Shown here: positions 1 through 64,000 of the stretch, in pieces
How the letters are laid out: each line of letters starts with the position of its first letter
Position numbering within the stretch: position 1 is the first letter of the stretch
NCBI GenBank assembly: GCA_019058295.1
Contig: JAHPZI010000017.1
Span: forward strand, 34,917-98,916
Length of the DNA: 64,000 nucleotides
Direction: 5' to 3'
From: Promethearchaeota archaeon
Lineage (GTDB): Archaea; Asgardarchaeota; Lokiarchaeia; Sigyniarchaeales; SOKP01
Position numbers and translations under genes: made by a program
The notes under the pieces: model-generated
Told to the model about the DNA's origin: nothing
Database searches by the model: none
The model's input: only the letters and a program-made list of their open reading frames with translations

Positions 1-406
1 TTATGAATTAGTGATAGATAATATTGAAATCATGACGTACGATAGTATAGAAAGAGATTTTGAATGTGAAACATGTTTAAATTTTGGAGATTGTTTACAT
101 CAAGCTCAGGCTTTTATCCTAATGATTAATATAGCAGAAAAAAATTCTATTGCCGAATTAAAAGAAATGTTCCAAAAAATTGTTAATAGATGCGAAGAAA
201 TAGGGAATGTTAAAACACCCATTTTGATTATTGGAAACAAAATTAACAATAAAGAAGTTATAAATTCAGAAGATATTAATACAACTTTCAATCTGAAAGA
301 ATTACAGGATTGTGGAATGAAACTTAAATATTTTCCAATAAATATTGCAAAAGAAAAAAAAAAAATTATAAAAGCTTTACGCTGGTTAATCCACCATATG
401 ATTTAA
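1..406 (+). CDS. Small GTPase-like protein (Arf/Rab/Roc-like), 5' truncated by window edge
   Basis: Frame is open from base 2; contains PILIIGNK (G4 NKxD-like motif); P-loop not in window. Confidence 0.55.
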   Translation, partial: YELVIDNIEIMTYDSIERDFECETCLNFGDCLHQAQAFILMINIAEKNSIAELKEMFQKIVNRCEEIGNVKTPILIIGNKINNKEVINSEDINTTFNLKELQDCGMKLKYFPINIAKEKKKIIKALRWLIHHMI

Positions 407-506
407 GATTTGGAGTGCATAATTTTTGAAATATTATTTAATGCTCTTATTTAAATTATAATATATTAGATCAAACTTATTTATTACATTTTAATTTATA
501 TTTAAT

Positions 507-818
507 ATGTCAGATATTCAATTACCTATTGTGATTACTAAAGAAGGATGCCCACATTGCCATGAATTTAAGGATTGGATGAAGGAAAACGAGCTTCCTT
601 ATGTCGAGAAAGACATTGACGATGAGGAATTTGTACAACAATTATTACAGGACTCTAATTTTGTAGGAATGTTTTGTGATAAAGAAGGATGTGTTGTGAA
701 TACACCAGTTATAATGTGGAAAGGAAAATATTGGTTTAAAGAATTATGGGGTATTTCTGGCCTACGGAAGAAAGAAGCTCAAAAGATATTTAAAGATTTA
801 TTCAAAGTGAAGGCATAA
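507..818 (+). CDS. Glutaredoxin-like protein
   Basis: CPHC motif near N-terminus and NTPVI cis-Pro motif; 103 aa. Confidence 0.85.
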   Translation: MSDIQLPIVITKEGCPHCHEFKDWMKENELPYVEKDIDDEEFVQQLLQDSNFVGMFCDKEGCVVNTPVIMWKGKYWFKELWGISGLRKKEAQKIFKDLFKVKA

Positions 819-836
819 TTATCTTCTTTTTTTTAT

Positions 837-1436
837 TTATTCTTTAAATTCCGCTAACCTTTTAATAACTTTTCTAATGCTTTTCAAACCCTCCTCGTCC
901 TGTTCTACGCCTTTTTTACCTAGGTCCTTGGTCCATAATGAGGCACCTAAATTAGCTCCAAATGCTCCTCCTGAAACGCAAATCACATGATTTTGTTGAT
1001 AAAAATCTAAAATTGATCTTATTGCGATTTCTTGTCCACCACTTCGATCCCCACCAACTGCTAAAGCTACTCCAATTTTGTTTTTGAATACATTTGGATT
1101 TTTGGCAATTAACGCACGACAGCGATCCATGATCGTTTTTAGTTGCCCCGATAAATTCCCTTGAAAAACAGGAGTTCCTAATAAGAGAAATTTTGCTATT
1201 TCTAACTTAGGGTAGAGTTCCGCTAAATTATCAACATGCATACATCCTTTTTTCTCACGAATGCAATAATCGCAATGGACGCAGAATTTTATGGTCTTTC
1301 CTCTAACTGTCCAAAATTCAGTTTCAAATCCAAATTTCTTTGCGGCATAATCCAATGCATATTCAACAGCAAACTCAGTCCCTTGATTTCGCGGACTTCC
1401 ACATATACCTAATAGTAGGTTTTTATTTTGAGCCAT
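837..1436 (-). CDS. Iron-sulfur flavoprotein (Isf) / NADPH-dependent FMN reductase family
   Basis: GSPR FMN-binding start, CVHCDYC-x6-C Fe-S motif, GTPVF and GGQE motifs. Confidence 0.9.
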   Translation of the reverse strand: MAQNKNLLLGICGSPRNQGTEFAVEYALDYAAKKFGFETEFWTVRGKTIKFCVHCDYCIREKKGCMHVDNLAELYPKLEIAKFLLLGTPVFQGNLSGQLKTIMDRCRALIAKNPNVFKNKIGVALAVGGDRSGGQEIAIRSILDFYQQNHVICVSGGAFGANLGASLWTKDLGKKGVEQDEEGLKSIRKVIKRLAEFKE

Positions 1437-1509
1437 AATATTACTTAATAGTATTATTTTATAAAATTATCCCTAAAAATTTTAAACGATTAATCTCTAT
1501 TAAGTAGCA

Positions 1510-2163
1510 ATGGTTTCAGAAAAATCAAGCTTAGCCCGTGTTAAAGTAAAGTTCCCAGATCAGATTTGGATAAGTGAAATCTTTAAAAAATTCAATGATA
1601 TTCAAATGGAAATCATTAATTTCCTTCCATATGATCTTGAAAAATCTATTGGAAACGCAATAATCGAGATTATGCATTATCAAATTAAATCTATTGTAGA
1701 AGTAATCAAGAACCATCCCTCAGTGTTTGAGTTTAGTATATTAGAACAGGAAGAGAACAAAATTAGGTTTAATGTTAAAACAAAAGATCCTTATTTGTTG
1801 TATGGAGTAATAAAATATGGAGTTTTAGTAAATTTCCCGGTTAAGGTCAAGGAGGGTTATGCTTATTGGAGGCTAATTTCAACGAGGAAAAGAATCGATG
1901 ATTTATTAACTCTTTTTGAAAATAAAGGAATTGATTTTGAATTATTAAGAATTGGTAATTCTCCTTATGAAATTGATGATCATAGTTCTAAATTAAGTTT
2001 TGAGGAAGATAAAATTTTAGAAAAAGCAATTAGTTCAGGATTTTTTGAAGTTCCTCGAAAAATCTCCTTAGAAGAATTAGCTAATGAATTGGGAAAATCT
2101 AAATCTGCTTTATCAGTTATGCTGAGAAAAATTATTAAAAAAAAGGTTGTCTTAAAAATTTAA
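1510..2163 (+). CDS. HTH-10 (bacterio-opsin activator C-terminal type) transcriptional regulator
   Basis: C-terminal GFFEVPRKISLEELANELGKSKSALSVMLRK signature. Confidence 0.85.
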   Translation: MVSEKSSLARVKVKFPDQIWISEIFKKFNDIQMEIINFLPYDLEKSIGNAIIEIMHYQIKSIVEVIKNHPSVFEFSILEQEENKIRFNVKTKDPYLLYGVIKYGVLVNFPVKVKEGYAYWRLISTRKRIDDLLTLFENKGIDFELLRIGNSPYEIDDHSSKLSFEEDKILEKAISSGFFEVPRKISLEELANELGKSKSALSVMLRKIIKKKVVLKI

Positions 2164-2941
2164 ATTTTCCTATTTTGAATAATTGAACCATCTCTGCCAA
2201 TGATGGTCTCCTCAACTGAAATTTGGCGATCAATCGTTTGTAGAATTGGATCTAAGAATATTTTAATTTTTTGACAGCAAGGAACTTCCATTAACACCAG
2301 TTTGATGCTTTCTATTGGATTTAATTTTAAAATTTGCTCCAATTTTTCCAACTCGACTTCTCCAAGACCTAACATCGGACAAACTGTTACCAATGGCTTT
2401 CCTCTAAGGATTTTTCTGTGAAAATCACCATAAGCAAATGGCGAACAGTCTGAGGCGATTACTAATTCTTTATTATTGAAATATGGAGCGGTAGGATTAA
2501 CTAATGTTAATTTTGTTGGCCATTGTCGTAATGCGGATGGAATTTCCCCTGTAAGTTCAGAATCTTCCCATATTTCCTCAAATACTATTGGTTGAGATGA
2601 TGGACAATTACATTGATGGGTGTGTGTAGATTTCTCCTTTTCCTTCAGTTTTTCTAAGTGGTTTTCTACAGCCTCCTCATCGAATGCTACCGCTTCTCTT
2701 TCTATGATCCTTAAAGCACCTTCAGGACATTCTCCAATACACGCACCAAGCCCATCACAAAATACATCATTCACAACTTTAGCTTTTCCATCAATAATTT
2801 CGAGGGCGCCTTTTATGCTACATAAGAGATAACTTATGTTTCTGCACAGGCGACCACACAATTACCACAGCCAGTACACAAATCATCATCAATTTTAATT
2901 ATCTTTCTATTCACTAATTTTCCTTTTTCAGTTAAAGTCAT
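2160..2941 (-). CDS. 2x[4Fe-4S] dicluster protein interrupted by a 29-nt BHB intron; exons 2941-2842 and 2812-2160, 250 aa after splicing
   Basis: ATG at 2941 downstream of GAGGT RBS. Exon 1 reads MTLTEKGKLVNRKIIKIDDDLCTGCGNCVVACA; the junction G|AA makes E; exon 2 continues GALEIIDGKAKVVNDVFCDGLGACIGECPEGA...QWP...ASDC...CP...MEVPCC. The ORF-track start at 2861 is an out-of-frame artefact. Confidence 0.88.
2813..2841 (-). other. Putative archaeal bulge-helix-bulge intron in an mRNA (29 nt)
   Basis: Outer helix CGCCU/AGGCG, 4-bp central helix GUGC/GCAU, 3-nt bulges AGA and AAA, inner stem ACAUAAG/CUUAUGU after one A.A mismatch. Cutting after the 2nd nt of each bulge restores the reading frame. 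Confidence 0.85.
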
Positions 2942-3004
2942 TTTTTTTTACCTCTTTTAGTTCTTATTTAAAGGATAATTAAAACTTGATATAATTTTAA
3001 TCTC

Positions 3005-3014
3005 GAACATGTTC
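3005..3014. promoter_or_regulatory. Palindrome GAACATGTTC, candidate transcription-factor site
   Basis: Perfect 10-bp palindrome just upstream of the TATA-like element of the intron-containing gene; TCGAACATGTTC recurs at 7408-7419. Confidence 0.5.
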
Positions 3015-3117
3015 TTGTTTTCTATTTCCCTTAAAATTTGGATTATTAAGACTTCGGCATGATATCTAATGTGTTAAGGTTAAAAAATGAAAAAAAAAAA
3101 TTAATTGTTTTTTATTC

Positions 3118-3136
3118 TTACTACTCTTCCTACCTA
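3118..3136. repeat. 19-bp direct repeat copy 1 (TTACTACTCTTCCTACCTA)
   Basis: Identical to 4228-4246. Confidence 0.9.
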
Positions 3137-4146
3137 GATTTGGGTTTCGCAATAATTCCTTTCTTAATTAAAACGATTATTACAGCAACGCCAGCGCCAA
3201 TACTAACAAGAACAACAACAATAATAATTAATCCTATTTCAAAACCAGCCTCATCATCATCATCATCGTCATCATCGGGGGTTGGCAGTGGTGTGGATGT
3301 AGCTTCTTTTAATTTGAATAAAATTGCCTTTTCTTTAACACCATTAGTAAAATCAAGAAGATCAATAGAGACATTGTTATAATTTATCAAATCACCGTTA
3401 TCTAACCCACTTACAGGATATGTTCTCATAAAAGAGAAGCCATTGACTGATGTAGTATTTTTGTATTGAAATTTAATGTTTCCATTTTCATAGAAAATGG
3501 CTTGGAATGTTTGGTTCTTATAAGAACCAAATTCTTGAATCCAATAATATTCTATTATTAACTTTCTATTAGGAGCAGTATCCTTAACTTCATAATACAC
3601 ACCACCATCCGAATCACCTGGATCTAGATCACATCCAAATAGAAAAATACTACCATTAAACATTCCCATATTAGGAGCATTGCAATCCTGTGGAATATAT
3701 GCAAGTTGAACTCCTTCAAATGAATCCCATTCATAATCTGTCGGATCTCCATGATAGGAAAATGTCATCCATCCATTTGTACACACATTAAGATATTCAT
3801 ATACTCGTCCGAAATATTTAAAGTTCCATGCTCCGATTTCTGTGAGATTTAATCTTTGAGAACCATCATCATCATTGGGAAGTCCACTAGTATCAACAAA
3901 GTTTGTCAATCTAGTTCCCGTTTCATTAATTTCAATCCAATTATAGCTCGCATTAATAGTCATAGTATAATTAAAACCAGGATTCCAGCCAGATGTCTTT
4001 AATGTAGCAGTTGAATTTTCATCAATTATTTTATTTTTTGTATTTGCATTATTTTCAATTATAGTTGGAAATACTGGTAAAATCAAAATTAAAAACAATA
4101 TAGCAAATAACCGTTCTTTTTTTTTTGTCAAATTTTTATCTACCAA
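3130..4146 (-). CDS. Membrane-anchored cell-surface protein with NIDO-like extracellular domain
   Basis: N-terminal signal/TM segment; FKYFG..Y..LNVCTNGWMTF and DLDP motifs; Pro/Thr plus poly-Asp linker; C-terminal TM helix and basic tail. Confidence 0.7.
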   Translation of the reverse strand: MVDKNLTKKKERLFAILFLILILPVFPTIIENNANTKNKIIDENSTATLKTSGWNPGFNYTMTINASYNWIEINETGTRLTNFVDTSGLPNDDDGSQRLNLTEIGAWNFKYFGRVYEYLNVCTNGWMTFSYHGDPTDYEWDSFEGVQLAYIPQDCNAPNMGMFNGSIFLFGCDLDPGDSDGGVYYEVKDTAPNRKLIIEYYWIQEFGSYKNQTFQAIFYENGNIKFQYKNTTSVNGFSFMRTYPVSGLDNGDLINYNNVSIDLLDFTNGVKEKAILFKLKEATSTPLPTPDDDDDDDDEAGFEIGLIIIVVVLVSIGAGVAVIIVLIKKGIIAKPKSR

Positions 4147-4227
4147 ATTTTATTGATAATTAAAGTTTTGACAAAAAAGTATTTAAAGGTTTTCAAAAAA
4201 AAAAAAAAATTGATAATTTTAATATTT

Positions 4228-4246
4228 TTACTACTCTTCCTACCTA
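4228..4246. repeat. 19-bp direct repeat copy 2
   Basis: Identical to 3118-3136; followed on the minus strand by an oligo-T run. Confidence 0.9.
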
Positions 4247-4249
4247 TAT

Positions 4250-4624
4250 TTAGGAGGACTTCCATAATCCATGGAGATTGCAATACTCCCGTGCCCAAAG
4301 TCCTTCCGTATCATCAACTACGAAGGTTGCTTTGGGTTCATCCCCTGGCTTTAAATTTACCTTTTCATAGAAATTATTACCTATTAAGTTAATCCATTGA
4401 ATCGAGTGTTCTTTAGTCATGGGATGAGGGGACCCCATAGAAATACCAACATCAACAGTTACGTTATTTCCATCAATTGTAATTTTTGGAACATGTTTCT
4501 CACCTTTCCAATCTGCTGTTTGTGGTTCTAATAACTCCATTTCTTGTTTACAACACTCTATATAGTCAGCTGTAGCGAAAAGGACCGTCCCGCATTTATT
4601 ACATTTATAAACTTCTTTTACCAT
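4250..4624 (-). CDS. dfx: Desulfoferrodoxin / 2Fe-superoxide reductase
   Basis: CxxC...CC desulforedoxin domain; EKHVP, HPM..EH and CNLHG motifs. Confidence 0.93.
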   Translation of the reverse strand: MVKEVYKCNKCGTVLFATADYIECCKQEMELLEPQTADWKGEKHVPKITIDGNNVTVDVGISMGSPHPMTKEHSIQWINLIGNNFYEKVNLKPGDEPKATFVVDDTEGLWAREYCNLHGLWKSS

Positions 4625-4736
4625 ATTGACACCTCTTTATATTATTAATCCTCACTTTTCTTTTTAACGTGTTAAGATTAAGAAATTAAATAAAAAAAAA
4701 AGATTTTATTTTTAAAAACATATTTGGTGCTGGTAA

Positions 4737-4907
4737 TCACAATTTAATTAAAGCAGCCCCAATAATTCCTACAATGACGCCAACAATTATTAGTACCCAG
4801 CCAATCATTATCATATCAGCAGAACCAGCAATAATCAAGACAGCACCAATGACGCCTAGTATAGCTGCAACCATATCAATTATGATTCCAACTTGTTTAG
4901 TTTCCAT
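4737..4907 (-). CDS. Small two-TM membrane protein (56 aa), not in ORF track
   Basis: GAGGT RBS then ATG; METKQVGIIIDMVAAILGVIGAVLIIAGSADMIMIGWVLIIVGVIVGIIGAALIKL. Confidence 0.75.
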   Translation of the reverse strand: METKQVGIIIDMVAAILGVIGAVLIIAGSADMIMIGWVLIIVGVIVGIIGAALIKL

Positions 4908-5043
4908 TTTTAATACCTCACATTTTATATTAATAAAAGAAAATTTGTTGTATGAATAATTTCAACTTTTAAATATTTAAAACTTACCAGTATTAAAAGG
5001 TAAATTAAGGAAAAAAAAATCAAATTGAAGAAAAAAATTATAT

Positions 5044-5361
5044 TTATTCAGATCTAATCATTATTAGCATCATTTTATACTTTTCAATTGCTTTTAGAGC
5101 GTGTGGCTCATTTGCGGGCATGATAAGCATTTGATCTTTTTTCAGATGGTAAGGTTTGCCACTAATTGTAATTTCTGCTTCACCATCAAAGATATAAACA
5201 AGAGCATCAAAAGGTGTCGTATGTTCGCTTAATCCTTGATCTTTATCGAAAGCAAAAAGGGTAACAGTACCTACCTTCTTATCGATTAAAGTTTTACTCA
5301 CAACTGAGTTATCTTGATAATCAATCAAACTATTCAGATTTTTAATAGAAGCTACTTCCAT
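5044..5361 (-). CDS. Cupin-domain protein
   Basis: GLSEHTTPFDA and PANEPHAL cupin motifs. Confidence 0.9.
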   Translation of the reverse strand: MEVASIKNLNSLIDYQDNSVVSKTLIDKKVGTVTLFAFDKDQGLSEHTTPFDALVYIFDGEAEITISGKPYHLKKDQMLIMPANEPHALKAIEKYKMMLIMIRSE

Positions 5362-5395
5362 TTCTTTTCCCTCAATACATAAGTAAAATTATAAA

Positions 5396-7300
5396 TCATA
5401 ATCCCAACTTCTTACGATTTGCTTCAATGTGTTCTAACATTGCATCAACAGCTTGAATCGTATCGGTTTCAACATGTAGGATTCCGCCAGTAACATCTTT
5501 ACAGTCAACAGTTAATAATTTGACTAAATCTGGTCCTCCTGTAACCGTAGGAACAGGATTCACATAGGTGTAAAGTCCAAACGCAAGTGCAAATATCGCA
5601 TCGATAGTTGCTTTTTGTTCCATATACTCCGGCGCGACAGCAACAACAGGTAAATCAGGGATTGGAACACCTCCAAGGGCATCTGAAACAGCGGCAACAA
5701 GATCTGCTACCCGTCCAGTATCCGTACATGTTCCATAACTTAGGACTGGAGGTGTACCCAATTTTTCACAAAGAGCCTTGAGACCTGGGCCTGCTAAATC
5801 TTTTGCTTCCGGAGAACATAATCCTGCAACCTGTACTCCTCCATTTCCACATCCCATAGAAAGCACCAAGACATCTCTTTTAATTAATTCTTTAGCTACA
5901 GCAACAGTATGTACATCTTGACCCTTATCTCTAAGACTTGTACAAGAAACAAGTCCCGCAACACCTCTTATAGTACCATCTTTTATTGCATCAAGAAGAG
6001 GTGTTAAGGATCCTCCTAAAGCTTCAACAATACTTTCTGTAGAAAAGCCAACCACAGCCTCATTCATATCTAATCCTATTACAGGATCTATGCTTTCATG
6101 GCGTTCCTTAAAATTATCAATTGCCATTTGAAGCAATGTTGCTGCTTGTTCTTCTGCTTTTTCAGGGATATAATCAAGTCTTTCATCAATTCCTTCAAAG
6201 GCAACTACTTCTGATACGGGAATTAATTTGAACTTGTATTTTTCAGCATAAAGTGGATCGATTGGCATTGAACAATTCATGTCGCATACAAATGCATCAA
6301 TACACCCACTTGCGAGAACTGCTTCTTGCATTATCCAATTTCCCGTAAAACCATAGAAAACATCGTCCATCTCCCATCTTTGAATCATTTCCTGTCCAGT
6401 TTCAATATTAGCGATAATTCGAAGGCCTTTAGCACCAACTGTTTTCGCTTTCTCTTGCCATTCAGGCTTTCTTGCCAATTGAACCATTGCAAATCCAAGG
6501 AACGGTTCATGTCCATTGGGTAAAATATTAACATAATCAGGATCTAATACACCAAGATTTACCCGCATTTTATGAGGCCTTGGAACATTAAAAAGAATAT
6601 CTTGAATAAATTCATTGACAATTTGACTTTGATATGCCATAGCAATTCCTAATCGCATTGCTTTTAAGGCTAAGCTTGCATAATATCCATCTACATTCGT
6701 CAAACATGAACTTGTAGAGAACATCATTTCACCATAAAGACCGCCAGGATAAATTCCAATTTTTTTCCATACATCTTGTCTTTCTTTAGGTGCTAAAGCT
6801 TCAACAACCTTGCTGGGCTCATCAAACGGTCTATTGAAATCTTCCTTAACGGCATTATATAATCTTAAAGCAATTTCATTATCCGAACCAGAAGTATCTA
6901 AACCTAATCGATTTGCAAAACTTTTTAATTTTTGCGGTTCACTAATTTTAAACGGAGTTTTTCCTTCAATTGTCGCTTTTAACGTTTTTAGTGTAGTTTC
7001 TGTGTGATAATGATATGTGGAAGTACCCATTACATTTCTTAGAAGCATCATCCGCATAGCCATACCATCCGCTGTGATTCCACAGACCCCTCGTTTATCA
7101 ATAGTTACATCTGCTCGACAAGGTCCATTAGAGCATAAATCACATCTAGCACCCTTTAAGCAGAATGGACATCTTTTATCGGGAACACCACCAAATCCTT
7201 GAGCTTCAAACCGATCCCAGATATTAATCATGCCATCTTTTTTTATACGTTCATAGACTTTTTGTACCGATTTATGATATGAAATTCTTTCTCCTTCCAT
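5396..7300 (-). CDS. cooS: CooS-family (Ni-CODH/HCP superfamily) protein with variant C-cluster ligands
   Basis: B-cluster CDLCSNGPC..CG; NGHEP, DMNC, VSC, GCG, GTCTD and EQKA motifs; IETGQE in place of canonical CCTGNE. Confidence 0.88.
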   Translation of the reverse strand: MEGERISYHKSVQKVYERIKKDGMINIWDRFEAQGFGGVPDKRCPFCLKGARCDLCSNGPCRADVTIDKRGVCGITADGMAMRMMLLRNVMGTSTYHYHTETTLKTLKATIEGKTPFKISEPQKLKSFANRLGLDTSGSDNEIALRLYNAVKEDFNRPFDEPSKVVEALAPKERQDVWKKIGIYPGGLYGEMMFSTSSCLTNVDGYYASLALKAMRLGIAMAYQSQIVNEFIQDILFNVPRPHKMRVNLGVLDPDYVNILPNGHEPFLGFAMVQLARKPEWQEKAKTVGAKGLRIIANIETGQEMIQRWEMDDVFYGFTGNWIMQEAVLASGCIDAFVCDMNCSMPIDPLYAEKYKFKLIPVSEVVAFEGIDERLDYIPEKAEEQAATLLQMAIDNFKERHESIDPVIGLDMNEAVVGFSTESIVEALGGSLTPLLDAIKDGTIRGVAGLVSCTSLRDKGQDVHTVAVAKELIKRDVLVLSMGCGNGGVQVAGLCSPEAKDLAGPGLKALCEKLGTPPVLSYGTCTDTGRVADLVAAVSDALGGVPIPDLPVVAVAPEYMEQKATIDAIFALAFGLYTYVNPVPTVTGGPDLVKLLTVDCKDVTGGILHVETDTIQAVDAMLEHIEANRKKLGL

Positions 7301-7409
7301 TTTTTTTCAAACCTTTATTTGTTTTAATTCTTTAGGAAAACTAAGTTTATAAATATAGTTCTTATAAACCAAATAACAAATAATTTATATCTAATTTAAA
7401 ATCTCTTTC

Positions 7410-7419
7410 GAACATGTTC
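7410..7419. promoter_or_regulatory. Palindrome GAACATGTTC in the divergent cooS / oxidoreductase promoter
   Basis: Second copy of the motif at 3005-3014. Confidence 0.5.
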
Positions 7420-7471
7420 AAATTTAGAACTTATAATAAAAACTTTAAAATATTAAAAAAACCATTAAAAA

Positions 7472-8827
7472 ATGATGAAAGTAGTAATTATAGGAAATGG
7501 AGTAGCAGGAATCTTTGCGGCTCAAAATATTCGCATGCTTGATAAAGAGGCGGAGCTCGAGATATATTCTCTTGAAAACTATCCCTATTATACTCGAATT
7601 AAACTTCCAGAATTGATTTCTGAGCAAGTAACTATTGAGGATCTAATTGTATTTAAACAAGAATGGTATAACACGAAGAATATAAAGGTCACTTTAGGTA
7701 AGAAAATAAATAGAATTCATCTTGAACATAAGCATGTATTCTTTGAGGGAGAGAGTGAGCCGATTAAGTATGATAAATTAATTATCGCTACAGGTAGCAT
7801 GCCAAATATTCCTCCGATCAAGAATGCAAATGAGATGGTTGGTAAAGGAGTCTTTACATTAAGAAATATTGATAATGCTTTAGAAATAAAAGAATACATA
7901 GATAAGAATAAGGTTTTAAAAGCAATCATTATAGGAGGCGGTTTATTAGGTCTTGAACTTGCTAAACAGATAAAAAATTGTGGATTAGACACTACTGTTG
8001 TGGAGTTTTTTCCGAGGCTATTACCAAGACAACTGGATGTTGATTGCGGAGGAATGCTAGAAAAAGTTATTGAGGATATGGGAATAAAGGTTGTTCTTAG
8101 CGCCACTACAGAAGAGATTCTTGGAGAGGAGAAAGTAAAAGGAATTAAATTGAAAGATGGGCGTGAATTTGAGGCAGAAATAGTGTTAATTCAAGCTGGA
8201 ATTAGAGCAACCATAGACTTAGCAAGACATACAGGCTTGGAAACTAATCGAGGAATTATAGTAAATAAATATTTAGAGACAAGTGTGGAGGATGTTTATG
8301 CTATTGGCGACTGCATTGAATTTAATAATCAAACTTGGGGTATTATTCCCGCATGTATAGAACAATCTAAAATCATTGCCGCCTCAGTGATTGGTAAGAA
8401 AACTGTAGAATATCAAGCTACTGTACCAAAAAATACACTTAAGATAGTTGGAATCGATTTAACTTCTGTTGGGGTGTTCGATCCCGAAGATATTGATCAA
8501 ATAGGAGCAGGATGGCGAATTCTGAAAGCTGTGGATAAGAAAGGGAATTGTTATAAAAAAATTGTCCTTAAAGATAATAAACTTAAAGGAGCAATCTTAT
8601 TTGGCGAAAAAAAGGCCATCCCATATGTTAACAAGAATATGGAATCCGAGATTCAAGAAGATGAGCTACGCAAGGCTGTTGGCATATATAAATGGATATG
8701 TGAAGAATGCGGATATGTCTATGATGAGGCAAAACAAGAATTATTATATAAAGACTTGCCCGAGGATTGGAAATGTAAATGTGGGAATTATAAAGATAAT
8801 TTTCAAAGGCAACCCCCTGAAGAATAA
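7472..8827 (+). CDS. NAD(P)H:rubredoxin oxidoreductase-like flavoprotein with C-terminal rubredoxin-like domain
   Basis: GNGVAG and GGGLLGLE dinucleotide folds, YAIGD; C-terminal WICEECGYVYD...WKCKCG. Confidence 0.88.
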   Translation: MMKVVIIGNGVAGIFAAQNIRMLDKEAELEIYSLENYPYYTRIKLPELISEQVTIEDLIVFKQEWYNTKNIKVTLGKKINRIHLEHKHVFFEGESEPIKYDKLIIATGSMPNIPPIKNANEMVGKGVFTLRNIDNALEIKEYIDKNKVLKAIIIGGGLLGLELAKQIKNCGLDTTVVEFFPRLLPRQLDVDCGGMLEKVIEDMGIKVVLSATTEEILGEEKVKGIKLKDGREFEAEIVLIQAGIRATIDLARHTGLETNRGIIVNKYLETSVEDVYAIGDCIEFNNQTWGIIPACIEQSKIIAASVIGKKTVEYQATVPKNTLKIVGIDLTSVGVFDPEDIDQIGAGWRILKAVDKKGNCYKKIVLKDNKLKGAILFGEKKAIPYVNKNMESEIQEDELRKAVGIYKWICEECGYVYDEAKQELLYKDLPEDWKCKCGNYKDNFQRQPPEE

Positions 8828-8844
8828 AATGGAGGTAAGGAATA

Positions 8845-8988
8845 ATTCCAAAATATAGATGTAAACGTTGCAATTATTTATACATTGATGATGAGCAAAA
8901 ACAATGTTTTGAAGATTTAGATGAGAAAGAATGGTGCTGTCCTCGATGTAAATGCAGCAAGAACATGTTTGTAAAACTGAATAATTAA
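8845..8988 (+). CDS. Rubredoxin-like protein (47 aa) with apparent ATT start
   Basis: (M)PKYRCKRCNYLYIDDEQKQCFEDLDEKEWCCPRCKCSKNMFVKLNN; GGAGGT RBS at 8831; in-frame TAA at 8836 leaves only ATA/ATT as possible starts. Confidence 0.8.
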   Translation: MPKYRCKRCNYLYIDDEQKQCFEDLDEKEWCCPRCKCSKNMFVKLNN

Positions 8989-9080
8989 TAACTGATAAGA
9001 AGATTTTATAAATTATAGACCTAAATTTTTTAATATTCTTGTTATTAAAATCCATATAATTAAAATTTAAGGTGCAAAAT

Positions 9081-9218
9081 ATGGCAAAATGGGAATGTAC
9101 CGCTTGTGGATATATATACGATGAGGAAGCAGAAGGAACTAAATTTGAAGATTTACCTGACGATTGGACTTGCCCGGTCTGCGGTGTAGGAAAGGATATG
9201 TTTGAAAAAATATCATAA
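9081..9218 (+). CDS. Rubredoxin (45 aa), not in ORF track
   Basis: [45 protein letters not shown]; AGGTG RBS. Confidence 0.95.
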
Positions 9219-9268
9219 TTAATAATATATACTCTCTTCTTTCTTTTTTTTATTTTTATAATAGTCCA

Positions 9269-9706
9269 TCAATACTTAAGATCAACATTTACTTCAATTC
9301 CCTCTCTAACGGCAGCGGTGACTGTACAATAATTTTCAAACATCTTCTTACACTGGTCTGCTCTTTTTCGCACAGCAGGATCATCAATTTTAGAAACGAT
9401 CTCTACATTTACTTTTTTAACTCTTAAAAAACCTTTATCGTTCCTTCCTATTATCACTTCGGCATCTGCTTTTAAATCATCAATTGAAAAATTTCTTTTT
9501 TTTAGACAGAAAATAAAACTTGCACTTAAACATCCTAAAAGAGCCATACCGAGAAGTTTAGAAGGGTTTGGACCCCACATTTCTACTTCTTCTTGATTTG
9601 TTTCATCGATATAGCAGTCTTTTACTGCCATTTGACCCATTTCACATTTGAAAATCATATCTTTTTCCAATTTTAGACCTACTTTAGTTTTTACTTCTTC
9701 AGCCAT
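9269..9706 (-). CDS. OsmC/Ohr family protein
   Basis: GPNPSKLL..AL.GC and second Cys in ENYCTV. Confidence 0.85.
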   Translation of the reverse strand: MAEEVKTKVGLKLEKDMIFKCEMGQMAVKDCYIDETNQEEVEMWGPNPSKLLGMALLGCLSASFIFCLKKRNFSIDDLKADAEVIIGRNDKGFLRVKKVNVEIVSKIDDPAVRKRADQCKKMFENYCTVTAAVREGIEVNVDLKY

Positions 9707-9826
9707 TATTATCTACCTCTATTGATAAATGGTTAAATAAATTATAATTTCTCTTTATCGAAAAATAATTTTTTATTATTATTTTACTTAAGAATTTATA
9801 ATTCATATAAATTAAATTTAAATCCA

Positions 9827-9854
9827 TTTTTAATATACAATTTTTAATATACAA
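9827..9854. repeat. Tandem 14-bp repeat TTTTTAATATACAA x2 in the osmC/fprA divergent promoter
   Basis: Seen directly in sequence. Confidence 0.6.
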
Positions 9855-9890
9855 TAATTAAAAAGAATCCTATATAAATAGTGATGAATA

Positions 9891-11132
9891 ATGCAAGCAG
9901 TAAAAATAAATGATGGCATTTATTGGATTGGAGCGAATATACATACTGAAGACTTATTTGAAGGAATTTGGCCAATTCCAAAAGGAGTAGCACTTAATTC
10001 CTATATTGTGAAAGGAGATAAAATTGCGATCATCGAATTAGTTCGTGAATGGGGGGGAGCCTCCCACATTCTTCTTGAGAATATGAAATCAATTCCAATA
10101 GATGTGAAAGATATTGATTATATCATTTTAAATCATCTCGAACCTGATCACACAGGATTTACATATACGCTTCATCAACTAGCTCCCAAAGCTGAAATTA
10201 TCGCTACTCCAAAGGGAGTCGAATTAGTTGATGGATTTTATGAAATTAAAAATAATGTTAAAGCAGTAAAAACAGGAGATACGCTCGACCTTGGACAGGG
10301 GAAGGAATTCATGTTTGCTGAAATTCCAAATGTACATTGGCCTGAAACAATGGTTACTTATGAAAAAAGTACTAAAACGCTTTTCTCAAGTGATGCTTTT
10401 GGTGCCTATGGAGTCCATAAGGGAAGTATATTTGATGATGAAACACCAGATGCTCATAAGCCATATTGGGAAGAAGAAATGCTGAGATATTATGCTAATA
10501 TTGTTGCTATGTTTTCTACGAGTGTTTTGAAGGCTATTGATTCTTTGAAAGATATTGAAATAAAAACCATAGCTCCTTCCCATGGTCTGGTGTGGAGAGG
10601 AAAACCCGAGGTTGTAGTCAAGAAATATATACGTTATGCGAACTATAATCAAGATTATGCGGAGCCTGAAATATGTATTGTGTGGGGAAGTATGTACGGT
10701 AATACTGAAGCAATGTTGAGCAGTATAATAAGAGGCATTAAATCCGAAAATGTACCTGTTAAAATTTATAGAGTTCCGAATGATGATCCTTCTTTTATCC
10801 TGGCGGATGTATATAAATCTGCAGGATTAATTATAGGAACACCAACTTATGAGTATGAGATGTTTCCTCCGATGAAGTATTTATTGGATCTATTAAAGAA
10901 AAAACGAATGCGGTTTAAGAAAGTTTTGTTTTTTGGATCCTATGGATGGAGCGGAGGTGCTCAAAAAGATTTTGATGAGTTATCAACAAACATGAAATGG
11001 GATATTCTTGAGCCCGTTGTTTTTCGGGGATATCCTACAAGTGAGATACAAAAAAAAGGTGAAGATCTCGCAGCTGAACTTGCTCGACAAGTTAAAGAAA
11101 TACCTTCAAAAATTAAGGATGAGGATTATTAA
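9891..11132 (+). CDS. fprA: Flavodiiron protein (FprA, O2/NO reductase)
   Basis: NHLEPDH, HWPE, SDAFG and PSHG diiron motifs; flavodoxin domain SMYGNT and GSYGWSGG. Confidence 0.95.
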   Translation: MQAVKINDGIYWIGANIHTEDLFEGIWPIPKGVALNSYIVKGDKIAIIELVREWGGASHILLENMKSIPIDVKDIDYIILNHLEPDHTGFTYTLHQLAPKAEIIATPKGVELVDGFYEIKNNVKAVKTGDTLDLGQGKEFMFAEIPNVHWPETMVTYEKSTKTLFSSDAFGAYGVHKGSIFDDETPDAHKPYWEEEMLRYYANIVAMFSTSVLKAIDSLKDIEIKTIAPSHGLVWRGKPEVVVKKYIRYANYNQDYAEPEICIVWGSMYGNTEAMLSSIIRGIKSENVPVKIYRVPNDDPSFILADVYKSAGLIIGTPTYEYEMFPPMKYLLDLLKKKRMRFKKVLFFGSYGWSGGAQKDFDELSTNMKWDILEPVVFRGYPTSEIQKKGEDLAAELARQVKEIPSKIKDEDY

Positions 11133-11148
11133 ATCAGGAGGGTTGTAA

Positions 11149-12333
11149 ATGGAATTTAATTTAACCGAAGAGCAAAAAGCATTACAAAAAAAGGCAAGGG
11201 AATTCGCTATAAATGAAGTTTTACCTGTTGCTAGTAAATATGACGAAAGTGAGGAATTTCCAATCGATGTCATTAGAAAGGCCTATGATGCGAATTTATT
11301 GAATTTAGCAATTCCTAAGAAATATGGTGGTCTAGGACTTGGCTTACTGGATGCCTGCATCGTTGTTGAAGAAATCTCTTCTGCTTGTCCAGGTATTGCA
11401 ACTTCGATATTTGATAATAATTTAGGGGCAGAACCAATTATTATTGGTGGCAATGAGGAACAAAAAAAGAGAATTTTAGGGGACCTCATAAATAATTTTA
11501 AATTAATTGCGTTTGCTACTTCTGAGCCAACTATGGGATCTGATGTAGCTGGAATGAAATGCCTTGCTAAGGAAGATGGAGATGATTTCATTTTAAATGG
11601 AACAAAATTCTGGATTACAAATGGAGGTCACGCAGATTATATCACTGTTTTTGCTACGGTTGATCCAGAGCAAAAACATAGAGGAATAGCTGCCTTTATC
11701 GTCCCGACTGATACTGAAGGTGTTAAATTGGGAAAACATATCCCTAAGTTAGGACAAAGATCTTCAAATACTGTATCTGTAGTTTTAAAAGATGTAAAAA
11801 TTAAAAAGGAAAATGTTTTGGCAAAACCAGGGAGAGGGTTTGTATTGGCTATGCAGACTTTTGCTCATACTCGGCCAGCAATCGGAGCATTCGCAGTAGG
11901 GTGTGCTCGTTCAGCAATGGAATATTCAATTGATTACGCAAAAAAACGGGAAGTTTTCGGAAGACCCATTGAAAAATATCAAGCAATTCAATTCAAAATA
12001 GCCGAAATGTATAAAGATATTGAAGCTGCCCGATTATTGACACATAAAGCAGCTTGGGAGGCTGACCAAGGAATGGATAATAATTTAAGTTCAGCAATCG
12101 CAAAAGCATTTGCTTCTGATGTGGCAATGAAAGTTACTACTGAAGCAATACAAATTTTTGGAGGGTATGGATATCTTAGAACCTACCCTGTGGAAAAACT
12201 GTTTAGAGACGCAAAACTCTATCAGATTTATGAGGGAACCTCCGAGATCCAGAGAATTGTAATTTCCAGATTCGTTATGAAACAATATGAGCATGCAATG
12301 CCTAAATTAGGCAAGGTCAGAAAAATAGATTAA
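11149..12333 (+). CDS. Acyl-CoA dehydrogenase
   Basis: SEPTMGSD, GTKFWITNG, QIFGGYGY and IYEGTSEIQR motifs. Confidence 0.95.
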   Translation: MEFNLTEEQKALQKKAREFAINEVLPVASKYDESEEFPIDVIRKAYDANLLNLAIPKKYGGLGLGLLDACIVVEEISSACPGIATSIFDNNLGAEPIIIGGNEEQKKRILGDLINNFKLIAFATSEPTMGSDVAGMKCLAKEDGDDFILNGTKFWITNGGHADYITVFATVDPEQKHRGIAAFIVPTDTEGVKLGKHIPKLGQRSSNTVSVVLKDVKIKKENVLAKPGRGFVLAMQTFAHTRPAIGAFAVGCARSAMEYSIDYAKKREVFGRPIEKYQAIQFKIAEMYKDIEAARLLTHKAAWEADQGMDNNLSSAIAKAFASDVAMKVTTEAIQIFGGYGYLRTYPVEKLFRDAKLYQIYEGTSEIQRIVISRFVMKQYEHAMPKLGKVRKID

Positions 12334-12340
12334 AATTTAT

Positions 12341-12787
12341 TTATTTTTTTCTTTTTTTTATTCTATAATAATATTTTTCGCAGAAAGCACTACAAAAAAT
12401 AACAGAATTTTCATTTAACCAAATATCCTTTAGTTCATTTATTTTTAAATAATTATAACTTATGGCAAATTGATATATATCCATAAGTTTATGACAATTT
12501 TTACAATACCTTATTGTATTTTGAAGTTCAACATTATTTAGCTCATCTCTTTTTAAATGTTTGAAGCATTCACAGCAATGGAATTCTAAAATAGGATTTT
12601 GCCACAGGTCCAGAATCTGTTCGGGTGAAAATTCCAAATTATCTGAAAGAAAATCATATATATTTAAAGATTTTCCACAAGACCAACAAGTTCTTTTCTT
12701 AAATGCAGGTACTAATTCTTTAATGTATTCTCTTAAAATTTTTATCTTATTCCATAAATCTGAATTATTTAACTTTCGAAGAAGCAA
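12341..12787 (-). CDS. Hypothetical protein with two Cys-rich (Zn-ribbon-like) repeats
   Basis: CWSC..IYDF..W..CCEC and CKNC..IYQF..W..CSAFC; TTG start after GAGGT. Confidence 0.7.
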   Translation of the reverse strand: MLLRKLNNSDLWNKIKILREYIKELVPAFKKRTCWSCGKSLNIYDFLSDNLEFSPEQILDLWQNPILEFHCCECFKHLKRDELNNVELQNTIRYCKNCHKLMDIYQFAISYNYLKINELKDIWLNENSVIFCSAFCEKYYYRIKKRKK

Positions 12788-12948
12788 TTATAGAAGTACC
12801 TCAACTTGTCCTTATGAAAAAATGTTCTATTGGATTAAAGAATCCATCTTATTTATATGAATCCCTTAAGTTGGAATATTCCAGTATTTTTAAGAATAAA
12901 AACAAAGATTAATTCTTTCAAAGAAATTCCAAGATGTTTTGATCTTTG

Positions 12949-14307
12949 TTATAATATCACATAGATGTAAAACCAGAGATAGATAATTCCTATTAAGATA
13001 TGGAGCAATGCGAAAAGCCCTCCTATTTTTAGTAGCTTATTATAATTCAAATCATGAATGTGATTCTTTTTACTTAATTCAAGAGTCATCATATCTGCAG
13101 CAGAACCTTGGGGTAAAAAATTACCTCCTAAATTAATCCCTAAAATAAATGCTATTAATAATGGAGTGGCCGGAAAGCCTAATTCGGTTATCATAACGGT
13201 AATTATAGGGATGAATATAACAGTTATGGGAACATTATCCAAAAGACCTGATAAAAGAGAAGTTGCTATCAAAATAAAGAGACACATTAAAAATAAATCA
13301 TTTATGGAGAAACTTATTATAATTTTCTCTAATAACCTAATAGTGCCATTTAATTCCATGCAAAACACTAATATAAATAAACATATAAAGAAAAACACTA
13401 ACTTATAATCAATTTTGGTAAAATAATAAGAAATTGAAGGGCGTTTTTTACCAGAAGTATCTTTTCGCGGATTGATTAGAACAAACATCAAAGCTCCAAG
13501 TATTCCAACAAATAAGATATTTGGAATGATAAATAATAGAATGATGAAAATGAATAAGGCGATCATATTTTTATTGTAGACTCCTTTATCAATGTGATCT
13601 TCCATAATAGTTAGTTCATGAGTCTGAATATGAGTTTGTTCCAATGGTTCTTCATTGATTGTACAATGTGGTAGCCAAATTCGTTTTAATGATTTTCTTA
13701 GGACGAAATAATCTAATAACAATAATGTCACTAAGGTCGAAATTACAAAATAAAGCCCTAAACTTAAAACAAACCAAGTAGCTGTCAAGTCAAATTCCGC
13801 GCTAATTAATATATTTTGTGAAGAACCAAAAGGAGTGAGTGTCGCTGCGAGATTGATGCAAATAGTTGTACCCAAGAGAAAAGGTGTGGGATTAATATGC
13901 ATTTTATTGCACGTATGAATAATCATCGGAATGAAGATTATGGCCACAGAAATATCTTCAATGAATGCTGCACATAGCGTTGATATTAAACACATTACCC
14001 AGAAGAATTTTCGCGTGTTTGTATGAAACTTATTCGTGATTCTAAGGGCTAATTCTTCAAAAATTCTTTTGTCCTCTAAAATTTCAACTATCGTAAAGAT
14101 TGCAATCAGGAAAAAGACAACTTCCCATTCAATGGCTAAAATCAAACCTTCAACCGTAATTTCTTTTGGTAAGAAAATAAATGTCGCAACAACAGCAATG
14201 AACATGGCTAACATGCTATAGGTCAAGAAATCAGTCCTTTCACGAAACAAGGCGATAATGACCATTGAAAAGCAAGCGATCACGATGAGCTGGAGAACTA
14301 ATGTCAT
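12949..14307 (-). CDS. ArsB/NhaD/SLC13-family anion permease
   Basis: Multi-TM protein; TPFGSSQN, LDNVP and NLGGN..P.GS motifs. Confidence 0.85.
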   Translation of the reverse strand: MTLVLQLIVIACFSMVIIALFRERTDFLTYSMLAMFIAVVATFIFLPKEITVEGLILAIEWEVVFFLIAIFTIVEILEDKRIFEELALRITNKFHTNTRKFFWVMCLISTLCAAFIEDISVAIIFIPMIIHTCNKMHINPTPFLLGTTICINLAATLTPFGSSQNILISAEFDLTATWFVLSLGLYFVISTLVTLLLLDYFVLRKSLKRIWLPHCTINEEPLEQTHIQTHELTIMEDHIDKGVYNKNMIALFIFIILLFIIPNILFVGILGALMFVLINPRKDTSGKKRPSISYYFTKIDYKLVFFFICLFILVFCMELNGTIRLLEKIIISFSINDLFLMCLFILIATSLLSGLLDNVPITVIFIPIITVMITELGFPATPLLIAFILGINLGGNFLPQGSAADMMTLELSKKNHIHDLNYNKLLKIGGLFALLHILIGIIYLWFYIYVIL

Positions 14308-14410
14308 ATTTTAACCTAATTCTAAATTATCATTATCATAAATAAAATTTTGAACTAAATTATATTGATAAAAAAAAAAAAGATTAATTTTACTTAAATT
14401 TTTAAAAATC

Positions 14411-14800
14411 CTACGATGATTTCCATAAGCCATGTATATTACAATATTCTCGTGCCCAGATTTCTTCAGTTGAAGCTACAACAAAAGTAGCTTTTGGTTC
14501 GTCCCCTGGTTTTAAAAATTTTCTCTTATAGCAGTTATCCTTACAGTTTAATTCAATCCACATAATCCAATGTTCTTCTGTCATTGGATGTGGTGTACCC
14601 ATTGATATTCCAACATCAACAGTTACCTTATTTCCATCAATCGTAATTTTCGGTACATGTTTTTCTCCTTTCCAGTCAGCAGTTTGTTCCTCCATTAGTT
14701 GCATTTCTTGGCCACAACATATTTGTGTTGGAGCGCCAGGATTTAAGATTTCTAAAGTTTTTCCACATACATTACATTTCCATATTTCTCTTTGTTGCAT
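14411..14800 (-). CDS. dfx: Desulfoferrodoxin / superoxide reductase, second paralog
   Basis: CNVCG..CCG, EKHVP, HPMTEEH and CNIHG motifs. Confidence 0.93.
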   Translation of the reverse strand: MQQREIWKCNVCGKTLEILNPGAPTQICCGQEMQLMEEQTADWKGEKHVPKITIDGNKVTVDVGISMGTPHPMTEEHWIMWIELNCKDNCYKRKFLKPGDEPKATFVVASTEEIWAREYCNIHGLWKSS

Positions 14801-14882
14801 TTTTTTTCACTTAAGTATGGTCTATTGCTTTCTATTACAGTAAATAGTTGGATTGATATTTAATGATTGTCTTTTTAAAATA

Positions 14883-15473
14883 TTAGAATTCTTCACATTT
14901 TAATCTAAAATTGGCCCTTGGATGATCACAAGAAGGACATCTCCAATCTTCAGGCAATTCATCCATCTCTACTTCATATCCGCATTCCATGCATACCCAG
15001 ACAACCTTTTTGCCACGTTTGAAGAAAGCATCATCTCCTACTAACTTTATTAGTTTTCCATACCTTTCTGCATGATGTTTTTCAGCCTTTATTATTGCTT
15101 TCACTCTAGCAGCAATCTTGGGATATCCCTCTTTCTCTGCTGTTTTTACAATATCTGGATAGAGAGTTTGCCATTCCATATCTTCTCCGGCTTTAGCAGA
15201 TGTTAAATTTTCAAGGGTATTTCCTAAAGTCGTATGAAATTCTGCATCAGGTAATACTTTCATATCATCGAAGCTTTCTTCTTTTTTGAATTGCTGGAGC
15301 ATCTTATAGAACCAATTTCCGTGCTGCAACTCCTGATTAGCAGTTTCCAGAAATACAGATGAGATTAGAACAGAACCTTCTTTTTTAGCGACTTTTGCCC
15401 AAAATGTATATCGATTTCTGGCTTGTGATTCTCCTACATATGCGGTAAATAACTTTTTTGGTGTCTCTTTCAT
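14883..15473 (-). CDS. rbr: Rubrerythrin
   Basis: GESQARNRY, ExxH diiron motifs, C-terminal CMECG..CPSC; ATG at 15473 preferred over GTG at 15482. Confidence 0.92.
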   Translation of the reverse strand: MKETPKKLFTAYVGESQARNRYTFWAKVAKKEGSVLISSVFLETANQELQHGNWFYKMLQQFKKEESFDDMKVLPDAEFHTTLGNTLENLTSAKAGEDMEWQTLYPDIVKTAEKEGYPKIAARVKAIIKAEKHHAERYGKLIKLVGDDAFFKRGKKVVWVCMECGYEVEMDELPEDWRCPSCDHPRANFRLKCEEF

Positions 15474-15654
15474 ACCATTCACTCTTTTCTATTATTTTTA
15501 ATTTGAATGTATTATATTGATAAAAATGTAAATTAAAAATATAAAATTTATTTCTAAAAATTATTAGATCCTAAGATTGTTTGAATTATAATTTATAATT
15601 CATAATACGCAAATTGAAATAATTACATAAATGAATATTTACTAAGGTGAAATT

Positions 15655-16158
15655 ATGGTTTCAGTAGAAGAAGGTTTAAATGAAGCATTTGCAGGTGAGA
15701 GCCAAGCAAATAGAAAATATTTAGCCTTTGCAGAAAAAGCAGATAAAGATGGATTTCCTCAAGTGGCGAAATTATTCCGGGCGGCTGCCGCAGCTGAGAC
15801 TGTACACGCTCATAATCATTTACGGGCGTTAGGTGGTATTAAGTCTACATTGGAAAACTTAAAAGCCGCAGTTGAGGGAGAGCATTATGAATTCACTTCT
15901 ATGTATCCCGAATTTATTGAAGCTGCTAAAGCAGAAGGCAATAAGGCTGCTGAAAGAACTTTCAATTTCGCAAATGAAGTTGAAAAAATCCACCATAAAC
16001 TATATGAAAATGCAGTAAAAACAGTAGAAAGTGGTAAAGATTTAGAAGCAGAAGAAATTCATATTTGTCCGGTCTGTGGTTACACGCATTCAGGGGAATT
16101 ACCAGACAAATGCCCCGTATGCGGAGCTTTAAAGAAAGTATTTAAAAAGATCGAATAG
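15655..16158 (+). CDS. rbr: Rubrerythrin
   Basis: AFAGESQANRKY, ETVH and EKIH motifs; C-terminal CPVCG..CPVCG. Confidence 0.95.
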   Translation: MVSVEEGLNEAFAGESQANRKYLAFAEKADKDGFPQVAKLFRAAAAAETVHAHNHLRALGGIKSTLENLKAAVEGEHYEFTSMYPEFIEAAKAEGNKAAERTFNFANEVEKIHHKLYENAVKTVESGKDLEAEEIHICPVCGYTHSGELPDKCPVCGALKKVFKKIE

Positions 16159-16175
16159 ATCTTCTTTTTTTTTTA

Positions 16176-18563
16176 TTAAGAGGGATTATTCAGGTTTCTC
16201 TTATTTGTAGGATAACCTTTTTTATGCCAATTTAACATTCCACCAGATAGATTTCGAAGATCTTTAAATCCAGCTTGGGCTAATAACCTCGCTGCCATCA
16301 TAGAACGAGCTCCACTATGACAAATTAGCACAATCTCATCATTTTTATAATCATCAACCCTATTAAGATTTGACATAAGGTCTCCTAATGGAATTAACTC
16401 CGTTTCTACAATATGACCCCCCACACCATTATATTCTTCAGGTGTTCGGACATCTATTAAAACCGCTGGTTTATCTTCCGAATTAAGTCTTTGATATAAT
16501 TCCTCTACTGTAATATCTGAAATGGGAGGTGCCTCTAGAGGTCTTAATTCTTTTCTTGTTTTTTTCTTGGCTTTAATAGGAGCGCTAATCTCATCAACAG
16601 AGAGCTCTCCTTTTTGAAGGGTTGCGACTATTTTTCCTTCTTCTTTACCTAAATATAATAATTCGACCGCCTCATTAAGCTTAGCATAAGCTTCTACACT
16701 TGATTTAAAACCCGGATCCGTAGCATAAATCTTTAATTTTTTGTTTTCAGGAAGAGTTTCTAAAGATTTTATTAAAGCGTTTAAAGGACCAGGGCAGGAT
16801 AATCCACATGCATCTGTAATTACATAATTATCATCTTCAATAGATTTTTCCTTTACAAATTCCTCCATTATTTCACTTGGAGCACCGCAGGCAGCCACAA
16901 TTTCTTCTGTAGTAGCAGACGCAATTTCGTAAGTTTTAAATCCTCCTGTTAAATCAAATACTTCTTTATACCCGTGTTGTAATAATATTCGAGTAGCTAG
17001 ATAGCTCCTATACCCCACTTCACAAAATGTTATTATAGGCTTTCCGTTTGGAATCTCATTTAATCGGTTTCTTAGTTCTTCTAAGGGGATATTTATAGCT
17101 CCTTCAATAGTCCTTGCTTTAAATTCTTCAGGAGTTCTCACATCTAATATGATATTATCTTTTCCTTTAAGCTTATCTATATCGTGCCAGTGCCAAATAG
17201 GCATATCATTTTTCAAGTAATTGGCTGCAATGAAACCTGCCATATTTACCGGATCTTTCGCAGAACCATAAGGTGGAGCATAAGTTAATTCTAATTCTTC
17301 TAAATCAAATACGGTACCTCCCATTTTAATGATTGTGGAAATAACGTCAATTCTTTTTTCACTTCCAGAACCGCCTACAATCTGAGCTCCTAAAACTTTT
17401 CCTGAAGGTACTTCAAATAATAATTTAAATGCCATTGGAACTGCTCCAGGATAATACCCTGCGTGATTATTCGGATGTAAATATATTTTTTCATAATTTA
17501 AATCCGTATTTTTTAATTGTTTTTCCGTTAGACCAACTGTAGCTACGGTGATATCAAAAACCTTTACAACTGAAGCCCCCAAAATTCCATTATATTGAGA
17601 CTTTCTTCCTGCTATATTATCTGCTGCAATCCTTCCTTGTTTATTAGCTGGACCCGCTAATGCCATTGATATTGGCTTTTTAGTTTGATAATGTAATACT
17701 TGAACAGCATCACCAACCGCATAAATATTTGGATCTGAGGTTAGCATGCTCCCATTAACAATGATATATCCTCGTTCCCCTAATTCAAGACCTGCCTCTC
17801 TTGCCAAAGTATTTTCTGGTCGAATTCCTACTGACATTATTATTAAATTTGTATCGATCGTACGTCCATTTTTAGTCTTTACAATTATGATTCCATCTGA
17901 ATCTCGCTCAAAAGAATCCACAGGGTCCTCCAACACTAAACAAACTCCATTCAAGATTAATTCTTGATGGATAAATTGAGCCATCTCCCTATCTAAAGGC
18001 GGCATTACTTGATCGAGCATCTCTACGATTTTTACCTTAATACCTTTTTTAACTAAGTTCTCAACCATCTCCAATCCAATAAAACCTCCTCCTATTACAA
18101 CTGCTTTTTTAATTTGAGAATTATCAACAAATTTTCGAATTTTAACGGCATCTGGAATTGTCCATAATTGATAATATGGTACTTCTTCAAGACCAGGAAA
18201 AGGAGGAAGGATCGGAATTGAACCTGTAGCTAAAATAAGATAATTATATTCTAAATCATAGGCATCATGATTCTCTAAATTTCTCACTTCAACAGTTTTA
18301 TTCTCTCGATCTATTGAAATTACTTCGTTATTTACTCTAACATCTATATTAAATCTATCTAAAAATGTCTGAGGAGTAACTAATTCTAAGGAACCTTGAT
18401 CTTTTATCACATTGCCCACATAATATGGTAGTCCACAATTAGCAAAAGATACATATGGACCACGATCAAGCATAATTATTTCGATATCTTCTTTAAGGCG
18501 TCTTAATCGAGCAGCAGCGGATGCTCCACCAGCAACACCACCAATAATTACTACTCTTTCCAT
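16176..18563 (-). CDS. CoA-disulfide/persulfide reductase fused to rhodanese, TusA-like and second rhodanese domains
   Basis: SFANCGLPY and YAPPY motifs; DVRTPEEF..FCEVGYRS; DACGLSCPGP; DVRTPEEY..ICHSGARS. Confidence 0.9.
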   Translation of the reverse strand: MERVVIIGGVAGGASAAARLRRLKEDIEIIMLDRGPYVSFANCGLPYYVGNVIKDQGSLELVTPQTFLDRFNIDVRVNNEVISIDRENKTVEVRNLENHDAYDLEYNYLILATGSIPILPPFPGLEEVPYYQLWTIPDAVKIRKFVDNSQIKKAVVIGGGFIGLEMVENLVKKGIKVKIVEMLDQVMPPLDREMAQFIHQELILNGVCLVLEDPVDSFERDSDGIIIVKTKNGRTIDTNLIIMSVGIRPENTLAREAGLELGERGYIIVNGSMLTSDPNIYAVGDAVQVLHYQTKKPISMALAGPANKQGRIAADNIAGRKSQYNGILGASVVKVFDITVATVGLTEKQLKNTDLNYEKIYLHPNNHAGYYPGAVPMAFKLLFEVPSGKVLGAQIVGGSGSEKRIDVISTIIKMGGTVFDLEELELTYAPPYGSAKDPVNMAGFIAANYLKNDMPIWHWHDIDKLKGKDNIILDVRTPEEFKARTIEGAINIPLEELRNRLNEIPNGKPIITFCEVGYRSYLATRILLQHGYKEVFDLTGGFKTYEIASATTEEIVAACGAPSEIMEEFVKEKSIEDDNYVITDACGLSCPGPLNALIKSLETLPENKKLKIYATDPGFKSSVEAYAKLNEAVELLYLGKEEGKIVATLQKGELSVDEISAPIKAKKKTRKELRPLEAPPISDITVEELYQRLNSEDKPAVLIDVRTPEEYNGVGGHIVETELIPLGDLMSNLNRVDDYKNDEIVLICHSGARSMMAARLLAQAGFKDLRNLSGGMLNWHKKGYPTNKRNLNNPS

Positions 18564-18689
18564 ATTAAATAACCATAAAAATAGGATTATATTAAAATAT
18601 AATTATTATAATTAATTAATGAAGAAAAAAAAAAATCTTTTTAATTCACTTCTAATCAAGAATTATTGGTATTTCTACTAATAATTAAA

Positions 18690-19493
18690 TTACCCTCTAT
18701 AATCTAAATGGATAACAGCGTCAACGAACAATTCATAGTTTTCATCTTCATCAAAATCATGTATAACTACTTTTTCAACTTCATCAAGTTCTCCTTTAAC
18801 TTCTAATAATTCAGATTGGAACAAAATTTTTACATCCGACTTTTTCAATTCTTTCGCTAATTCTTCTCTTCCAGGAACCCCTTTAGAAGAAGTGACAACA
18901 ATTACTCTCCCTGTATATTCAGTTAATTTCATTGCTAGAGCTAAAGAAGCATCTCCAGAATCTACAATTAAAATTCTTTTATCTCTTAATTCCTCTAGAT
19001 TATCAGGTCTATTTTTATAAACTCCTTTACCTAGAAATTCATCAAATCCAAGAATAACACTAATCTCTATTTGGCAAGTTGTTGGAACATTAACTTCAGG
19101 TTCTGTACCTTCACGATAATTACGAATTGCTGCTTGTAAAGCGTCAGCAGCTAAATTTGAACAATGCATTTTAATCGGAGGTAATCCTTCAAGCTCCTCA
19201 GCCACATCCTGTCTAGTTATCTTATAGGCTTCATCAAGTGTCTTCCCCTTTGCCATCTCTGTAATCATTGATGATGTAGCAACCGCAGAACCACATCCAA
19301 ATGTTTTGAACTTAATATCATCTATGATCTCTTCTCCATCTTGATTCTTTCCAACTTTTATATACATAAACATAAGATCTCCGCAAACAGGATTTCCAAC
19401 TTTTCCAAATCCATCAGCATCTTCAATTTCTCCCATATTTCTAGGATTCCTAAAATGATCCAGAACTTTTTCAGAATAACTTGTTGATTTCAT
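18690..19493 (-). CDS. iscU: IscU/NifU-type Fe-S scaffold with C-terminal TrxB-like Rossmann extension
   Basis: YSEKVLDHFRNPRN, PVCGD, FGCGS and KMHCSNLA motifs, plus ~130 extra C-terminal residues. Confidence 0.9.
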   Translation of the reverse strand: MKSTSYSEKVLDHFRNPRNMGEIEDADGFGKVGNPVCGDLMFMYIKVGKNQDGEEIIDDIKFKTFGCGSAVATSSMITEMAKGKTLDEAYKITRQDVAEELEGLPPIKMHCSNLAADALQAAIRNYREGTEPEVNVPTTCQIEISVILGFDEFLGKGVYKNRPDNLEELRDKRILIVDSGDASLALAMKLTEYTGRVIVVTSSKGVPGREELAKELKKSDVKILFQSELLEVKGELDEVEKVVIHDFDEDENYELFVDAVIHLDYRG

Positions 19494-20687
19494 TTAATTA
19501 TTCACCTCATTATATTTTTTTAATAAATCTGGAGGTGTCAGAGGAGATAATATTCTCAACCTTTTAATGACATCTGGTAATACATCTATAGCTTTATCAA
19601 TATCAGATTCTTTTGTAAATCTCCCTAACGTAAATAATAAGCTCCCATGGGCTTCTTCATGTAATAAACCCATTGCTATTAACGTATGGGATGCTTCTAA
19701 AGTTTTAGATGAGCAAGCAGACCCGGTTGCACCACCAACACCTTGATCTCTTAATGATAAAATTAAAGATTCACCTTCAATATAATCAAACCTAAAATGA
19801 GCATTATTAGGCAGTCGTTTCTCAGGATGACCATTTAAGTGGGATTTTGGAATCGAATTAAGAACTCCATTTATTAATTTATCACGCAGAATTTTTAAAC
19901 GGGCTGATTCACTATGAATTTCTTTTTTCATTATTTCAGCTGCTTTTGCAAAGCCTACTATCCCAGGTATATTCTCAGAACCAGATCTCATCCCTCTCTC
20001 CTGACCCCCTCCAATTAAGATTGGATTAACACGAACTCCCTCTTTCAAGTATAACGCTCCAATACCCCTCGGTCCATAAATATCGTTTGATGAGAAAGTA
20101 ATTAAATCAATTGGTACTTTCTGAACATCTATAGGAATAACTGCTTCACTTGCCACCGCATCTGTATGAAATAAAATTTTTTTCTCAGTAGCGATTTTAC
20201 TTATTTCCTCTATTGGTTGTAGTGACCCAACTTCATTGCTAGCTGTGGAAATAGAAATCAAAATCGTTTTATCAGTAATAAATCTTTCCAATTTATCGAG
20301 ATTTATTATTCCATATTGATCTACAGGGACTCTGCTCACTTTAAATCCTTGTCGTTCTAAATACTTACCGAGGTTCAATATCGAAATGTGCTCAATCTCT
20401 GAAATTATTATGTGATCTCCTTTTCTTTTATTTCTCAAGGCTGAGCCAATTAAAGCTAAGTTATTAGATTCAGTAGCACCTGAAGTGAATAAGATATCTG
20501 AGGATTTAGGGGCGTTTATAAAATCTGCAACTTTTTTGCGTGCCTTTTCTAAAGTCTCAGTGGCAATATCTCCATCTCCATGAAGCGATGAAGGATTTGC
20601 GAATTTTTTATTAAAATAAGGCAACATCTCTTCAATCACTCTATCATCCACTGGTTTTGCTGCTTGGTAATCTAAATAAACACTCAT
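19494..20687 (-). CDS. iscS: Cysteine desulfurase (IscS/NifS type)
   Basis: ANPSSLH, FTSGATESNN, HTDAV, GGGQERGMRSG and GSACSS motifs; the PLP-Lys motif reads SSNDIYGP instead of SxHKxxGP. Confidence 0.9.
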   Translation of the reverse strand: MSVYLDYQAAKPVDDRVIEEMLPYFNKKFANPSSLHGDGDIATETLEKARKKVADFINAPKSSDILFTSGATESNNLALIGSALRNKRKGDHIIISEIEHISILNLGKYLERQGFKVSRVPVDQYGIINLDKLERFITDKTILISISTASNEVGSLQPIEEISKIATEKKILFHTDAVASEAVIPIDVQKVPIDLITFSSNDIYGPRGIGALYLKEGVRVNPILIGGGQERGMRSGSENIPGIVGFAKAAEIMKKEIHSESARLKILRDKLINGVLNSIPKSHLNGHPEKRLPNNAHFRFDYIEGESLILSLRDQGVGGATGSACSSKTLEASHTLIAMGLLHEEAHGSLLFTLGRFTKESDIDKAIDVLPDVIKRLRILSPLTPPDLLKKYNEVNN

Positions 20688-20763
20688 TTTATCATCCTTC
20701 TTTCATTATTTTAATAATCATTATATGAATTAATAAAAAAAATTTTTATTAGAAATTTATTAA

Positions 20764-21120
20764 TTAAAACCATTGAGTAGCGTCATTCTCTAAAACTAAA
20801 TCGTTTAGAGTAGCTGCTCCTACAATTTTTACACCTGGAATTAAATCAACTTTCTCCCAGCCCAACATTCTTTTTGAAGCCTCACAAACTAAAATCTCTA
20901 TGCCAGCTTCCATAGTTTTATCAATCATTTCTTTAACAGATGGAAAATCACCCAATTTTATTTTTTCGGCCTCCCCTGGTTTTAATATTTTTAAACCTGT
21001 CCCTAAATAATAAACTGTTGCATCAATGTCCATAGCTTTTGCTGTCTGTGCCAACACTAGCGGAGAATATTGACGTTCAGGATCGTCAGTTGTTTGTACA
21101 TACAATATACTTTTTCCCAT
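20764..21120 (-). CDS. DsrE-family sulfur relay protein
   Basis: GIEILVCEAS and IVGAATL pattern; sulfur-relay gene context. Confidence 0.8.
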   Translation of the reverse strand: MGKSILYVQTTDDPERQYSPLVLAQTAKAMDIDATVYYLGTGLKILKPGEAEKIKLGDFPSVKEMIDKTMEAGIEILVCEASKRMLGWEKVDLIPGVKIVGAATLNDLVLENDATQWF

Positions 21121-21137
21121 TTTATATCACTCCTATT

Positions 21138-21386
21138 TTATTTTTTTTTCTTGAAAATGAATGTTAGAATATCGTCCTCCTTTCTAAAATCTAAAAGTTC
21201 TGTCTCAGTTCTTTTAGCCCATCTTTTCAAATCTTCTTCAGCAGCAGGATCGTCAGCAATAACTTTAAAACACTGACCAATTTCAAGCGTTTCAGATAGA
21301 TTTCTTACTTCAAATAAAGGTTCTGGACAATATAATCCAGTTGTATCTAACTCCTTTTCAATTTCATTCTTTTCCTTATCACTCAA
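21138..21386 (-). CDS. tusA: TusA-family sulfurtransferase
   Basis: LDTTGLYCPEP and ADDPAA motifs; TTG at 21386 follows GAGGT RBS (ORF track starts at 21401). Confidence 0.9.
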   Translation of the reverse strand: MSDKEKNEIEKELDTTGLYCPEPLFEVRNLSETLEIGQCFKVIADDPAAEEDLKRWAKRTETELLDFRKEDDILTFIFKKKK

Positions 21387-21643
21387 TTTTTTCAACCTCA
21401 CTTTTTATTATTACTACGAAAATTTCTTACTCTTTATTGATTTCGTATATTAGAAAGGATCTTTCTTGTTATATATACTGTCACTATTCAGATCTTTTAC
21501 TAAAAAAATAAATGTTGTTCTTATAATTTAGTTAAAATAAAGAATAATTGAAGAATTAGAATAAAGTAATTTTAAAAAGAGTTTTATAATTTATAAACTT
21601 CGAAAAAAATATGTTAAAAGACCTTGAAATTAAAATAGAGATT

Positions 21644-22480
21644 TTAAGTTAAATATTGTTTTAATAATTGAAATCTTTTTTCTCTTGATATTCTATTTCT
21701 TACAGGATTCCAATTTCCATACAATTCTTCATGAAAAGTGGGTTTTTTAATTCTATAAAATATACCAATTGGCAGTTTATCTTTTCTTTTGACATTTTTC
21801 ATCGCCTCATCAAAAGATTTCGGTTCTTTTTCAAGTATTTCAGTATTCTCTCGATAGAATTGCCAAGTGTCATTATATGCAACAGTAGGTTGTAAAATTT
21901 CTATGAATGAAAAACCTTTATGCTCAATAGCTTTTACCATAATATCTGTGAGATGTGCTTGTTTTCCTGGAAATCCTCTAGCAATGAATGTGGCACCTGC
22001 TTCTAGCATAATTGCTAGAGCATTTAAGGGTTCTTCAACACTTCCTTTGGGAGTAGAGGGACCTTTCCACCCTTTTTCTGAAAGAGGTGTATATTGACCT
22101 GTTGTTAAAGCATAAACACCATTATTATGCAAAATTAGAGTCATATCAAAGTTTCTTTTCGCGGCAAATATCGTGTGTGCAAGTCCTTCTCCCATCGCGT
22201 TTCCATCACCCGAAAATGTTATAACATTTAATTCGGGATTCGCAATTTTCATTCCTTGGATCGTTGCAATATCTCTCCCATGTAGTGAATATAGACCACT
22301 TATATTCAAATAATCAAAAATCTTAGCATGACATCCAATTCCCGCGGAAATTACAATATATTCTCTATTAATCCCTTTTTCCTCTAATTTTACAATCGCT
22401 TTTTTAAAAGCGTTTAAAATTCCGAAATTCCCACAACCAGGACACCATGTATTTTCAGCATATGTATCTAACGTGTTCAT
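21644..22480 (-). CDS. korB: 2-oxoacid:ferredoxin oxidoreductase beta subunit
   Basis: WCPGCGN, GIGC, LHGR and GDG..NN TPP-binding motifs. Confidence 0.92.
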   Translation of the reverse strand: MNTLDTYAENTWCPGCGNFGILNAFKKAIVKLEEKGINREYIVISAGIGCHAKIFDYLNISGLYSLHGRDIATIQGMKIANPELNVITFSGDGNAMGEGLAHTIFAAKRNFDMTLILHNNGVYALTTGQYTPLSEKGWKGPSTPKGSVEEPLNALAIMLEAGATFIARGFPGKQAHLTDIMVKAIEHKGFSFIEILQPTVAYNDTWQFYRENTEILEKEPKSFDEAMKNVKRKDKLPIGIFYRIKKPTFHEELYGNWNPVRNRISREKRFQLLKQYLT

Positions 22481-22481
22481 T

Positions 22482-24137
22482 TTAAATTACCTCCTTAATT
22501 TTTTTAGCTAATTCGATTGGATCAAATGGACGTCCATCATATTTGTTAATTAGATTTTTGCTCTTAATATTTGCTTTTTCTTTTAAAAGTGAAGTGAATT
22601 GTCCCATTTTGCTCAGTTCTATGGTTATCACGGGCTCATCTTTATATCTTTCCAATTCCCATACCGGGAAGGGTCTAAGATATATTGGCTGTATTATAGT
22701 CGCTTCAATGTCTCCATAGTGAAGAGCTTCTAACACGCTCATTGTAGTTGAACCATACGTAAAAATTAAAGGTCCCCCGTTTCCATATACATTTACCGTT
22801 TTTAGTTGCTTTAAAAAATCAATAATATGCATATCTTTTTTATACCTTTTATTATGCATTTTTGTTATTAGTTCGGGATTTTCAGTAGTTATCCCTAACT
22901 CATCATGTTCATAACTATTCCATTTAATTACGTTCTTTGAGGGTGGAAATAACAATGGGGAAATTCCATCTTCCGTATCTAGATATCTTTTGTAATTACC
23001 ATTTTTATGATATTTTGGTTCTGCCCATTTTGTATTCTCCATGTTAATATCAACTGTCATACTACTCTCGGATAGATGTTTTTCAGTTAATAGAATCCCA
23101 GGAGTTTGAAATTTCCAAACAAGATCAAGCATTTCTGCTGATAGATAAAAAGCCTCTTTTACTGAACAGGGACAGGCTACAATTCTTAAAAATTCGCCAT
23201 GTCCAACATTTAGAGCAAAATTTAAATCACCTTGCTCTGTATAGGTTGGTACACCAGTAGCAGGTCCAGGTCTCATAGATAAGACGCATAATACAGGCGC
23301 TTCAGTCATCCCTGCCAACGAGAAACCTTCGCTCATGAGAGCAAACCCCCCTCCACTTGACCCCACCATAGCTTTAGCTCCAGCAAAAGCAGAGCCAATT
23401 GCCATATTAATCACAGCAATTTCATTCTCCGGATGTACTATAGCTAAACCAAATTTATCTGTTTGAGACGCAAGTGTGTGTAGAATTGAGGAGGCTGGAG
23501 TCATAGGATACCCAAAATAGACATCTAAACCCCCAGCAATAGCTCCAAAAGCTATCGATTGATTTCCAGTTAGAATAGGTCTTTTTTTATCTCCATTTTC
23601 AATCTCAAATTTATTATTTAATTTAGGAAAAACATAATCATAAATAAAATTCGCAAACGAGATGTTATCTTCTACAAAATGAGGATATTCTCTTTTAATA
23701 ATTTCATTCAAATCATTTTTACTAATTCCTATCGAACACGCTAAAATAGCAACTGCTCCCACACCATATAAAAGATTTTTTGCAGGAAATTTTTTAGCTT
23801 CGCTATAAAAAGGAACACCAATTCCTTCAGCATTGTCAATTTCATCAGAATTATAAATAATGAGACCATTTTTATCGAGCTCATCAGCATGCATCTCATA
23901 ACTTCTCTTATCAGAATTAATAATTAAATCTGCTTTCATATAATGACTATATATATCACGTGTAGCAGTGCTTATAACCGAGAAATTATGTCCTCCTCTT
24001 ATTAAACTCATATAGTCATCCATCTGAAATACTTGTCTTCCTCTCTCAATAAAAATTTGAGAAGCAACAGAAGCAGCCTTTTTCACACCCTCTCCAGCTT
24101 TACCTCCTACGATAAATGTAAAGATATTTTTTTTAAT
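22482..24137 (-). CDS. korA: 2-oxoacid:ferredoxin oxidoreductase alpha subunit, apparent ATT start
   Basis: YPMTP, ENEIA, SGGGF and RPGPATG.PT motifs. The conserved GGKAGEGV lies upstream of the GTG at 24086; the frame extends to ATT 24137, 6 nt after GGTGA. Confidence 0.9.
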   Translation of the reverse strand: MKKNIFTFIVGGKAGEGVKKAASVASQIFIERGRQVFQMDDYMSLIRGGHNFSVISTATRDIYSHYMKADLIINSDKRSYEMHADELDKNGLIIYNSDEIDNAEGIGVPFYSEAKKFPAKNLLYGVGAVAILACSIGISKNDLNEIIKREYPHFVEDNISFANFIYDYVFPKLNNKFEIENGDKKRPILTGNQSIAFGAIAGGLDVYFGYPMTPASSILHTLASQTDKFGLAIVHPENEIAVINMAIGSAFAGAKAMVGSSGGGFALMSEGFSLAGMTEAPVLCVLSMRPGPATGVPTYTEQGDLNFALNVGHGEFLRIVACPCSVKEAFYLSAEMLDLVWKFQTPGILLTEKHLSESSMTVDINMENTKWAEPKYHKNGNYKRYLDTEDGISPLLFPPSKNVIKWNSYEHDELGITTENPELITKMHNKRYKKDMHIIDFLKQLKTVNVYGNGGPLIFTYGSTTMSVLEALHYGDIEATIIQPIYLRPFPVWELERYKDEPVITIELSKMGQFTSLLKEKANIKSKNLINKYDGRPFDPIELAKKIKEVI

Positions 24138-24553
24138 AAGGTTTCACCAAAACATTTTATTTTCTAACTTACTGAATAAGATTAATATATATTTAATATG
24201 AGCGAATTTAAAATTGAACCTTATTAATTAAAGGAATTTTTAACCAGTAAAGCTAAAACTATAAAAAGAATAAGAAAATCTCTTTTCTTTAATTTTTTAG
24301 AATTTATAGATTCAACTAAGATAATAGATAATTTAGCAGAATTATATTTTAGTAAATTTAATTATAAGAAGATAATTCGCATTTTACTTATATCATTTTA
24401 AATAAAACACTAATTTTTCAATATTTTATGAAGGAGAAATTTAAGAATTTGAATTTACTCCTATAAATTAAGTAAAATTTGTAAAACTTGGGGTGTAATA
24501 ATCGTGGAATATATTAAAGAAAATAAAAATTTAATAATTGAGGTGATATTATT

Positions 24554-24721
24554 ATTAAAAAAGCAGAACAAACTGTATCAAAGAAAGGGCACTTTATTGA
24601 CTCTTATTGCTCAAATTTAAAAGAATGCATTCAAAGAAATGAATTTCTTAAAAAATTTCGGGAAGAATTAGTAAAAAAGAAGCATGATAACCTTTTTAAA
24701 GTAAAACAAGATGCTTCATAA
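24554..24721 (+). CDS. Small hypothetical protein (~55 aa), possible ATT start
   Basis: GAGGTGA RBS at 24540 followed by ATT codons and an open frame KKAEQTVSKKGHFIDSYCSNLKECIQRNEFLKKFREEL... Confidence 0.45.
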   Translation: MKKAEQTVSKKGHFIDSYCSNLKECIQRNEFLKKFREELVKKKHDNLFKVKQDAS

Positions 24722-24761
24722 TTCCCGAAATAATCTACTTTTGAAAATCATTGAGATTTGA

Positions 24762-25019
24762 TTAGGGTTTAAGTGATTTTCTTAGATCAATTCCAGAAAT
24801 ATCATCTTTTAAAACAGTATATTTTTTTAGAAATATAGCTATAGCATGTAAATAATCCCAATCTAAATCGATAAACTGTTCACAGACCGAACAATAATAA
24901 TTTACAGTACTATTAAATTTAATTAGTTTAGGATGAAGTCTTCTAAAACAATAAGGACAAAGTTTAGGCTTTGAATCGTGAGCTTCAATTATTTTTTTAA
25001 CTTTTTCCAATTCTGACAT
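24762..25019 (-). CDS. Small Zn-ribbon hypothetical protein
   Basis: CPYC-x16-CSVC. Confidence 0.7.
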   Translation of the reverse strand: MSELEKVKKIIEAHDSKPKLCPYCFRRLHPKLIKFNSTVNYYCSVCEQFIDLDWDYLHAIAIFLKKYTVLKDDISGIDLRKSLKP

Positions 25020-25151
25020 ATTTCAATCACTACTTTATTAAAAAGATGTAAAACTAATAAACTATTAAGTACAAGATTTTTAATGATTCAATTTATTTTT
25101 TAATAAACTATTTTAGATTTTTAATTAGGATTTAATTTAATCGTGTTTATT

Positions 25152-25889
25152 ATGTCTAAAAGTAAAAAAAATGCGATCCCTATAGGAAACGCAATTGAAA
25201 GCGAAAAGATTTCAAAAACTTATATCTCAGGAGAAATCGAAGTTCAAGCCTTAAAAAATTTGAATTTTGTCGTAAAAAATGGAGAAAGGTTGGTAATTTT
25301 AGGACCCTCAGGGTCAGGTAAAACAACTCTATTAAACTTACTTGGAGGCATAACGAGTCCTGATGAAAAAGAGGGCTCTTTGAGTATTTTTGGAGATTTA
25401 ATTCAAAATTATAATCAAAAGCAATTAACTAATTATCGAAGAGAACGTGTTGGTTTTATATTCCAATTTTTTAATTTATTCCCCTCACTCAATGCTCTGG
25501 ATAATGTTATAATAGGTATAGATCTTCTCAAAAAAAAGTTAAAAAGTAATTTAGATACCCTAGAAATTGCGACTGATTATTTAGAGAAGGTTGGATTAGG
25601 AGAGAGATTGTTTCACTATCCTTCTCAGCTTAGTGGAGGAGAACAACAAAGAGTTGCAATTGCAAGAGCGTTAGCAAAAATACCTTTTGTAGGGAGGAAT
25701 TTTCTTCTATTATGTGATGAACCTACGGGAAATTTAGATACAGAGACAAGCGATAAAATTTTAGATTTAATGATTGAATTAAATAAAAATGAAGGCATTA
25801 CTTGCTTAATAGTAACACATAATTTGTACATTGCCGAAAAATTCTCAACTAAAATTCTCAAATTAAAAGATGGAATTATACAACAATAA
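25152..25889 (+). CDS. ABC transporter ATP-binding protein (LolD/MacB-like)
   Basis: [17 protein letters not shown] and DEPTG motifs. Confidence 0.95.
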   Translation: MSKSKKNAIPIGNAIESEKISKTYISGEIEVQALKNLNFVVKNGERLVILGPSGSGKTTLLNLLGGITSPDEKEGSLSIFGDLIQNYNQKQLTNYRRERVGFIFQFFNLFPSLNALDNVIIGIDLLKKKLKSNLDTLEIATDYLEKVGLGERLFHYPSQLSGGEQQRVAIARALAKIPFVGRNFLLLCDEPTGNLDTETSDKILDLMIELNKNEGITCLIVTHNLYIAEKFSTKILKLKDGIIQQ

Positions 25890-25904
25890 AAATTAAATGA
25901 TAAA

Positions 25905-28397
25905 ATGAATATAATCCTTAAAAAAGCAATTAAAGATTTTAGGAACCTCGGCTGGCGGAGTTATCTCATTATATTCACTATAATACTATCGCTAGGAGGA
26001 GGTTTAGGTTTACATTATGCGATACAAGCAGCAACTCCCATGTTGGATTTATATTATGATGATGCTAACCATGCTGATTACACCTATCAATTATCTGATA
26101 ATACATGGATTACTCAAGCTCAACTAGACGGTTTAGAATATCTTGATAAGGTTGAAGATTATACTGGACGCCTCTTTTGGACAACATCAATGACCTTGCC
26201 GGGTCAAGATGAGAAAAAGTATGTATTACTCATAGGTTTAGATTCGAATATTGACGAGCCAGAAGTTTATAGATACAATATTGAAAAAGGGGAAAACTTT
26301 GATAAAAATGAAAACACTACCGCAGTAATAGATAGTGTATTCGCAGAGAAAAATGGAATTGATGTTGGGAATGAAATTGAAGTAGATGGGCTTAACAATG
26401 CTGAATTAAGAATCCTCGGCATATGTAATGCCCCAGAATTTATATCATCGACATCGAATCCCGAATACCTTTTTCCGATTGAAGGAAGTATGTGTGTTAT
26501 TTTTCTAGCGAAAAATACTCTTAAAAATTATATTATTGAATCTTTTATTGCTTTAAATAATACATCTCCTCAGGATTACACAGACCTTATAAATTATTTC
26601 AAGATAGTAGATTATAATAACATCGCTGTCACTTTTAAAGACGATGTGTCAAAGGGAAATGATGAGGTAAAAGAATATCTTAATGTTATTTGTGGGCTTA
26701 ATATTGAAAAAGCTGAAAAATTTGAGGATTCATATGCATACTCATTAATGCAATCGGATGTTAAAGACACAGGCGAAATCATGACGATTTTGCTAGTTTT
26801 CATGGCATTATTGGGGGGAATTATTGTGTATGTCATATTTAATAGATACGTAAATAGCCAAAAACAACAAATTGGAGTACTATTGGGTTTAGGATATACA
26901 CGAAAAGATATTCTGAAATATTTCTTATTTAATGTTTTCGTAATTTCTGTTATATCAATTCCAATTGGAATCATAGTGGGGTTTGCGTTGGGGTATTTAA
27001 TGATGAGCGTAATGCTTGCCGAAATGGCGAACCTAACCGTATTTGATTTTCCCTTCATTTTTCTACCAGAAGTGATGTACCTTGGTTTAGTGATTGGAGG
27101 GCTGCTCGTATTTTTTAGTACCTATTTTTCAATCAGGAAAATTAATAAGATGGTTGTGGCAGAATTGATTTATGAGCAGGAGGAGGTTACTAGGAAAATC
27201 AAAAAACCCAAAGAACGCAAAAAATCGCGGAATATAACTAATCGGTTAGTATTCCGCAATTTATTTAAGAATCCAAAAAGAATAACCTTTACAGTCATCG
27301 CTATGACCTTTTCCCTACTCATTGTATCTTCAACAGAAAGTCTGCTTGATTCTATGTACTATAACATAGATAGAACATATGCTACCCCAGAAAGTACAGT
27401 TGAACCCTCTGAAAGGTGGGATTTAAATGTCATTTTTCAAACAAGCGTAAATTTATCCATGCAATTTAATGTATTAGAGCAAATTAAAAACATTAAGGGT
27501 GTTAATGATATTGAAGTTTACAGTAAAGGAGAAGTTTTAGCAAAAGCTAAAGGAGATAAAGAGGATCAAAATCTTAATTTGCAGGGAATTGATATTGCCC
27601 ATAGTAAATTTCATAAATTTTCATGGTATGGTGATAAACAGGATAATTCCCCGCCTGAAGATGATGATGAAATCGTAATATCGTCTGTTCATGCTCATAA
27701 ACTCGATAAAAAAGTTGGGGATAAATTAACCATAATAAATGCTGCTAATATGGAATTTAAATTTAAAATTGTTGGTATACATTCGGAATTAGTTGTCACT
27801 CCTTATATAACATTATCGGCAGGACAAAGAGTTCTTCATAATGGATTAAATTTAATTGATGGAATTTATATAATCATTGATGATACCGCAAATAGAAACG
27901 AAATTAGAAAAGAAATCTATGACCTTAATAACATCGAGGTAGTTTTTGACTCGGAAGAAATGAATAAGAAGGCATACGATTTTGTTGATAATTATGCTTC
28001 TGTCCTATACGTAATCATATTCTATACTCTCCTTGTGTCGTTTTTCATAGTATTCTATAATTCTGTTATGAATATTTATGATAAAAACTATGAGTATGGT
28101 ATTTTAAGATCTTTAGGATATAAGAAAAAAAGCGTTTTTAAAATCATTCTTCTTGAGAATCTCTTACAAGGACTTCTCCCCATACTGTTAGCGCTTTTAT
28201 TTACATATCCATTAACTCTCATGATGGGAGATGTATATGCCGAAGATTTTGCTTTAGAGGTAATCGTGGGGTTACCTGCTATATTAATGATAACTATTCC
28301 ACCCTTAATTCTTTTCATTTTGGGTTCATTTATAGGAATAAGAACAGTTTATAAACAAAATTTATACGAACAAGTGCAAACTAGATTTGTTGGCTAA
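25905..28397 (+). CDS. ABC transporter permease (FtsX/MacB type, two permease units)
   Basis: QIGVLLGLGY and EYGILRSLGY FtsX motifs; large extracellular loops. Confidence 0.9.
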   Translation: MNIILKKAIKDFRNLGWRSYLIIFTIILSLGGGLGLHYAIQAATPMLDLYYDDANHADYTYQLSDNTWITQAQLDGLEYLDKVEDYTGRLFWTTSMTLPGQDEKKYVLLIGLDSNIDEPEVYRYNIEKGENFDKNENTTAVIDSVFAEKNGIDVGNEIEVDGLNNAELRILGICNAPEFISSTSNPEYLFPIEGSMCVIFLAKNTLKNYIIESFIALNNTSPQDYTDLINYFKIVDYNNIAVTFKDDVSKGNDEVKEYLNVICGLNIEKAEKFEDSYAYSLMQSDVKDTGEIMTILLVFMALLGGIIVYVIFNRYVNSQKQQIGVLLGLGYTRKDILKYFLFNVFVISVISIPIGIIVGFALGYLMMSVMLAEMANLTVFDFPFIFLPEVMYLGLVIGGLLVFFSTYFSIRKINKMVVAELIYEQEEVTRKIKKPKERKKSRNITNRLVFRNLFKNPKRITFTVIAMTFSLLIVSSTESLLDSMYYNIDRTYATPESTVEPSERWDLNVIFQTSVNLSMQFNVLEQIKNIKGVNDIEVYSKGEVLAKAKGDKEDQNLNLQGIDIAHSKFHKFSWYGDKQDNSPPEDDDEIVISSVHAHKLDKKVGDKLTIINAANMEFKFKIVGIHSELVVTPYITLSAGQRVLHNGLNLIDGIYIIIDDTANRNEIRKEIYDLNNIEVVFDSEEMNKKAYDFVDNYASVLYVIIFYTLLVSFFIVFYNSVMNIYDKNYEYGILRSLGYKKKSVFKIILLENLLQGLLPILLALLFTYPLTLMMGDVYAEDFALEVIVGLPAILMITIPPLILFILGSFIGIRTVYKQNLYEQVQTRFVG

Positions 28398-28487
28398 AAT
28401 TAAAAAATTTTATTCTTAAACAATAATTTTTTGATTAATATAATCTTAAAGATACTTAACACTTCAATTGAAATTTAAAGTGATCTT

Positions 28488-28676
28488 ATGACTCAAAAAA
28501 CAAAAGAATTGATAGAGAAAGCAAAAACTATTTATGATAAAACATTGAAGACCATCCAAGGATATAAAGTTAGAGATACTGCAGTATTTGACTATGCTAC
28601 TATGCGTATGATTCAAGCAATCTATTGGCAAAATAAAGCAATTATTAATTTACTTGAAGAAATTTCATTAAAATAA
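28488..28676 (+). CDS. Small hypothetical protein
   Basis: 62-aa ORF with GTGAT RBS-like element. Confidence 0.6.
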   Translation: MTQKTKELIEKAKTIYDKTLKTIQGYKVRDTAVFDYATMRMIQAIYWQNKAIINLLEEISLK

Positions 28677-28828
28677 GAATTTCATCAAATTATTTGAGTA
28701 ATTTTTAGAAAAATAAGTAATTTGTAAAATTCCTTAAAAGGTTAATTTTTTTATACCTGTTGGAATAGGTTTCAAGTTTATAATTTATTTGAGAAATCTT
28801 TAAATATTAATTGAGAAATATAAACTTT

Positions 28829-28917
28829 GGAAAAAGGCTACCAAAAATTCTAAATTAACACCCTTACCTAATCGCCTTTCTTGAAATCGTTTTATTGGAA
28901 TTTTTTAACCTTTTTTC
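28829..28917 (+). ncRNA. Candidate small hairpin ncRNA (~90 nt)
   Basis: GGAAAAAGGCTA pairs with TAACCTTTTTTC and AAAAATTCTAA with TTGGAATTTTT; TATA-like CTTTAAATA ~25 nt upstream; oligo-T downstream. Confidence 0.4.
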
Positions 28918-29064
28918 ATCTTTTTTATTTATTTTATATGCTTTTAAAATGTATTAATGAATATTCCTAAAATTCGAATGTAAATAACTTTATATATCGA
29001 CTTATCTGAATTTTATATATTAAATTTTGTAGGTTTTTAAAAAAAATATATAAAGTTATTAAAA

Positions 29065-30792
29065 ATGACTCAAAAAATAGATGAAAGTAGTCCATATTCG
29101 TCAAAAATATGGTTAAAATCTTACGATGAACACGTTAAACCAGAAATTGAGTTAGAAATTTATTCAATAGCCGAAATGTTTCAGAGAACAGCTAATGAGT
29201 ATCCAGATAATCTTTGTTATGATTTTCAAGGTTCAAAAGCAACCTTTAAAGAAACAGAAAGATTAATTAATAGTTTTGCTAACTGCCTTGTAGAAAACGG
29301 AGTGAAAAAAGGTGATAGAGTAGCAATAAATTTGCCTAATCTTCCACAATTTATTGTTTCATTATTTGGTACCTTCTGTGCTGGGTGTGCTGCGTCGGGT
29401 ATTAATTTCCTTCTTTCTTCCTCCGAAATAACATATCAATTAAAAGATTGTGGAGCAGCTGCCATAGTAACACTTGATTCTTTTTACGAAGAAAAGGTTC
29501 GAGAAGCTCTTCAGGGGGGAAAAACTGATGTCAAGGTTGTTATCACTACTAGTGCAGCGGATGCTTTAGATGTAGAACCAGCAATGATAGAACAATTGAT
29601 AAAAATAGGCAAAATTCCAATTGGAAAAGTAGAACCTATTGAAGGAATAAAATACTTTACATATAACGAAATCATAGAAAAATATCCAAGTGATAAGCCT
29701 CCTGATGTCAAAATAGAGCCTGACGATGTTTTATTACTTCAATATACAGGCGGAACAACTGGTCCTCCTAAAGGTGCAATTTTAACTCATAGAAATTTAA
29801 TATCTATGTTACAAATAGTTAGACATTGGTTTGAACCTGGTGCAAATGCGGGAGACATTTATATTTCTGGATTTCCTTTCTTTCATTTGGCGGGTTTACA
29901 ATTCTGCCTAGAGACAGTTTTTAACGGGTGTAGTCAAATCCTTGTCCCTGACCCTCGAGATACAACATATATGGTAAATAAATTGAAAGAATATGAAGGT
30001 AAAATTACTCTATTTTATAATGTACCTACACTCTACCTTATGCTTTTAGATAACCGAAAATTTAAAAAATTAGATTTAAGTAATGTTGAAGGATATATTT
30101 CTGGAGCGGCTCCTTTTCCCACTAAAAGTATAAATGAATTTGAAGATGTGGTTGGTAAAGGAAAAGTTGTCGAAGCATATGGTATGACAGAGGCATCTCC
30201 AGGTGTGACAATGAATCCTTACCTAGGACCAAAGAAAATCGGAACGGTTGGTGTTCCACTCCCAAATACGGAAGTTAAAATAGTAGATGTTTCTGATCGG
30301 ACTAAAGAAGTTCCACTTGGAGAAGCAGGTGAAATAGCAATAAAAGGTCCTCAAATTTTTCAAGGTTATTGGAATAAACCAAAAGAAACTGAAAATGCGC
30401 TCCAAGATGGATGGTTCTATAGTGGAGATGTTGGCATCATGGATGAGGATGGATACGTAAAAATTGTTGATCGTACAAAAGATATGATAATTGTTTCGGG
30501 ATATAAAGTATTCAGCGTAGAAGTTGACGATAAAATGAATAAACATCCCGCAATTGAGCTTTGCGCATGCATAGGGTTACCCGATCCAGATCGTCCAGGT
30601 TCCGAAATTGTCAAATTATATGTACTTTTGAAAAAAGGATACGAGAATAATGAGGAGACGAAAGCAGATATTTTAAAATACGCTCAAGAAAATTTAGCTA
30701 AATACAAAGTCCCTAAAATAATTGAAATTTCTGATAATTTACCGCTTACAGTCATAGGCAAGTTAGATAAAAAAGCCTTAAGAAAACTATAA
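29065..30792 (+). CDS. Long-chain acyl-CoA synthetase (AMP-binding)
   Basis: YTGGTTGPPKG, YGMTE, GD..DEDG..IVDR.KD and GKLDK motifs. Confidence 0.95.
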   Translation: MTQKIDESSPYSSKIWLKSYDEHVKPEIELEIYSIAEMFQRTANEYPDNLCYDFQGSKATFKETERLINSFANCLVENGVKKGDRVAINLPNLPQFIVSLFGTFCAGCAASGINFLLSSSEITYQLKDCGAAAIVTLDSFYEEKVREALQGGKTDVKVVITTSAADALDVEPAMIEQLIKIGKIPIGKVEPIEGIKYFTYNEIIEKYPSDKPPDVKIEPDDVLLLQYTGGTTGPPKGAILTHRNLISMLQIVRHWFEPGANAGDIYISGFPFFHLAGLQFCLETVFNGCSQILVPDPRDTTYMVNKLKEYEGKITLFYNVPTLYLMLLDNRKFKKLDLSNVEGYISGAAPFPTKSINEFEDVVGKGKVVEAYGMTEASPGVTMNPYLGPKKIGTVGVPLPNTEVKIVDVSDRTKEVPLGEAGEIAIKGPQIFQGYWNKPKETENALQDGWFYSGDVGIMDEDGYVKIVDRTKDMIIVSGYKVFSVEVDDKMNKHPAIELCACIGLPDPDRPGSEIVKLYVLLKKGYENNEETKADILKYAQENLAKYKVPKIIEISDNLPLTVIGKLDKKALRKL

Positions 30793-30818
30793 TTTCGATA
30801 AACCTTTTTTTTTTCTTA

Positions 30819-31430
30819 TTAATTTGCTGTTTTGAAATATTTTTTATAAAGGCTATAATATAAATACATCGCTAAACCAGAATGAATTCCAACACAAGGG
30901 AAAATTCCTAAGGTTAAAAGAATACATCCGTTAAACAACCCTAATAAAAATGAATAAAAAAGATAAATTAATAAAATCCTTAGATTCTTATAGGCAAACC
31001 AGGTGTGAACGTGATACAGAGAAAAAATCAGACTTGAGATAAATATGGCAAAAATAACTTCTAAATCTAATTGGTTCAATAAAAAACCAATAATATAGTA
31101 TCTAAAAATTAATTCTTCTACTATCATGATTATCGGAAAGAAAAGCCATAATCTTATTCTATTATCCTTATTAATCATAACGTCAACAACATCGTGTTTT
31201 TTCATCCTTTCAATACTTTCGTTGTCATAACCATAAATTCCAATCAATTTTCCTATTAAAAGGAGCATAAATAGGCCAAAAATTAAAATTAAGATAACAA
31301 ATAAATTTAATTCTTGTAAAAAGAGATATTCGATATAAATTCCTAAAAACATAGGAATAATCAAAATAATTAACAAAATTCCTAAAATTACATACTTTCT
31401 ATTTTTTTCCATAGTTCTGAACTTATCCAA
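30819..31430 (-). CDS. CPBP/Abi (CAAX-type) intramembrane protease
   Basis: EELIFR, FSLYH and H motifs within TM segments. Confidence 0.88.
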   Translation of the reverse strand: MDKFRTMEKNRKYVILGILLIILIIPMFLGIYIEYLFLQELNLFVILILIFGLFMLLLIGKLIGIYGYDNESIERMKKHDVVDVMINKDNRIRLWLFFPIIMIVEELIFRYYIIGFLLNQLDLEVIFAIFISSLIFSLYHVHTWFAYKNLRILLIYLFYSFLLGLFNGCILLTLGIFPCVGIHSGLAMYLYYSLYKKYFKTAN

Positions 31431-31582
31431 TTTTTTAGTAAAATTAAAAGTATAAAAAGGTTGTATAAAAAATATAACTATCTTAAATTCTAAATATTAT
31501 TGCATTTATAAGTTCTATTTGATTAAATTTAAACTAAAAGAATATAAAATTTAGTAGAAAAACAAATATATTTGAATTGAAA

Positions 31583-33100
31583 ATGACGGAAATATATAAA
31601 AAGTTAGAAAATATCGTAACAAAAAAATTTATCTCGAATAGTCTCATCGTGCGACATGCTTACTCAAGAGTAGTTGATCCACTTTTACAAGGTATTCCAG
31701 ATATAGTAATTCGACCTAAAGACGCGAAAGAAATCTCTGAAATTTTAAAAGTTGCTAATGAAGAAAATATCCCTGTAGTCCCTCGTGGCGGAGGGGATGA
31801 TGAATTTGGTGGAAGCAAACCAATAGGAGATGGTGGAATTGTACTTGATATGAAACGGATGAATAATGTTATAAATTTAGATGAGGACAATATGGTAGTT
31901 ACTGTAGAATCTGGAATTTCATGGGGCAAATTGAATGAATATTTATGCCATTTTGATCTTTATACAGGTTGTATGGGTCCTGGATCTGGAATGACTGCAT
32001 CCATAGGGGGTGGGATATCTCATCAGTCCGTTGGTGGGGGTGGATGTGCTAAATATGGATCATGTACGAATCAATTAGTTTCTTTAGAAGTTGTTTTGCC
32101 AAATGGAGATATTATAGAGACGGGATCCCAAGCAAATAAATTTTCTCAAACTCCATTTAACAGATTTGGTAATGGGCCTGATTTGGCTGGACTTTTTTGT
32201 GGAGATAATGGAATTTTGGGAGTAAAAACGAAAATCTCCCTTCAAGTATTTCCAAGACCTCCATACGCCGCTTATAAAACCTTTATATTACCTCGTAAGG
32301 ATAGAGAGGTTTCTTCTCAGATCATGTTGGATGTGAGACGTAAAGGGATTGATATCTATGATTTGATGTATATAATGGATGTTATTGTTCGATTAGGGAC
32401 TGAATTTGGATTAATGCCTATGTGGGAACAATTGAAGAGAAAACGAGGTATTATATTTTATACAATTGAAGCAAATTCAGAAGCAGAATTAGAAGAAAAA
32501 GTTAAACAATTGGATGAAATCATTGTGAATAACAATAAATGTGAACCTTTAGGTCCGGAAATCTCTGATGGAAACATAGCTAAATGGCATTATGCAGAAC
32601 AAGGGCACTGGCAATTCTATCATAATTTATGGGGCGTGGTTCCTGCACTCGAACCGCTCTCTTGCGAATGTTTTGTTCCCGCTAATATATATCCGAAGTA
32701 TTTGTATGAAATTGACCAATGGGATATGGCGCATTCTGAGGATATGAGTAAATTTACAAAAATAACTGGTCAACGCCCTATTAGCTCAAGTGGACCAATA
32801 TTTTTAATTGATGGTAATAATGTAGAATTAACCTGCGGATTTGCAAGTTTCCCAAGTTATTATAATGGAGAGATTCATGAAGAATTTGATGAGATCAATC
32901 TTAGACTATGGAAATCTTATTTGGAAATGGTAACAAAATGGGGTGCACAATGGTACATGATGGGACAAATGGCATCTCAAATAATGGTTGAGATTGAAGC
33001 ATATTTACCAGATTATTATAAAACATTGAAAGCAATTAAGAAAACGCTTGACCCAAACTATATTTTGAGTAGAGGTAAATTTAACTTTTGGGAGGATTAA
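31583..33100 (+). CDS. FAD-binding oxidoreductase (GlcD / D-lactate dehydrogenase-like)
   Basis: PRGGG, SIGG, GILGV and LDPNYIL motifs. Confidence 0.88.
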   Translation: MTEIYKKLENIVTKKFISNSLIVRHAYSRVVDPLLQGIPDIVIRPKDAKEISEILKVANEENIPVVPRGGGDDEFGGSKPIGDGGIVLDMKRMNNVINLDEDNMVVTVESGISWGKLNEYLCHFDLYTGCMGPGSGMTASIGGGISHQSVGGGGCAKYGSCTNQLVSLEVVLPNGDIIETGSQANKFSQTPFNRFGNGPDLAGLFCGDNGILGVKTKISLQVFPRPPYAAYKTFILPRKDREVSSQIMLDVRRKGIDIYDLMYIMDVIVRLGTEFGLMPMWEQLKRKRGIIFYTIEANSEAELEEKVKQLDEIIVNNNKCEPLGPEISDGNIAKWHYAEQGHWQFYHNLWGVVPALEPLSCECFVPANIYPKYLYEIDQWDMAHSEDMSKFTKITGQRPISSSGPIFLIDGNNVELTCGFASFPSYYNGEIHEEFDEINLRLWKSYLEMVTKWGAQWYMMGQMASQIMVEIEAYLPDYYKTLKAIKKTLDPNYILSRGKFNFWED

Positions 33101-33103
33101 AAA

Positions 33104-34342
33104 ATGACCGAATTAAAAAATCTTAAAGAAGAATGGAAAGCTATAATGAGCTGCATGGGCTGCGGAGATTGTGGCTATTCAATAAGACGTGCTGTTGGGC
33201 GATACCTCACATGTCCAGTAAAGGAATCTAAGGGTGAGGAGGGATTTGAGATTTATTTTTCCCGAGGAAGAATGAACGTTCTTAAGAGTGTTTTAGAGGG
33301 TAAATTACCTTTAAGCAGAGAATTAGCTGAATTTGTATATCAATGCACGGAATGCGCTAATTGTACGGAAGTTTGTCATGAAACCCATAATGAGAATATC
33401 ATTCTTAATACTTCTAAATGGATTGATCATTATAAAGTATGGGATGCTCTGAGAAAAGATTTAGTAGAAGCGGGATTCGCCCCGCTAGATCGGCATAAAG
33501 ACTTAGTAGATTATATGAACAATGATGCCATGAAGAATCCTTATGGAGAGGATTTTGCTAAAAAGTTTGAATGGGCTTCAGACTTTTCAAACATTAAGGA
33601 AAAAGGTGATTTAGTCTTCTTTGCAGGGTGTACTATGCCGCTCCGACAACAAGACACGTTAAAAAATATGATGAAAATTCTTATTGCCTCGGGCATGGAA
33701 ATGGCCTTATCGAAGGATGAGTGGTGTTGTGGTTCTATAGGGGCTCGTATAGGTGAATACAAATCTGTTGATGAGCTTATGAAACATAATCTTGATTTAT
33801 TCAAAAATATGGGGGCTAAAACTGTATTTACTGCTTGTGCGGGATGCTATAGAACTTTAAAGAAGGATTATCCTGAATTATTAGGAGAAGAATTACCATT
33901 TGAAGTGAAACACATAACTGAAGTACTCGTTGAACTTCTAAATAATAATAAAATTCCATTTAAACCGGAAGAGGGTGAAAAATTAAAAGTAACTTATCAT
34001 GATCCTTGTCATTTAGGACGGCACATGGATCTATATGAAATACCAAGAGAAGTTATTGCAAAAATTCCTGGTGTTGAATTAATTGAAATGAAAAGGAATA
34101 GGAAACATGCGTGGTGCTGCGGGGCGGGAGGAGGTGTAAAGAGCCAATTTCCGGATTTGTCTAAAGACATATCAAAGGAACGGATTAGAGAAGCCGTAGA
34201 ATCCGGAGCAGACATATTAACCACCAGTTGTCCATTCTGTATAGGGAATTTCAGAGATGGTTATGAAGAAATAGAACCTGAAATAAAAGAAAAAATTCAA
34301 GTAATTGATGTAATTGACTTTATAGCTTCAAAATTGAAATAA
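33104..34342 (+). CDS. Fe-S oxidoreductase (GlcF/HdrD-like, CCG domains)
   Basis: CxxCxxCxxxC, WCCG, YHDPCHLGR, CCGAGGG and CPFC motifs. Confidence 0.9.
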   Translation: MTELKNLKEEWKAIMSCMGCGDCGYSIRRAVGRYLTCPVKESKGEEGFEIYFSRGRMNVLKSVLEGKLPLSRELAEFVYQCTECANCTEVCHETHNENIILNTSKWIDHYKVWDALRKDLVEAGFAPLDRHKDLVDYMNNDAMKNPYGEDFAKKFEWASDFSNIKEKGDLVFFAGCTMPLRQQDTLKNMMKILIASGMEMALSKDEWCCGSIGARIGEYKSVDELMKHNLDLFKNMGAKTVFTACAGCYRTLKKDYPELLGEELPFEVKHITEVLVELLNNNKIPFKPEEGEKLKVTYHDPCHLGRHMDLYEIPREVIAKIPGVELIEMKRNRKHAWCCGAGGGVKSQFPDLSKDISKERIREAVESGADILTTSCPFCIGNFRDGYEEIEPEIKEKIQVIDVIDFIASKLK

Positions 34343-34413
34343 ATCTCAATTAGCTTCAAGACTAATAATTTATTTTCTTGGAGCAATAGTTATTCAAATT
34401 AAAAGGGATATAT

Positions 34414-37026
34414 ATGAGAGAACTTAAAGGACCTAAATTAAATTGTGTAGCTTTCCCATTAGGTGGTATTGGAACAGGTAACATTTCCTTAGCAGGGGAT
34501 GGCAGTTTAAGACAGTGGCAAATTGTAAATAATGTCAATCATTTAGCATTTATTCCAGAATCTTTTTTCTTTTTACAAACTCGAATAGAAGGATCGAATA
34601 GTTGGCTCACAAAACTCCTTGAAAAGAACATTAAATTACCACAAGACTATAAACCAGCGGAATCTGTTAATGATTATATTATCCCTCCTGATATTTTAGC
34701 GCGTCATAAAACCTATGAATGTTTCGAAGACTTAGAATTTAAAGGTGAATACCCTTTTGCGAAGATTCTTTATCATGATCCCAAAATCCCCGTTGAAATT
34801 CAGCTTGAAGCATGGAATCCCATGATCCCACTTGATATAAAAAACTCTGCTTTACCAGTTATTATTTTTAATTTTAAAGTGAAAAACCCTAATGAAAATC
34901 ATTCAGTGCAAATTCGTATTGGCGGGAGTATACTAAATTTTATTGGTTGGGATGGCATTTCTGAATTAGATCAGAATTTTTATCCTAATTTTTATAAGAA
35001 TAAAAATAGTAAATCATCAATTAATAATGCCTGTGGAATTCATATGTATTCTGAGAACACGGTGCTTGATGATATGTTGCACGGAGAGATATTCTTTGCC
35101 TCACTGGAAAAAGATTGTATGATCTTTCCTTCTGTTGTTAATTTGATAGAATTTCTAAAAGAATCGAATTTGAAAGAAAAACAAATTAACACAACAGAGT
35201 CCTCTGCTCATGGAAAGTCGTGGCGTGGGATATTATTAAATGAATTCTCTCTCTCCCCATTGGAAGAGAGGAATATTATATTTATACTAGGATGGTCTTT
35301 CCCTAATAGGTATCAAAACTGGGATAAAAATTTATATCGCAAAGTTAAAGTCGATCAAAAGAGTAAATTTTGGCTTGGAAATAGGTACAATAGATGGTTC
35401 AGAAACGTAAAGAATATTATTAAACATACTATAGAAAATCTTGATTTACTTGAGACTCAAACAAGAGCTTTTCATTGGCTAATTTTCAATACAACACTCC
35501 CTGATGAGATAATTGACTCAATTTCGGCAACAATGTCAACCATTAGAACACCTTCATGTTTTATCACTAAAAAAGGTGATTTCATGGGATTTGAGGGGTG
35601 CTGTGGTGCCAGCACCTCACACCATACTGAAGCTTATGGTGGTTGCTGTCCAATGAACTGTACACATGTTTGGAATTATGCTGTTACACAAGCAAGATTA
35701 TATCCCACATTAGAGAGTTCTATGTTAGAGAACGAATTTAATCGTGTAACTCGGAAAGGACTTTTACCACATAGATTAGTTGTACCCACTTATTTGCCCC
35801 AACTTGAGGATACTCGAATAGGGGGTCCAGAGCGCCCTGCAATGGATGGGTTATTCGGATGTATTCTAAAAACCTATAGAATATTATTATCCACGAATGA
35901 TTTTGAATGGTTTAAAAAGGCTTATCCTAAATTAAGAAAAATGATGAATCATATATTTGAGGAGTGTGATCCCAATGAGCAAGGCGTTATTGAAGGAGAA
36001 CAACCAAATACTTATGATATTTCTTTTTATGGAAAAAATCTATTTATCGGGGGGCTATACCTTGTCGCATTAAAAGCTTTTGAAATAATGGCAGAAATGG
36101 TATATGATAATGATTTCAAAGAGAAGTGTATAAGAAGATTTAATAATGGAAAGAAGAATTATGATACATCATTATGGAATGGAGAATATTGGATTCAGAA
36201 ATATGATGAAAAGAAACATAAGCACTCTCAATATGGAACAGGCTGTCTCTCTGACCAACTTTTTGGTCAGTTCTGGGCAAATATGCTCCATTTAGGTTCT
36301 CTATTACCAGATGATAAGCTTGAAACTACATTAGATAGTATAATGAAATATAATTTTAAGGAGGATTTTTTTGGGATCATTCAGAAACCGAGAATTTTCG
36401 CCTCTGAACACGACAAAGGGTTATTGGTTTGTTCATGGCCCCTGGGAGGGGAGCCAAGAAATCCATTTCCCTACGCTCATGAAGTTTGGACAGGAATGGA
36501 ATATGAGGTTGCAGCTTTAATGATTGATCATGGTAAATTAGATAATGCGTTAAAAATTTTAAAAGCAATTCGTGATCGCTATGATGGAACCTATAGAAAT
36601 CCTTGGAATGAAGTAGAATGTGGTGATCACTACATTCGAGCAATGTCTTCATGGAGAGTATTTGAAGCCGCATTAGGATATCATTGGAATGCGATTGATA
36701 AAAGAATAAGTTTCTTACCTCAATATGAGAATAATCCTTTTCAAGCGTTTTTTATTACTGATTCATCATGGGGGATAATTAAAACAGTTCTGAGTGAAAA
36801 AACAGTAGAAATTTTAATTAAACCACAGTTTGGAAAGCTTGAACTAAAATCTCTGAGCATTTGGAAACCAGAAGGGACTGATCATATGATTGATGAGGCA
36901 AGTCTTAATGGATCGTCAGTTAAGACTGATTTGGAAATTTCGAGGGTAGATGATAAAATTGAACTAACCTTTAATGAAACCATAATCATCAGTTCTAATC
37001 AAGAATTAGAAATTAGAATAAGATAA
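34414..37026 (+). CDS. GH116 glycoside hydrolase (non-lysosomal glucosylceramidase-like)
   Basis: PLGGIGTG, NTYD, DQLFGQ, EVWTG and HYIRAMSSW motifs. Confidence 0.88.
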   Translation: MRELKGPKLNCVAFPLGGIGTGNISLAGDGSLRQWQIVNNVNHLAFIPESFFFLQTRIEGSNSWLTKLLEKNIKLPQDYKPAESVNDYIIPPDILARHKTYECFEDLEFKGEYPFAKILYHDPKIPVEIQLEAWNPMIPLDIKNSALPVIIFNFKVKNPNENHSVQIRIGGSILNFIGWDGISELDQNFYPNFYKNKNSKSSINNACGIHMYSENTVLDDMLHGEIFFASLEKDCMIFPSVVNLIEFLKESNLKEKQINTTESSAHGKSWRGILLNEFSLSPLEERNIIFILGWSFPNRYQNWDKNLYRKVKVDQKSKFWLGNRYNRWFRNVKNIIKHTIENLDLLETQTRAFHWLIFNTTLPDEIIDSISATMSTIRTPSCFITKKGDFMGFEGCCGASTSHHTEAYGGCCPMNCTHVWNYAVTQARLYPTLESSMLENEFNRVTRKGLLPHRLVVPTYLPQLEDTRIGGPERPAMDGLFGCILKTYRILLSTNDFEWFKKAYPKLRKMMNHIFEECDPNEQGVIEGEQPNTYDISFYGKNLFIGGLYLVALKAFEIMAEMVYDNDFKEKCIRRFNNGKKNYDTSLWNGEYWIQKYDEKKHKHSQYGTGCLSDQLFGQFWANMLHLGSLLPDDKLETTLDSIMKYNFKEDFFGIIQKPRIFASEHDKGLLVCSWPLGGEPRNPFPYAHEVWTGMEYEVAALMIDHGKLDNALKILKAIRDRYDGTYRNPWNEVECGDHYIRAMSSWRVFEAALGYHWNAIDKRISFLPQYENNPFQAFFITDSSWGIIKTVLSEKTVEILIKPQFGKLELKSLSIWKPEGTDHMIDEASLNGSSVKTDLEISRVDDKIELTFNETIIISSNQELEIRIR

Positions 37027-37221
37027 ATGTATATCTTATTATAAAATCTAACTTTTTCTTCTTATTCTGGTTTTAATATGATTACAATTTGTTCTGAAAT
37101 TCTAAAAGATTATAAATAAATTTCTGTAGTTTTAAAGGCTACTCAAAAATGTAAAGAATTAAAAATCATTAATAGATAATTTTTATAGTTAACAACAATA
37201 ATTTGACTTGTTTTAAGAAAT

Positions 37222-38406
37222 ATGATAGATGTCGTTGTACCTGAATTAATAATTGACAAATGGCAGAATATTGTAAATATTTTAGCGAATTTGGCATCAG
37301 TACCCGTCGCATTAATCATGCATGTTGATTTACCTTACATCGAAGTGTATCGCTCCAGTAAAACCGAAGGCAATCCCTATGAAGTTGGAGATAAAGAGCA
37401 TTTAATAGGTTCCGGCCTTTATTGTGAAACTGTTATTAAGAATAATGCTAAACTGTTAGTTCCGAATGCTTTAGACGATAAAGACTGGGATAAGAATCCT
37501 GATATTAAATTAAACATGATCTCCTATTTAGGATTTCCATTGTTATGGCCTAATGGTGAAGCTTTTGGGACAATTTGCATTCTTGATTCCAAAGAAAACA
37601 AATATAATATAGATATTGAAAACTTAATGCTCCAATTCAAAGAGGTTATAGAATCTCATTTGGAGCTAATAATATTAAATAAAAATTGCCGAAGAGCATT
37701 TGAACAATTAATTTTTTATAAAGATTTGTTTTCTCATGATATCCGTAATATAATTCAAGTTATTCATGGCACAACAGAATTATATACTCACTATAAATCT
37801 AAAATTGATGAATTAGATCTAATAGATCATGCGATTAAACCGATTCATAAAGCTACAAATGAAGCAATAAGGCTTATCTCAAATGTAGAAAAATTGTCTG
37901 AATTGGAAGAGGCTTTTTTGGTTTCTTTAAAAAAAGTAGACTTATCCAAAACTCTAGAAGAAGCAATATATTCAATACGCATGGGCTTTCAAGGCAAAGA
38001 AATCAAAACTGATATTGATTACTTTATGGAAGGATTAAAGGTTGAAGCTAATGAACTACTTATCGATGTATTTCAAAACATTTTAAATAATGCAGTAAAA
38101 TACAATAAAAACGAAAAAATTGAAATTAATATCAAAGTTACAAAAGAACAATTAGATCATAACAATTATATTAAAGTAGAATTTATTGATAATGGAATTG
38201 GAATAAAGGATGAGTTAAAAGAAAAAATATTTCGAAGGGGATTTAAGGAATTAAAGGGGGAGAAAGGGATGGGAATAGGATTATCTATTGTAAAGAAATT
38301 GATGGAACGATATAATGGCTTAATTAAGGTTGAAGATAAGATTAAAGGGGATTATAGTAAAGGGAGTAATTTTATCTTACTCTTTCCAGAAATTAGCGAT
38401 TTTTGA
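37222..38406 (+). CDS. GAF-domain sensor histidine kinase
   Basis: GAF (GTICILD), SHDIRN H-box, NAVKY, DNGIGI and GMGIGL motifs. Confidence 0.92.
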   Translation: MIDVVVPELIIDKWQNIVNILANLASVPVALIMHVDLPYIEVYRSSKTEGNPYEVGDKEHLIGSGLYCETVIKNNAKLLVPNALDDKDWDKNPDIKLNMISYLGFPLLWPNGEAFGTICILDSKENKYNIDIENLMLQFKEVIESHLELIILNKNCRRAFEQLIFYKDLFSHDIRNIIQVIHGTTELYTHYKSKIDELDLIDHAIKPIHKATNEAIRLISNVEKLSELEEAFLVSLKKVDLSKTLEEAIYSIRMGFQGKEIKTDIDYFMEGLKVEANELLIDVFQNILNNAVKYNKNEKIEINIKVTKEQLDHNNYIKVEFIDNGIGIKDELKEKIFRRGFKELKGEKGMGIGLSIVKKLMERYNGLIKVEDKIKGDYSKGSNFILLFPEISDF

Positions 38407-38511
38407 TATTATTGATTTTCTTATGCTATTTTGGTGCAAGTAATGCTCATATTTCATTGTTTTTAAAAGATAAGATTAAAATTTATAATTAGGGAAATAT
38501 TTTGAATAATC

Positions 38512-39195
38512 ATGGGAGACATGGAATATTTACAATCTACCGAGTTTCTGGATTTTCATAAAAAAAAAGTAATGGATAAAGCTCTTGAGATTACGAAAGA
38601 CATAGAGAGTAATAAAGATAAAGCCATTGCCCTTTTTTATTGGGTACGTGATGAAATAAAGTACAACGCATTCTCTTATTATCCAAAAGTAAAAGCAAAC
38701 CTAAAGGCATCAGTTACTCTTCGAAGAAGAAATGGATTTTGTATGTCAAAAGCTACATTATTATCGACATTTGCCCGAGCAGTAGGCATCCCTGCACGCA
38801 TCCATATGGTTGACATTATCAATCATAAAATCTCTCAAAGACTTCGTGATCTTATGGGTACTGCGGCTTTTTATTGTCATGCTTACAGCGAATTATATTT
38901 AGACGGTAGATGGGTGAAAGCTACACCTGTTTTTGATAAAAATACATGCATTAAAGGGGATTTTTTCCCAATGGTAGAGTTCGATGGGGAAAATGATGCC
39001 CTTTTTTCTGAGGTTGATACAAAAGGGAATAAATTTGTAGAATATATAGGAGATTGGGGTGTTTTTACAGATGTTCCTATCGAAAAAATTGATCAGATCT
39101 TCACGGAGAAATATCCTAAATGGTATTCTAATCCAGACCTTTTACTTGCGAAGTCAATGAAAATGAAAAAGGAACCATTGAGTCTTAATAAATAA
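38512..39195 (+). CDS. Transglutaminase-like protein
   Basis: GFCMSKA..RAVGIPAR and HAYSE..WVKATP motifs. Confidence 0.88.
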   Translation: MGDMEYLQSTEFLDFHKKKVMDKALEITKDIESNKDKAIALFYWVRDEIKYNAFSYYPKVKANLKASVTLRRRNGFCMSKATLLSTFARAVGIPARIHMVDIINHKISQRLRDLMGTAAFYCHAYSELYLDGRWVKATPVFDKNTCIKGDFFPMVEFDGENDALFSEVDTKGNKFVEYIGDWGVFTDVPIEKIDQIFTEKYPKWYSNPDLLLAKSMKMKKEPLSLNK

Positions 39196-39218
39196 CATTA
39201 AAAATGAATTAAAATCTA

Positions 39219-39629
39219 TTACCAAAAACTCTTTTGAAATTTATTAATGGGATCTTCAATGGATTCTGTTATTTCTTTCTGAAAGCCAGAGAAAATCTTA
39301 ATATCACCATTCCAGTTTTTTAATTTATCCTCATATAACTCAAAAAACCTTTCTATAATTTTATTTAATTCTTTATGAACCTTATTTTCTTTATATTTTT
39401 TTTCTGAATTTGCTATAAAAAGGATATTATCTCTTTTTAAGAATGAAAACCTTTTATTACTTATATCAAAACTATCTACCCCTGAATCCGAGATTTCGTG
39501 AGCAAATGTGTCTAATGCGCTCATAAATCCTCCAAAAAGTTGTGCGTTAACTTTTTCATCGTAAACACGACTAAAAATAGCTAATCCTGACTCGTTAAGA
39601 ATCCAAATATCTTGTAATACTTTGCCCAT
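39219..39629 (-). CDS. Longin-like domain protein
   Basis: IWILNESGLAIF..LFGGFMSAL..F..WNGDIKIF pattern typical of Asgard longin-like proteins. Confidence 0.7.
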   Translation of the reverse strand: MGKVLQDIWILNESGLAIFSRVYDEKVNAQLFGGFMSALDTFAHEISDSGVDSFDISNKRFSFLKRDNILFIANSEKKYKENKVHKELNKIIERFFELYEDKLKNWNGDIKIFSGFQKEITESIEDPINKFQKSFW

Positions 39630-39677
39630 AAATATCTCACTTTAGTTTAATAATTAATAATATTTTTTTAAAGATTT

Positions 39678-40397
39678 TTATTTTGAGAACTTCACTGTAA
39701 ATATGGATACTCCATAAACGAAAAGAAATAGTCCTAAAACCTTTAATATAAGCGAAATAAAATAAACCAATATTCTAATCTGGGCTAATGCATTTAATAT
39801 TAATTCTGCAGTAATTAAGGCTCCTAATGTATATAAGATTATTCCGATTCCTAATGTTATACTTGGGATACGATATGGTGAAGGTTTCCATGCAAGATAA
39901 AAAAAATAAATAGGTATTATTACTCCAACTATTAAGAATCTAAGATCAAAATAAGAAAGAATTTCAAAATCTTGAGAATTATTAACTGGATAAATAAATT
40001 GGATAATACCTAAAATCATTATAACATATGCTAATAAACCCTTTAATTTAAAATCAAATGTTTTTAAATCAGTTATAAAGATAAAAACTGCAGCACCTAT
40101 AGAATTAATTAACATTGCAATTTTCCAAACCATTAAATTGGGCATTTGATAATAAGTTTCTGAGTCAAATTTTGTTAGAAAGAAGTCAAAATAAAAAAAC
40201 ATAATTCTTGATATAAGCATAGAGACAACAAAAATAAAAACTCCAAATATGAAACCAAAATGAAAAATACCAGCTTCTTTTTTTTGATAATAAATTTTTA
40301 TTCCAAGAAATAAACAAAGAACTAATTTAACAACTATTAATATAATAGTTAGAACAAAAAAAATATTAAACTCTAAGTCGCTTATTTGTAGGAACAT
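39678..40397 (-). CDS. Seven-TM membrane protein
   Basis: Seven hydrophobic segments; lies directly upstream of the longin-like gene. Confidence 0.7.
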   Translation of the reverse strand: MFLQISDLEFNIFFVLTIILIVVKLVLCLFLGIKIYYQKKEAGIFHFGFIFGVFIFVVSMLISRIMFFYFDFFLTKFDSETYYQMPNLMVWKIAMLINSIGAAVFIFITDLKTFDFKLKGLLAYVIMILGIIQFIYPVNNSQDFEILSYFDLRFLIVGVIIPIYFFYLAWKPSPYRIPSITLGIGIILYTLGALITAELILNALAQIRILVYFISLILKVLGLFLFVYGVSIFTVKFSK

Positions 40398-40514
40398 GGT
40401 TTATCAAGAATTAAATATATAGATCATTTAAAAAAATTTTCTAAAAGCTACTAGAATTTATTATTATGATTAAGATTATCAGAATTTCGCAATCCATTTC
40501 GCTATCTTAAAAAA

Positions 40515-41441
40515 TTAATAAAAGTAACTTTCATTAAGGCCTAATTCTTTCAAAAAAATTTTAAATTTACCTAGCTTACCTCCGTAATTGCCAGAAGAAA
40601 TTTTAATTAATCCCTCCATATCGATTACTCCTTGGATGGATTTTAACATAGCTTCTTTAATACTATCAATATCAATACCATTAAAGACAATTTCAGGAAT
40701 AGATTTCACTCCCTCAGGAACTTTAAAATCCTCTACAGATAGTTTATCTTTTAATGTTGGACAGAAGGGATGATTAGTTGATGGACCTATTTCTGGAAAG
40801 TTAGTTTCTGGTTTAGAGCCAGCCGAACAAACATCAAAAGTCGTACATACATTATCTATTTCAGCAATAATCTTTACTGCCTCCCTTCCTATCTTAATTC
40901 CAGAATTAACAGAATCGCAAAATAACCATAAATTTCCACCCATTACTCCTTTTGCATAGGAGAGTTCTTGTTCAATTAAAAAATCGTGTCCCATCATAAT
41001 TGGAACGGAAATTAAGTTACGACCAAATTTTTCAATTATCTCTTCATATCCATCTCCACAATGCCCTACATTATTCATCATATTAAATTTAGTTTCTATT
41101 TTGTTTGGGTATGCATTAAATACGGCAGTTGTTGGAACAACCAAGATTCCCTGCCTCATTCTTCTTCCAAGTTGATCGTAGAATTTTGCTTGAGATTTTG
41201 TACCCGTTCCTGTAACCCATAATTGCACTATTGCTCCTAACCTGCCATCAATTGTTTCTTTTTCAGATAACCATCTGACTATACCACCTTCAGCATCTCC
41301 GAACACAGTAGAAGGTAAAGCTGTAAATGCATTCGCGGCTCTGTTTAAGAATTCAGCATCTTGAGCTGTCACCAATAATTGAACCACTAAACCTTCAAAC
41401 GCTTCGCAGTAAGTATCTTCTACTGTTGCCATTTTTACCAT
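40515..41441 (-). CDS. ftr: Formylmethanofuran:tetrahydromethanopterin formyltransferase
   Basis: EDTYCEAF, PTTAVFN, GGNLW, STNHPFCPTL, EIVFNG and GNYGGKLG motifs. Confidence 0.93.
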   Translation of the reverse strand: MVKMATVEDTYCEAFEGLVVQLLVTAQDAEFLNRAANAFTALPSTVFGDAEGGIVRWLSEKETIDGRLGAIVQLWVTGTGTKSQAKFYDQLGRRMRQGILVVPTTAVFNAYPNKIETKFNMMNNVGHCGDGYEEIIEKFGRNLISVPIMMGHDFLIEQELSYAKGVMGGNLWLFCDSVNSGIKIGREAVKIIAEIDNVCTTFDVCSAGSKPETNFPEIGPSTNHPFCPTLKDKLSVEDFKVPEGVKSIPEIVFNGIDIDSIKEAMLKSIQGVIDMEGLIKISSGNYGGKLGKFKIFLKELGLNESYFY

Positions 41442-41583
41442 TCATATTTTTTTATTAAAAAGATATTTCTGAGATATATTCCCAAGATTATTTACATCAA
41501 ATAAAAGATTAAAATTAAATACTTATTATAATCCTTTAATATTAATTTAATTATTAGTTATAAATCAATGGAGACTCAATTTA

Positions 41584-42510
41584 ATGCCAATCGGAATCTT
41601 TTTGTATGAAATTGAAAAATCATTTGGTCCTCAAATTATTGCTGATTATTATATAACTGAAGAAAAAGTTACACCTGAAATTTTAAAAATTTTTAATGAA
41701 AAACATATTAAAAAACATTTGACTGACGCTACCCATAGGCTTAAGAATTCTCTGTATTATTCCAGCCAAATAGAGGCAATTTCTAAAAAGAATAATTATT
41801 ATTTAGGGTTTATACTCAAAGAAGAGGAAGATCTCATCTCATTAAAGAGTATCTTTGAGAAAATTGAGGCCAAAATAGCTCAAGAATTTACTCCAAAAGA
41901 TAAAAAGAAGATACAAGCGCTTTTAAAAGATGTTTTAAATTCAACGATAAGTCTCTTCGAAAAACTTAAGGAACCCATCATTATTAAAGATACCATAAAT
42001 GAGAAAACAAAGCAAATGCTTGATGAGGGAAAATTACAAGAAGCCAGAGAATTAATAGACTTAGGTGAAATAATTCCTGAAAAATTATCGACTGAAATAA
42101 AATTAGCAGAAGAAAGTTTAAAAGAGTCGAATTATAAAAAAGCCAAAAAGAGTTATCTTAAGGCAGCTGACCTTGCAGAGCAGATTAGAGAAACTGAAAT
42201 AGTTGATTTATTAAAAAAAAAAGCGGAACACGTTGGAGATTTGCCAAATCTTCTTAAAACTAGAGATGCGATTAATAAGGGAATAAGAAAAAAGTTAGAT
42301 GAATTAGAAGATATAAAACTGGAATACAAGATTTATGAAAATCTAATCCCTCTCATTGAAAAAAATATAAAGTTATCTTATTCTCTTGAGGATACTGATC
42401 AAATCAAAATATTAGAAAAACTAGTAAAGCTTTCCAATAGTGCTTCAAAAATTGCCCTTGATTTAAAAAAATTAGATGATAATATTAAAAGTTTGTTGAA
42501 AAAGGTTTAA
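41584..42510 (+). CDS. Hypothetical protein: N-terminal longin/uDENN-like region plus helical C-terminus
   Basis: GIFLYEIEKSFGPQI start; helical, charged C-terminal half. Confidence 0.55.
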   Translation: MPIGIFLYEIEKSFGPQIIADYYITEEKVTPEILKIFNEKHIKKHLTDATHRLKNSLYYSSQIEAISKKNNYYLGFILKEEEDLISLKSIFEKIEAKIAQEFTPKDKKKIQALLKDVLNSTISLFEKLKEPIIIKDTINEKTKQMLDEGKLQEARELIDLGEIIPEKLSTEIKLAEESLKESNYKKAKKSYLKAADLAEQIRETEIVDLLKKKAEHVGDLPNLLKTRDAINKGIRKKLDELEDIKLEYKIYENLIPLIEKNIKLSYSLEDTDQIKILEKLVKLSNSASKIALDLKKLDDNIKSLLKKV

Positions 42511-42514
42511 TTTT

Positions 42515-44320
42515 TTATTTATTTTCATTACTTGTAGTATCGGAGGAAAATCCTTCTTCCTGAGATTCTTCAACTATAGGTGGCACGTAATCATCTATAT
42601 CATTCCATATTATTTTTGCTATATCCCAACCTTCTTTTGTAGGATATTTTAAAGCGTTTTCTATTAATCGCTCTCCAATTTCGTTATTCATCTCAACTTT
42701 ATGCAGTCCAGGTGTGTTTTGCATCATCATATCATATTTTGCTCCGCCAGTTCCTATTGGAACGATTAAGATACCCTCATTAATAGCCTTTTCCCCAATT
42801 GCATCTTTAAGGCGTTTAGCAGCATAATATCCGGCGACTCCCGCACTCCTCTCAAATGTTTTTATGGATGGCACCTCTAATCCCCACTTTTTACCTTCTG
42901 CTTCGATAAGTGCGGCTAAAGTTTGAGTTCTTTTACCAAGCATGAATTTATATTCCATTTGAGTCTTGAAATCTTTTCCTTTTTCCTCTCCAACTTTTAT
43001 TATACATTTTAAAGCAGCTCCTGCAACAGATTGAGGATTAACGTCTATTAAATATTCTTCCTCTGCTAATATCTCTTCTATCTTTTTTCTAATTACTTCT
43101 CGAGGTTTAGAAAAATCAATAATTTCTTCACCCTCAGATGGGGGTTTTGCTGTTGCTACGATATCAACTCCTGCTTCCATAAGCTCTTCTATGGTCATCT
43201 CTTCCATAACTACTTTATCAATGAACTTTCTACAAAGTTTAATAGAATTTCTTGGGTTTCCATTTGTCTTTTCAAAAATCATTTCTATTAATTTTTCATT
43301 TAAAGGAAACAATGGATATAATGGAGGATTTAAATTATTATCGTCCCAGAAAGTCTCCATAGTTTTTGAGAAAAAGATCTTTAAATCATTCAAGGAAAAC
43401 GGCTTCAATTCTTGTTCGGGTTCCATGCGCGATCTTAGTGGAGCATCAGCAATTTCTAAAACTCTTGGCCAAATTTCTTTTAAAACGGCAATACTAATTA
43501 CTAATCCTTTTACTTCGTTATAAAGTCGCTTTAAAATCTCGAGAAGTTTCCTCTCGGCTGCTTCGCCGTGCATCCGATAGGGACTTTCAAGCTCGTCAAA
43601 ATAAAGGATAAGAACATCATCTAAATTTTCAGTGATTATTTTAATCATTGCAAGGCATATATCATCTTCTTCAATTACGCTGTTAATCCCTAATTCCTTT
43701 AATTCTTCAGCTTCTAAATCTTCTCCAAGAAGCCATCTTTCAGCTAAAGCCTTTTTGTTTTTATCTAATTGATAAGTTACTAGCGCTTTAACGCAATCTG
43801 CAAATATTCCTGGAAATTCACGAATACCCATTTGGATAACTTCGTCAATTTTAGGTTTTTGAAATAGTCCTTTCTTATCGCCACCCCACTTTTTAAGTAA
43901 TTTCTCTGAAACTTTGTTTAAAATTTCGGGGCCAACTTCCTCAATAATACAAGTATAAACATGGAGTAATACACGAATACTTGCTGGCGGACTCGGAACA
44001 TAGACTATTGTCCAATCAACGGGTTCGAATTTACTAATTTCAATTTCTTGGGATTCTTCAGTTTGAGCAAGTTTCTTTCTATTTTCTCGCTCTTTATCTT
44101 TGAATGAATGATATGCATGTGTTTTACCTGATCCCGCACTCCCTAATAGGGGTATTAATCTGCTAGATCGATCTCGATGTGTTTGGCGAACTAATCGATA
44201 AAATTCGCGATCTATAGAATTTCTCGGCCTAGCAATATCAATCTTATCTGGGATATCGCCCCTACTTACGAAATTTGAGAAAGGTATCATCGGTGCTTCT
44301 CTTAAAACATCCAAATACAT
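42515..44320 (-). CDS. P-loop (AAA+-like) ATPase of unknown function
   Basis: GSAGSGKT Walker A, LYFDE Walker B, LRSR and GNPR motifs. Confidence 0.8.
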   Translation of the reverse strand: MYLDVLREAPMIPFSNFVSRGDIPDKIDIARPRNSIDREFYRLVRQTHRDRSSRLIPLLGSAGSGKTHAYHSFKDKERENRKKLAQTEESQEIEISKFEPVDWTIVYVPSPPASIRVLLHVYTCIIEEVGPEILNKVSEKLLKKWGGDKKGLFQKPKIDEVIQMGIREFPGIFADCVKALVTYQLDKNKKALAERWLLGEDLEAEELKELGINSVIEEDDICLAMIKIITENLDDVLILYFDELESPYRMHGEAAERKLLEILKRLYNEVKGLVISIAVLKEIWPRVLEIADAPLRSRMEPEQELKPFSLNDLKIFFSKTMETFWDDNNLNPPLYPLFPLNEKLIEMIFEKTNGNPRNSIKLCRKFIDKVVMEEMTIEELMEAGVDIVATAKPPSEGEEIIDFSKPREVIRKKIEEILAEEEYLIDVNPQSVAGAALKCIIKVGEEKGKDFKTQMEYKFMLGKRTQTLAALIEAEGKKWGLEVPSIKTFERSAGVAGYYAAKRLKDAIGEKAINEGILIVPIGTGGAKYDMMMQNTPGLHKVEMNNEIGERLIENALKYPTKEGWDIAKIIWNDIDDYVPPIVEESQEEGFSSDTTSNENK

Positions 44321-44405
44321 TTCTTTATCGTCATCGCTTAATTCTGAGTAAATAAAATATCACCCTTTTTTTTTAGCTCATAATAATCAAGATTTAAATG
44401 GAATA

Positions 44406-44439
44406 ATCTTTATTAACCTAAATTATCTTTATTAACCTA
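44406..44439. promoter_or_regulatory. 15-bp direct repeat ATCTTTATTAACCTA x2 in the ATPase/hsp20 divergent promoter
   Basis: Copies at 44406-44420 and 44425-44439. Confidence 0.55.
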
Positions 44440-44520
44440 GATGCTATGTATTTAAACAAATTTAAAGTATTAAAATTTAATGAAATTAAGATTATTAATA
44501 ATGTTTTAAGGTGAAATTGC

Positions 44521-45171
44521 TTGCCAAGAGAAGATAATTGGGACGACGATGAAGGATGGGACGATGATGATGACGATGATGATGATATGGGCGGACCATC
44601 TGATTTCTTTAAATTATTCGCAGATCCAAATAAGCTCTTTAAATCTAAACAATTTAGGAGGTTATTTAAAGAAATCTTAGGGAAGATTTCAAAGGGTTTA
44701 CCTCCTGAATTTCAAAAACTTTCTCCTGAGGATATCCAAAAAGAATTAATGAAAAACAAAGATAAATTTGGTTTTCCATTTATGTATGGTTTCAATATTA
44801 ATATTGGACCAGAAGGTAAGCCAAGAATTGATTCTTTTGGAAATATTAAACCTAAACCATATTCAAGAGATCAAAAAGTTCAGGTAGATTCTACTAGAGA
44901 ACCATTAGTAGAAATCAACGAAGAAAGCGATAAACTTATAATTATTGCTGAAATGCCAGGTGTAACTAAGAATGACGTAGAATTAAAAGCAACAACACAT
45001 TCTCTTACTATTTCGACCAAGTCGGATAGTATTGGAATAAAATATTACAAAGAAATTGAGCTTCCCGCTGCAATTAATTCTGATTATGCTAAAGCTAGAC
45101 TTCAGAATGGAATTTTAGAAGTTAAGTTAAAAAAAATTGACGAAAGGCATACCAATATTCCCATAAGTTAA
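44521..45171 (+). CDS. hsp20: Archaeal small heat-shock protein (Hsp20) with acidic N-terminus
   Basis: YGFNINIGPEGKP, REPLV, AEMPGV and NGILEV motifs. Confidence 0.92.
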   Translation: MPREDNWDDDEGWDDDDDDDDDMGGPSDFFKLFADPNKLFKSKQFRRLFKEILGKISKGLPPEFQKLSPEDIQKELMKNKDKFGFPFMYGFNINIGPEGKPRIDSFGNIKPKPYSRDQKVQVDSTREPLVEINEESDKLIIIAEMPGVTKNDVELKATTHSLTISTKSDSIGIKYYKEIELPAAINSDYAKARLQNGILEVKLKKIDERHTNIPIS

Positions 45172-45198
45172 AAAAACTATCAGAATAAAGGAAAAAAT

Positions 45199-46206
45199 AT
45201 GTCTGAAGAAGAAATTCTATCTAAGAAAGCTTTAATTGTGATTTGTGTAATTTCAATAATAATTATCATAGTAGGTATGATTTTACTAGCATTAGGATAT
45301 AATAAAGCGTTTTACTTAAATTATCCATTGATTCAAGCGATTTTTAAAGTGATAACATATTTAGGTGAACCAGTTGTCTTCATTATTATTATTGCTATCT
45401 TTTATATCGTTTACGATAAGAAATTTGCTAAAAATCTCGCTTTTAACCTATTGATCTCTGGATATATTAATGAATTTGTAAAGCAGATATTTCAAGATCC
45501 TAGACCACCTGCAAATAAAGCTCCGGAAGAAGAATATGGCTTGGTTGAAACTTCATATGGATTCCCCTCTGGACATACGCAAACTGCCGTGGCGACGTGG
45601 GGTTATATGGCATATGAGTTTAAAGACAAACCTAAACCTTATATTGTGCCAATTATTCTTTCGATAATTATATTTTTAATCTCAATATCGAGAATTATCA
45701 TAGGAGTTCACGACCTTGAAGATATAATTGGAGGATTTGCAATTGGAATCTGTCTTTTAATCGCATTTATTTATTTAGAACCTATCATTTCCCCTAAAAT
45801 CAATAAGCTAAGCTTAATAATAAAGATTTTAATCGCTGTCGCTGTATCAGTATCAATATTTATAATTGGGACTTTATTATTCCCTACAGCGGGACTTGGA
45901 CTCGTCGATAATCCTCCTCTATATGCTGATGAAGGCACTTTTGCTTTAGTAGGAGGTGCAATGTTAGGATTAAGCGTTGGATATCTGTTAGAAAATGAAT
46001 ATGTGAATTATGAACCTTCAGAATTAAATAAGAAACAAAAAATAATTAATTTAACTATAGGCATTGTTTTATTACTAGTAATTTACATATGTTTAGACAT
46101 GCTAGTTAGCGGAAACGTCGTTCTTAGATTTATAAGATACGCATTGATTTCGTTTATATTAACTTTTTGTGGCCCTTTTATGTTTAAAAAAATCAATCGA
46201 ACATAA
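45199..46206 (+). CDS. PAP2-family membrane phosphatase
   Basis: KxxxxxxRP, PSGH and SRxxxxxHxxxD motifs. Confidence 0.92.
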   Translation: MSEEEILSKKALIVICVISIIIIIVGMILLALGYNKAFYLNYPLIQAIFKVITYLGEPVVFIIIIAIFYIVYDKKFAKNLAFNLLISGYINEFVKQIFQDPRPPANKAPEEEYGLVETSYGFPSGHTQTAVATWGYMAYEFKDKPKPYIVPIILSIIIFLISISRIIIGVHDLEDIIGGFAIGICLLIAFIYLEPIISPKINKLSLIIKILIAVAVSVSIFIIGTLLFPTAGLGLVDNPPLYADEGTFALVGGAMLGLSVGYLLENEYVNYEPSELNKKQKIINLTIGIVLLLVIYICLDMLVSGNVVLRFIRYALISFILTFCGPFMFKKINRT

Positions 46207-46240
46207 ATTATTTTTTTTAAAAAAAGTACTTATCTTTATT

Positions 46241-46396
46241 TTATTCCACAATTAATGGAGCTATAGCGAGTTCCTTTAGAAGAATACGATTAACTTTTCT
46301 TTTATCGCTTTCTAAAACATATTCATGAGGAACAATGATTTTGTTAATAAAAGTATCTGGTCTATAGGGGTGGCTCTGAACTTGTTCTAAAATCAT
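46241..46396 (-). CDS. Small hypothetical protein (51 aa)
   Basis: MILEQVQSHPYRPDTFINKIIVPHEYVLESDKRKVNRILLKELAIAPLIVE; fills an intergenic gap with coding-like composition. Confidence 0.5.
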   Translation of the reverse strand: MILEQVQSHPYRPDTFINKIIVPHEYVLESDKRKVNRILLKELAIAPLIVE

Positions 46397-46616
46397 ATTA
46401 AAAAGTTAACATTGACGTTCACTTCTTACTTAATAACGTGATGAACTTATATTTATATTTTCTTATTATTCATATGAAAAAAAAGAAAATTACTCTAATA
46501 ATATATAAATTTGTCAATTTTCCAATAATATTTTAGATTATTCGTAAAATTTGGAGAGTTTTTTAAGTTATTTCGCAAGAATAAATGCGACTATAGTATT
46601 TTTTAAATAAAAATAT

Positions 46617-47072
46617 TTAAAATAAATCTAAATATGGTTTTATTTTTTTTTTCCCCTCAGGATTTTTAATATTCTCTAAAATTATTCTTGACAATTCTTT
46701 CTTTTTACTAAAATAAATCTCCATAAATTCATCTTTAGTCATATCGGGATACCTTATTGATAAGGCCAGATCTCTTCTTGGGCACCCTCCACGCCTCATG
46801 CAACAATAAGATATTGAGCCAAAACATACTATATCAGAATCCCAATCATTTTCTTTAGAAAAATTCTCTTTTATAGTTATAAATTCTTCTGGAGAAAGTT
46901 CAATCTCGCTTAGAGTTTTATCTCTTCTGCATTTATAGGCAAAAGCTAGAGAAAATCCGGGTTTACAACAAAAAGTTAGAGCTCTATAATCTCCTCCCAT
47001 ACATATAGGTATTGGAGCATTTTTTTCCCATCCAGGTATGTCTCGAAGCTTTTCAGGGTCTAATTCTACCAA
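46617..47072 (-). CDS. Methanogenesis marker protein 9-like Cys-rich domain protein
   Basis: W.NAP.PICMGGDYRALTFCC and CFGSISYCC motifs. Confidence 0.75.
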   Translation of the reverse strand: MVELDPEKLRDIPGWEKNAPIPICMGGDYRALTFCCKPGFSLAFAYKCRRDKTLSEIELSPEEFITIKENFSKENDWDSDIVCFGSISYCCMRRGGCPRRDLALSIRYPDMTKDEFMEIYFSKKKELSRIILENIKNPEGKKKIKPYLDLF

Positions 47073-47106
47073 TATATTCTTATCTCTTTAATTTTTTAAG
47101 TAAGAG

Positions 47107-47238
47107 GGCCTCGGGCGGGAATCGAACCCGCCTTTCCCCGGCACAAGAAAAATCTTGCCCCTCTAGGGATTCACACTGGGGAATCTAGTAATAGATACTT
47201 GATCTGTCCCCAATACTGACCGCTATACTACCGAGGCC
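47107..47238 (-). tRNA. tRNA-His(GTG) with encoded G-1 and two BHB introns (32/33 at 47176-47205; 45/46 at 47134-47162)
   Basis: Acceptor stem GCCTCGG/CCGAGGC with G-1:C73; T-arm GCGGG-TTCGATT-CCCGC; after splicing the anticodon arm is GGGGA-CTGTGAA-TCCCT; mature length 73 nt, CCA not encoded. Confidence 0.92.
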
Positions 47239-47307
47239 ATCATTTGACAATTCTAACTACAAGTATATAAAATAAATTAATAAAAAGCAAAAAAGTTTTT
47301 CTCTTTG

Positions 47308-47880
47308 TTATTTATTTTGATTTACGACTTTCAGGAGATAGTTTAAAAACTGGTCAATTGCATCCTCTAAATCTCCAGAATTATCAACAACAAAATCCGC
47401 TCCTGGAAATTTCTGATTTGCTTTTGCTCTTTCTATTCTCATCTCTAATAATTCCCCTTTTTCTCTTCCTCTATCTGTGACTCGCTGCAACGTAATTTCA
47501 AAAGGAACTTCTATAAATACGACTTTAATATTTTCGTATTTCTCTCTCGCTTCGTCCACAATAGTTCGACTCACATTTACCAAAACTGGATAACCATCCT
47601 TAAGCCAATCATCAATTTCAATAGGGACACCGTAATTTAATTGATAGATATGCCATTTTAAAGCAAATTTTCCTTGTTTCTCCATTTCTTTGAATTCATA
47701 AGGAGTTATAGAATAATTATCTTCTGTTTCAGATGCGGGTCTCGTAATATACCTCTTAACAACATGAACTTTTTTCAAAGTTTGGGGATATTTCTTTGCT
47801 GCACCATAAATTATTGAATCTTTCCCAGAACCGGAATTTCCTACTACTAAAAATAAAGTGCCTGAAAAATTTTTTTTCAT
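47308..47880 (-). CDS. phnN: Ribose 1,5-bisphosphokinase (PhnN) / guanylate-kinase-like
   Basis: VGNSGSGKDS, RYITRP, YGVP and NVSR motifs. Confidence 0.85.
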   Translation of the reverse strand: MKKNFSGTLFLVVGNSGSGKDSIIYGAAKKYPQTLKKVHVVKRYITRPASETEDNYSITPYEFKEMEKQGKFALKWHIYQLNYGVPIEIDDWLKDGYPVLVNVSRTIVDEAREKYENIKVVFIEVPFEITLQRVTDRGREKGELLEMRIERAKANQKFPGADFVVDNSGDLEDAIDQFLNYLLKVVNQNK

Positions 47881-47982
47881 GAAATCTCAAATACAAATTT
47901 ATTATTTCTTGATCAAATATTATTATCAATCTTACAAGAAAAATTAAATATTATAAGTATATTTATAATATTTGAATTACGA

Positions 47983-48402
47983 ATGGCAAATAATTCTAGA
48001 GAAAGTATAATTTCAGAGATTCCGGAGAGTTATCAAAGGTATTTAGATGAGATTTATATAATATCGCGGAAAAAAAAAGGAGGTTGGGTTTCTAACAAAG
48101 AACTCTCTGAAAACTTAGATGTAAAACCAGCAAGCGTTTCAGGAATGCTAGAAAAATTAGAAAAACAAGGTTTAATTGACTGGAAACCAAGAAAAGCAAT
48201 AAGATTAACCGAAAAAGGAAAAATTATTGCGAAACAATTAAACGAGACTCATGAATTATTACGAGTTTTTTTCCTAAAAGTTTTAGAAATTCCTAACGAA
48301 GAGGTTGTAGATAATATTTCTTGCGAAATCGAGCATCATATTACTTCACATGTGAAAAAAAAACTAAAGGAATTCTTATCAAAATATTTAAAACAGATTT
48401 AA
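47983..48402 (+). CDS. DtxR/MntR metal-dependent regulator
   Basis: YL.EIY, VKPASVS.ML and CEIEHHI motifs. Confidence 0.9.
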   Translation: MANNSRESIISEIPESYQRYLDEIYIISRKKKGGWVSNKELSENLDVKPASVSGMLEKLEKQGLIDWKPRKAIRLTEKGKIIAKQLNETHELLRVFFLKVLEIPNEEVVDNISCEIEHHITSHVKKKLKEFLSKYLKQI

Positions 48403-48454
48403 TTAAATTTGATAATTAATTGAAATATTTAACTCTAAAATTTTGAGGAAAATC

Positions 48455-49219
48455 ATGTCTAATAATTTAAAGAACTTAATAATTAAGGTACAGGAATATT
48501 TCAAGGATTTTACATGTTATATTGAGTTGTCAGATTTTAGGTCTTTTTTGTTGTTTACTTTAACCAGTCAGACGCCATCCAATATTTTAGCACAGATGGG
48601 ATTAGGTGGATCGAAAGATGTAATTAGTATGCCATATAATCCAATTTTTAACATTTATTATCAAAAAATCAATTTAATAGCATCTGGTTCTTTAATTATT
48701 TATATCAAGAGCGATCCTGTTAAAGACGAGTTTATTATCGAAAAAGATGACCCAATTTTTAAAAATTTTTTAAATGCGAACGAAATTAGTCTCGCTTTTC
48801 GCGGCAAAGAGAGATTCATTTTTCCTAGCATCTCAGATTGCTCAGCTTTTGAAATTAACAGCGAACCAACTAAATTAACAGTAAAAATTGATGATTATTT
48901 TCATTCGTTAGAGAGCTTTTTAGCCATCTTGGAGCCAAATGTTTTATTTGTTATGGATGGGAAAAATGAATCCGAACCCGATTTATTATTTACTTTCAAT
49001 CTAATGCCTCAATTCCCTAATGAATTAAAGCAAAATGTCCTTAAAATTGATGCTTTCTTAGATAATAACCATAAAACTAAAGACATAACTTATTTGAAGC
49101 GAGAAGAGGATTATACAATCACTTATTTAAAAAATATAAAAGAAATTAGTCATACAGAACTTTATAAATCATCATTTTCGCTGGTTATTCATATTAAATC
49201 AATAAACAAACCATATTAA
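48455..49219 (+). CDS. Hypothetical protein
   Basis: Long ORF with no recognisable motif. Confidence 0.7.
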   Translation: MSNNLKNLIIKVQEYFKDFTCYIELSDFRSFLLFTLTSQTPSNILAQMGLGGSKDVISMPYNPIFNIYYQKINLIASGSLIIYIKSDPVKDEFIIEKDDPIFKNFLNANEISLAFRGKERFIFPSISDCSAFEINSEPTKLTVKIDDYFHSLESFLAILEPNVLFVMDGKNESEPDLLFTFNLMPQFPNELKQNVLKIDAFLDNNHKTKDITYLKREEDYTITYLKNIKEISHTELYKSSFSLVIHIKSINKPY

Positions 49220-49412
49220 TCTTTTTCTCTTTTTATTAGTTTTTTTTATAATTAATTTCGTCTTCCATAAAACTCTATTAGCAGTTTGATATATCTTATT
49301 CGTCTTCAATTAAGCGCTTAACATCATTAAAGCATTAATATCCTCTATTTATAAACCTACGACAAAATATAATAATAATATCTTAATTAACAAGTTCAGG
49401 TTTTTACCAAAT

Positions 49413-49616
49413 ATGAAGATAATAACGATAAATCTCCCCGAATTTTATCTTTCCGCCATCCAGATCCTAAACGATTTGGGGGTCTATCCTTCAAGATCCG
49501 AAGCAATAAGAATCGCTCTGAAGGATTTCTTAGAAGACGAGTTAAAGTTGTATGAAACTCTTGAAGATAAACCTTTTAAAATGATAATTCAAAATTCTCT
49601 GAATAGAAAAGATTAA
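49413..49616 (+). CDS. Ribbon-helix-helix (CopG/NikR-like) regulator
   Basis: MKIITINLP...YPSRSEAIR.AL pattern. Confidence 0.85.
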   Translation: MKIITINLPEFYLSAIQILNDLGVYPSRSEAIRIALKDFLEDELKLYETLEDKPFKMIIQNSLNRKD

Positions 49617-49729
49617 TTTTATTATTTTTTTTATTTTCTTTTTTCTATATTTTTTAAGTAATAAAGCGAACTCATCTGTATTCTATACTAATTTTTTAAT
49701 ACTAAAAAAAAAAAAGTTGTTTTCAATTT

Positions 49730-50167
49730 TTACTCTTTTCTACCATAGATTAAATATGCCAATATTAACGTTATAATTATTATTGCCGGATAAGCATAAC
49801 CAGTTGACGTTTCAAGCCAAAAATATGCTATTAAATTTCGCTGTGTAAAAATTCCAAAGAATAAAATATCCATTAGAAAATTCATTCCACAGATAATAGC
49901 ACCAAGAATAATAGCGTCTATCACCCATTTATCAGGAATAATAGGATTCTTTTGTTCCCATTTCCATAAGTAAAGTATCAGGACGACAATTGAAATAATT
50001 GTATTTACGATTAACATTGCAACATAGTATCCTATATTGGGATTTTCAATTGGTTGATTCGTAGCATAGTTATAAAACGCAGAGCCAACAATTATAAATG
50101 CCCAAAGCCAAGATGCAAAACCAAGAATAATTGCTAAAACTAACGATTTGATATTTATATCTGCCAT
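49730..50167 (-). CDS. Four-TM membrane protein
   Basis: Hydrophobic segments; GAGGT RBS. Confidence 0.75.
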   Translation of the reverse strand: MADINIKSLVLAIILGFASWLWAFIIVGSAFYNYATNQPIENPNIGYYVAMLIVNTIISIVVLILYLWKWEQKNPIIPDKWVIDAIILGAIICGMNFLMDILFFGIFTQRNLIAYFWLETSTGYAYPAIIIITLILAYLIYGRKE

Positions 50168-50331
50168 TACTAATTACCTCTTTTTTATGTAAATTTAATT
50201 TCAATTTTTAAATATTTTAAGGATATACAAATATTTTATGGATATATTTATTCTTTAAAGAGTCATCTAATTTATTAAATTATTCTCTTTCTTTTTCATT
50301 GTTTATTCTATTTGAAGTTGGTTATTTTTAA

Positions 50332-50520
50332 TTACTTTATTCGATCTAAAATTAGTGACCCTCCAACACCAACATTTTCAGGTTTATTTTCTCTAATTAA
50401 GACCACATAGACTTCTCTTGGAAGTTTATAGGCTTTTTCAAGTGCATCAGTAATCTCTTTTACGAGTGTTCTTTTTGTTTCTACATCAATTTCTGGACCA
50501 TCAATCATAACATTTGGCAT
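50332..50520 (-). CDS. 4-oxalocrotonate tautomerase family (DmpI-like)
   Basis: N-terminal Pro after Met; ENVGVGG motif; GGAGGT RBS. Confidence 0.9.
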   Translation of the reverse strand: MPNVMIDGPEIDVETKRTLVKEITDALEKAYKLPREVYVVLIRENKPENVGVGGSLILDRIK

Positions 50521-50604
50521 TATCACATACCTCCATATTTTTAATTATTATAAAGAAAAAGAATCTAAATAAATATATCTTCCTTTTGATATCAGTATTA
50601 TTTA

Positions 50605-50727
50605 ATGCATCATGACAGTGATAAGATTAAATTTAAATTAATTTTAATGGGTGCCACTGGAATAGACAAAACAAGCTTAATCGTATTATATCCTAATTTC
50701 TCACTTATTAAAATAAAAAAAAAGTAA
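50605..50727 (+). pseudogene. 5' remnant of a Rab/Ras-like small GTPase gene
   Basis: MHHDSDKIKFKLILMGATGIDKTSLIVLY resembles beta1 plus P-loop, with GKT changed to DKT; runs into poly-A and stops at 40 aa. Confidence 0.6.
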
Positions 50728-50760
50728 AAAAAAAATATAAATAAAAAATAAAAAAAACCG

Positions 50761-51519
50761 TTATTTTAGTATTACTTCGTCAATTATTTTACCGTCTCTC
50801 ATTTTGAGCAATCTATCTGCCAGACGCCCTACTGCTGGATCATGAGTTACCATTAATATGGTTTGATCAAGTTCCTTATTAAGATCATGGAGAAGATTAA
50901 TAATTTCCATTCCCATCTTAGTATCAAGTTCACCTGTTGGCTCATCGGCGATTAAAAGTGAAGGCTCGTTAGCAAGAGAGCGTGCAACTGCAACTCTTTG
51001 TTGCTCACCGCCAGAAAGTTCAGCAGGGAGATGATCCATTCGATCTTCCAGACCTACAAGCGTTAGGAATTTTGTTGCTCTTTCTCTTCTTAAATCTTCA
51101 GGTTGATCTGCGAAAACTAAAGGAAGTTCGACGTTTTCATAAGCTGTAAGAACCGGAACTAAATTATAAAATTGGAAGATAAATCCAAGATTTTTAAGTC
51201 TTAGATTCGTTTGCTCTTCATCATCCATATGTGCCACGTTAGTTCGATTTATGAATACTGCTCCACCAGTGGGATTATCAAGTGCACCAATCATATTAAG
51301 TAAAGTAGTTTTTCCGGATCCAGAAGGGCCCATTACAGATACAAATTCTCCTTTCCTAACTTTCAGACTTATTCCATCCAAGGCGTGAACTTCAACTTCA
51401 CCCATATGATAAACTTTAGTTAATTCAAAAACTTGGATCATTGCATCATCATCTGGAGTATATTTTCCCTCTTCTTCACTAATGATTTTTTTTCCAGTTT
51501 TTCTTTTTTTTGACTTCAT
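50761..51519 (-). CDS. ABC transporter ATP-binding protein (LolD/MacB-like)
   Basis: [17 protein letters not shown] and DEPTG motifs. Confidence 0.95.
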
Positions 51520-51539
51520 TGTTTAATGCCTCCACATTT

Positions 51540-52460
51540 TTAATCATTCCAAATTTCTGATAATGGTTTTCCACCCTTTCTTTCTTCTGTGATTTCTCCA
51601 TCAGTAATAGTTATAATCCTATCCGCTACATCAGCTATTCTTACATTATGAGTGACCATAAGAATAGACTGACCCGCATTTTTTAGATTGAGAAAGATTT
51701 CTGCAATTTGAGTTGATGTTTCTGTATCAAGTTCACCTGTTGGTTCGTCAGCAAGTAATATTAAAGGATCATTTGCCATTGATCTTGCGACAGTTACTCG
51801 TTGTTGTTCTCCTCCTGATAGTTCAGTTGGTCTATGATAGATTCTTTCACCGAGACCTACGCTTTTAAGAAGTCTTTCAACTTTTTCTTTAACATTTTCT
51901 TTAGATTCCCCTCCAAGAAGCAATGGAAGCTCAACATTCTCATATGCAGTAAGAATTGGGAAGAGATTATAGAATTGAAATATTAATCCAATTTGATGCA
52001 ATCGCATTTCTTTGTGTTCTTTACTATTCATTTTAGTAATATCGCTTCCAGTTCCTTTACCATCAATATTATATATTATTTGTCCTGAATCTGGAAAATC
52101 GAGGGCTCCAAGGCAATTTATCAATGTCGTTTTACCTGATCCAGATGGACCTACTATAGCAACTAATTCTCCTTTCTTAATCTGTAGATTTATATTTTTA
52201 AGTGCTGTGACATGGTAATCTCCGAGTGGATAGATTTTATTGAGATTTCTCACTTCAAGAACTAAATTAGGATCCATTTTTTCTGTTGCTTTACTAAAGA
52301 TTATTTCAGAAGATTTTGAGATTTTTCTAGAAGCCTTTTTAGAAATTTTTTCAGAAGGTTTTGAGATTTCTTTCTCTCCATTTTCTCCCTCATCAAGTAC
52401 ATGAGAAAGAACTTCATAGGCTCTCTTTTTATTATTTATAGACAAATCCTTTTCATCCAT
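51540..52460 (-). CDS. ABC transporter ATP-binding protein with N-terminal low-complexity extension
   Basis: [17 protein letters not shown] and DEPTG motifs. Confidence 0.95.
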   Translation of the reverse strand: MDEKDLSINNKKRAYEVLSHVLDEGENGEKEISKPSEKISKKASRKISKSSEIIFSKATEKMDPNLVLEVRNLNKIYPLGDYHVTALKNINLQIKKGELVAIVGPSGSGKTTLINCLGALDFPDSGQIIYNIDGKGTGSDITKMNSKEHKEMRLHQIGLIFQFYNLFPILTAYENVELPLLLGGESKENVKEKVERLLKSVGLGERIYHRPTELSGGEQQRVTVARSMANDPLILLADEPTGELDTETSTQIAEIFLNLKNAGQSILMVTHNVRIADVADRIITITDGEITEERKGGKPLSEIWND

Positions 52461-52469
52461 TTATATCAC

Positions 52470-55400
52470 CTATCTTGTTCTTACGGCGTCAATTATATTG
52501 ATATTTGCTGCCCATTTTGAAGGATATCTTGAACTAACAATTGCAGTAACCACTGTTGTAAGTATCAATAAGCTAATTACAAGCCATGGAATGACAAGAG
52601 TAACCGTAAGAAATCCCGTGTCTGGAATAGATGAGACCATAAGAAATCCAGTAAACAATCCAGCAATTATTCCCACTATTGTTCCTAAAAATGCCACGAC
52701 TAATGTTTCTCCAGAAATTGTTCTTACGACTCCTTTTTTATTTAACCCAATTGATCTAAGCATTCCGATTTCTCTTCGACGAGCCATTGTCGTAAGAAGG
52801 CAATGAAGGGCTAGTCCAATCATAGCAATTATAATAGCAAATACCAATATTCCGTTCATAATCAAACTAATCAGATCTACCATGCTTTCGAAAATTGATG
52901 TGATATAGGAATTTGTGAAAGCAAACAATACGATATAGCCATGATCTTCCATATATTCCGTTATCTCTTCTAAAATTTTTTCATCATCCTCACCTTCTTC
53001 AACCCAGATATACCAACTAAAGACATTTAATCTAAATGCTAATGAATCAATAGGAATCGAAGGTGATCCTGTTTTAAGATCAAGGATAGTCCAGTTTGAA
53101 CCTAAAGCCTCTAATCGGGTCCACAATAGAGATGCAGTTTTCGCAATATCATCAACAGATTTACAATGTATAAAGACATGAGTAATTTTGTCGTATGTTC
53201 CATTATTTCTAGTTCCGTTATAGTCGATATACACTTGATTTCTCGCTTTTTCATAATTAATATAAATAGCATTTTGAGTTTCCGCTATATCAGCACCTAC
53301 TTCATAACCTGCGATCCAATTCAATCTTTCTGTACGGTACAATAAGGGATCTGCAATTATCCCTATAACTGTATAATTAGGCCATTTATCAGGCTCTAGA
53401 GTATAGGTGGATTGATTTACTAGAAAATTCAAGGAATCAATATTTATGCTAAAATCATTATTATAAGTAGAATTATATCCGGTTATTCTTAATGTGAGAT
53501 TACTCGTTAAAGATGATATGTCTGGTAGGGGAAAATAAGTGAATGGTGGGAAATATTGATTAAAATATAACGTATGGTTTTTTTCAGTTCTACTATTAAT
53601 ATCTCCTAGTTTTTCAAAGCTTTTTGTGAAATAGTTATATACTTCTAGCTCTAGATTTTCAATTGAGGAATTAACCGAAGATTCTATAGTAACGCCATAA
53701 GGAATCATAAATTTCAGATATTTTATAATGAAGTCAAACAGATTAACTGTAATATTGAAGTTTAATGAATTTTTATTACTCTTAAATGTCATATTCACAT
53801 TATCTGAGAATGTAAAATTTGCTACGCTACCATCTATAATTGTTCCATCTTTAAGCAAAACAGTAGTATTAAGTTCTCCTGTGTTTATAAAAGTAGGACT
53901 TGGTTCAAATTCTTGCGGAAATATCGCAATTGTTGAATTTATTCCAAAAGATTCATCATAATTCTCCCTATAATAATCTCGATATGTTTTATCAACTACA
54001 CACACATCATCAAAATTATTAAGTAATTGTTCCATTGTATCGCCGGGATACGCATTTGATTGATTTATTAATAGGTGTTCGCCAAAATAGCTATCGTCTT
54101 TTAAATTTCCAATAGAATTTGTTCTGATACCAACAACAGATGAATTAAAGTTAATAGCAGGGTCGAAAATATTTATTGGAACGTCTAAATCATATGAAGG
54201 GCCGATATAATCCATGCGCGTCGTATAATAATCAATTTCACTAATATCATCTAAAATCGGATAAACATCAGAAAAATTGTACCAATTAGGCAAATATAAA
54301 TCTATGTCATCATATCCTGATTCTGGTTTTTGTCTGAATATAATATCTGTATTTCCACCAGGTAGATTCTTACGTGCAATCTGTTCATATGTGTCCCATG
54401 AAATAAATATGTTATATGCGCCTTCTTCTTGACCTATTATTTCTCCTGTAGCAAACCCTTGAAATTTTTCGACAATTGCTATTACTTTCATTCTCTCTTC
54501 ATAAGTGACCTCTTGAGCAGAATCCGTATCATATGCTTGCATTGCATTAAAAGATGGAAAAATGATTCCAAGTGAAAATGATACGTTTATCTTGTCGTCT
54601 ACTTCTAAATCAAAGTAGTCTGCTTCATTCTCAGTAATAATCATGGTATTTTCGTCTTCTATCTCATCCATCATCTCTTTAAGCGTCATATCACTTGGCT
54701 CGAGTACTTCTGTTTCCTTCATATGTTCTTCAACTTTGTCGGGATCTAATACGTGTACTGTAACAGATTTATCCCAATCCTTTTCTAATTGCCCATGTCC
54801 AATCCATTTATTCCTATCTTCATCAAATATAAGTGCATTTCTAAAAGTCACTCCCATTACATCATCAATTCCATCTATATCCTCAAGTTCATCTTCAAAC
54901 GAACGAGGTGTATTTTGGGCAAATACTCGAATATCACACCCCATTACGTTATTGACAGTAGTGTGTACTCCTTCTCTAACTGAACCCATTATTACGCTAA
55001 TACTAACAAGATAACTTACTGTTATAGCAATCATTGTATATGTAAGCACTGTTCTTTTACGATGTCTCAAAACATTTTTTCTTGTGAGCAATTTCGTTTG
55101 TTTTAAATATGGACCAAATATTTTAATAAATCCCTTAGTAATAGGAGCAACAAAAATAGCCGAGAGCCCAATTATACCAAATAAAATAAGCGTAGGAGCA
55201 ATTATCGATGCTGTTGATTCAGACAATCCTTCATCACCGCCATTAACATGTCGTCTAGGACCAGCACTAGCTCCAACTACTGTGTATAAAAGCCAAGAAC
55301 CATAAACAATTAACGAGATGGCTAGAATTATATACAAAATCTTTTGTTTATGATGCTTTTTCTCCCTTTCGGCTTTATGTGCAAGAGGATTTAGGCACTC

Positions 55401-56735
55401 AATAAGAGGTTTTCGACTTGCTTTCCAGCTAGGATAAATAGCAGCTAAAATGCATGAAAGTACACCAACACCAAAAATCATTGCTAGGGTTTGTGGGTAT
55501 AAAATAATCTCAAACTCCATGTCAGCAAACATTTCACCAACTTGACCCGGCATACCCTTAAGAGATTCTACTGTTATATAAAAAATAAAATATGACATGA
55601 AAAATGAGCAAATTGTTCCTATTATTGCTCCTATAACTCCCATTATAACTCCTTGCGTCAAAAACAACTTGAAAGTTTCTGATTTTGACGCTCCAACTGC
55701 TTGGAGCATTCCAGTCTCATACTCTTGCTCTTCTTTTATTATATTAAAAATATTTAAGATAAGAATAATCGAGAGAATAAGAGCTATAACACCAAACATT
55801 AATAATATCGTCATCATCATGTCAACAGTATCGTTAATCTGATCAACTGTATCAGTTTTTAAGTCTGCTACGCTCCATTTATCTTTACCAAGTTCATCCT
55901 TAATATCATCAGTTACATCTGCAGCGTTATTAACATCATCTATGCCAACAGCTACTAGATTATATTCACCATCATGACTAACAGCTCCATCTACAAGTTC
56001 ATGAGCAGTCTCGATATCTGCAAACAAACAAGGCCCTGATGATGGACTATCATATGATGAAGGTGTTTCAGGATCAAAATCACGTGCCTCACCAAGATCT
56101 CGTATGATTGCTACAACTCTATATTTAGGCCATAAATCAGTATTTGCCGATACTACATCTTGATCCATCCCTATTTTTAAATGATAATCTATAGGCAATA
56201 CCATTACTTCATCACCTGCATCAAAATCCTTACCTAACTTTATTTTTAAAGATTCTGTTATTACAATATCATTTCTCCCATGATCAAGCAATTCTTCAAT
56301 TGTATCTCCATTCACCTCAGATTCTATTATGTAAGGTCTGCTTCCAAGTTCATCCTCATCGCTTGAATCGATGTCAATCCCGTATACCGCAGTTCTCGTA
56401 CTATCCTCAAGCTGATTTCCTCCTGGAACCCAACTAGTATATACTGAAAAACCTGCAATTCTATATGAAACATATTCGACATGTGGTAAATCTTCAATAT
56501 CTTCAACATCTCTCGGTCTAAACCACTCATCTTGAGTTGCACTTTTACGAACAAGAACATCTGCTGTCCCCATGCGATTATCAATGTCCTTAACAAACAT
56601 AACCTTAAATGAATCTCTGGCTATCAAGATGCCACCAAAAAGCGCAACACCTATTATGAGTGTAATCGTAGTAAGAATATATCTTGCTTTACGCCTCCTC
56701 ATATTTCTTACAGCAAGCTTAAATATTATTCCCAC
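52470..56735 (-). CDS. Very large FtsX/MacB-type ABC permease (1421 aa)
   Basis: ETGMLQAVGA and RRREIGMLRSIG FtsX motifs; expanded extracellular region. Confidence 0.9.
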   Translation of the reverse strand: MGIIFKLAVRNMRRRKARYILTTITLIIGVALFGGILIARDSFKVMFVKDIDNRMGTADVLVRKSATQDEWFRPRDVEDIEDLPHVEYVSYRIAGFSVYTSWVPGGNQLEDSTRTAVYGIDIDSSDEDELGSRPYIIESEVNGDTIEELLDHGRNDIVITESLKIKLGKDFDAGDEVMVLPIDYHLKIGMDQDVVSANTDLWPKYRVVAIIRDLGEARDFDPETPSSYDSPSSGPCLFADIETAHELVDGAVSHDGEYNLVAVGIDDVNNAADVTDDIKDELGKDKWSVADLKTDTVDQINDTVDMMMTILLMFGVIALILSIILILNIFNIIKEEQEYETGMLQAVGASKSETFKLFLTQGVIMGVIGAIIGTICSFFMSYFIFYITVESLKGMPGQVGEMFADMEFEIILYPQTLAMIFGVGVLSCILAAIYPSWKASRKPLIECLNPLAHKAEREKKHHKQKILYIILAISLIVYGSWLLYTVVGASAGPRRHVNGGDEGLSESTASIIAPTLILFGIIGLSAIFVAPITKGFIKIFGPYLKQTKLLTRKNVLRHRKRTVLTYTMIAITVSYLVSISVIMGSVREGVHTTVNNVMGCDIRVFAQNTPRSFEDELEDIDGIDDVMGVTFRNALIFDEDRNKWIGHGQLEKDWDKSVTVHVLDPDKVEEHMKETEVLEPSDMTLKEMMDEIEDENTMIITENEADYFDLEVDDKINVSFSLGIIFPSFNAMQAYDTDSAQEVTYEERMKVIAIVEKFQGFATGEIIGQEEGAYNIFISWDTYEQIARKNLPGGNTDIIFRQKPESGYDDIDLYLPNWYNFSDVYPILDDISEIDYYTTRMDYIGPSYDLDVPINIFDPAINFNSSVVGIRTNSIGNLKDDSYFGEHLLINQSNAYPGDTMEQLLNNFDDVCVVDKTYRDYYRENYDESFGINSTIAIFPQEFEPSPTFINTGELNTTVLLKDGTIIDGSVANFTFSDNVNMTFKSNKNSLNFNITVNLFDFIIKYLKFMIPYGVTIESSVNSSIENLELEVYNYFTKSFEKLGDINSRTEKNHTLYFNQYFPPFTYFPLPDISSLTSNLTLRITGYNSTYNNDFSINIDSLNFLVNQSTYTLEPDKWPNYTVIGIIADPLLYRTERLNWIAGYEVGADIAETQNAIYINYEKARNQVYIDYNGTRNNGTYDKITHVFIHCKSVDDIAKTASLLWTRLEALGSNWTILDLKTGSPSIPIDSLAFRLNVFSWYIWVEEGEDDEKILEEITEYMEDHGYIVLFAFTNSYITSIFESMVDLISLIMNGILVFAIIIAMIGLALHCLLTTMARRREIGMLRSIGLNKKGVVRTISGETLVVAFLGTIVGIIAGLFTGFLMVSSIPDTGFLTVTLVIPWLVISLLILTTVVTAIVSSRYPSKWAANINIIDAVRTR

Positions 56736-56737
56736 TT

Positions 56738-57382
56738 TTATTTCCCTCCGGTATTATTGATGATTAACGATTTATTTGATGAATGTTCAATGTCACCTGT
56801 TCTTTGTTTTTTCTCTAGTTTTATTAAAATATCATCAATCGCTCTAAGATTTTTTTGCATTACTTTAATTCGTTCCTCAAGTAATTTTTTGTGATATTCC
56901 AATATTTCCACTTTAGATTCTGGAGATTGTGCCCCAATTAATTCCATCTGAGGAAGAGAAATTAATCTCTCTATATCTTCTAAAAATGACGGTTCAGTCT
57001 CATCGGTCATATCAAGAGTTGATAAGATAATTGATTTAATGGATTCTGTCATAATTTGATGCTTTTGAATTATCATCTTTAACGTTTCTTTTCCTTTGGA
57101 GGTTATCTCGTATATCTTCTTTTGACGACCGGAATCATCTACTTCAATACAATCTATTAAACCTTTTTCGCTTAATGATTTTAGCAAAGGATAAAGAGTT
57201 GACACAGTTGGTTGGAATACGCCCACAGTTAGTTCATCGATTTCTTCGGCAATTTTGTATCCGTGACCTGTTTCTTTTTCTAAAACAAATAAGATTAGTC
57301 CACTAACGAAACCCTTTTTCATCGCATTATCAAAGGAATCAACTATATTTTCAATTTTATTAATATCGTTGTTTTGTGTCAT
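56738..57382 (-). CDS. PadR-family regulator heading the ABC operon
   Basis: HGYKI, TLYPLL and KKIYEITSKG motifs. Confidence 0.92.
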   Translation of the reverse strand: MTQNNDINKIENIVDSFDNAMKKGFVSGLILFVLEKETGHGYKIAEEIDELTVGVFQPTVSTLYPLLKSLSEKGLIDCIEVDDSGRQKKIYEITSKGKETLKMIIQKHQIMTESIKSIILSTLDMTDETEPSFLEDIERLISLPQMELIGAQSPESKVEILEYHKKLLEERIKVMQKNLRAIDDILIKLEKKQRTGDIEHSSNKSLIINNTGGK

Positions 57383-57604
57383 TTTTTTAGTTAAATTTTT
57401 TTGTAAATAAAATGTTAAATTGGAAAATTTATGGTAGTATATAAAATATATTGTTATAAAATATATGGTCTTCTCCTCATAGAAGGCAAGATTTTAAGGG
57501 TTGAATGCAAAATACAATATAAATGCATTTGTTATCATTCCTATTCTTGCTATAATTAAAAAAAAAGAGAAGTTAAAATTTGAAAGATTTTAGATATTTT
57601 TTAA

Positions 57605-57928
57605 CTAATCGGGCATTTTCATTCCTATCGATTCCAAAGCTTCTTCGATTGACGCGTAAGTTATTATTGAGTATTCAAATCCCTCAATGGGCTGGAACAA
57701 AACTAAAGAATTCATTGAACGGCCCAGAGCTTCTCCAAGATCCTCATTTGTTACTTTCGTAATAGTAATGGTTTCTAAACCATCTTTAGTTGCTCTGGTT
57801 ACAGCGTCTACGACAATTTCTCCTGGACCTTCACCCGGCGGAAATTTTTTCCTCGATTCAAAGTACTTTTTTACGACCTCTGGTACCTTATGAGTCGGAT
57901 AATAACCAGTTACAAAAATATATGGCAT
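57605..57928 (-). CDS. Hypothetical protein
   Basis: ATG after AGGTGA RBS; ORF track extends to a GTG at 57937. Confidence 0.7.
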   Translation of the reverse strand: MPYIFVTGYYPTHKVPEVVKKYFESRKKFPPGEGPGEIVVDAVTRATKDGLETITITKVTNEDLGEALGRSMNSLVLFQPIEGFEYSIITYASIEEALESIGMKMPD

Positions 57929-58121
57929 ACTTTTCACCTTTAAATAATTTTTTTCATTAAAATTAGATTTCTGTGCAATTGATACTTAAAATCTGAAAAT
58001 ATTTAAATGTTTACATTTTTATCAAATTTTTTTTGGTTTCATAAAATATTCACCAAGGACACCTAATTGAATGGTAAAAAAAAAGAATAGTTATATTTAC
58101 CAAGTTAAAAAAAAAAAGAAT

Positions 58122-58391
58122 TTATTTTTTTGCTAGACCTGGAGGTACATGAGCTGCATGAATTAGAACTACAATTAACCCAACAATCACACAAATTATA
58201 CCTAGAATTAATCCTATTACGCAAAAAATGTTTTTTCTCTCACCGCTAAATCCACGCATGCCTATTAATGCCAAGATTATCGCAATTACTCCTAATACTA
58301 TACCTGTTAAACCTGCAAAGATCAATCCTATTATTGCTAAAATTATAGCCACTATTCCAAGTACATCTGAGACTGTAAAACTCCTTGCCAT
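58122..58391 (-). CDS. Small membrane protein (DUF4190-like)
   Basis: LGIVAI..GVIAIILALIG..GLILGII hydrophobic pattern. Confidence 0.7.
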   Translation of the reverse strand: MARSFTVSDVLGIVAIILAIIGLIFAGLTGIVLGVIAIILALIGMRGFSGERKNIFCVIGLILGIICVIVGLIVVLIHAAHVPPGLAKK

Positions 58392-58553
58392 TATAAAAAC
58401 CTATTTTTTAAATTAGAAACGAATTATTATAACAATGATCGAAACCTAATATAAATGTTTTCTATTTGGTTTAAATTAAATATTTTTACAATATTGTTGA
58501 GAAGATCTTATCTAATTATTACCATAGTGCGCATAATTAATCTTTTTAATAAC

Positions 58554-58892
58554 TTAGTGTTTATGATGTTTAGTATGCCCTCCTGCTATGATAAAATAAC
58601 TTCTTTCTTCAGATAAATTTCTCAGAAACACTTTTAATCCATCCGGTATAAAAAATACTTCACCTTCGTTCAAAGTGATCTCTTTATCTTTTGTATTAAC
58701 TTGAATCTGACCGCTCATCAAATATAAAAGTTCCTCGTGTCCTTTTCCAGGTCCCACTTTTCTATTTAATTCTTCAGGTTCTAAAAAACAAAGTCCTAAA
58801 TAAACATCTTTTATTTCACGATTAATTTTTGCGCCATAAAAGAACTCTTTTTTGGGCGAATCGTGACATTTTTCTCTCAAATTAAATATCAT
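58554..58892 (-). CDS. Cupin-domain protein
   Basis: HEELLYLMSG and GEVFFIP motifs. Confidence 0.8.
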   Translation of the reverse strand: MIFNLREKCHDSPKKEFFYGAKINREIKDVYLGLCFLEPEELNRKVGPGKGHEELLYLMSGQIQVNTKDKEITLNEGEVFFIPDGLKVFLRNLSEERSYFIIAGGHTKHHKH

Positions 58893-58935
58893 ACTGATTT
58901 ATCCGCCTTATTTTTAATTTTAAATATTAATAAAT

Positions 58936-60015
58936 CTATAGTTTTTCAAAGACTTCCTCGCAAATCAAATCGATTGGTTCAAAGATTTTTAAATTGCCCT
59001 TCCACTCTGATAATACGCTTGCATAAACAGCTTCAATTCGAGATACAAAGTTTTTTAATAATTCTTTTAAAGAGCTTAATTCCTGGGTACAAAAAATTAT
59101 TCCAATAATATGTGTGCTTGGATAAATTATAATTGAATAATTCTGCTTTTTTATAACCGAAAGTCCCCTATCATATGTTAGGGATTCAAGAATCATCTCA
59201 ATTCCTGTCAGTCCAGCTATTTTTAAAGATTGCTCTAAATTTTTTTCTTCCTCTTGAAAATTTTTGGAATAGAAACATAGCCCAGAGTTTTTTACTAAAA
59301 AAACGCTTTTAATCTTGTCATACCAGTCGTATTCTGAGAGTGGAGGAAGCGAAGTATAGAGAAAATATATGATAAAAAGGGATATAATTTGAATTATATC
59401 TCCCCATAATCTAGATTCTAATCCAAAATTTTGCGCTACAACATCTGTTGTAAGCATATATCCTATACCTAATGATACAAATCCAGAAATTAATTTTATG
59501 AAATTCACTATTCCTCCTCCTTTTAGTGACGATTTTTTTGCTAATTTCATTATATAACTTATGAAAAAGGGTACAAAAATAAAAGTAGTGAGATATGATA
59601 AATTTTGAGCATATTTAATGTCTATAATTGTAAATACTATAAAAATTGCAAAAGTGATTAAAAAAAGCAATGAGAATAAATATTTTTTGAAAAAAATATT
59701 ATGCTTTTCAATCACCACGATGAATATGAATGCTCCAATCATCAAAGTAAAATAACCAATTATTAAAAATATCGTTCTCATTTCAGAACTCTGAGCATAA
59801 AAATCACTCATTATAAACCAGAACCATTGAAGGCCATAAGTAAAAAATAAAATACTATAACTCAATTCTTCTGAATTCTTAGTATTTTTGAGAGATTCTT
59901 TATATTTAATAAGAAATATAAAAGCTAGTTCAAATGATAAGAATATAAAACTCCATTCCATAACCAATAAATGCCTTCTTAATGGGCCAGTTATAGGATA
60001 TTCAATAAAAATCAC
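58936..60015 (-). CDS. 7TM membrane protein fused to C-terminal longin-like domain
   Basis: Seven hydrophobic segments, then VFLVKNSGLCFY...WKGNLKIF resembling the 39219-39629 protein. Confidence 0.72.
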   Translation of the reverse strand: MIFIEYPITGPLRRHLLVMEWSFIFLSFELAFIFLIKYKESLKNTKNSEELSYSILFFTYGLQWFWFIMSDFYAQSSEMRTIFLIIGYFTLMIGAFIFIVVIEKHNIFFKKYLFSLLFLITFAIFIVFTIIDIKYAQNLSYLTTFIFVPFFISYIMKLAKKSSLKGGGIVNFIKLISGFVSLGIGYMLTTDVVAQNFGLESRLWGDIIQIISLFIIYFLYTSLPPLSEYDWYDKIKSVFLVKNSGLCFYSKNFQEEEKNLEQSLKIAGLTGIEMILESLTYDRGLSVIKKQNYSIIIYPSTHIIGIIFCTQELSSLKELLKNFVSRIEAVYASVLSEWKGNLKIFEPIDLICEEVFEKL

Positions 60016-60035
60016 TAATCCTTATCCTCCACTTT

Positions 60036-61154
60036 TTACAACATTAAATTATTTAATATTATATCAAAACTTTCAAACAATTTCTTTTCCCCACCTTTAA
60101 ATTCATTTAATATCATTAAAATCTCTTTAAAGAAAGCTTGAAATTGTTTTTTAACCAGTTTTAGAAAATATTTAAATGATTCAATTCCTTCCCCATTAAC
60201 TACTAGAACAAAGATTAATGGTTCCGAAAATTTGCTACTATACTCTAATACAAAGGTTATATCTCCTTTTTTAATAATATTTGTTTTAACATCTTTAATA
60301 TACGTGATTTCAGATACTATATCTTCAACTCCAACTATTACCCTTGACATTACTTCAGTAAACTGATACGAATTGGAATTATCTAAAACAGTTTTAAAGT
60401 CAAATGAATAGATCTTTTCAATTGGGTTCTCTTTTATAACAAAAAAATGAATAATTTTTTTTTTCCAATCAAATTCAAGAAATACGGGAAATTTATAAAC
60501 TCCAAAGTAAATTATCAATAAACTTAACATAACAAATGGCATTGAAATTAATAATAGGATTTCTTTATATTCAACTAAAAAAATAGTTCTAAACTCATTA
60601 TTTCCAATGAGAATCGCAACAGATAATATTACTTCACCGATTAAAATCAACTTTAATCTCCTTTTAATTCTACCTGTTGATAGTTTAATTAATTTATATT
60701 GAAAGAATAAAAGATAAGCATATCCTAATAACACGAAAAGAAGAATATAAGGAAATTCAACAAAACTACTAATAATAATTGTTAAAATCAGAGAAATTAT
60801 AGTTATCAATATAATTATTCTCGGGATACGAGGATCAGAAACTTGATGAAATGGTTTAGTGCTCACTATTAATAGAAAAGAATTAGGTGCTAAAATAAAA
60901 ACTATAAATGATAGGTATAACAAAATATCCTTATAAGAGATTTCTAGTAAAAAGTAATTACTTAATACTCTTAATAGCGCACCGCTTATCGCAAACAAAA
61001 AGAATAAAGCATAGGCTAATAATATTTTGTTCAATTCAATATTTTCGTCTTTTAATTTAAAATATTGATATAAAAAAAATACAGCTAATTGATAACCAGC
61101 AACAAGAGAAATTACAGAAAAGGGAAGAATAATCTCATCTTGTATGAAGGACAT
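60036..61154 (-). CDS. 7TM membrane protein fused to C-terminal longin-like domain (paralog)
   Basis: Seven hydrophobic segments, EFDW linker and a soluble alpha/beta C-terminal domain like its neighbour. Confidence 0.68.
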   Translation of the reverse strand: MSFIQDEIILPFSVISLVAGYQLAVFFLYQYFKLKDENIELNKILLAYALFFLFAISGALLRVLSNYFLLEISYKDILLYLSFIVFILAPNSFLLIVSTKPFHQVSDPRIPRIIILITIISLILTIIISSFVEFPYILLFVLLGYAYLLFFQYKLIKLSTGRIKRRLKLILIGEVILSVAILIGNNEFRTIFLVEYKEILLLISMPFVMLSLLIIYFGVYKFPVFLEFDWKKKIIHFFVIKENPIEKIYSFDFKTVLDNSNSYQFTEVMSRVIVGVEDIVSEITYIKDVKTNIIKKGDITFVLEYSSKFSEPLIFVLVVNGEGIESFKYFLKLVKKQFQAFFKEILMILNEFKGGEKKLFESFDIILNNLML

Positions 61155-61302
61155 ATTATCAGATAAATAAAATTAAAATATTTAAGGATTTCTTTAATTT
61201 TTTATAATCTCAGAAGATGAGATGTTTCTGCTTCTATTAATTACTAAATTTTAATTATATGCTCTATATTAAATAAATTATATTGATTATAAACTGATAA
61301 TT

Positions 61303-62352
61303 ATGAAAGTTGCTAAGTATTATTCTAATGAGGATGTTAGAGTTGAGGATATGCCTAAACCTCAAATTGGATCTGGTGAGTTCTTGGTTAAGGTAAAAAG
61401 ATCTGGTATTTGTGGGTCTGATATATTGGAATATTATCGTTTCGCAAAAATGAAAAAACTCGGCGTTGATAATCTTATTTTAGGGCACGAAATTGCTGGT
61501 GATATTGTTGAGGTAGGGGAGGCTGTAAAAGATTTTAAAGTTGGAGACAGAGTTTTTGTATCACATCATGTTCCTTGTTTTGATTGTCATTACTGTGAAC
61601 TAGGGCATCATACCGCTTGCAATTTGCTTCACAATACAAATTTCGATCCTGGTGGCTTTGCTGAATATCTTAGAGTTCCAACAATTAATATAGAAAAAAA
61701 GGGTGTATATATTCTTGAAGATGATGTTTCATATGAAGAGGGTGTGTTTATTGAACCTTTGGGATGTGTATGTCGTGCTCAAAGATTGGCTAATATTAAA
61801 AAGGGACAAACACTCTTGATACTAGGTAGTGGAGTCTCGGGATTATTGCATCTTATGCTGGCAAAAGCTAAAGGCATAGAAAAAGTGATCACTACTGATA
61901 TAAGTAAATATCGATTAGAAAAAGCTAAACAGTTTGGTGCTGATGAGGTAATTCACGCAAATGATGAAATTATCTCAGAAGTAAAAGAAAATAATGAGGG
62001 AAGATCCCCTGATGTTGTAATTGTATGTACTGGTGCCTTGTCGGCAGCAAGACAAGCTTTAGATTGTGCTGGTCCAGGGAGTACAATCATCTTTTTTGCT
62101 GTTCCCAAACCCGGAATTAACCTTGAGATACCCATAAATGACTATTGGAGAAATGAGATAACAATTATGACATCTTACGGAGCTGCTCCCGAAGATCTTG
62201 ACGAAGCTTATGAGTGGATAAAATCCAAAAAGTTTGATATAGTGGAGTTAATATCGCATCGATTTCCACTTAATAAGGCTGGAGAGGCATTTGAAGTTGT
62301 CTGTGAAGCCAACGAATCAATGAAAGTAATTTTAGAACCAGAAGAAGATTAA
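61303..62352 (+). CDS. Zn-dependent alcohol dehydrogenase (MDR family)
   Basis: GICGSD, LGHE, CxxCxxC-x7-C and GSGVSG motifs. Confidence 0.93.
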   Translation: MKVAKYYSNEDVRVEDMPKPQIGSGEFLVKVKRSGICGSDILEYYRFAKMKKLGVDNLILGHEIAGDIVEVGEAVKDFKVGDRVFVSHHVPCFDCHYCELGHHTACNLLHNTNFDPGGFAEYLRVPTINIEKKGVYILEDDVSYEEGVFIEPLGCVCRAQRLANIKKGQTLLILGSGVSGLLHLMLAKAKGIEKVITTDISKYRLEKAKQFGADEVIHANDEIISEVKENNEGRSPDVVIVCTGALSAARQALDCAGPGSTIIFFAVPKPGINLEIPINDYWRNEITIMTSYGAAPEDLDEAYEWIKSKKFDIVELISHRFPLNKAGEAFEVVCEANESMKVILEPEED

Positions 62353-63326
62353 TCTTCTTCTTCTATTTCTAAGGCTTTATAAGTCTGTTGAAGATGCTTT
62401 TTAATTATCCAATATTCCCAAAGAGTATATATCTTCTTAAGAAATGATTTCATTTTCTTTTTTTGAAAAATTAAGTCTTGTTCTAATAAGAGATTTACAT
62501 TTTCTTCTAAATTTAAACTTAATTCTGACTTTATTGCTGCCATATTGATTAATTTTTGCCGTTCTTTTATTTTTCTCCTCATATATTCAAATGGTGTTTT
62601 ATCTGGATTTTTCACAACGTAGCCATGACTTGAGGTTAAAAATTTTGCTTTTTCAAGGAAAAGTTTCTCTGCTTTATCAATATCATCTAAATATTGTTCA
62701 ATAGAACAATCTTGAAAACCATACCATGGACCATATCCATCAACTCCTGGTTCTGGTTGGTCAAATCCCATACAACTTATATGTAATACTTTTTCGGAAG
62801 GAATATAAAGGCCAACATGCCCATTGCCATGTCCTGGAAATGGAATCGTTTCTACTATCAAATTTTCAAATGTTAATCTATCTCCTGGTTCAAATGCTTT
62901 CACATTATTGCAGGTAAAATATTCATTTAATTCAGCAAATTTTTTAACATCGCTAAAACTCACTCTCGAATCGAAATTATCTTTATGAAACTTTTTTAAA
63001 TCAATTAGATAATTTGCTTCAGGATTAGGTGCGTGTATAGTTGCCTCTAATGCTTCCCATCCATATACATGAGCCATGTGGTCCAAATGCCCATGCGTAC
63101 AGACATAATTTAAAATAGGACCAATATCCTTATAGAGTTCTATTGAATATTTAGGTTGAATATTCAAATCAAGAATAACAGTTTCAGAATTTCGCCCTTT
63201 TCTAGGTAAAATGATTAATCCATCACAGCAAGAAAAATCACTAGGCACCTTATTCTGATGCGCTATTAAGATATTATCTTTTATAACTTCTTTAATTTCG
63301 AGATTCTTTATCTTAGGTATTTCCAT
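62349..63326 (-). CDS. Metallo-beta-lactamase-fold hydrolase
   Basis: THGHLDH, PGH..GH and SHG motifs. Confidence 0.88.
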   Translation of the reverse strand: MEIPKIKNLEIKEVIKDNILIAHQNKVPSDFSCCDGLIILPRKGRNSETVILDLNIQPKYSIELYKDIGPILNYVCTHGHLDHMAHVYGWEALEATIHAPNPEANYLIDLKKFHKDNFDSRVSFSDVKKFAELNEYFTCNNVKAFEPGDRLTFENLIVETIPFPGHGNGHVGLYIPSEKVLHISCMGFDQPEPGVDGYGPWYGFQDCSIEQYLDDIDKAEKLFLEKAKFLTSSHGYVVKNPDKTPFEYMRRKIKERQKLINMAAIKSELSLNLEENVNLLLEQDLIFQKKKMKSFLKKIYTLWEYWIIKKHLQQTYKALEIEEED

Positions 63327-63476
63327 TGTAATATATTCTTAATATGTTTCTTTTAATGTGGAAAAAAATAAATCAAAATATATTAAATTAACTAAATAAA
63401 AATTAAAAAGCAGTAAAAAAAGTAAATAATTAAATACTAAAAGGAAAAAAAGGATTTAATTTATCTTTAATTTAGT

Positions 63477-64000
63477 CTAATACTTACGTTTTTTAAGAGT
63501 TATTATTAAAACAATAACGCTTACAACCAACATTACACCAATTAAATTAATCATATCATATCCTGGTATAATCTCATCTCTACCACCACCATCGTCATCA
63601 TCATCGTCATCGCCACCAGGAAGTAGAGGAGATTGAGCCCCGCTATCAGTATACCATCTAAAATTATAAATAGATGACAAATTTTCCCCTGAAACCAGAA
63701 TATAATACGTTCCGTTCAAAGAGAGCCAATAATTGATTGTATTGTTATCTATAGTTATCTTAAATTCAGTGATATAAGCCCCCGTGCTATTGTAAATAGA
63801 GAAATTAAGATAACCTACTGTGTAGCTAAAATTAAATTCTACAATTAAAAGCAATTCACCAGGAGTAACAAAAATTTCGTACCAATCATCGTCGTTTTGA
63901 ATTCCGTAGCCATCGATGGTATTAAGCCATATATTTTCATATGAGGTTAAATTGTAAGCTGAGGTGTAAACATCGTTTTCCTCGTAGTTATCATCGATAG
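63477..64000 (-). CDS. Cell-surface protein C-terminal part (PPC-like domain, poly-Asp linker, IPGY sorting signal); 5' end beyond window
   Basis: Frame open to the window edge: IDDNYEEND..A..DDDWYEI..; ends DDDDDDGGG..IPGY, TM helix, KKRKY. Confidence 0.8.
   Translation of the reverse strand, partial: IDDNYEENDVYTSAYNLTSYENIWLNTIDGYGIQNDDDWYEIFVTPGELLLIVEFNFSYTVGYLNFSIYNSTGAYITEFKITIDNNTINYWLSLNGTYYILVSGENLSSIYNFRWYTDSGAQSPLLPGGDDDDDDDGGGRDEIIPGYDMINLIGVMLVVSVIVLIITLKKRKY

What the first reader, a model, noticed from the sequence alone, without database searches (positions are those of the whole stretch)
2804..2855. Bulge-helix-bulge intron inside a protein-coding Fe-S gene of a probable Asgard archaeon
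Seen: on the minus strand the gene reads ...GGU CGCCU GUGC AG^A A ACAUAAG UUAUCU CUUAUGU A GCAU AA^A AGGCG CCC.... This folds into an outer helix (CGCCU/AGGCG), a 4-bp central helix (GUGC/GCAU, one G.U), two 3-nt bulges on opposite strands and a 7-bp inner stem with one A.A mismatch at its base. The 29-nt insert (2813-2841) contains two in-frame UAA stops and shifts the frame. Established: the archaeal splicing endonuclease EndA cuts after the 2nd nucleotide of each bulge. Applying that rule joins GCA-G|AA-GGC and gives CTGCGNCVVACAEGALEIIDGKA, an uninterrupted ferredoxin-type motif followed by the second cluster motif. Well-established archaeal mRNA introns are very few (crenarchaeal cbf5 is the classic case). 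Inference: this organism splices an mRNA with its tRNA machinery. Unspliced RNA would give only a 35-aa peptide, so splicing could act as a switch for an Fe-S protein in a redox-stress island, loosely analogous to non-spliceosomal HAC1/XBP1 splicing. Standard gene callers miss it and invent a wrong N-terminus.
Basis: partly seen in the sequence, partly recalled or inferred. Interest (0 to 1): 0.97.

Follow-up and report, generated by a model that had tools for sequence, protein, structure and literature searches.

The report
tRNA-type mini-intron in Asgard Fe-S gene
A 29-base insert that breaks an iron-sulfur protein gene of an Asgard (Loki-type) archaeon has the shape, cut sites and conservation of an intron removed by the archaeal tRNA-splicing enzyme; the papers I could search document this inside a coding sequence for only one archaeal gene (cbf5), and RNA proof is still missing here.

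Summary
Window 2813-2841 (minus strand) is a 29-nt insert with two in-frame TAA codons. The free-energy fold of the region is a strict bulge-helix-bulge motif. Cutting after the second base of each bulge restores CxxCxxCxxxC-AEGALEIIDGKA.

In 180 intact homologues from bacteria and archaea the two cluster motifs lie exactly 60 nt apart. They lie 89-90 nt apart only in some Promethearchaeota of the window's family.

I collected 20 distinct intron-bearing sequences from independent assemblies. 94% of the proposed pair positions (one pair in one sequence) can pair, four pairs show compensatory changes, and the central helix pairs in all 20. Both exons stay intact under purifying selection.

Another sample holds the intron unchanged, and a close strain lacks exactly these 29 nt. 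The genome encodes two EndA paralogues. The ligase RtcB is missing from this 79%-complete assembly but present in 8 of 9 congeners.

My own scan also found matching inserts in Sec61beta, uL11 and ArgG. No RNA data exist, so splicing is inferred. The "redox switch" idea has no support.

This scan has noted sibling cases on other DNA; the papers I could search report only cbf5 plus one Haloferax 5'-UTR intron.

The parts
2842..2941 (-). Exon 1: ATG at 2941-2939, 33 codons plus the first base (G2842) of the Glu codon. It encodes the N-terminus and the first ferredoxin motif CTGCGNCVVAC-A.
   Evidence: Pfam Fer4_6/Fer4 match over residues 14-34. Aligns to residues 1-34 of intact homologues. dN/dS 0.1-0.3 among intron-bearing genes.
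2813..2841 (-). 29-nt BHB mini-intron with two in-frame TAA codons. It holds the inner 7-bp hairpin, the 3' strand of the central helix (GCAU), one base of the 5' bulge and two bases of the 3' bulge.
   Evidence: Fold. Same site and length in 20 distinct sequences (18 of 29 nt, 2 of 30 nt). Pair counts. Present unchanged in a second sample's contig and precisely absent from a related strain.
2160..2812 (-). Exon 2: AA-GGC-GCC... completes the Glu codon. It then encodes GALEIIDGKA, the second cluster motif CDGLGACIGECP and the Cys-rich AF_0155-type C-terminal domain. The stop codon is at 2162-2160.
   Evidence: 4443 homologues, the closest 94% identical and uninterrupted. The spliced product is 250 aa with no other defect.
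2807..2852 (-). Complete hBHBh' splicing motif. Outer exon-exon helix 2852-2848/2811-2807; central 4-bp helix 2847-2844/2818-2815; 3-nt bulges 2843-2841 and 2814-2812; inner stem 2839-2833/2826-2820. Predicted cuts lie between 2842|2841 and 2813|2812.
   Evidence: In 20 sequences 94.4% of pair positions can pair, against 26-59% when partners are slid. The central helix pairs in 100%. Four pairs have changes on both sides.
1510..2163 (+). HTH_10-family regulator gene, convergent with the Fe-S gene. It is a conserved neighbour and is context, not part of the intron.
   Evidence: Pfam. The same neighbour lies downstream of the homologue in loci L001, L004-L007, L009 and L010.

Best explanation
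The gene at window 2160-2941 (minus strand) encodes a 250-aa protein. The protein has an N-terminal 2x[4Fe-4S] ferredoxin domain fused to a Cys-rich AF_0155-type domain. A 29-nt archaeal bulge-helix-bulge intron splits the gene right after the first cluster motif. The proposed mechanism, with the basis of each step, is as follows.

(1) The pre-mRNA folds into a strict hBHBh' motif. This is shown in silico and by conservation.

(2) The splicing endonuclease EndA cuts after the second base of each 3-nt bulge. EndA is encoded by two paralogues, presumably the alpha and beta subunits of the (alpha-beta)2 enzyme described for Asgard archaea. The genes are shown; the cleavage is inferred.

(3) An RtcB-type ligase joins ...GCA-G to AA-GGC..., giving CAEGALEIIDGKA, and probably circularises the intron. 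This step is inferred. RtcB is not in this incomplete assembly but is present in congeners.

(4) Only the spliced mRNA gives the full protein. Unspliced RNA gives a 35-aa peptide.

The intron is dispensable and evolutionarily labile. It is homologous in two paralogous clades of the gene and has been gained or lost at least five times. It is one of several such mini-introns in protein genes of this genome.
For: Geometry: the MFE fold equals the canonical motif.

Product: intron removal restores the motif and frame seen in intact homologues.

Spacing: the last Cys of cluster 1 to the first Cys of cluster 2 is 60 nt in all 180 intact loci examined. It is 89-90 nt only in intron-bearing Promethearchaeota loci.

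Conservation: 20 distinct intron variants come from JGI, Logan, ENA and NCBI assemblies. 94.4% of pair positions can pair, against 26-59% in slid controls. Four pairs are compensatory (3 of 500 shuffles reach this). The covariation score is 0.217 against 0.137 (0 of 500). The central helix pairs in 100% while the loop is free to vary.

Not a pseudogene: all 8 intron-bearing genes tested splice in silico to 249-264-aa proteins with an ATG and no other lesion. dN/dS is about 0.1-0.3 for exon 1 and 0.08-0.23 for exon 2.

Real DNA: a contig of another sample spans the intron with 0 differences. A related strain's contig lacks exactly 29 nt here. A contig of a fourth run, from another study (X4), shows an A-U to U-A swap at 2839/2820.

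Machinery: two EndA-family ORFs of 201 aa each, with both the N-terminal and the catalytic domain. Asgard EndA is reported as broad-specificity (alpha-beta)2 (PMC5829648). RtcB is present in 8 of 9 other genomes of the genus. About 9 credible intron-containing tRNA genes were called (10 calls, one spurious).

Sibling cases found by my own scan: Sec61beta, uL11 and ArgG carry 30-32-nt BHB inserts. Pfam matches run across a stop codon or begin exactly at the predicted exon boundary.
Against: There is no RNA-level evidence. No RNA run holds this stretch, so cleavage, ligation and the circular intron are all inferred. RtcB was not found in this genome, which is 79% complete. Most of the compensatory signal comes from a few deep events (clade A against clade B), so the number of independent events is small. 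The outer helix has a mismatch in half of the variants. One 30-nt variant (L214/L229/L232) has a degenerate inner stem. My relaxed genome-wide scans found as many ORF-restoring hits with a mirror-image (wrong-handed) motif as with the true one. Motif plus ORF restoration alone is therefore not proof.
Confidence: 0.88

Rival explanations
1. The gene is a pseudogene. A 29-nt insertion inactivated it and the hairpin is incidental.
For: The insert shifts the frame and carries two in-frame stops. Close relatives have an uninterrupted gene. The gene family is not universal in the phylum: 186 of 400 genomes have it.
Against: 20 distinct variants in two paralogous clades keep an insert of 29-30 nt at the identical site with the same fold. 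Both exons are otherwise intact with dN/dS well below 1, and the start codon is conserved. A decaying pseudogene would accumulate further lesions and length changes.
Confidence: 0.03
2. The insert is skipped during translation (programmed ribosomal bypass or hopping, as in phage T4 gene 60), not removed from the RNA.
For: A stop codon lies two codons after the break, inside a stable hairpin. This superficially resembles the gene 60 take-off site (the comparison rests on my own knowledge).
Against: There is no matched take-off and landing codon pair that gives the conserved product. The only downstream GCA (2817-2815) is followed directly by TAA. What is conserved is the 4-bp helix and the two 3-nt bulges, which bypassing does not need. 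The same motif occurs in other genes of this genome with different flanking codons.
Confidence: 0.03
3. The gene is a true split gene. A 35-aa N-terminal peptide and a separately initiated C-terminal protein are made and assemble without any RNA joining.
For: Exon 1 has its own ATG and Shine-Dalgarno-like GAGGT. Gene callers report a downstream ORF from a TTG at 2861.
Against: The downstream 'start' lies inside exon 1 in another frame and is not conserved. The called N-termini differ in each relative and are translated intron. The split would cut one ferredoxin fold immediately after its first Cys motif. This reading does not explain the conserved BHB geometry.
Confidence: 0.03
4. The insert is an assembly or sequencing artefact.
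For: The window comes from a metagenome-assembled genome of 30 contigs, 79% complete.
Against: The insert is present in independent assemblies from many samples and pipelines. An independent contig at depth 16.6 has 0 differences.
Confidence: 0.01

Closest known systems
BHB intron in the cbf5 pre-mRNA of Crenarchaeota (Watanabe 2002; Yokobori 2009, PMC2738675)
   Same: A bulge-helix-bulge intron inside a protein-coding sequence, removed by the tRNA-splicing endonuclease. Its distribution is patchy, with gain and loss among relatives. Gene callers mis-annotate the split gene.
   Different: The host gene differs (an Fe-S redox protein, not a pseudouridine synthase). The phylum differs (Promethearchaeota/Asgard, not Thermoproteota). 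This locus has no RNA proof. Here it is one of several interrupted protein genes in one genome: Sec61beta, uL11 and ArgG were confirmed by me.
BHB intron in the 5' UTR of HVO_1309 mRNA, Haloferax volcanii (PMC7714728)
   Same: An mRNA substrate of the archaeal splicing endonuclease outside tRNA and rRNA.
   Different: That intron lies in the untranslated leader and does not interrupt the reading frame. It was shown experimentally; this one is inferred.
Archaeal tRNA and rRNA BHB introns, including the heavily interrupted tRNA genes of Asgard archaea (PMC11291895; bioRxiv 10.64898/2026.10.13.758758)
   Same: The same strict hBHBh' geometry and cut rule, a similar small size, and the same presumed enzymes (EndA and RtcB).
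   Different: The exon helices are made of coding sequence, so codon choice and RNA pairing constrain each other. The product is a protein, not a structural RNA.
HAC1/XBP1 unconventional mRNA splicing (IRE1 plus tRNA ligase/RtcB) in eukaryotes
   Same: Non-spliceosomal, endonuclease-plus-ligase removal of a small intron that changes the reading frame of an mRNA.
   Different: The endonuclease differs (IRE1, stress-activated) and so do the stem-loop cut sites. Regulation is the defining point there. Nothing here indicates regulated splicing.

Membership tests
Archaeal BHB (EndA-type) intron | Two 3-nt bulges on opposite strands separated by a 4-bp helix, in the handedness of pre-tRNA (5' exon strand of the central helix, 3' bulge next to the exon helix) | tested here: met
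   The MFE fold reproduces it. The central helix pairs in 20 of 20 variants and the bulges keep 3 nt.
Archaeal BHB (EndA-type) intron | Flanking helices h (exon-exon) and h' (intron hairpin) | tested here: met
   5-bp outer helix (90% of pair positions can pair; one position is mismatched in half the variants) and 7-bp inner stem (94% can pair; 4 compensatory pairs).
Archaeal BHB (EndA-type) intron | Cutting after the second bulge base on both strands and joining the exons gives the functional product | tested here: met
   In silico only. The cut restores the frame, the motif CAEGAL and the invariant 60-nt cluster spacing of 180 intact homologues.
Archaeal BHB (EndA-type) intron | Splicing endonuclease encoded by the organism | tested here: met
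   Two EndA paralogues of 201 aa, each with tRNA_int_endo_N and tRNA_int_endo domains. This is consistent with the (alpha-beta)2 type reported for Asgard archaea (PMC5829648).
Archaeal BHB (EndA-type) intron | RNA ligase (RtcB) to join the exons | tested here: inconclusive
   Not found in this 79%-complete assembly. Present in 8 of 9 other genomes of the genus, including all 4 high-quality ones.
Archaeal BHB (EndA-type) intron | Spliced RNA and excised (circular) intron detectable | not testable with these tools
   No RNA run holds the stretch.
Stress-regulated unconventional mRNA splicing switch (HAC1/XBP1-like) | Splicing is conditional on a signal, and the unspliced mRNA is held untranslated or gives a different product | not testable with these tools
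   No expression data. Indirect evidence argues against a required switch: an intronless near-identical homologue, a patchy distribution, and similar introns in housekeeping genes.

The most novel reading that the evidence does not exclude
Splicing of this intron is conditional rather than constitutive. Full-length protein needs EndA cleavage and RtcB ligation, and RtcB-type ligases are oxidation-sensitive (my own knowledge, not tested here). The intron would then tie production of this Fe-S protein in a redox-stress gene cluster to the cell's redox state. That would be a prokaryotic, HAC1/XBP1-like post-transcriptional switch. The finding that the RtcB gene of two congeners itself carries such an intron would add a feedback loop.
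Probability: 0.06. Interest if true: 0.9.

Novelty: new member of a known kind. Interest (0 to 1): 0.8.

Why it matters
Endonuclease-spliced introns inside archaeal coding sequences are documented in the papers I could search for a single gene family, cbf5 in Crenarchaeota, plus one 5'-UTR case in Haloferax. [quoted passage not shown] I confirmed three more interrupted protein genes in the same genome (Sec61beta, uL11, ArgG), and two congeners carry an interrupted RtcB gene. These organisms therefore appear to depend on protein-only mRNA splicing for ordinary genes.

The locus is useful for three reasons. Intron-bearing and intronless alleles coexist among very close relatives, which is a natural experiment on intron gain and loss. 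The exon helices are coding sequence, so RNA structure and codon choice co-evolve. The junction is easy to test.

There is also a practical consequence. Standard gene callers split or truncate such genes: public databases hold at least six mis-called N-termini for this family. Asgard proteomes and metabolic reconstructions therefore carry systematic errors.

Tried and rejected
RNA evidence: the look-up of sequencing runs listed no RNA holder, so expression and splicing could not be examined.

Rfam and ARAGORN gave nothing in the window.

RtcB was not found in G000. I read this as assembly incompleteness because congeners have it.

Genome-wide census: four scans for BHB geometry plus ORF restoration were run, each with a mirror-image motif as control.
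- Strict geometry ranked by energy puts the window's intron first and recovers Sec61beta and uL11.
- Total counts for the true and the mirror motif are nevertheless the same: 1220 against 1247, 29529 against 29738, and 538 against 546.
- A codon-usage filter did not separate real cases from gene-boundary artefacts.
- I therefore cannot give the number of mRNA introns in this genome.

Tree: G172 (L098) dropped out of the tree because my extraction started on a TAG at the junction codon. Its intron is still counted elsewhere.

Other points considered and rejected:
- The 59-nt pattern hits in the metagenome scan are intact genes of other organisms, not short introns.
- Ribosomal bypass, a true split gene, a pseudogene and an assembly artefact are treated under rival explanations.
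- The regulatory-switch reading was kept only as a low-probability novel case.

Full report
OBSERVATION. The ORF from the ATG at 2941 runs through CTGCGNCVVACA-E-T and stops at a TAA after 35 codons (2834-2941). A second ORF in another frame (2160-2861) carries the rest of the protein behind a spurious N-terminus.

The 29 nt at 2841-2813 hold two TAA codons in the exon-1 frame and shift the frame (3n+2). An unconstrained fold of 2800-2860 gives exactly the proposed structure:
- outer helix 2852-2848/2811-2807;
- 4-bp central helix 2847-2844/2818-2815;
- 3-nt bulges 2843-2841 and 2814-2812;
- an A.A mismatch;
- a 7-bp inner stem and a 6-nt loop.

The energy is -19.9 kcal/mol, z = -3.3, and 1 of 200 shuffles folds as well. 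The handedness is that of pre-tRNA: the 5' exon supplies one strand of the central helix, and the 3' bulge abuts the exon helix. This comparison rests on established knowledge of the motif. Cutting after the second base of each bulge joins GCA-G to AA-GGC and reads CAEGALEIIDGKA.

THE GENE. Exon 1 matches 4Fe-4S ferredoxin models up to its last residue, and exon 2 continues with the second cluster motif. The exon-2 protein has 4443 homologues. The closest are 250-254-aa proteins of Promethearchaeota with two Fer4 motifs fused to the AF_0155 domain (PF27217), and they read CAEGALEIIDGKA without interruption.

The neighbourhood is a redox-stress cluster: glutaredoxin, FMN reductase, an HTH_10 regulator, desulfoferrodoxin, cupin, a hybrid-cluster/prismane protein, a rubredoxin-reductase-like flavoprotein and OsmC. 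The HTH_10 gene is a conserved neighbour in the relatives.

COMPARATIVE TEST. Several close homologues in the databases are shorter and begin with peptides that are translated intron (P0004, P0006, P0029, P0086, P0089, P0090). I fetched their DNA and 80 loci from species-representative genomes. I also took 30 loci and 80 short regions from a 400-genome sample of the phylum.

I then measured the distance from the last Cys codon of motif 1 to the first Cys codon of motif 2. It is 60 nt in all 180 intact loci, bacterial and archaeal. It is 89 nt only in loci of the window's family.

An unbiased pattern scan of metagenome contigs constrained only the flanking exons and allowed any 15-45-nt filling. 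It added further variants, two of them with a 30-nt insert. One of these is on a contig whose accession prefix I recognise as the Loki's Castle metagenome; that identification is my own recollection.

Altogether there are 20 distinct intron-bearing sequences. On them:
- 94.4% of the proposed pair positions (one pair in one sequence) form standard pairs, against 26-59% when partners are slid by 1-3 columns;
- four inner-stem pairs change on both sides (C-G/U-A, G-C/A-U, A-U/U-A, A-U/G-C); 3 of 500 shuffles reach this;
- the covariation score exceeds all 500 shuffles;
- the central helix pairs in every sequence, while the loop varies freely (the first 12 sequences are).

Most of the compensatory signal comes from a few deep events, so I treat it as supportive, not as many independent proofs.

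NOT A PSEUDOGENE, NOT AN ARTEFACT. Eight intron-bearing genes, spliced in silico by the bulge rule, all give 249-264-aa proteins with an ATG start and no other lesion. dN/dS is about 0.1-0.3 for exon 1 and 0.08-0.23 for exon 2, across synonymous divergences up to saturation.

Laying public contigs on the window gave three results:
- a contig of another sample spans the intron with no difference, at depth 16.6;
- a contig of a third sample (from the same study as the first two) is a related strain with 31 substitutions that lacks exactly 29 nt here;
- a contig of a fourth run, from another study, carries a variant intron with an A-U to U-A swap at 2839/2820.

The intron is therefore real DNA, and intronless alleles coexist in the same habitat.

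DISTRIBUTION. Of the 108 loci from the phylum sample that could be scored, 8 carry the intron. They are G000 and G172 in the window's genus and six genomes of a second genus, all in one family. All 12 scored loci of other families are intact.

A protein tree of 60 rows needs at least 5-6 gains or losses. The window's nearest relative, P0001 (94% identical), is intronless. The gene falls into two clades about 47% identical in protein, and both hold the intron at the same site. The two intron sequences are alignable without gaps (my count: 19 of 29 identical between the window and L010).

The simplest reading is an old intron with repeated precise losses. Gene conversion or re-insertion cannot be excluded.

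MACHINERY. The genome has two EndA-family genes of 201 aa, each with the N-terminal and the catalytic domain. This fits the (alpha-beta)2 enzyme with the L1 loop reported for Asgard archaea (PMC5829648). RtcB is absent from this 79%-complete assembly but present in 8 of 9 other genomes of the genus. ARAGORN tRNA genes, 10 of them with introns; one of the 10 is a spurious call, leaving about 9 credible.

OTHER INTERRUPTED PROTEIN GENES. My strict scan ranked this intron first and also found two more inserts:
- a 32-nt insert in Sec61beta (C30:56079-56110);
- a 30-nt insert in uL11 (C30:126695-126724).

A relaxed scan found a 30-nt insert splitting SGGL|DTS of ArgG (C2:55238-55267). Pfam searches of the genome confirm all three. 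The uL11 and ArgG matches run across the insert with one stop inside, and the Sec61beta match starts exactly at the predicted exon 2.

In two congeners the RtcB gene itself is split within GYDINCG by a 29-nt insert with the same geometry.

Relaxed scans cannot give a total. Mirror-image controls yield equal numbers of ORF-restoring hits.

LITERATURE AND EARLIER NOTES. In the searchable library, BHB introns in mRNA are reported for cbf5 of Crenarchaeota (PMC2738675) and a 5' UTR in Haloferax. A 2020 paper states that cbf5 was the only earlier mRNA example (PMC7714728). Asgard papers describe abundant tRNA introns but no mRNA introns.

This scan has noted many sibling cases in other Asgard genomes and in this genome, and the same stretch was read once more. 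Those are unchecked notes, except for the three cases I re-found and tested myself.

VERDICT. The reading as an EndA/RtcB-spliced mRNA intron is strongly supported by comparison but lacks RNA proof; my confidence is 0.88. The regulatory-switch idea is unsupported and rather disfavoured. The mechanism is of the known cbf5 kind. The host gene and the lineage are new, and so are the finding of several interrupted protein genes in one genome and the presence/absence polymorphism among close relatives.

Noticed in passing
L206:203-242 (G173:C13, same genus); same split in G171:C3: The RtcB ligase gene is itself interrupted inside its conserved GYDINCG motif by a 29-nt insert. The insert has a TTGG/CCAA central helix, bulges ATA and AAA and an 8-bp hairpin. 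Applying the bulge rule restores GGA-TAC-GAC. The enzyme needed to join exons would then depend on splicing of its own mRNA.
   Followed up: partly
G000:C30:56079-56110 (-), G000:C30:126695-126724 (-), G000:C2:55238-55267 (-): Three further protein genes of the same genome carry 30-32-nt BHB-shaped inserts with in-frame stops: Sec61beta, ribosomal protein uL11 and argininosuccinate synthase ArgG. The Pfam matches run across the inserts or start exactly at the predicted exon 2.
   Followed up: yes
L214:7071-7133, L229:1597-1664, L232:231-298: A 30-nt variant of the same intron is found on three contigs. Its central helix reads GUGC/GUAU and its inner stem is degenerate (two U.U mismatches). It may be a weakened or decaying intron, or it may show how relaxed the enzyme's requirements are.
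   Followed up: partly
window 507-11132: A dense redox and oxidative-stress gene cluster surrounds the Fe-S gene: glutaredoxin, FMN reductase, HTH_10 regulator, desulfoferrodoxin, cupin, hybrid-cluster (prismane) protein, rubredoxin-reductase-like flavoprotein and OsmC.
   Followed up: partly
proteins P0004, P0006, P0029, P0086, P0089, P0090; loci L004:918-1025, L009:1424-1528: Public protein sets hold mis-called versions of this gene. The C-terminal proteins begin with translated intron, and separate 34-35-aa 'Fer4' ORFs are called for exon 1.
   Followed up: yes
window 3130-4146 (-): A 338-aa ORF with no Pfam match. It has an N-terminal hydrophobic segment, a run of eight Asp residues and a C-terminal hydrophobic segment. 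Its function is unknown.
   Followed up: no
window 2-406 (+): An Arf/Ras-family small GTPase fragment lies at the window edge. This is a eukaryote-like signature protein typical of Asgard archaea.
   Followed up: no
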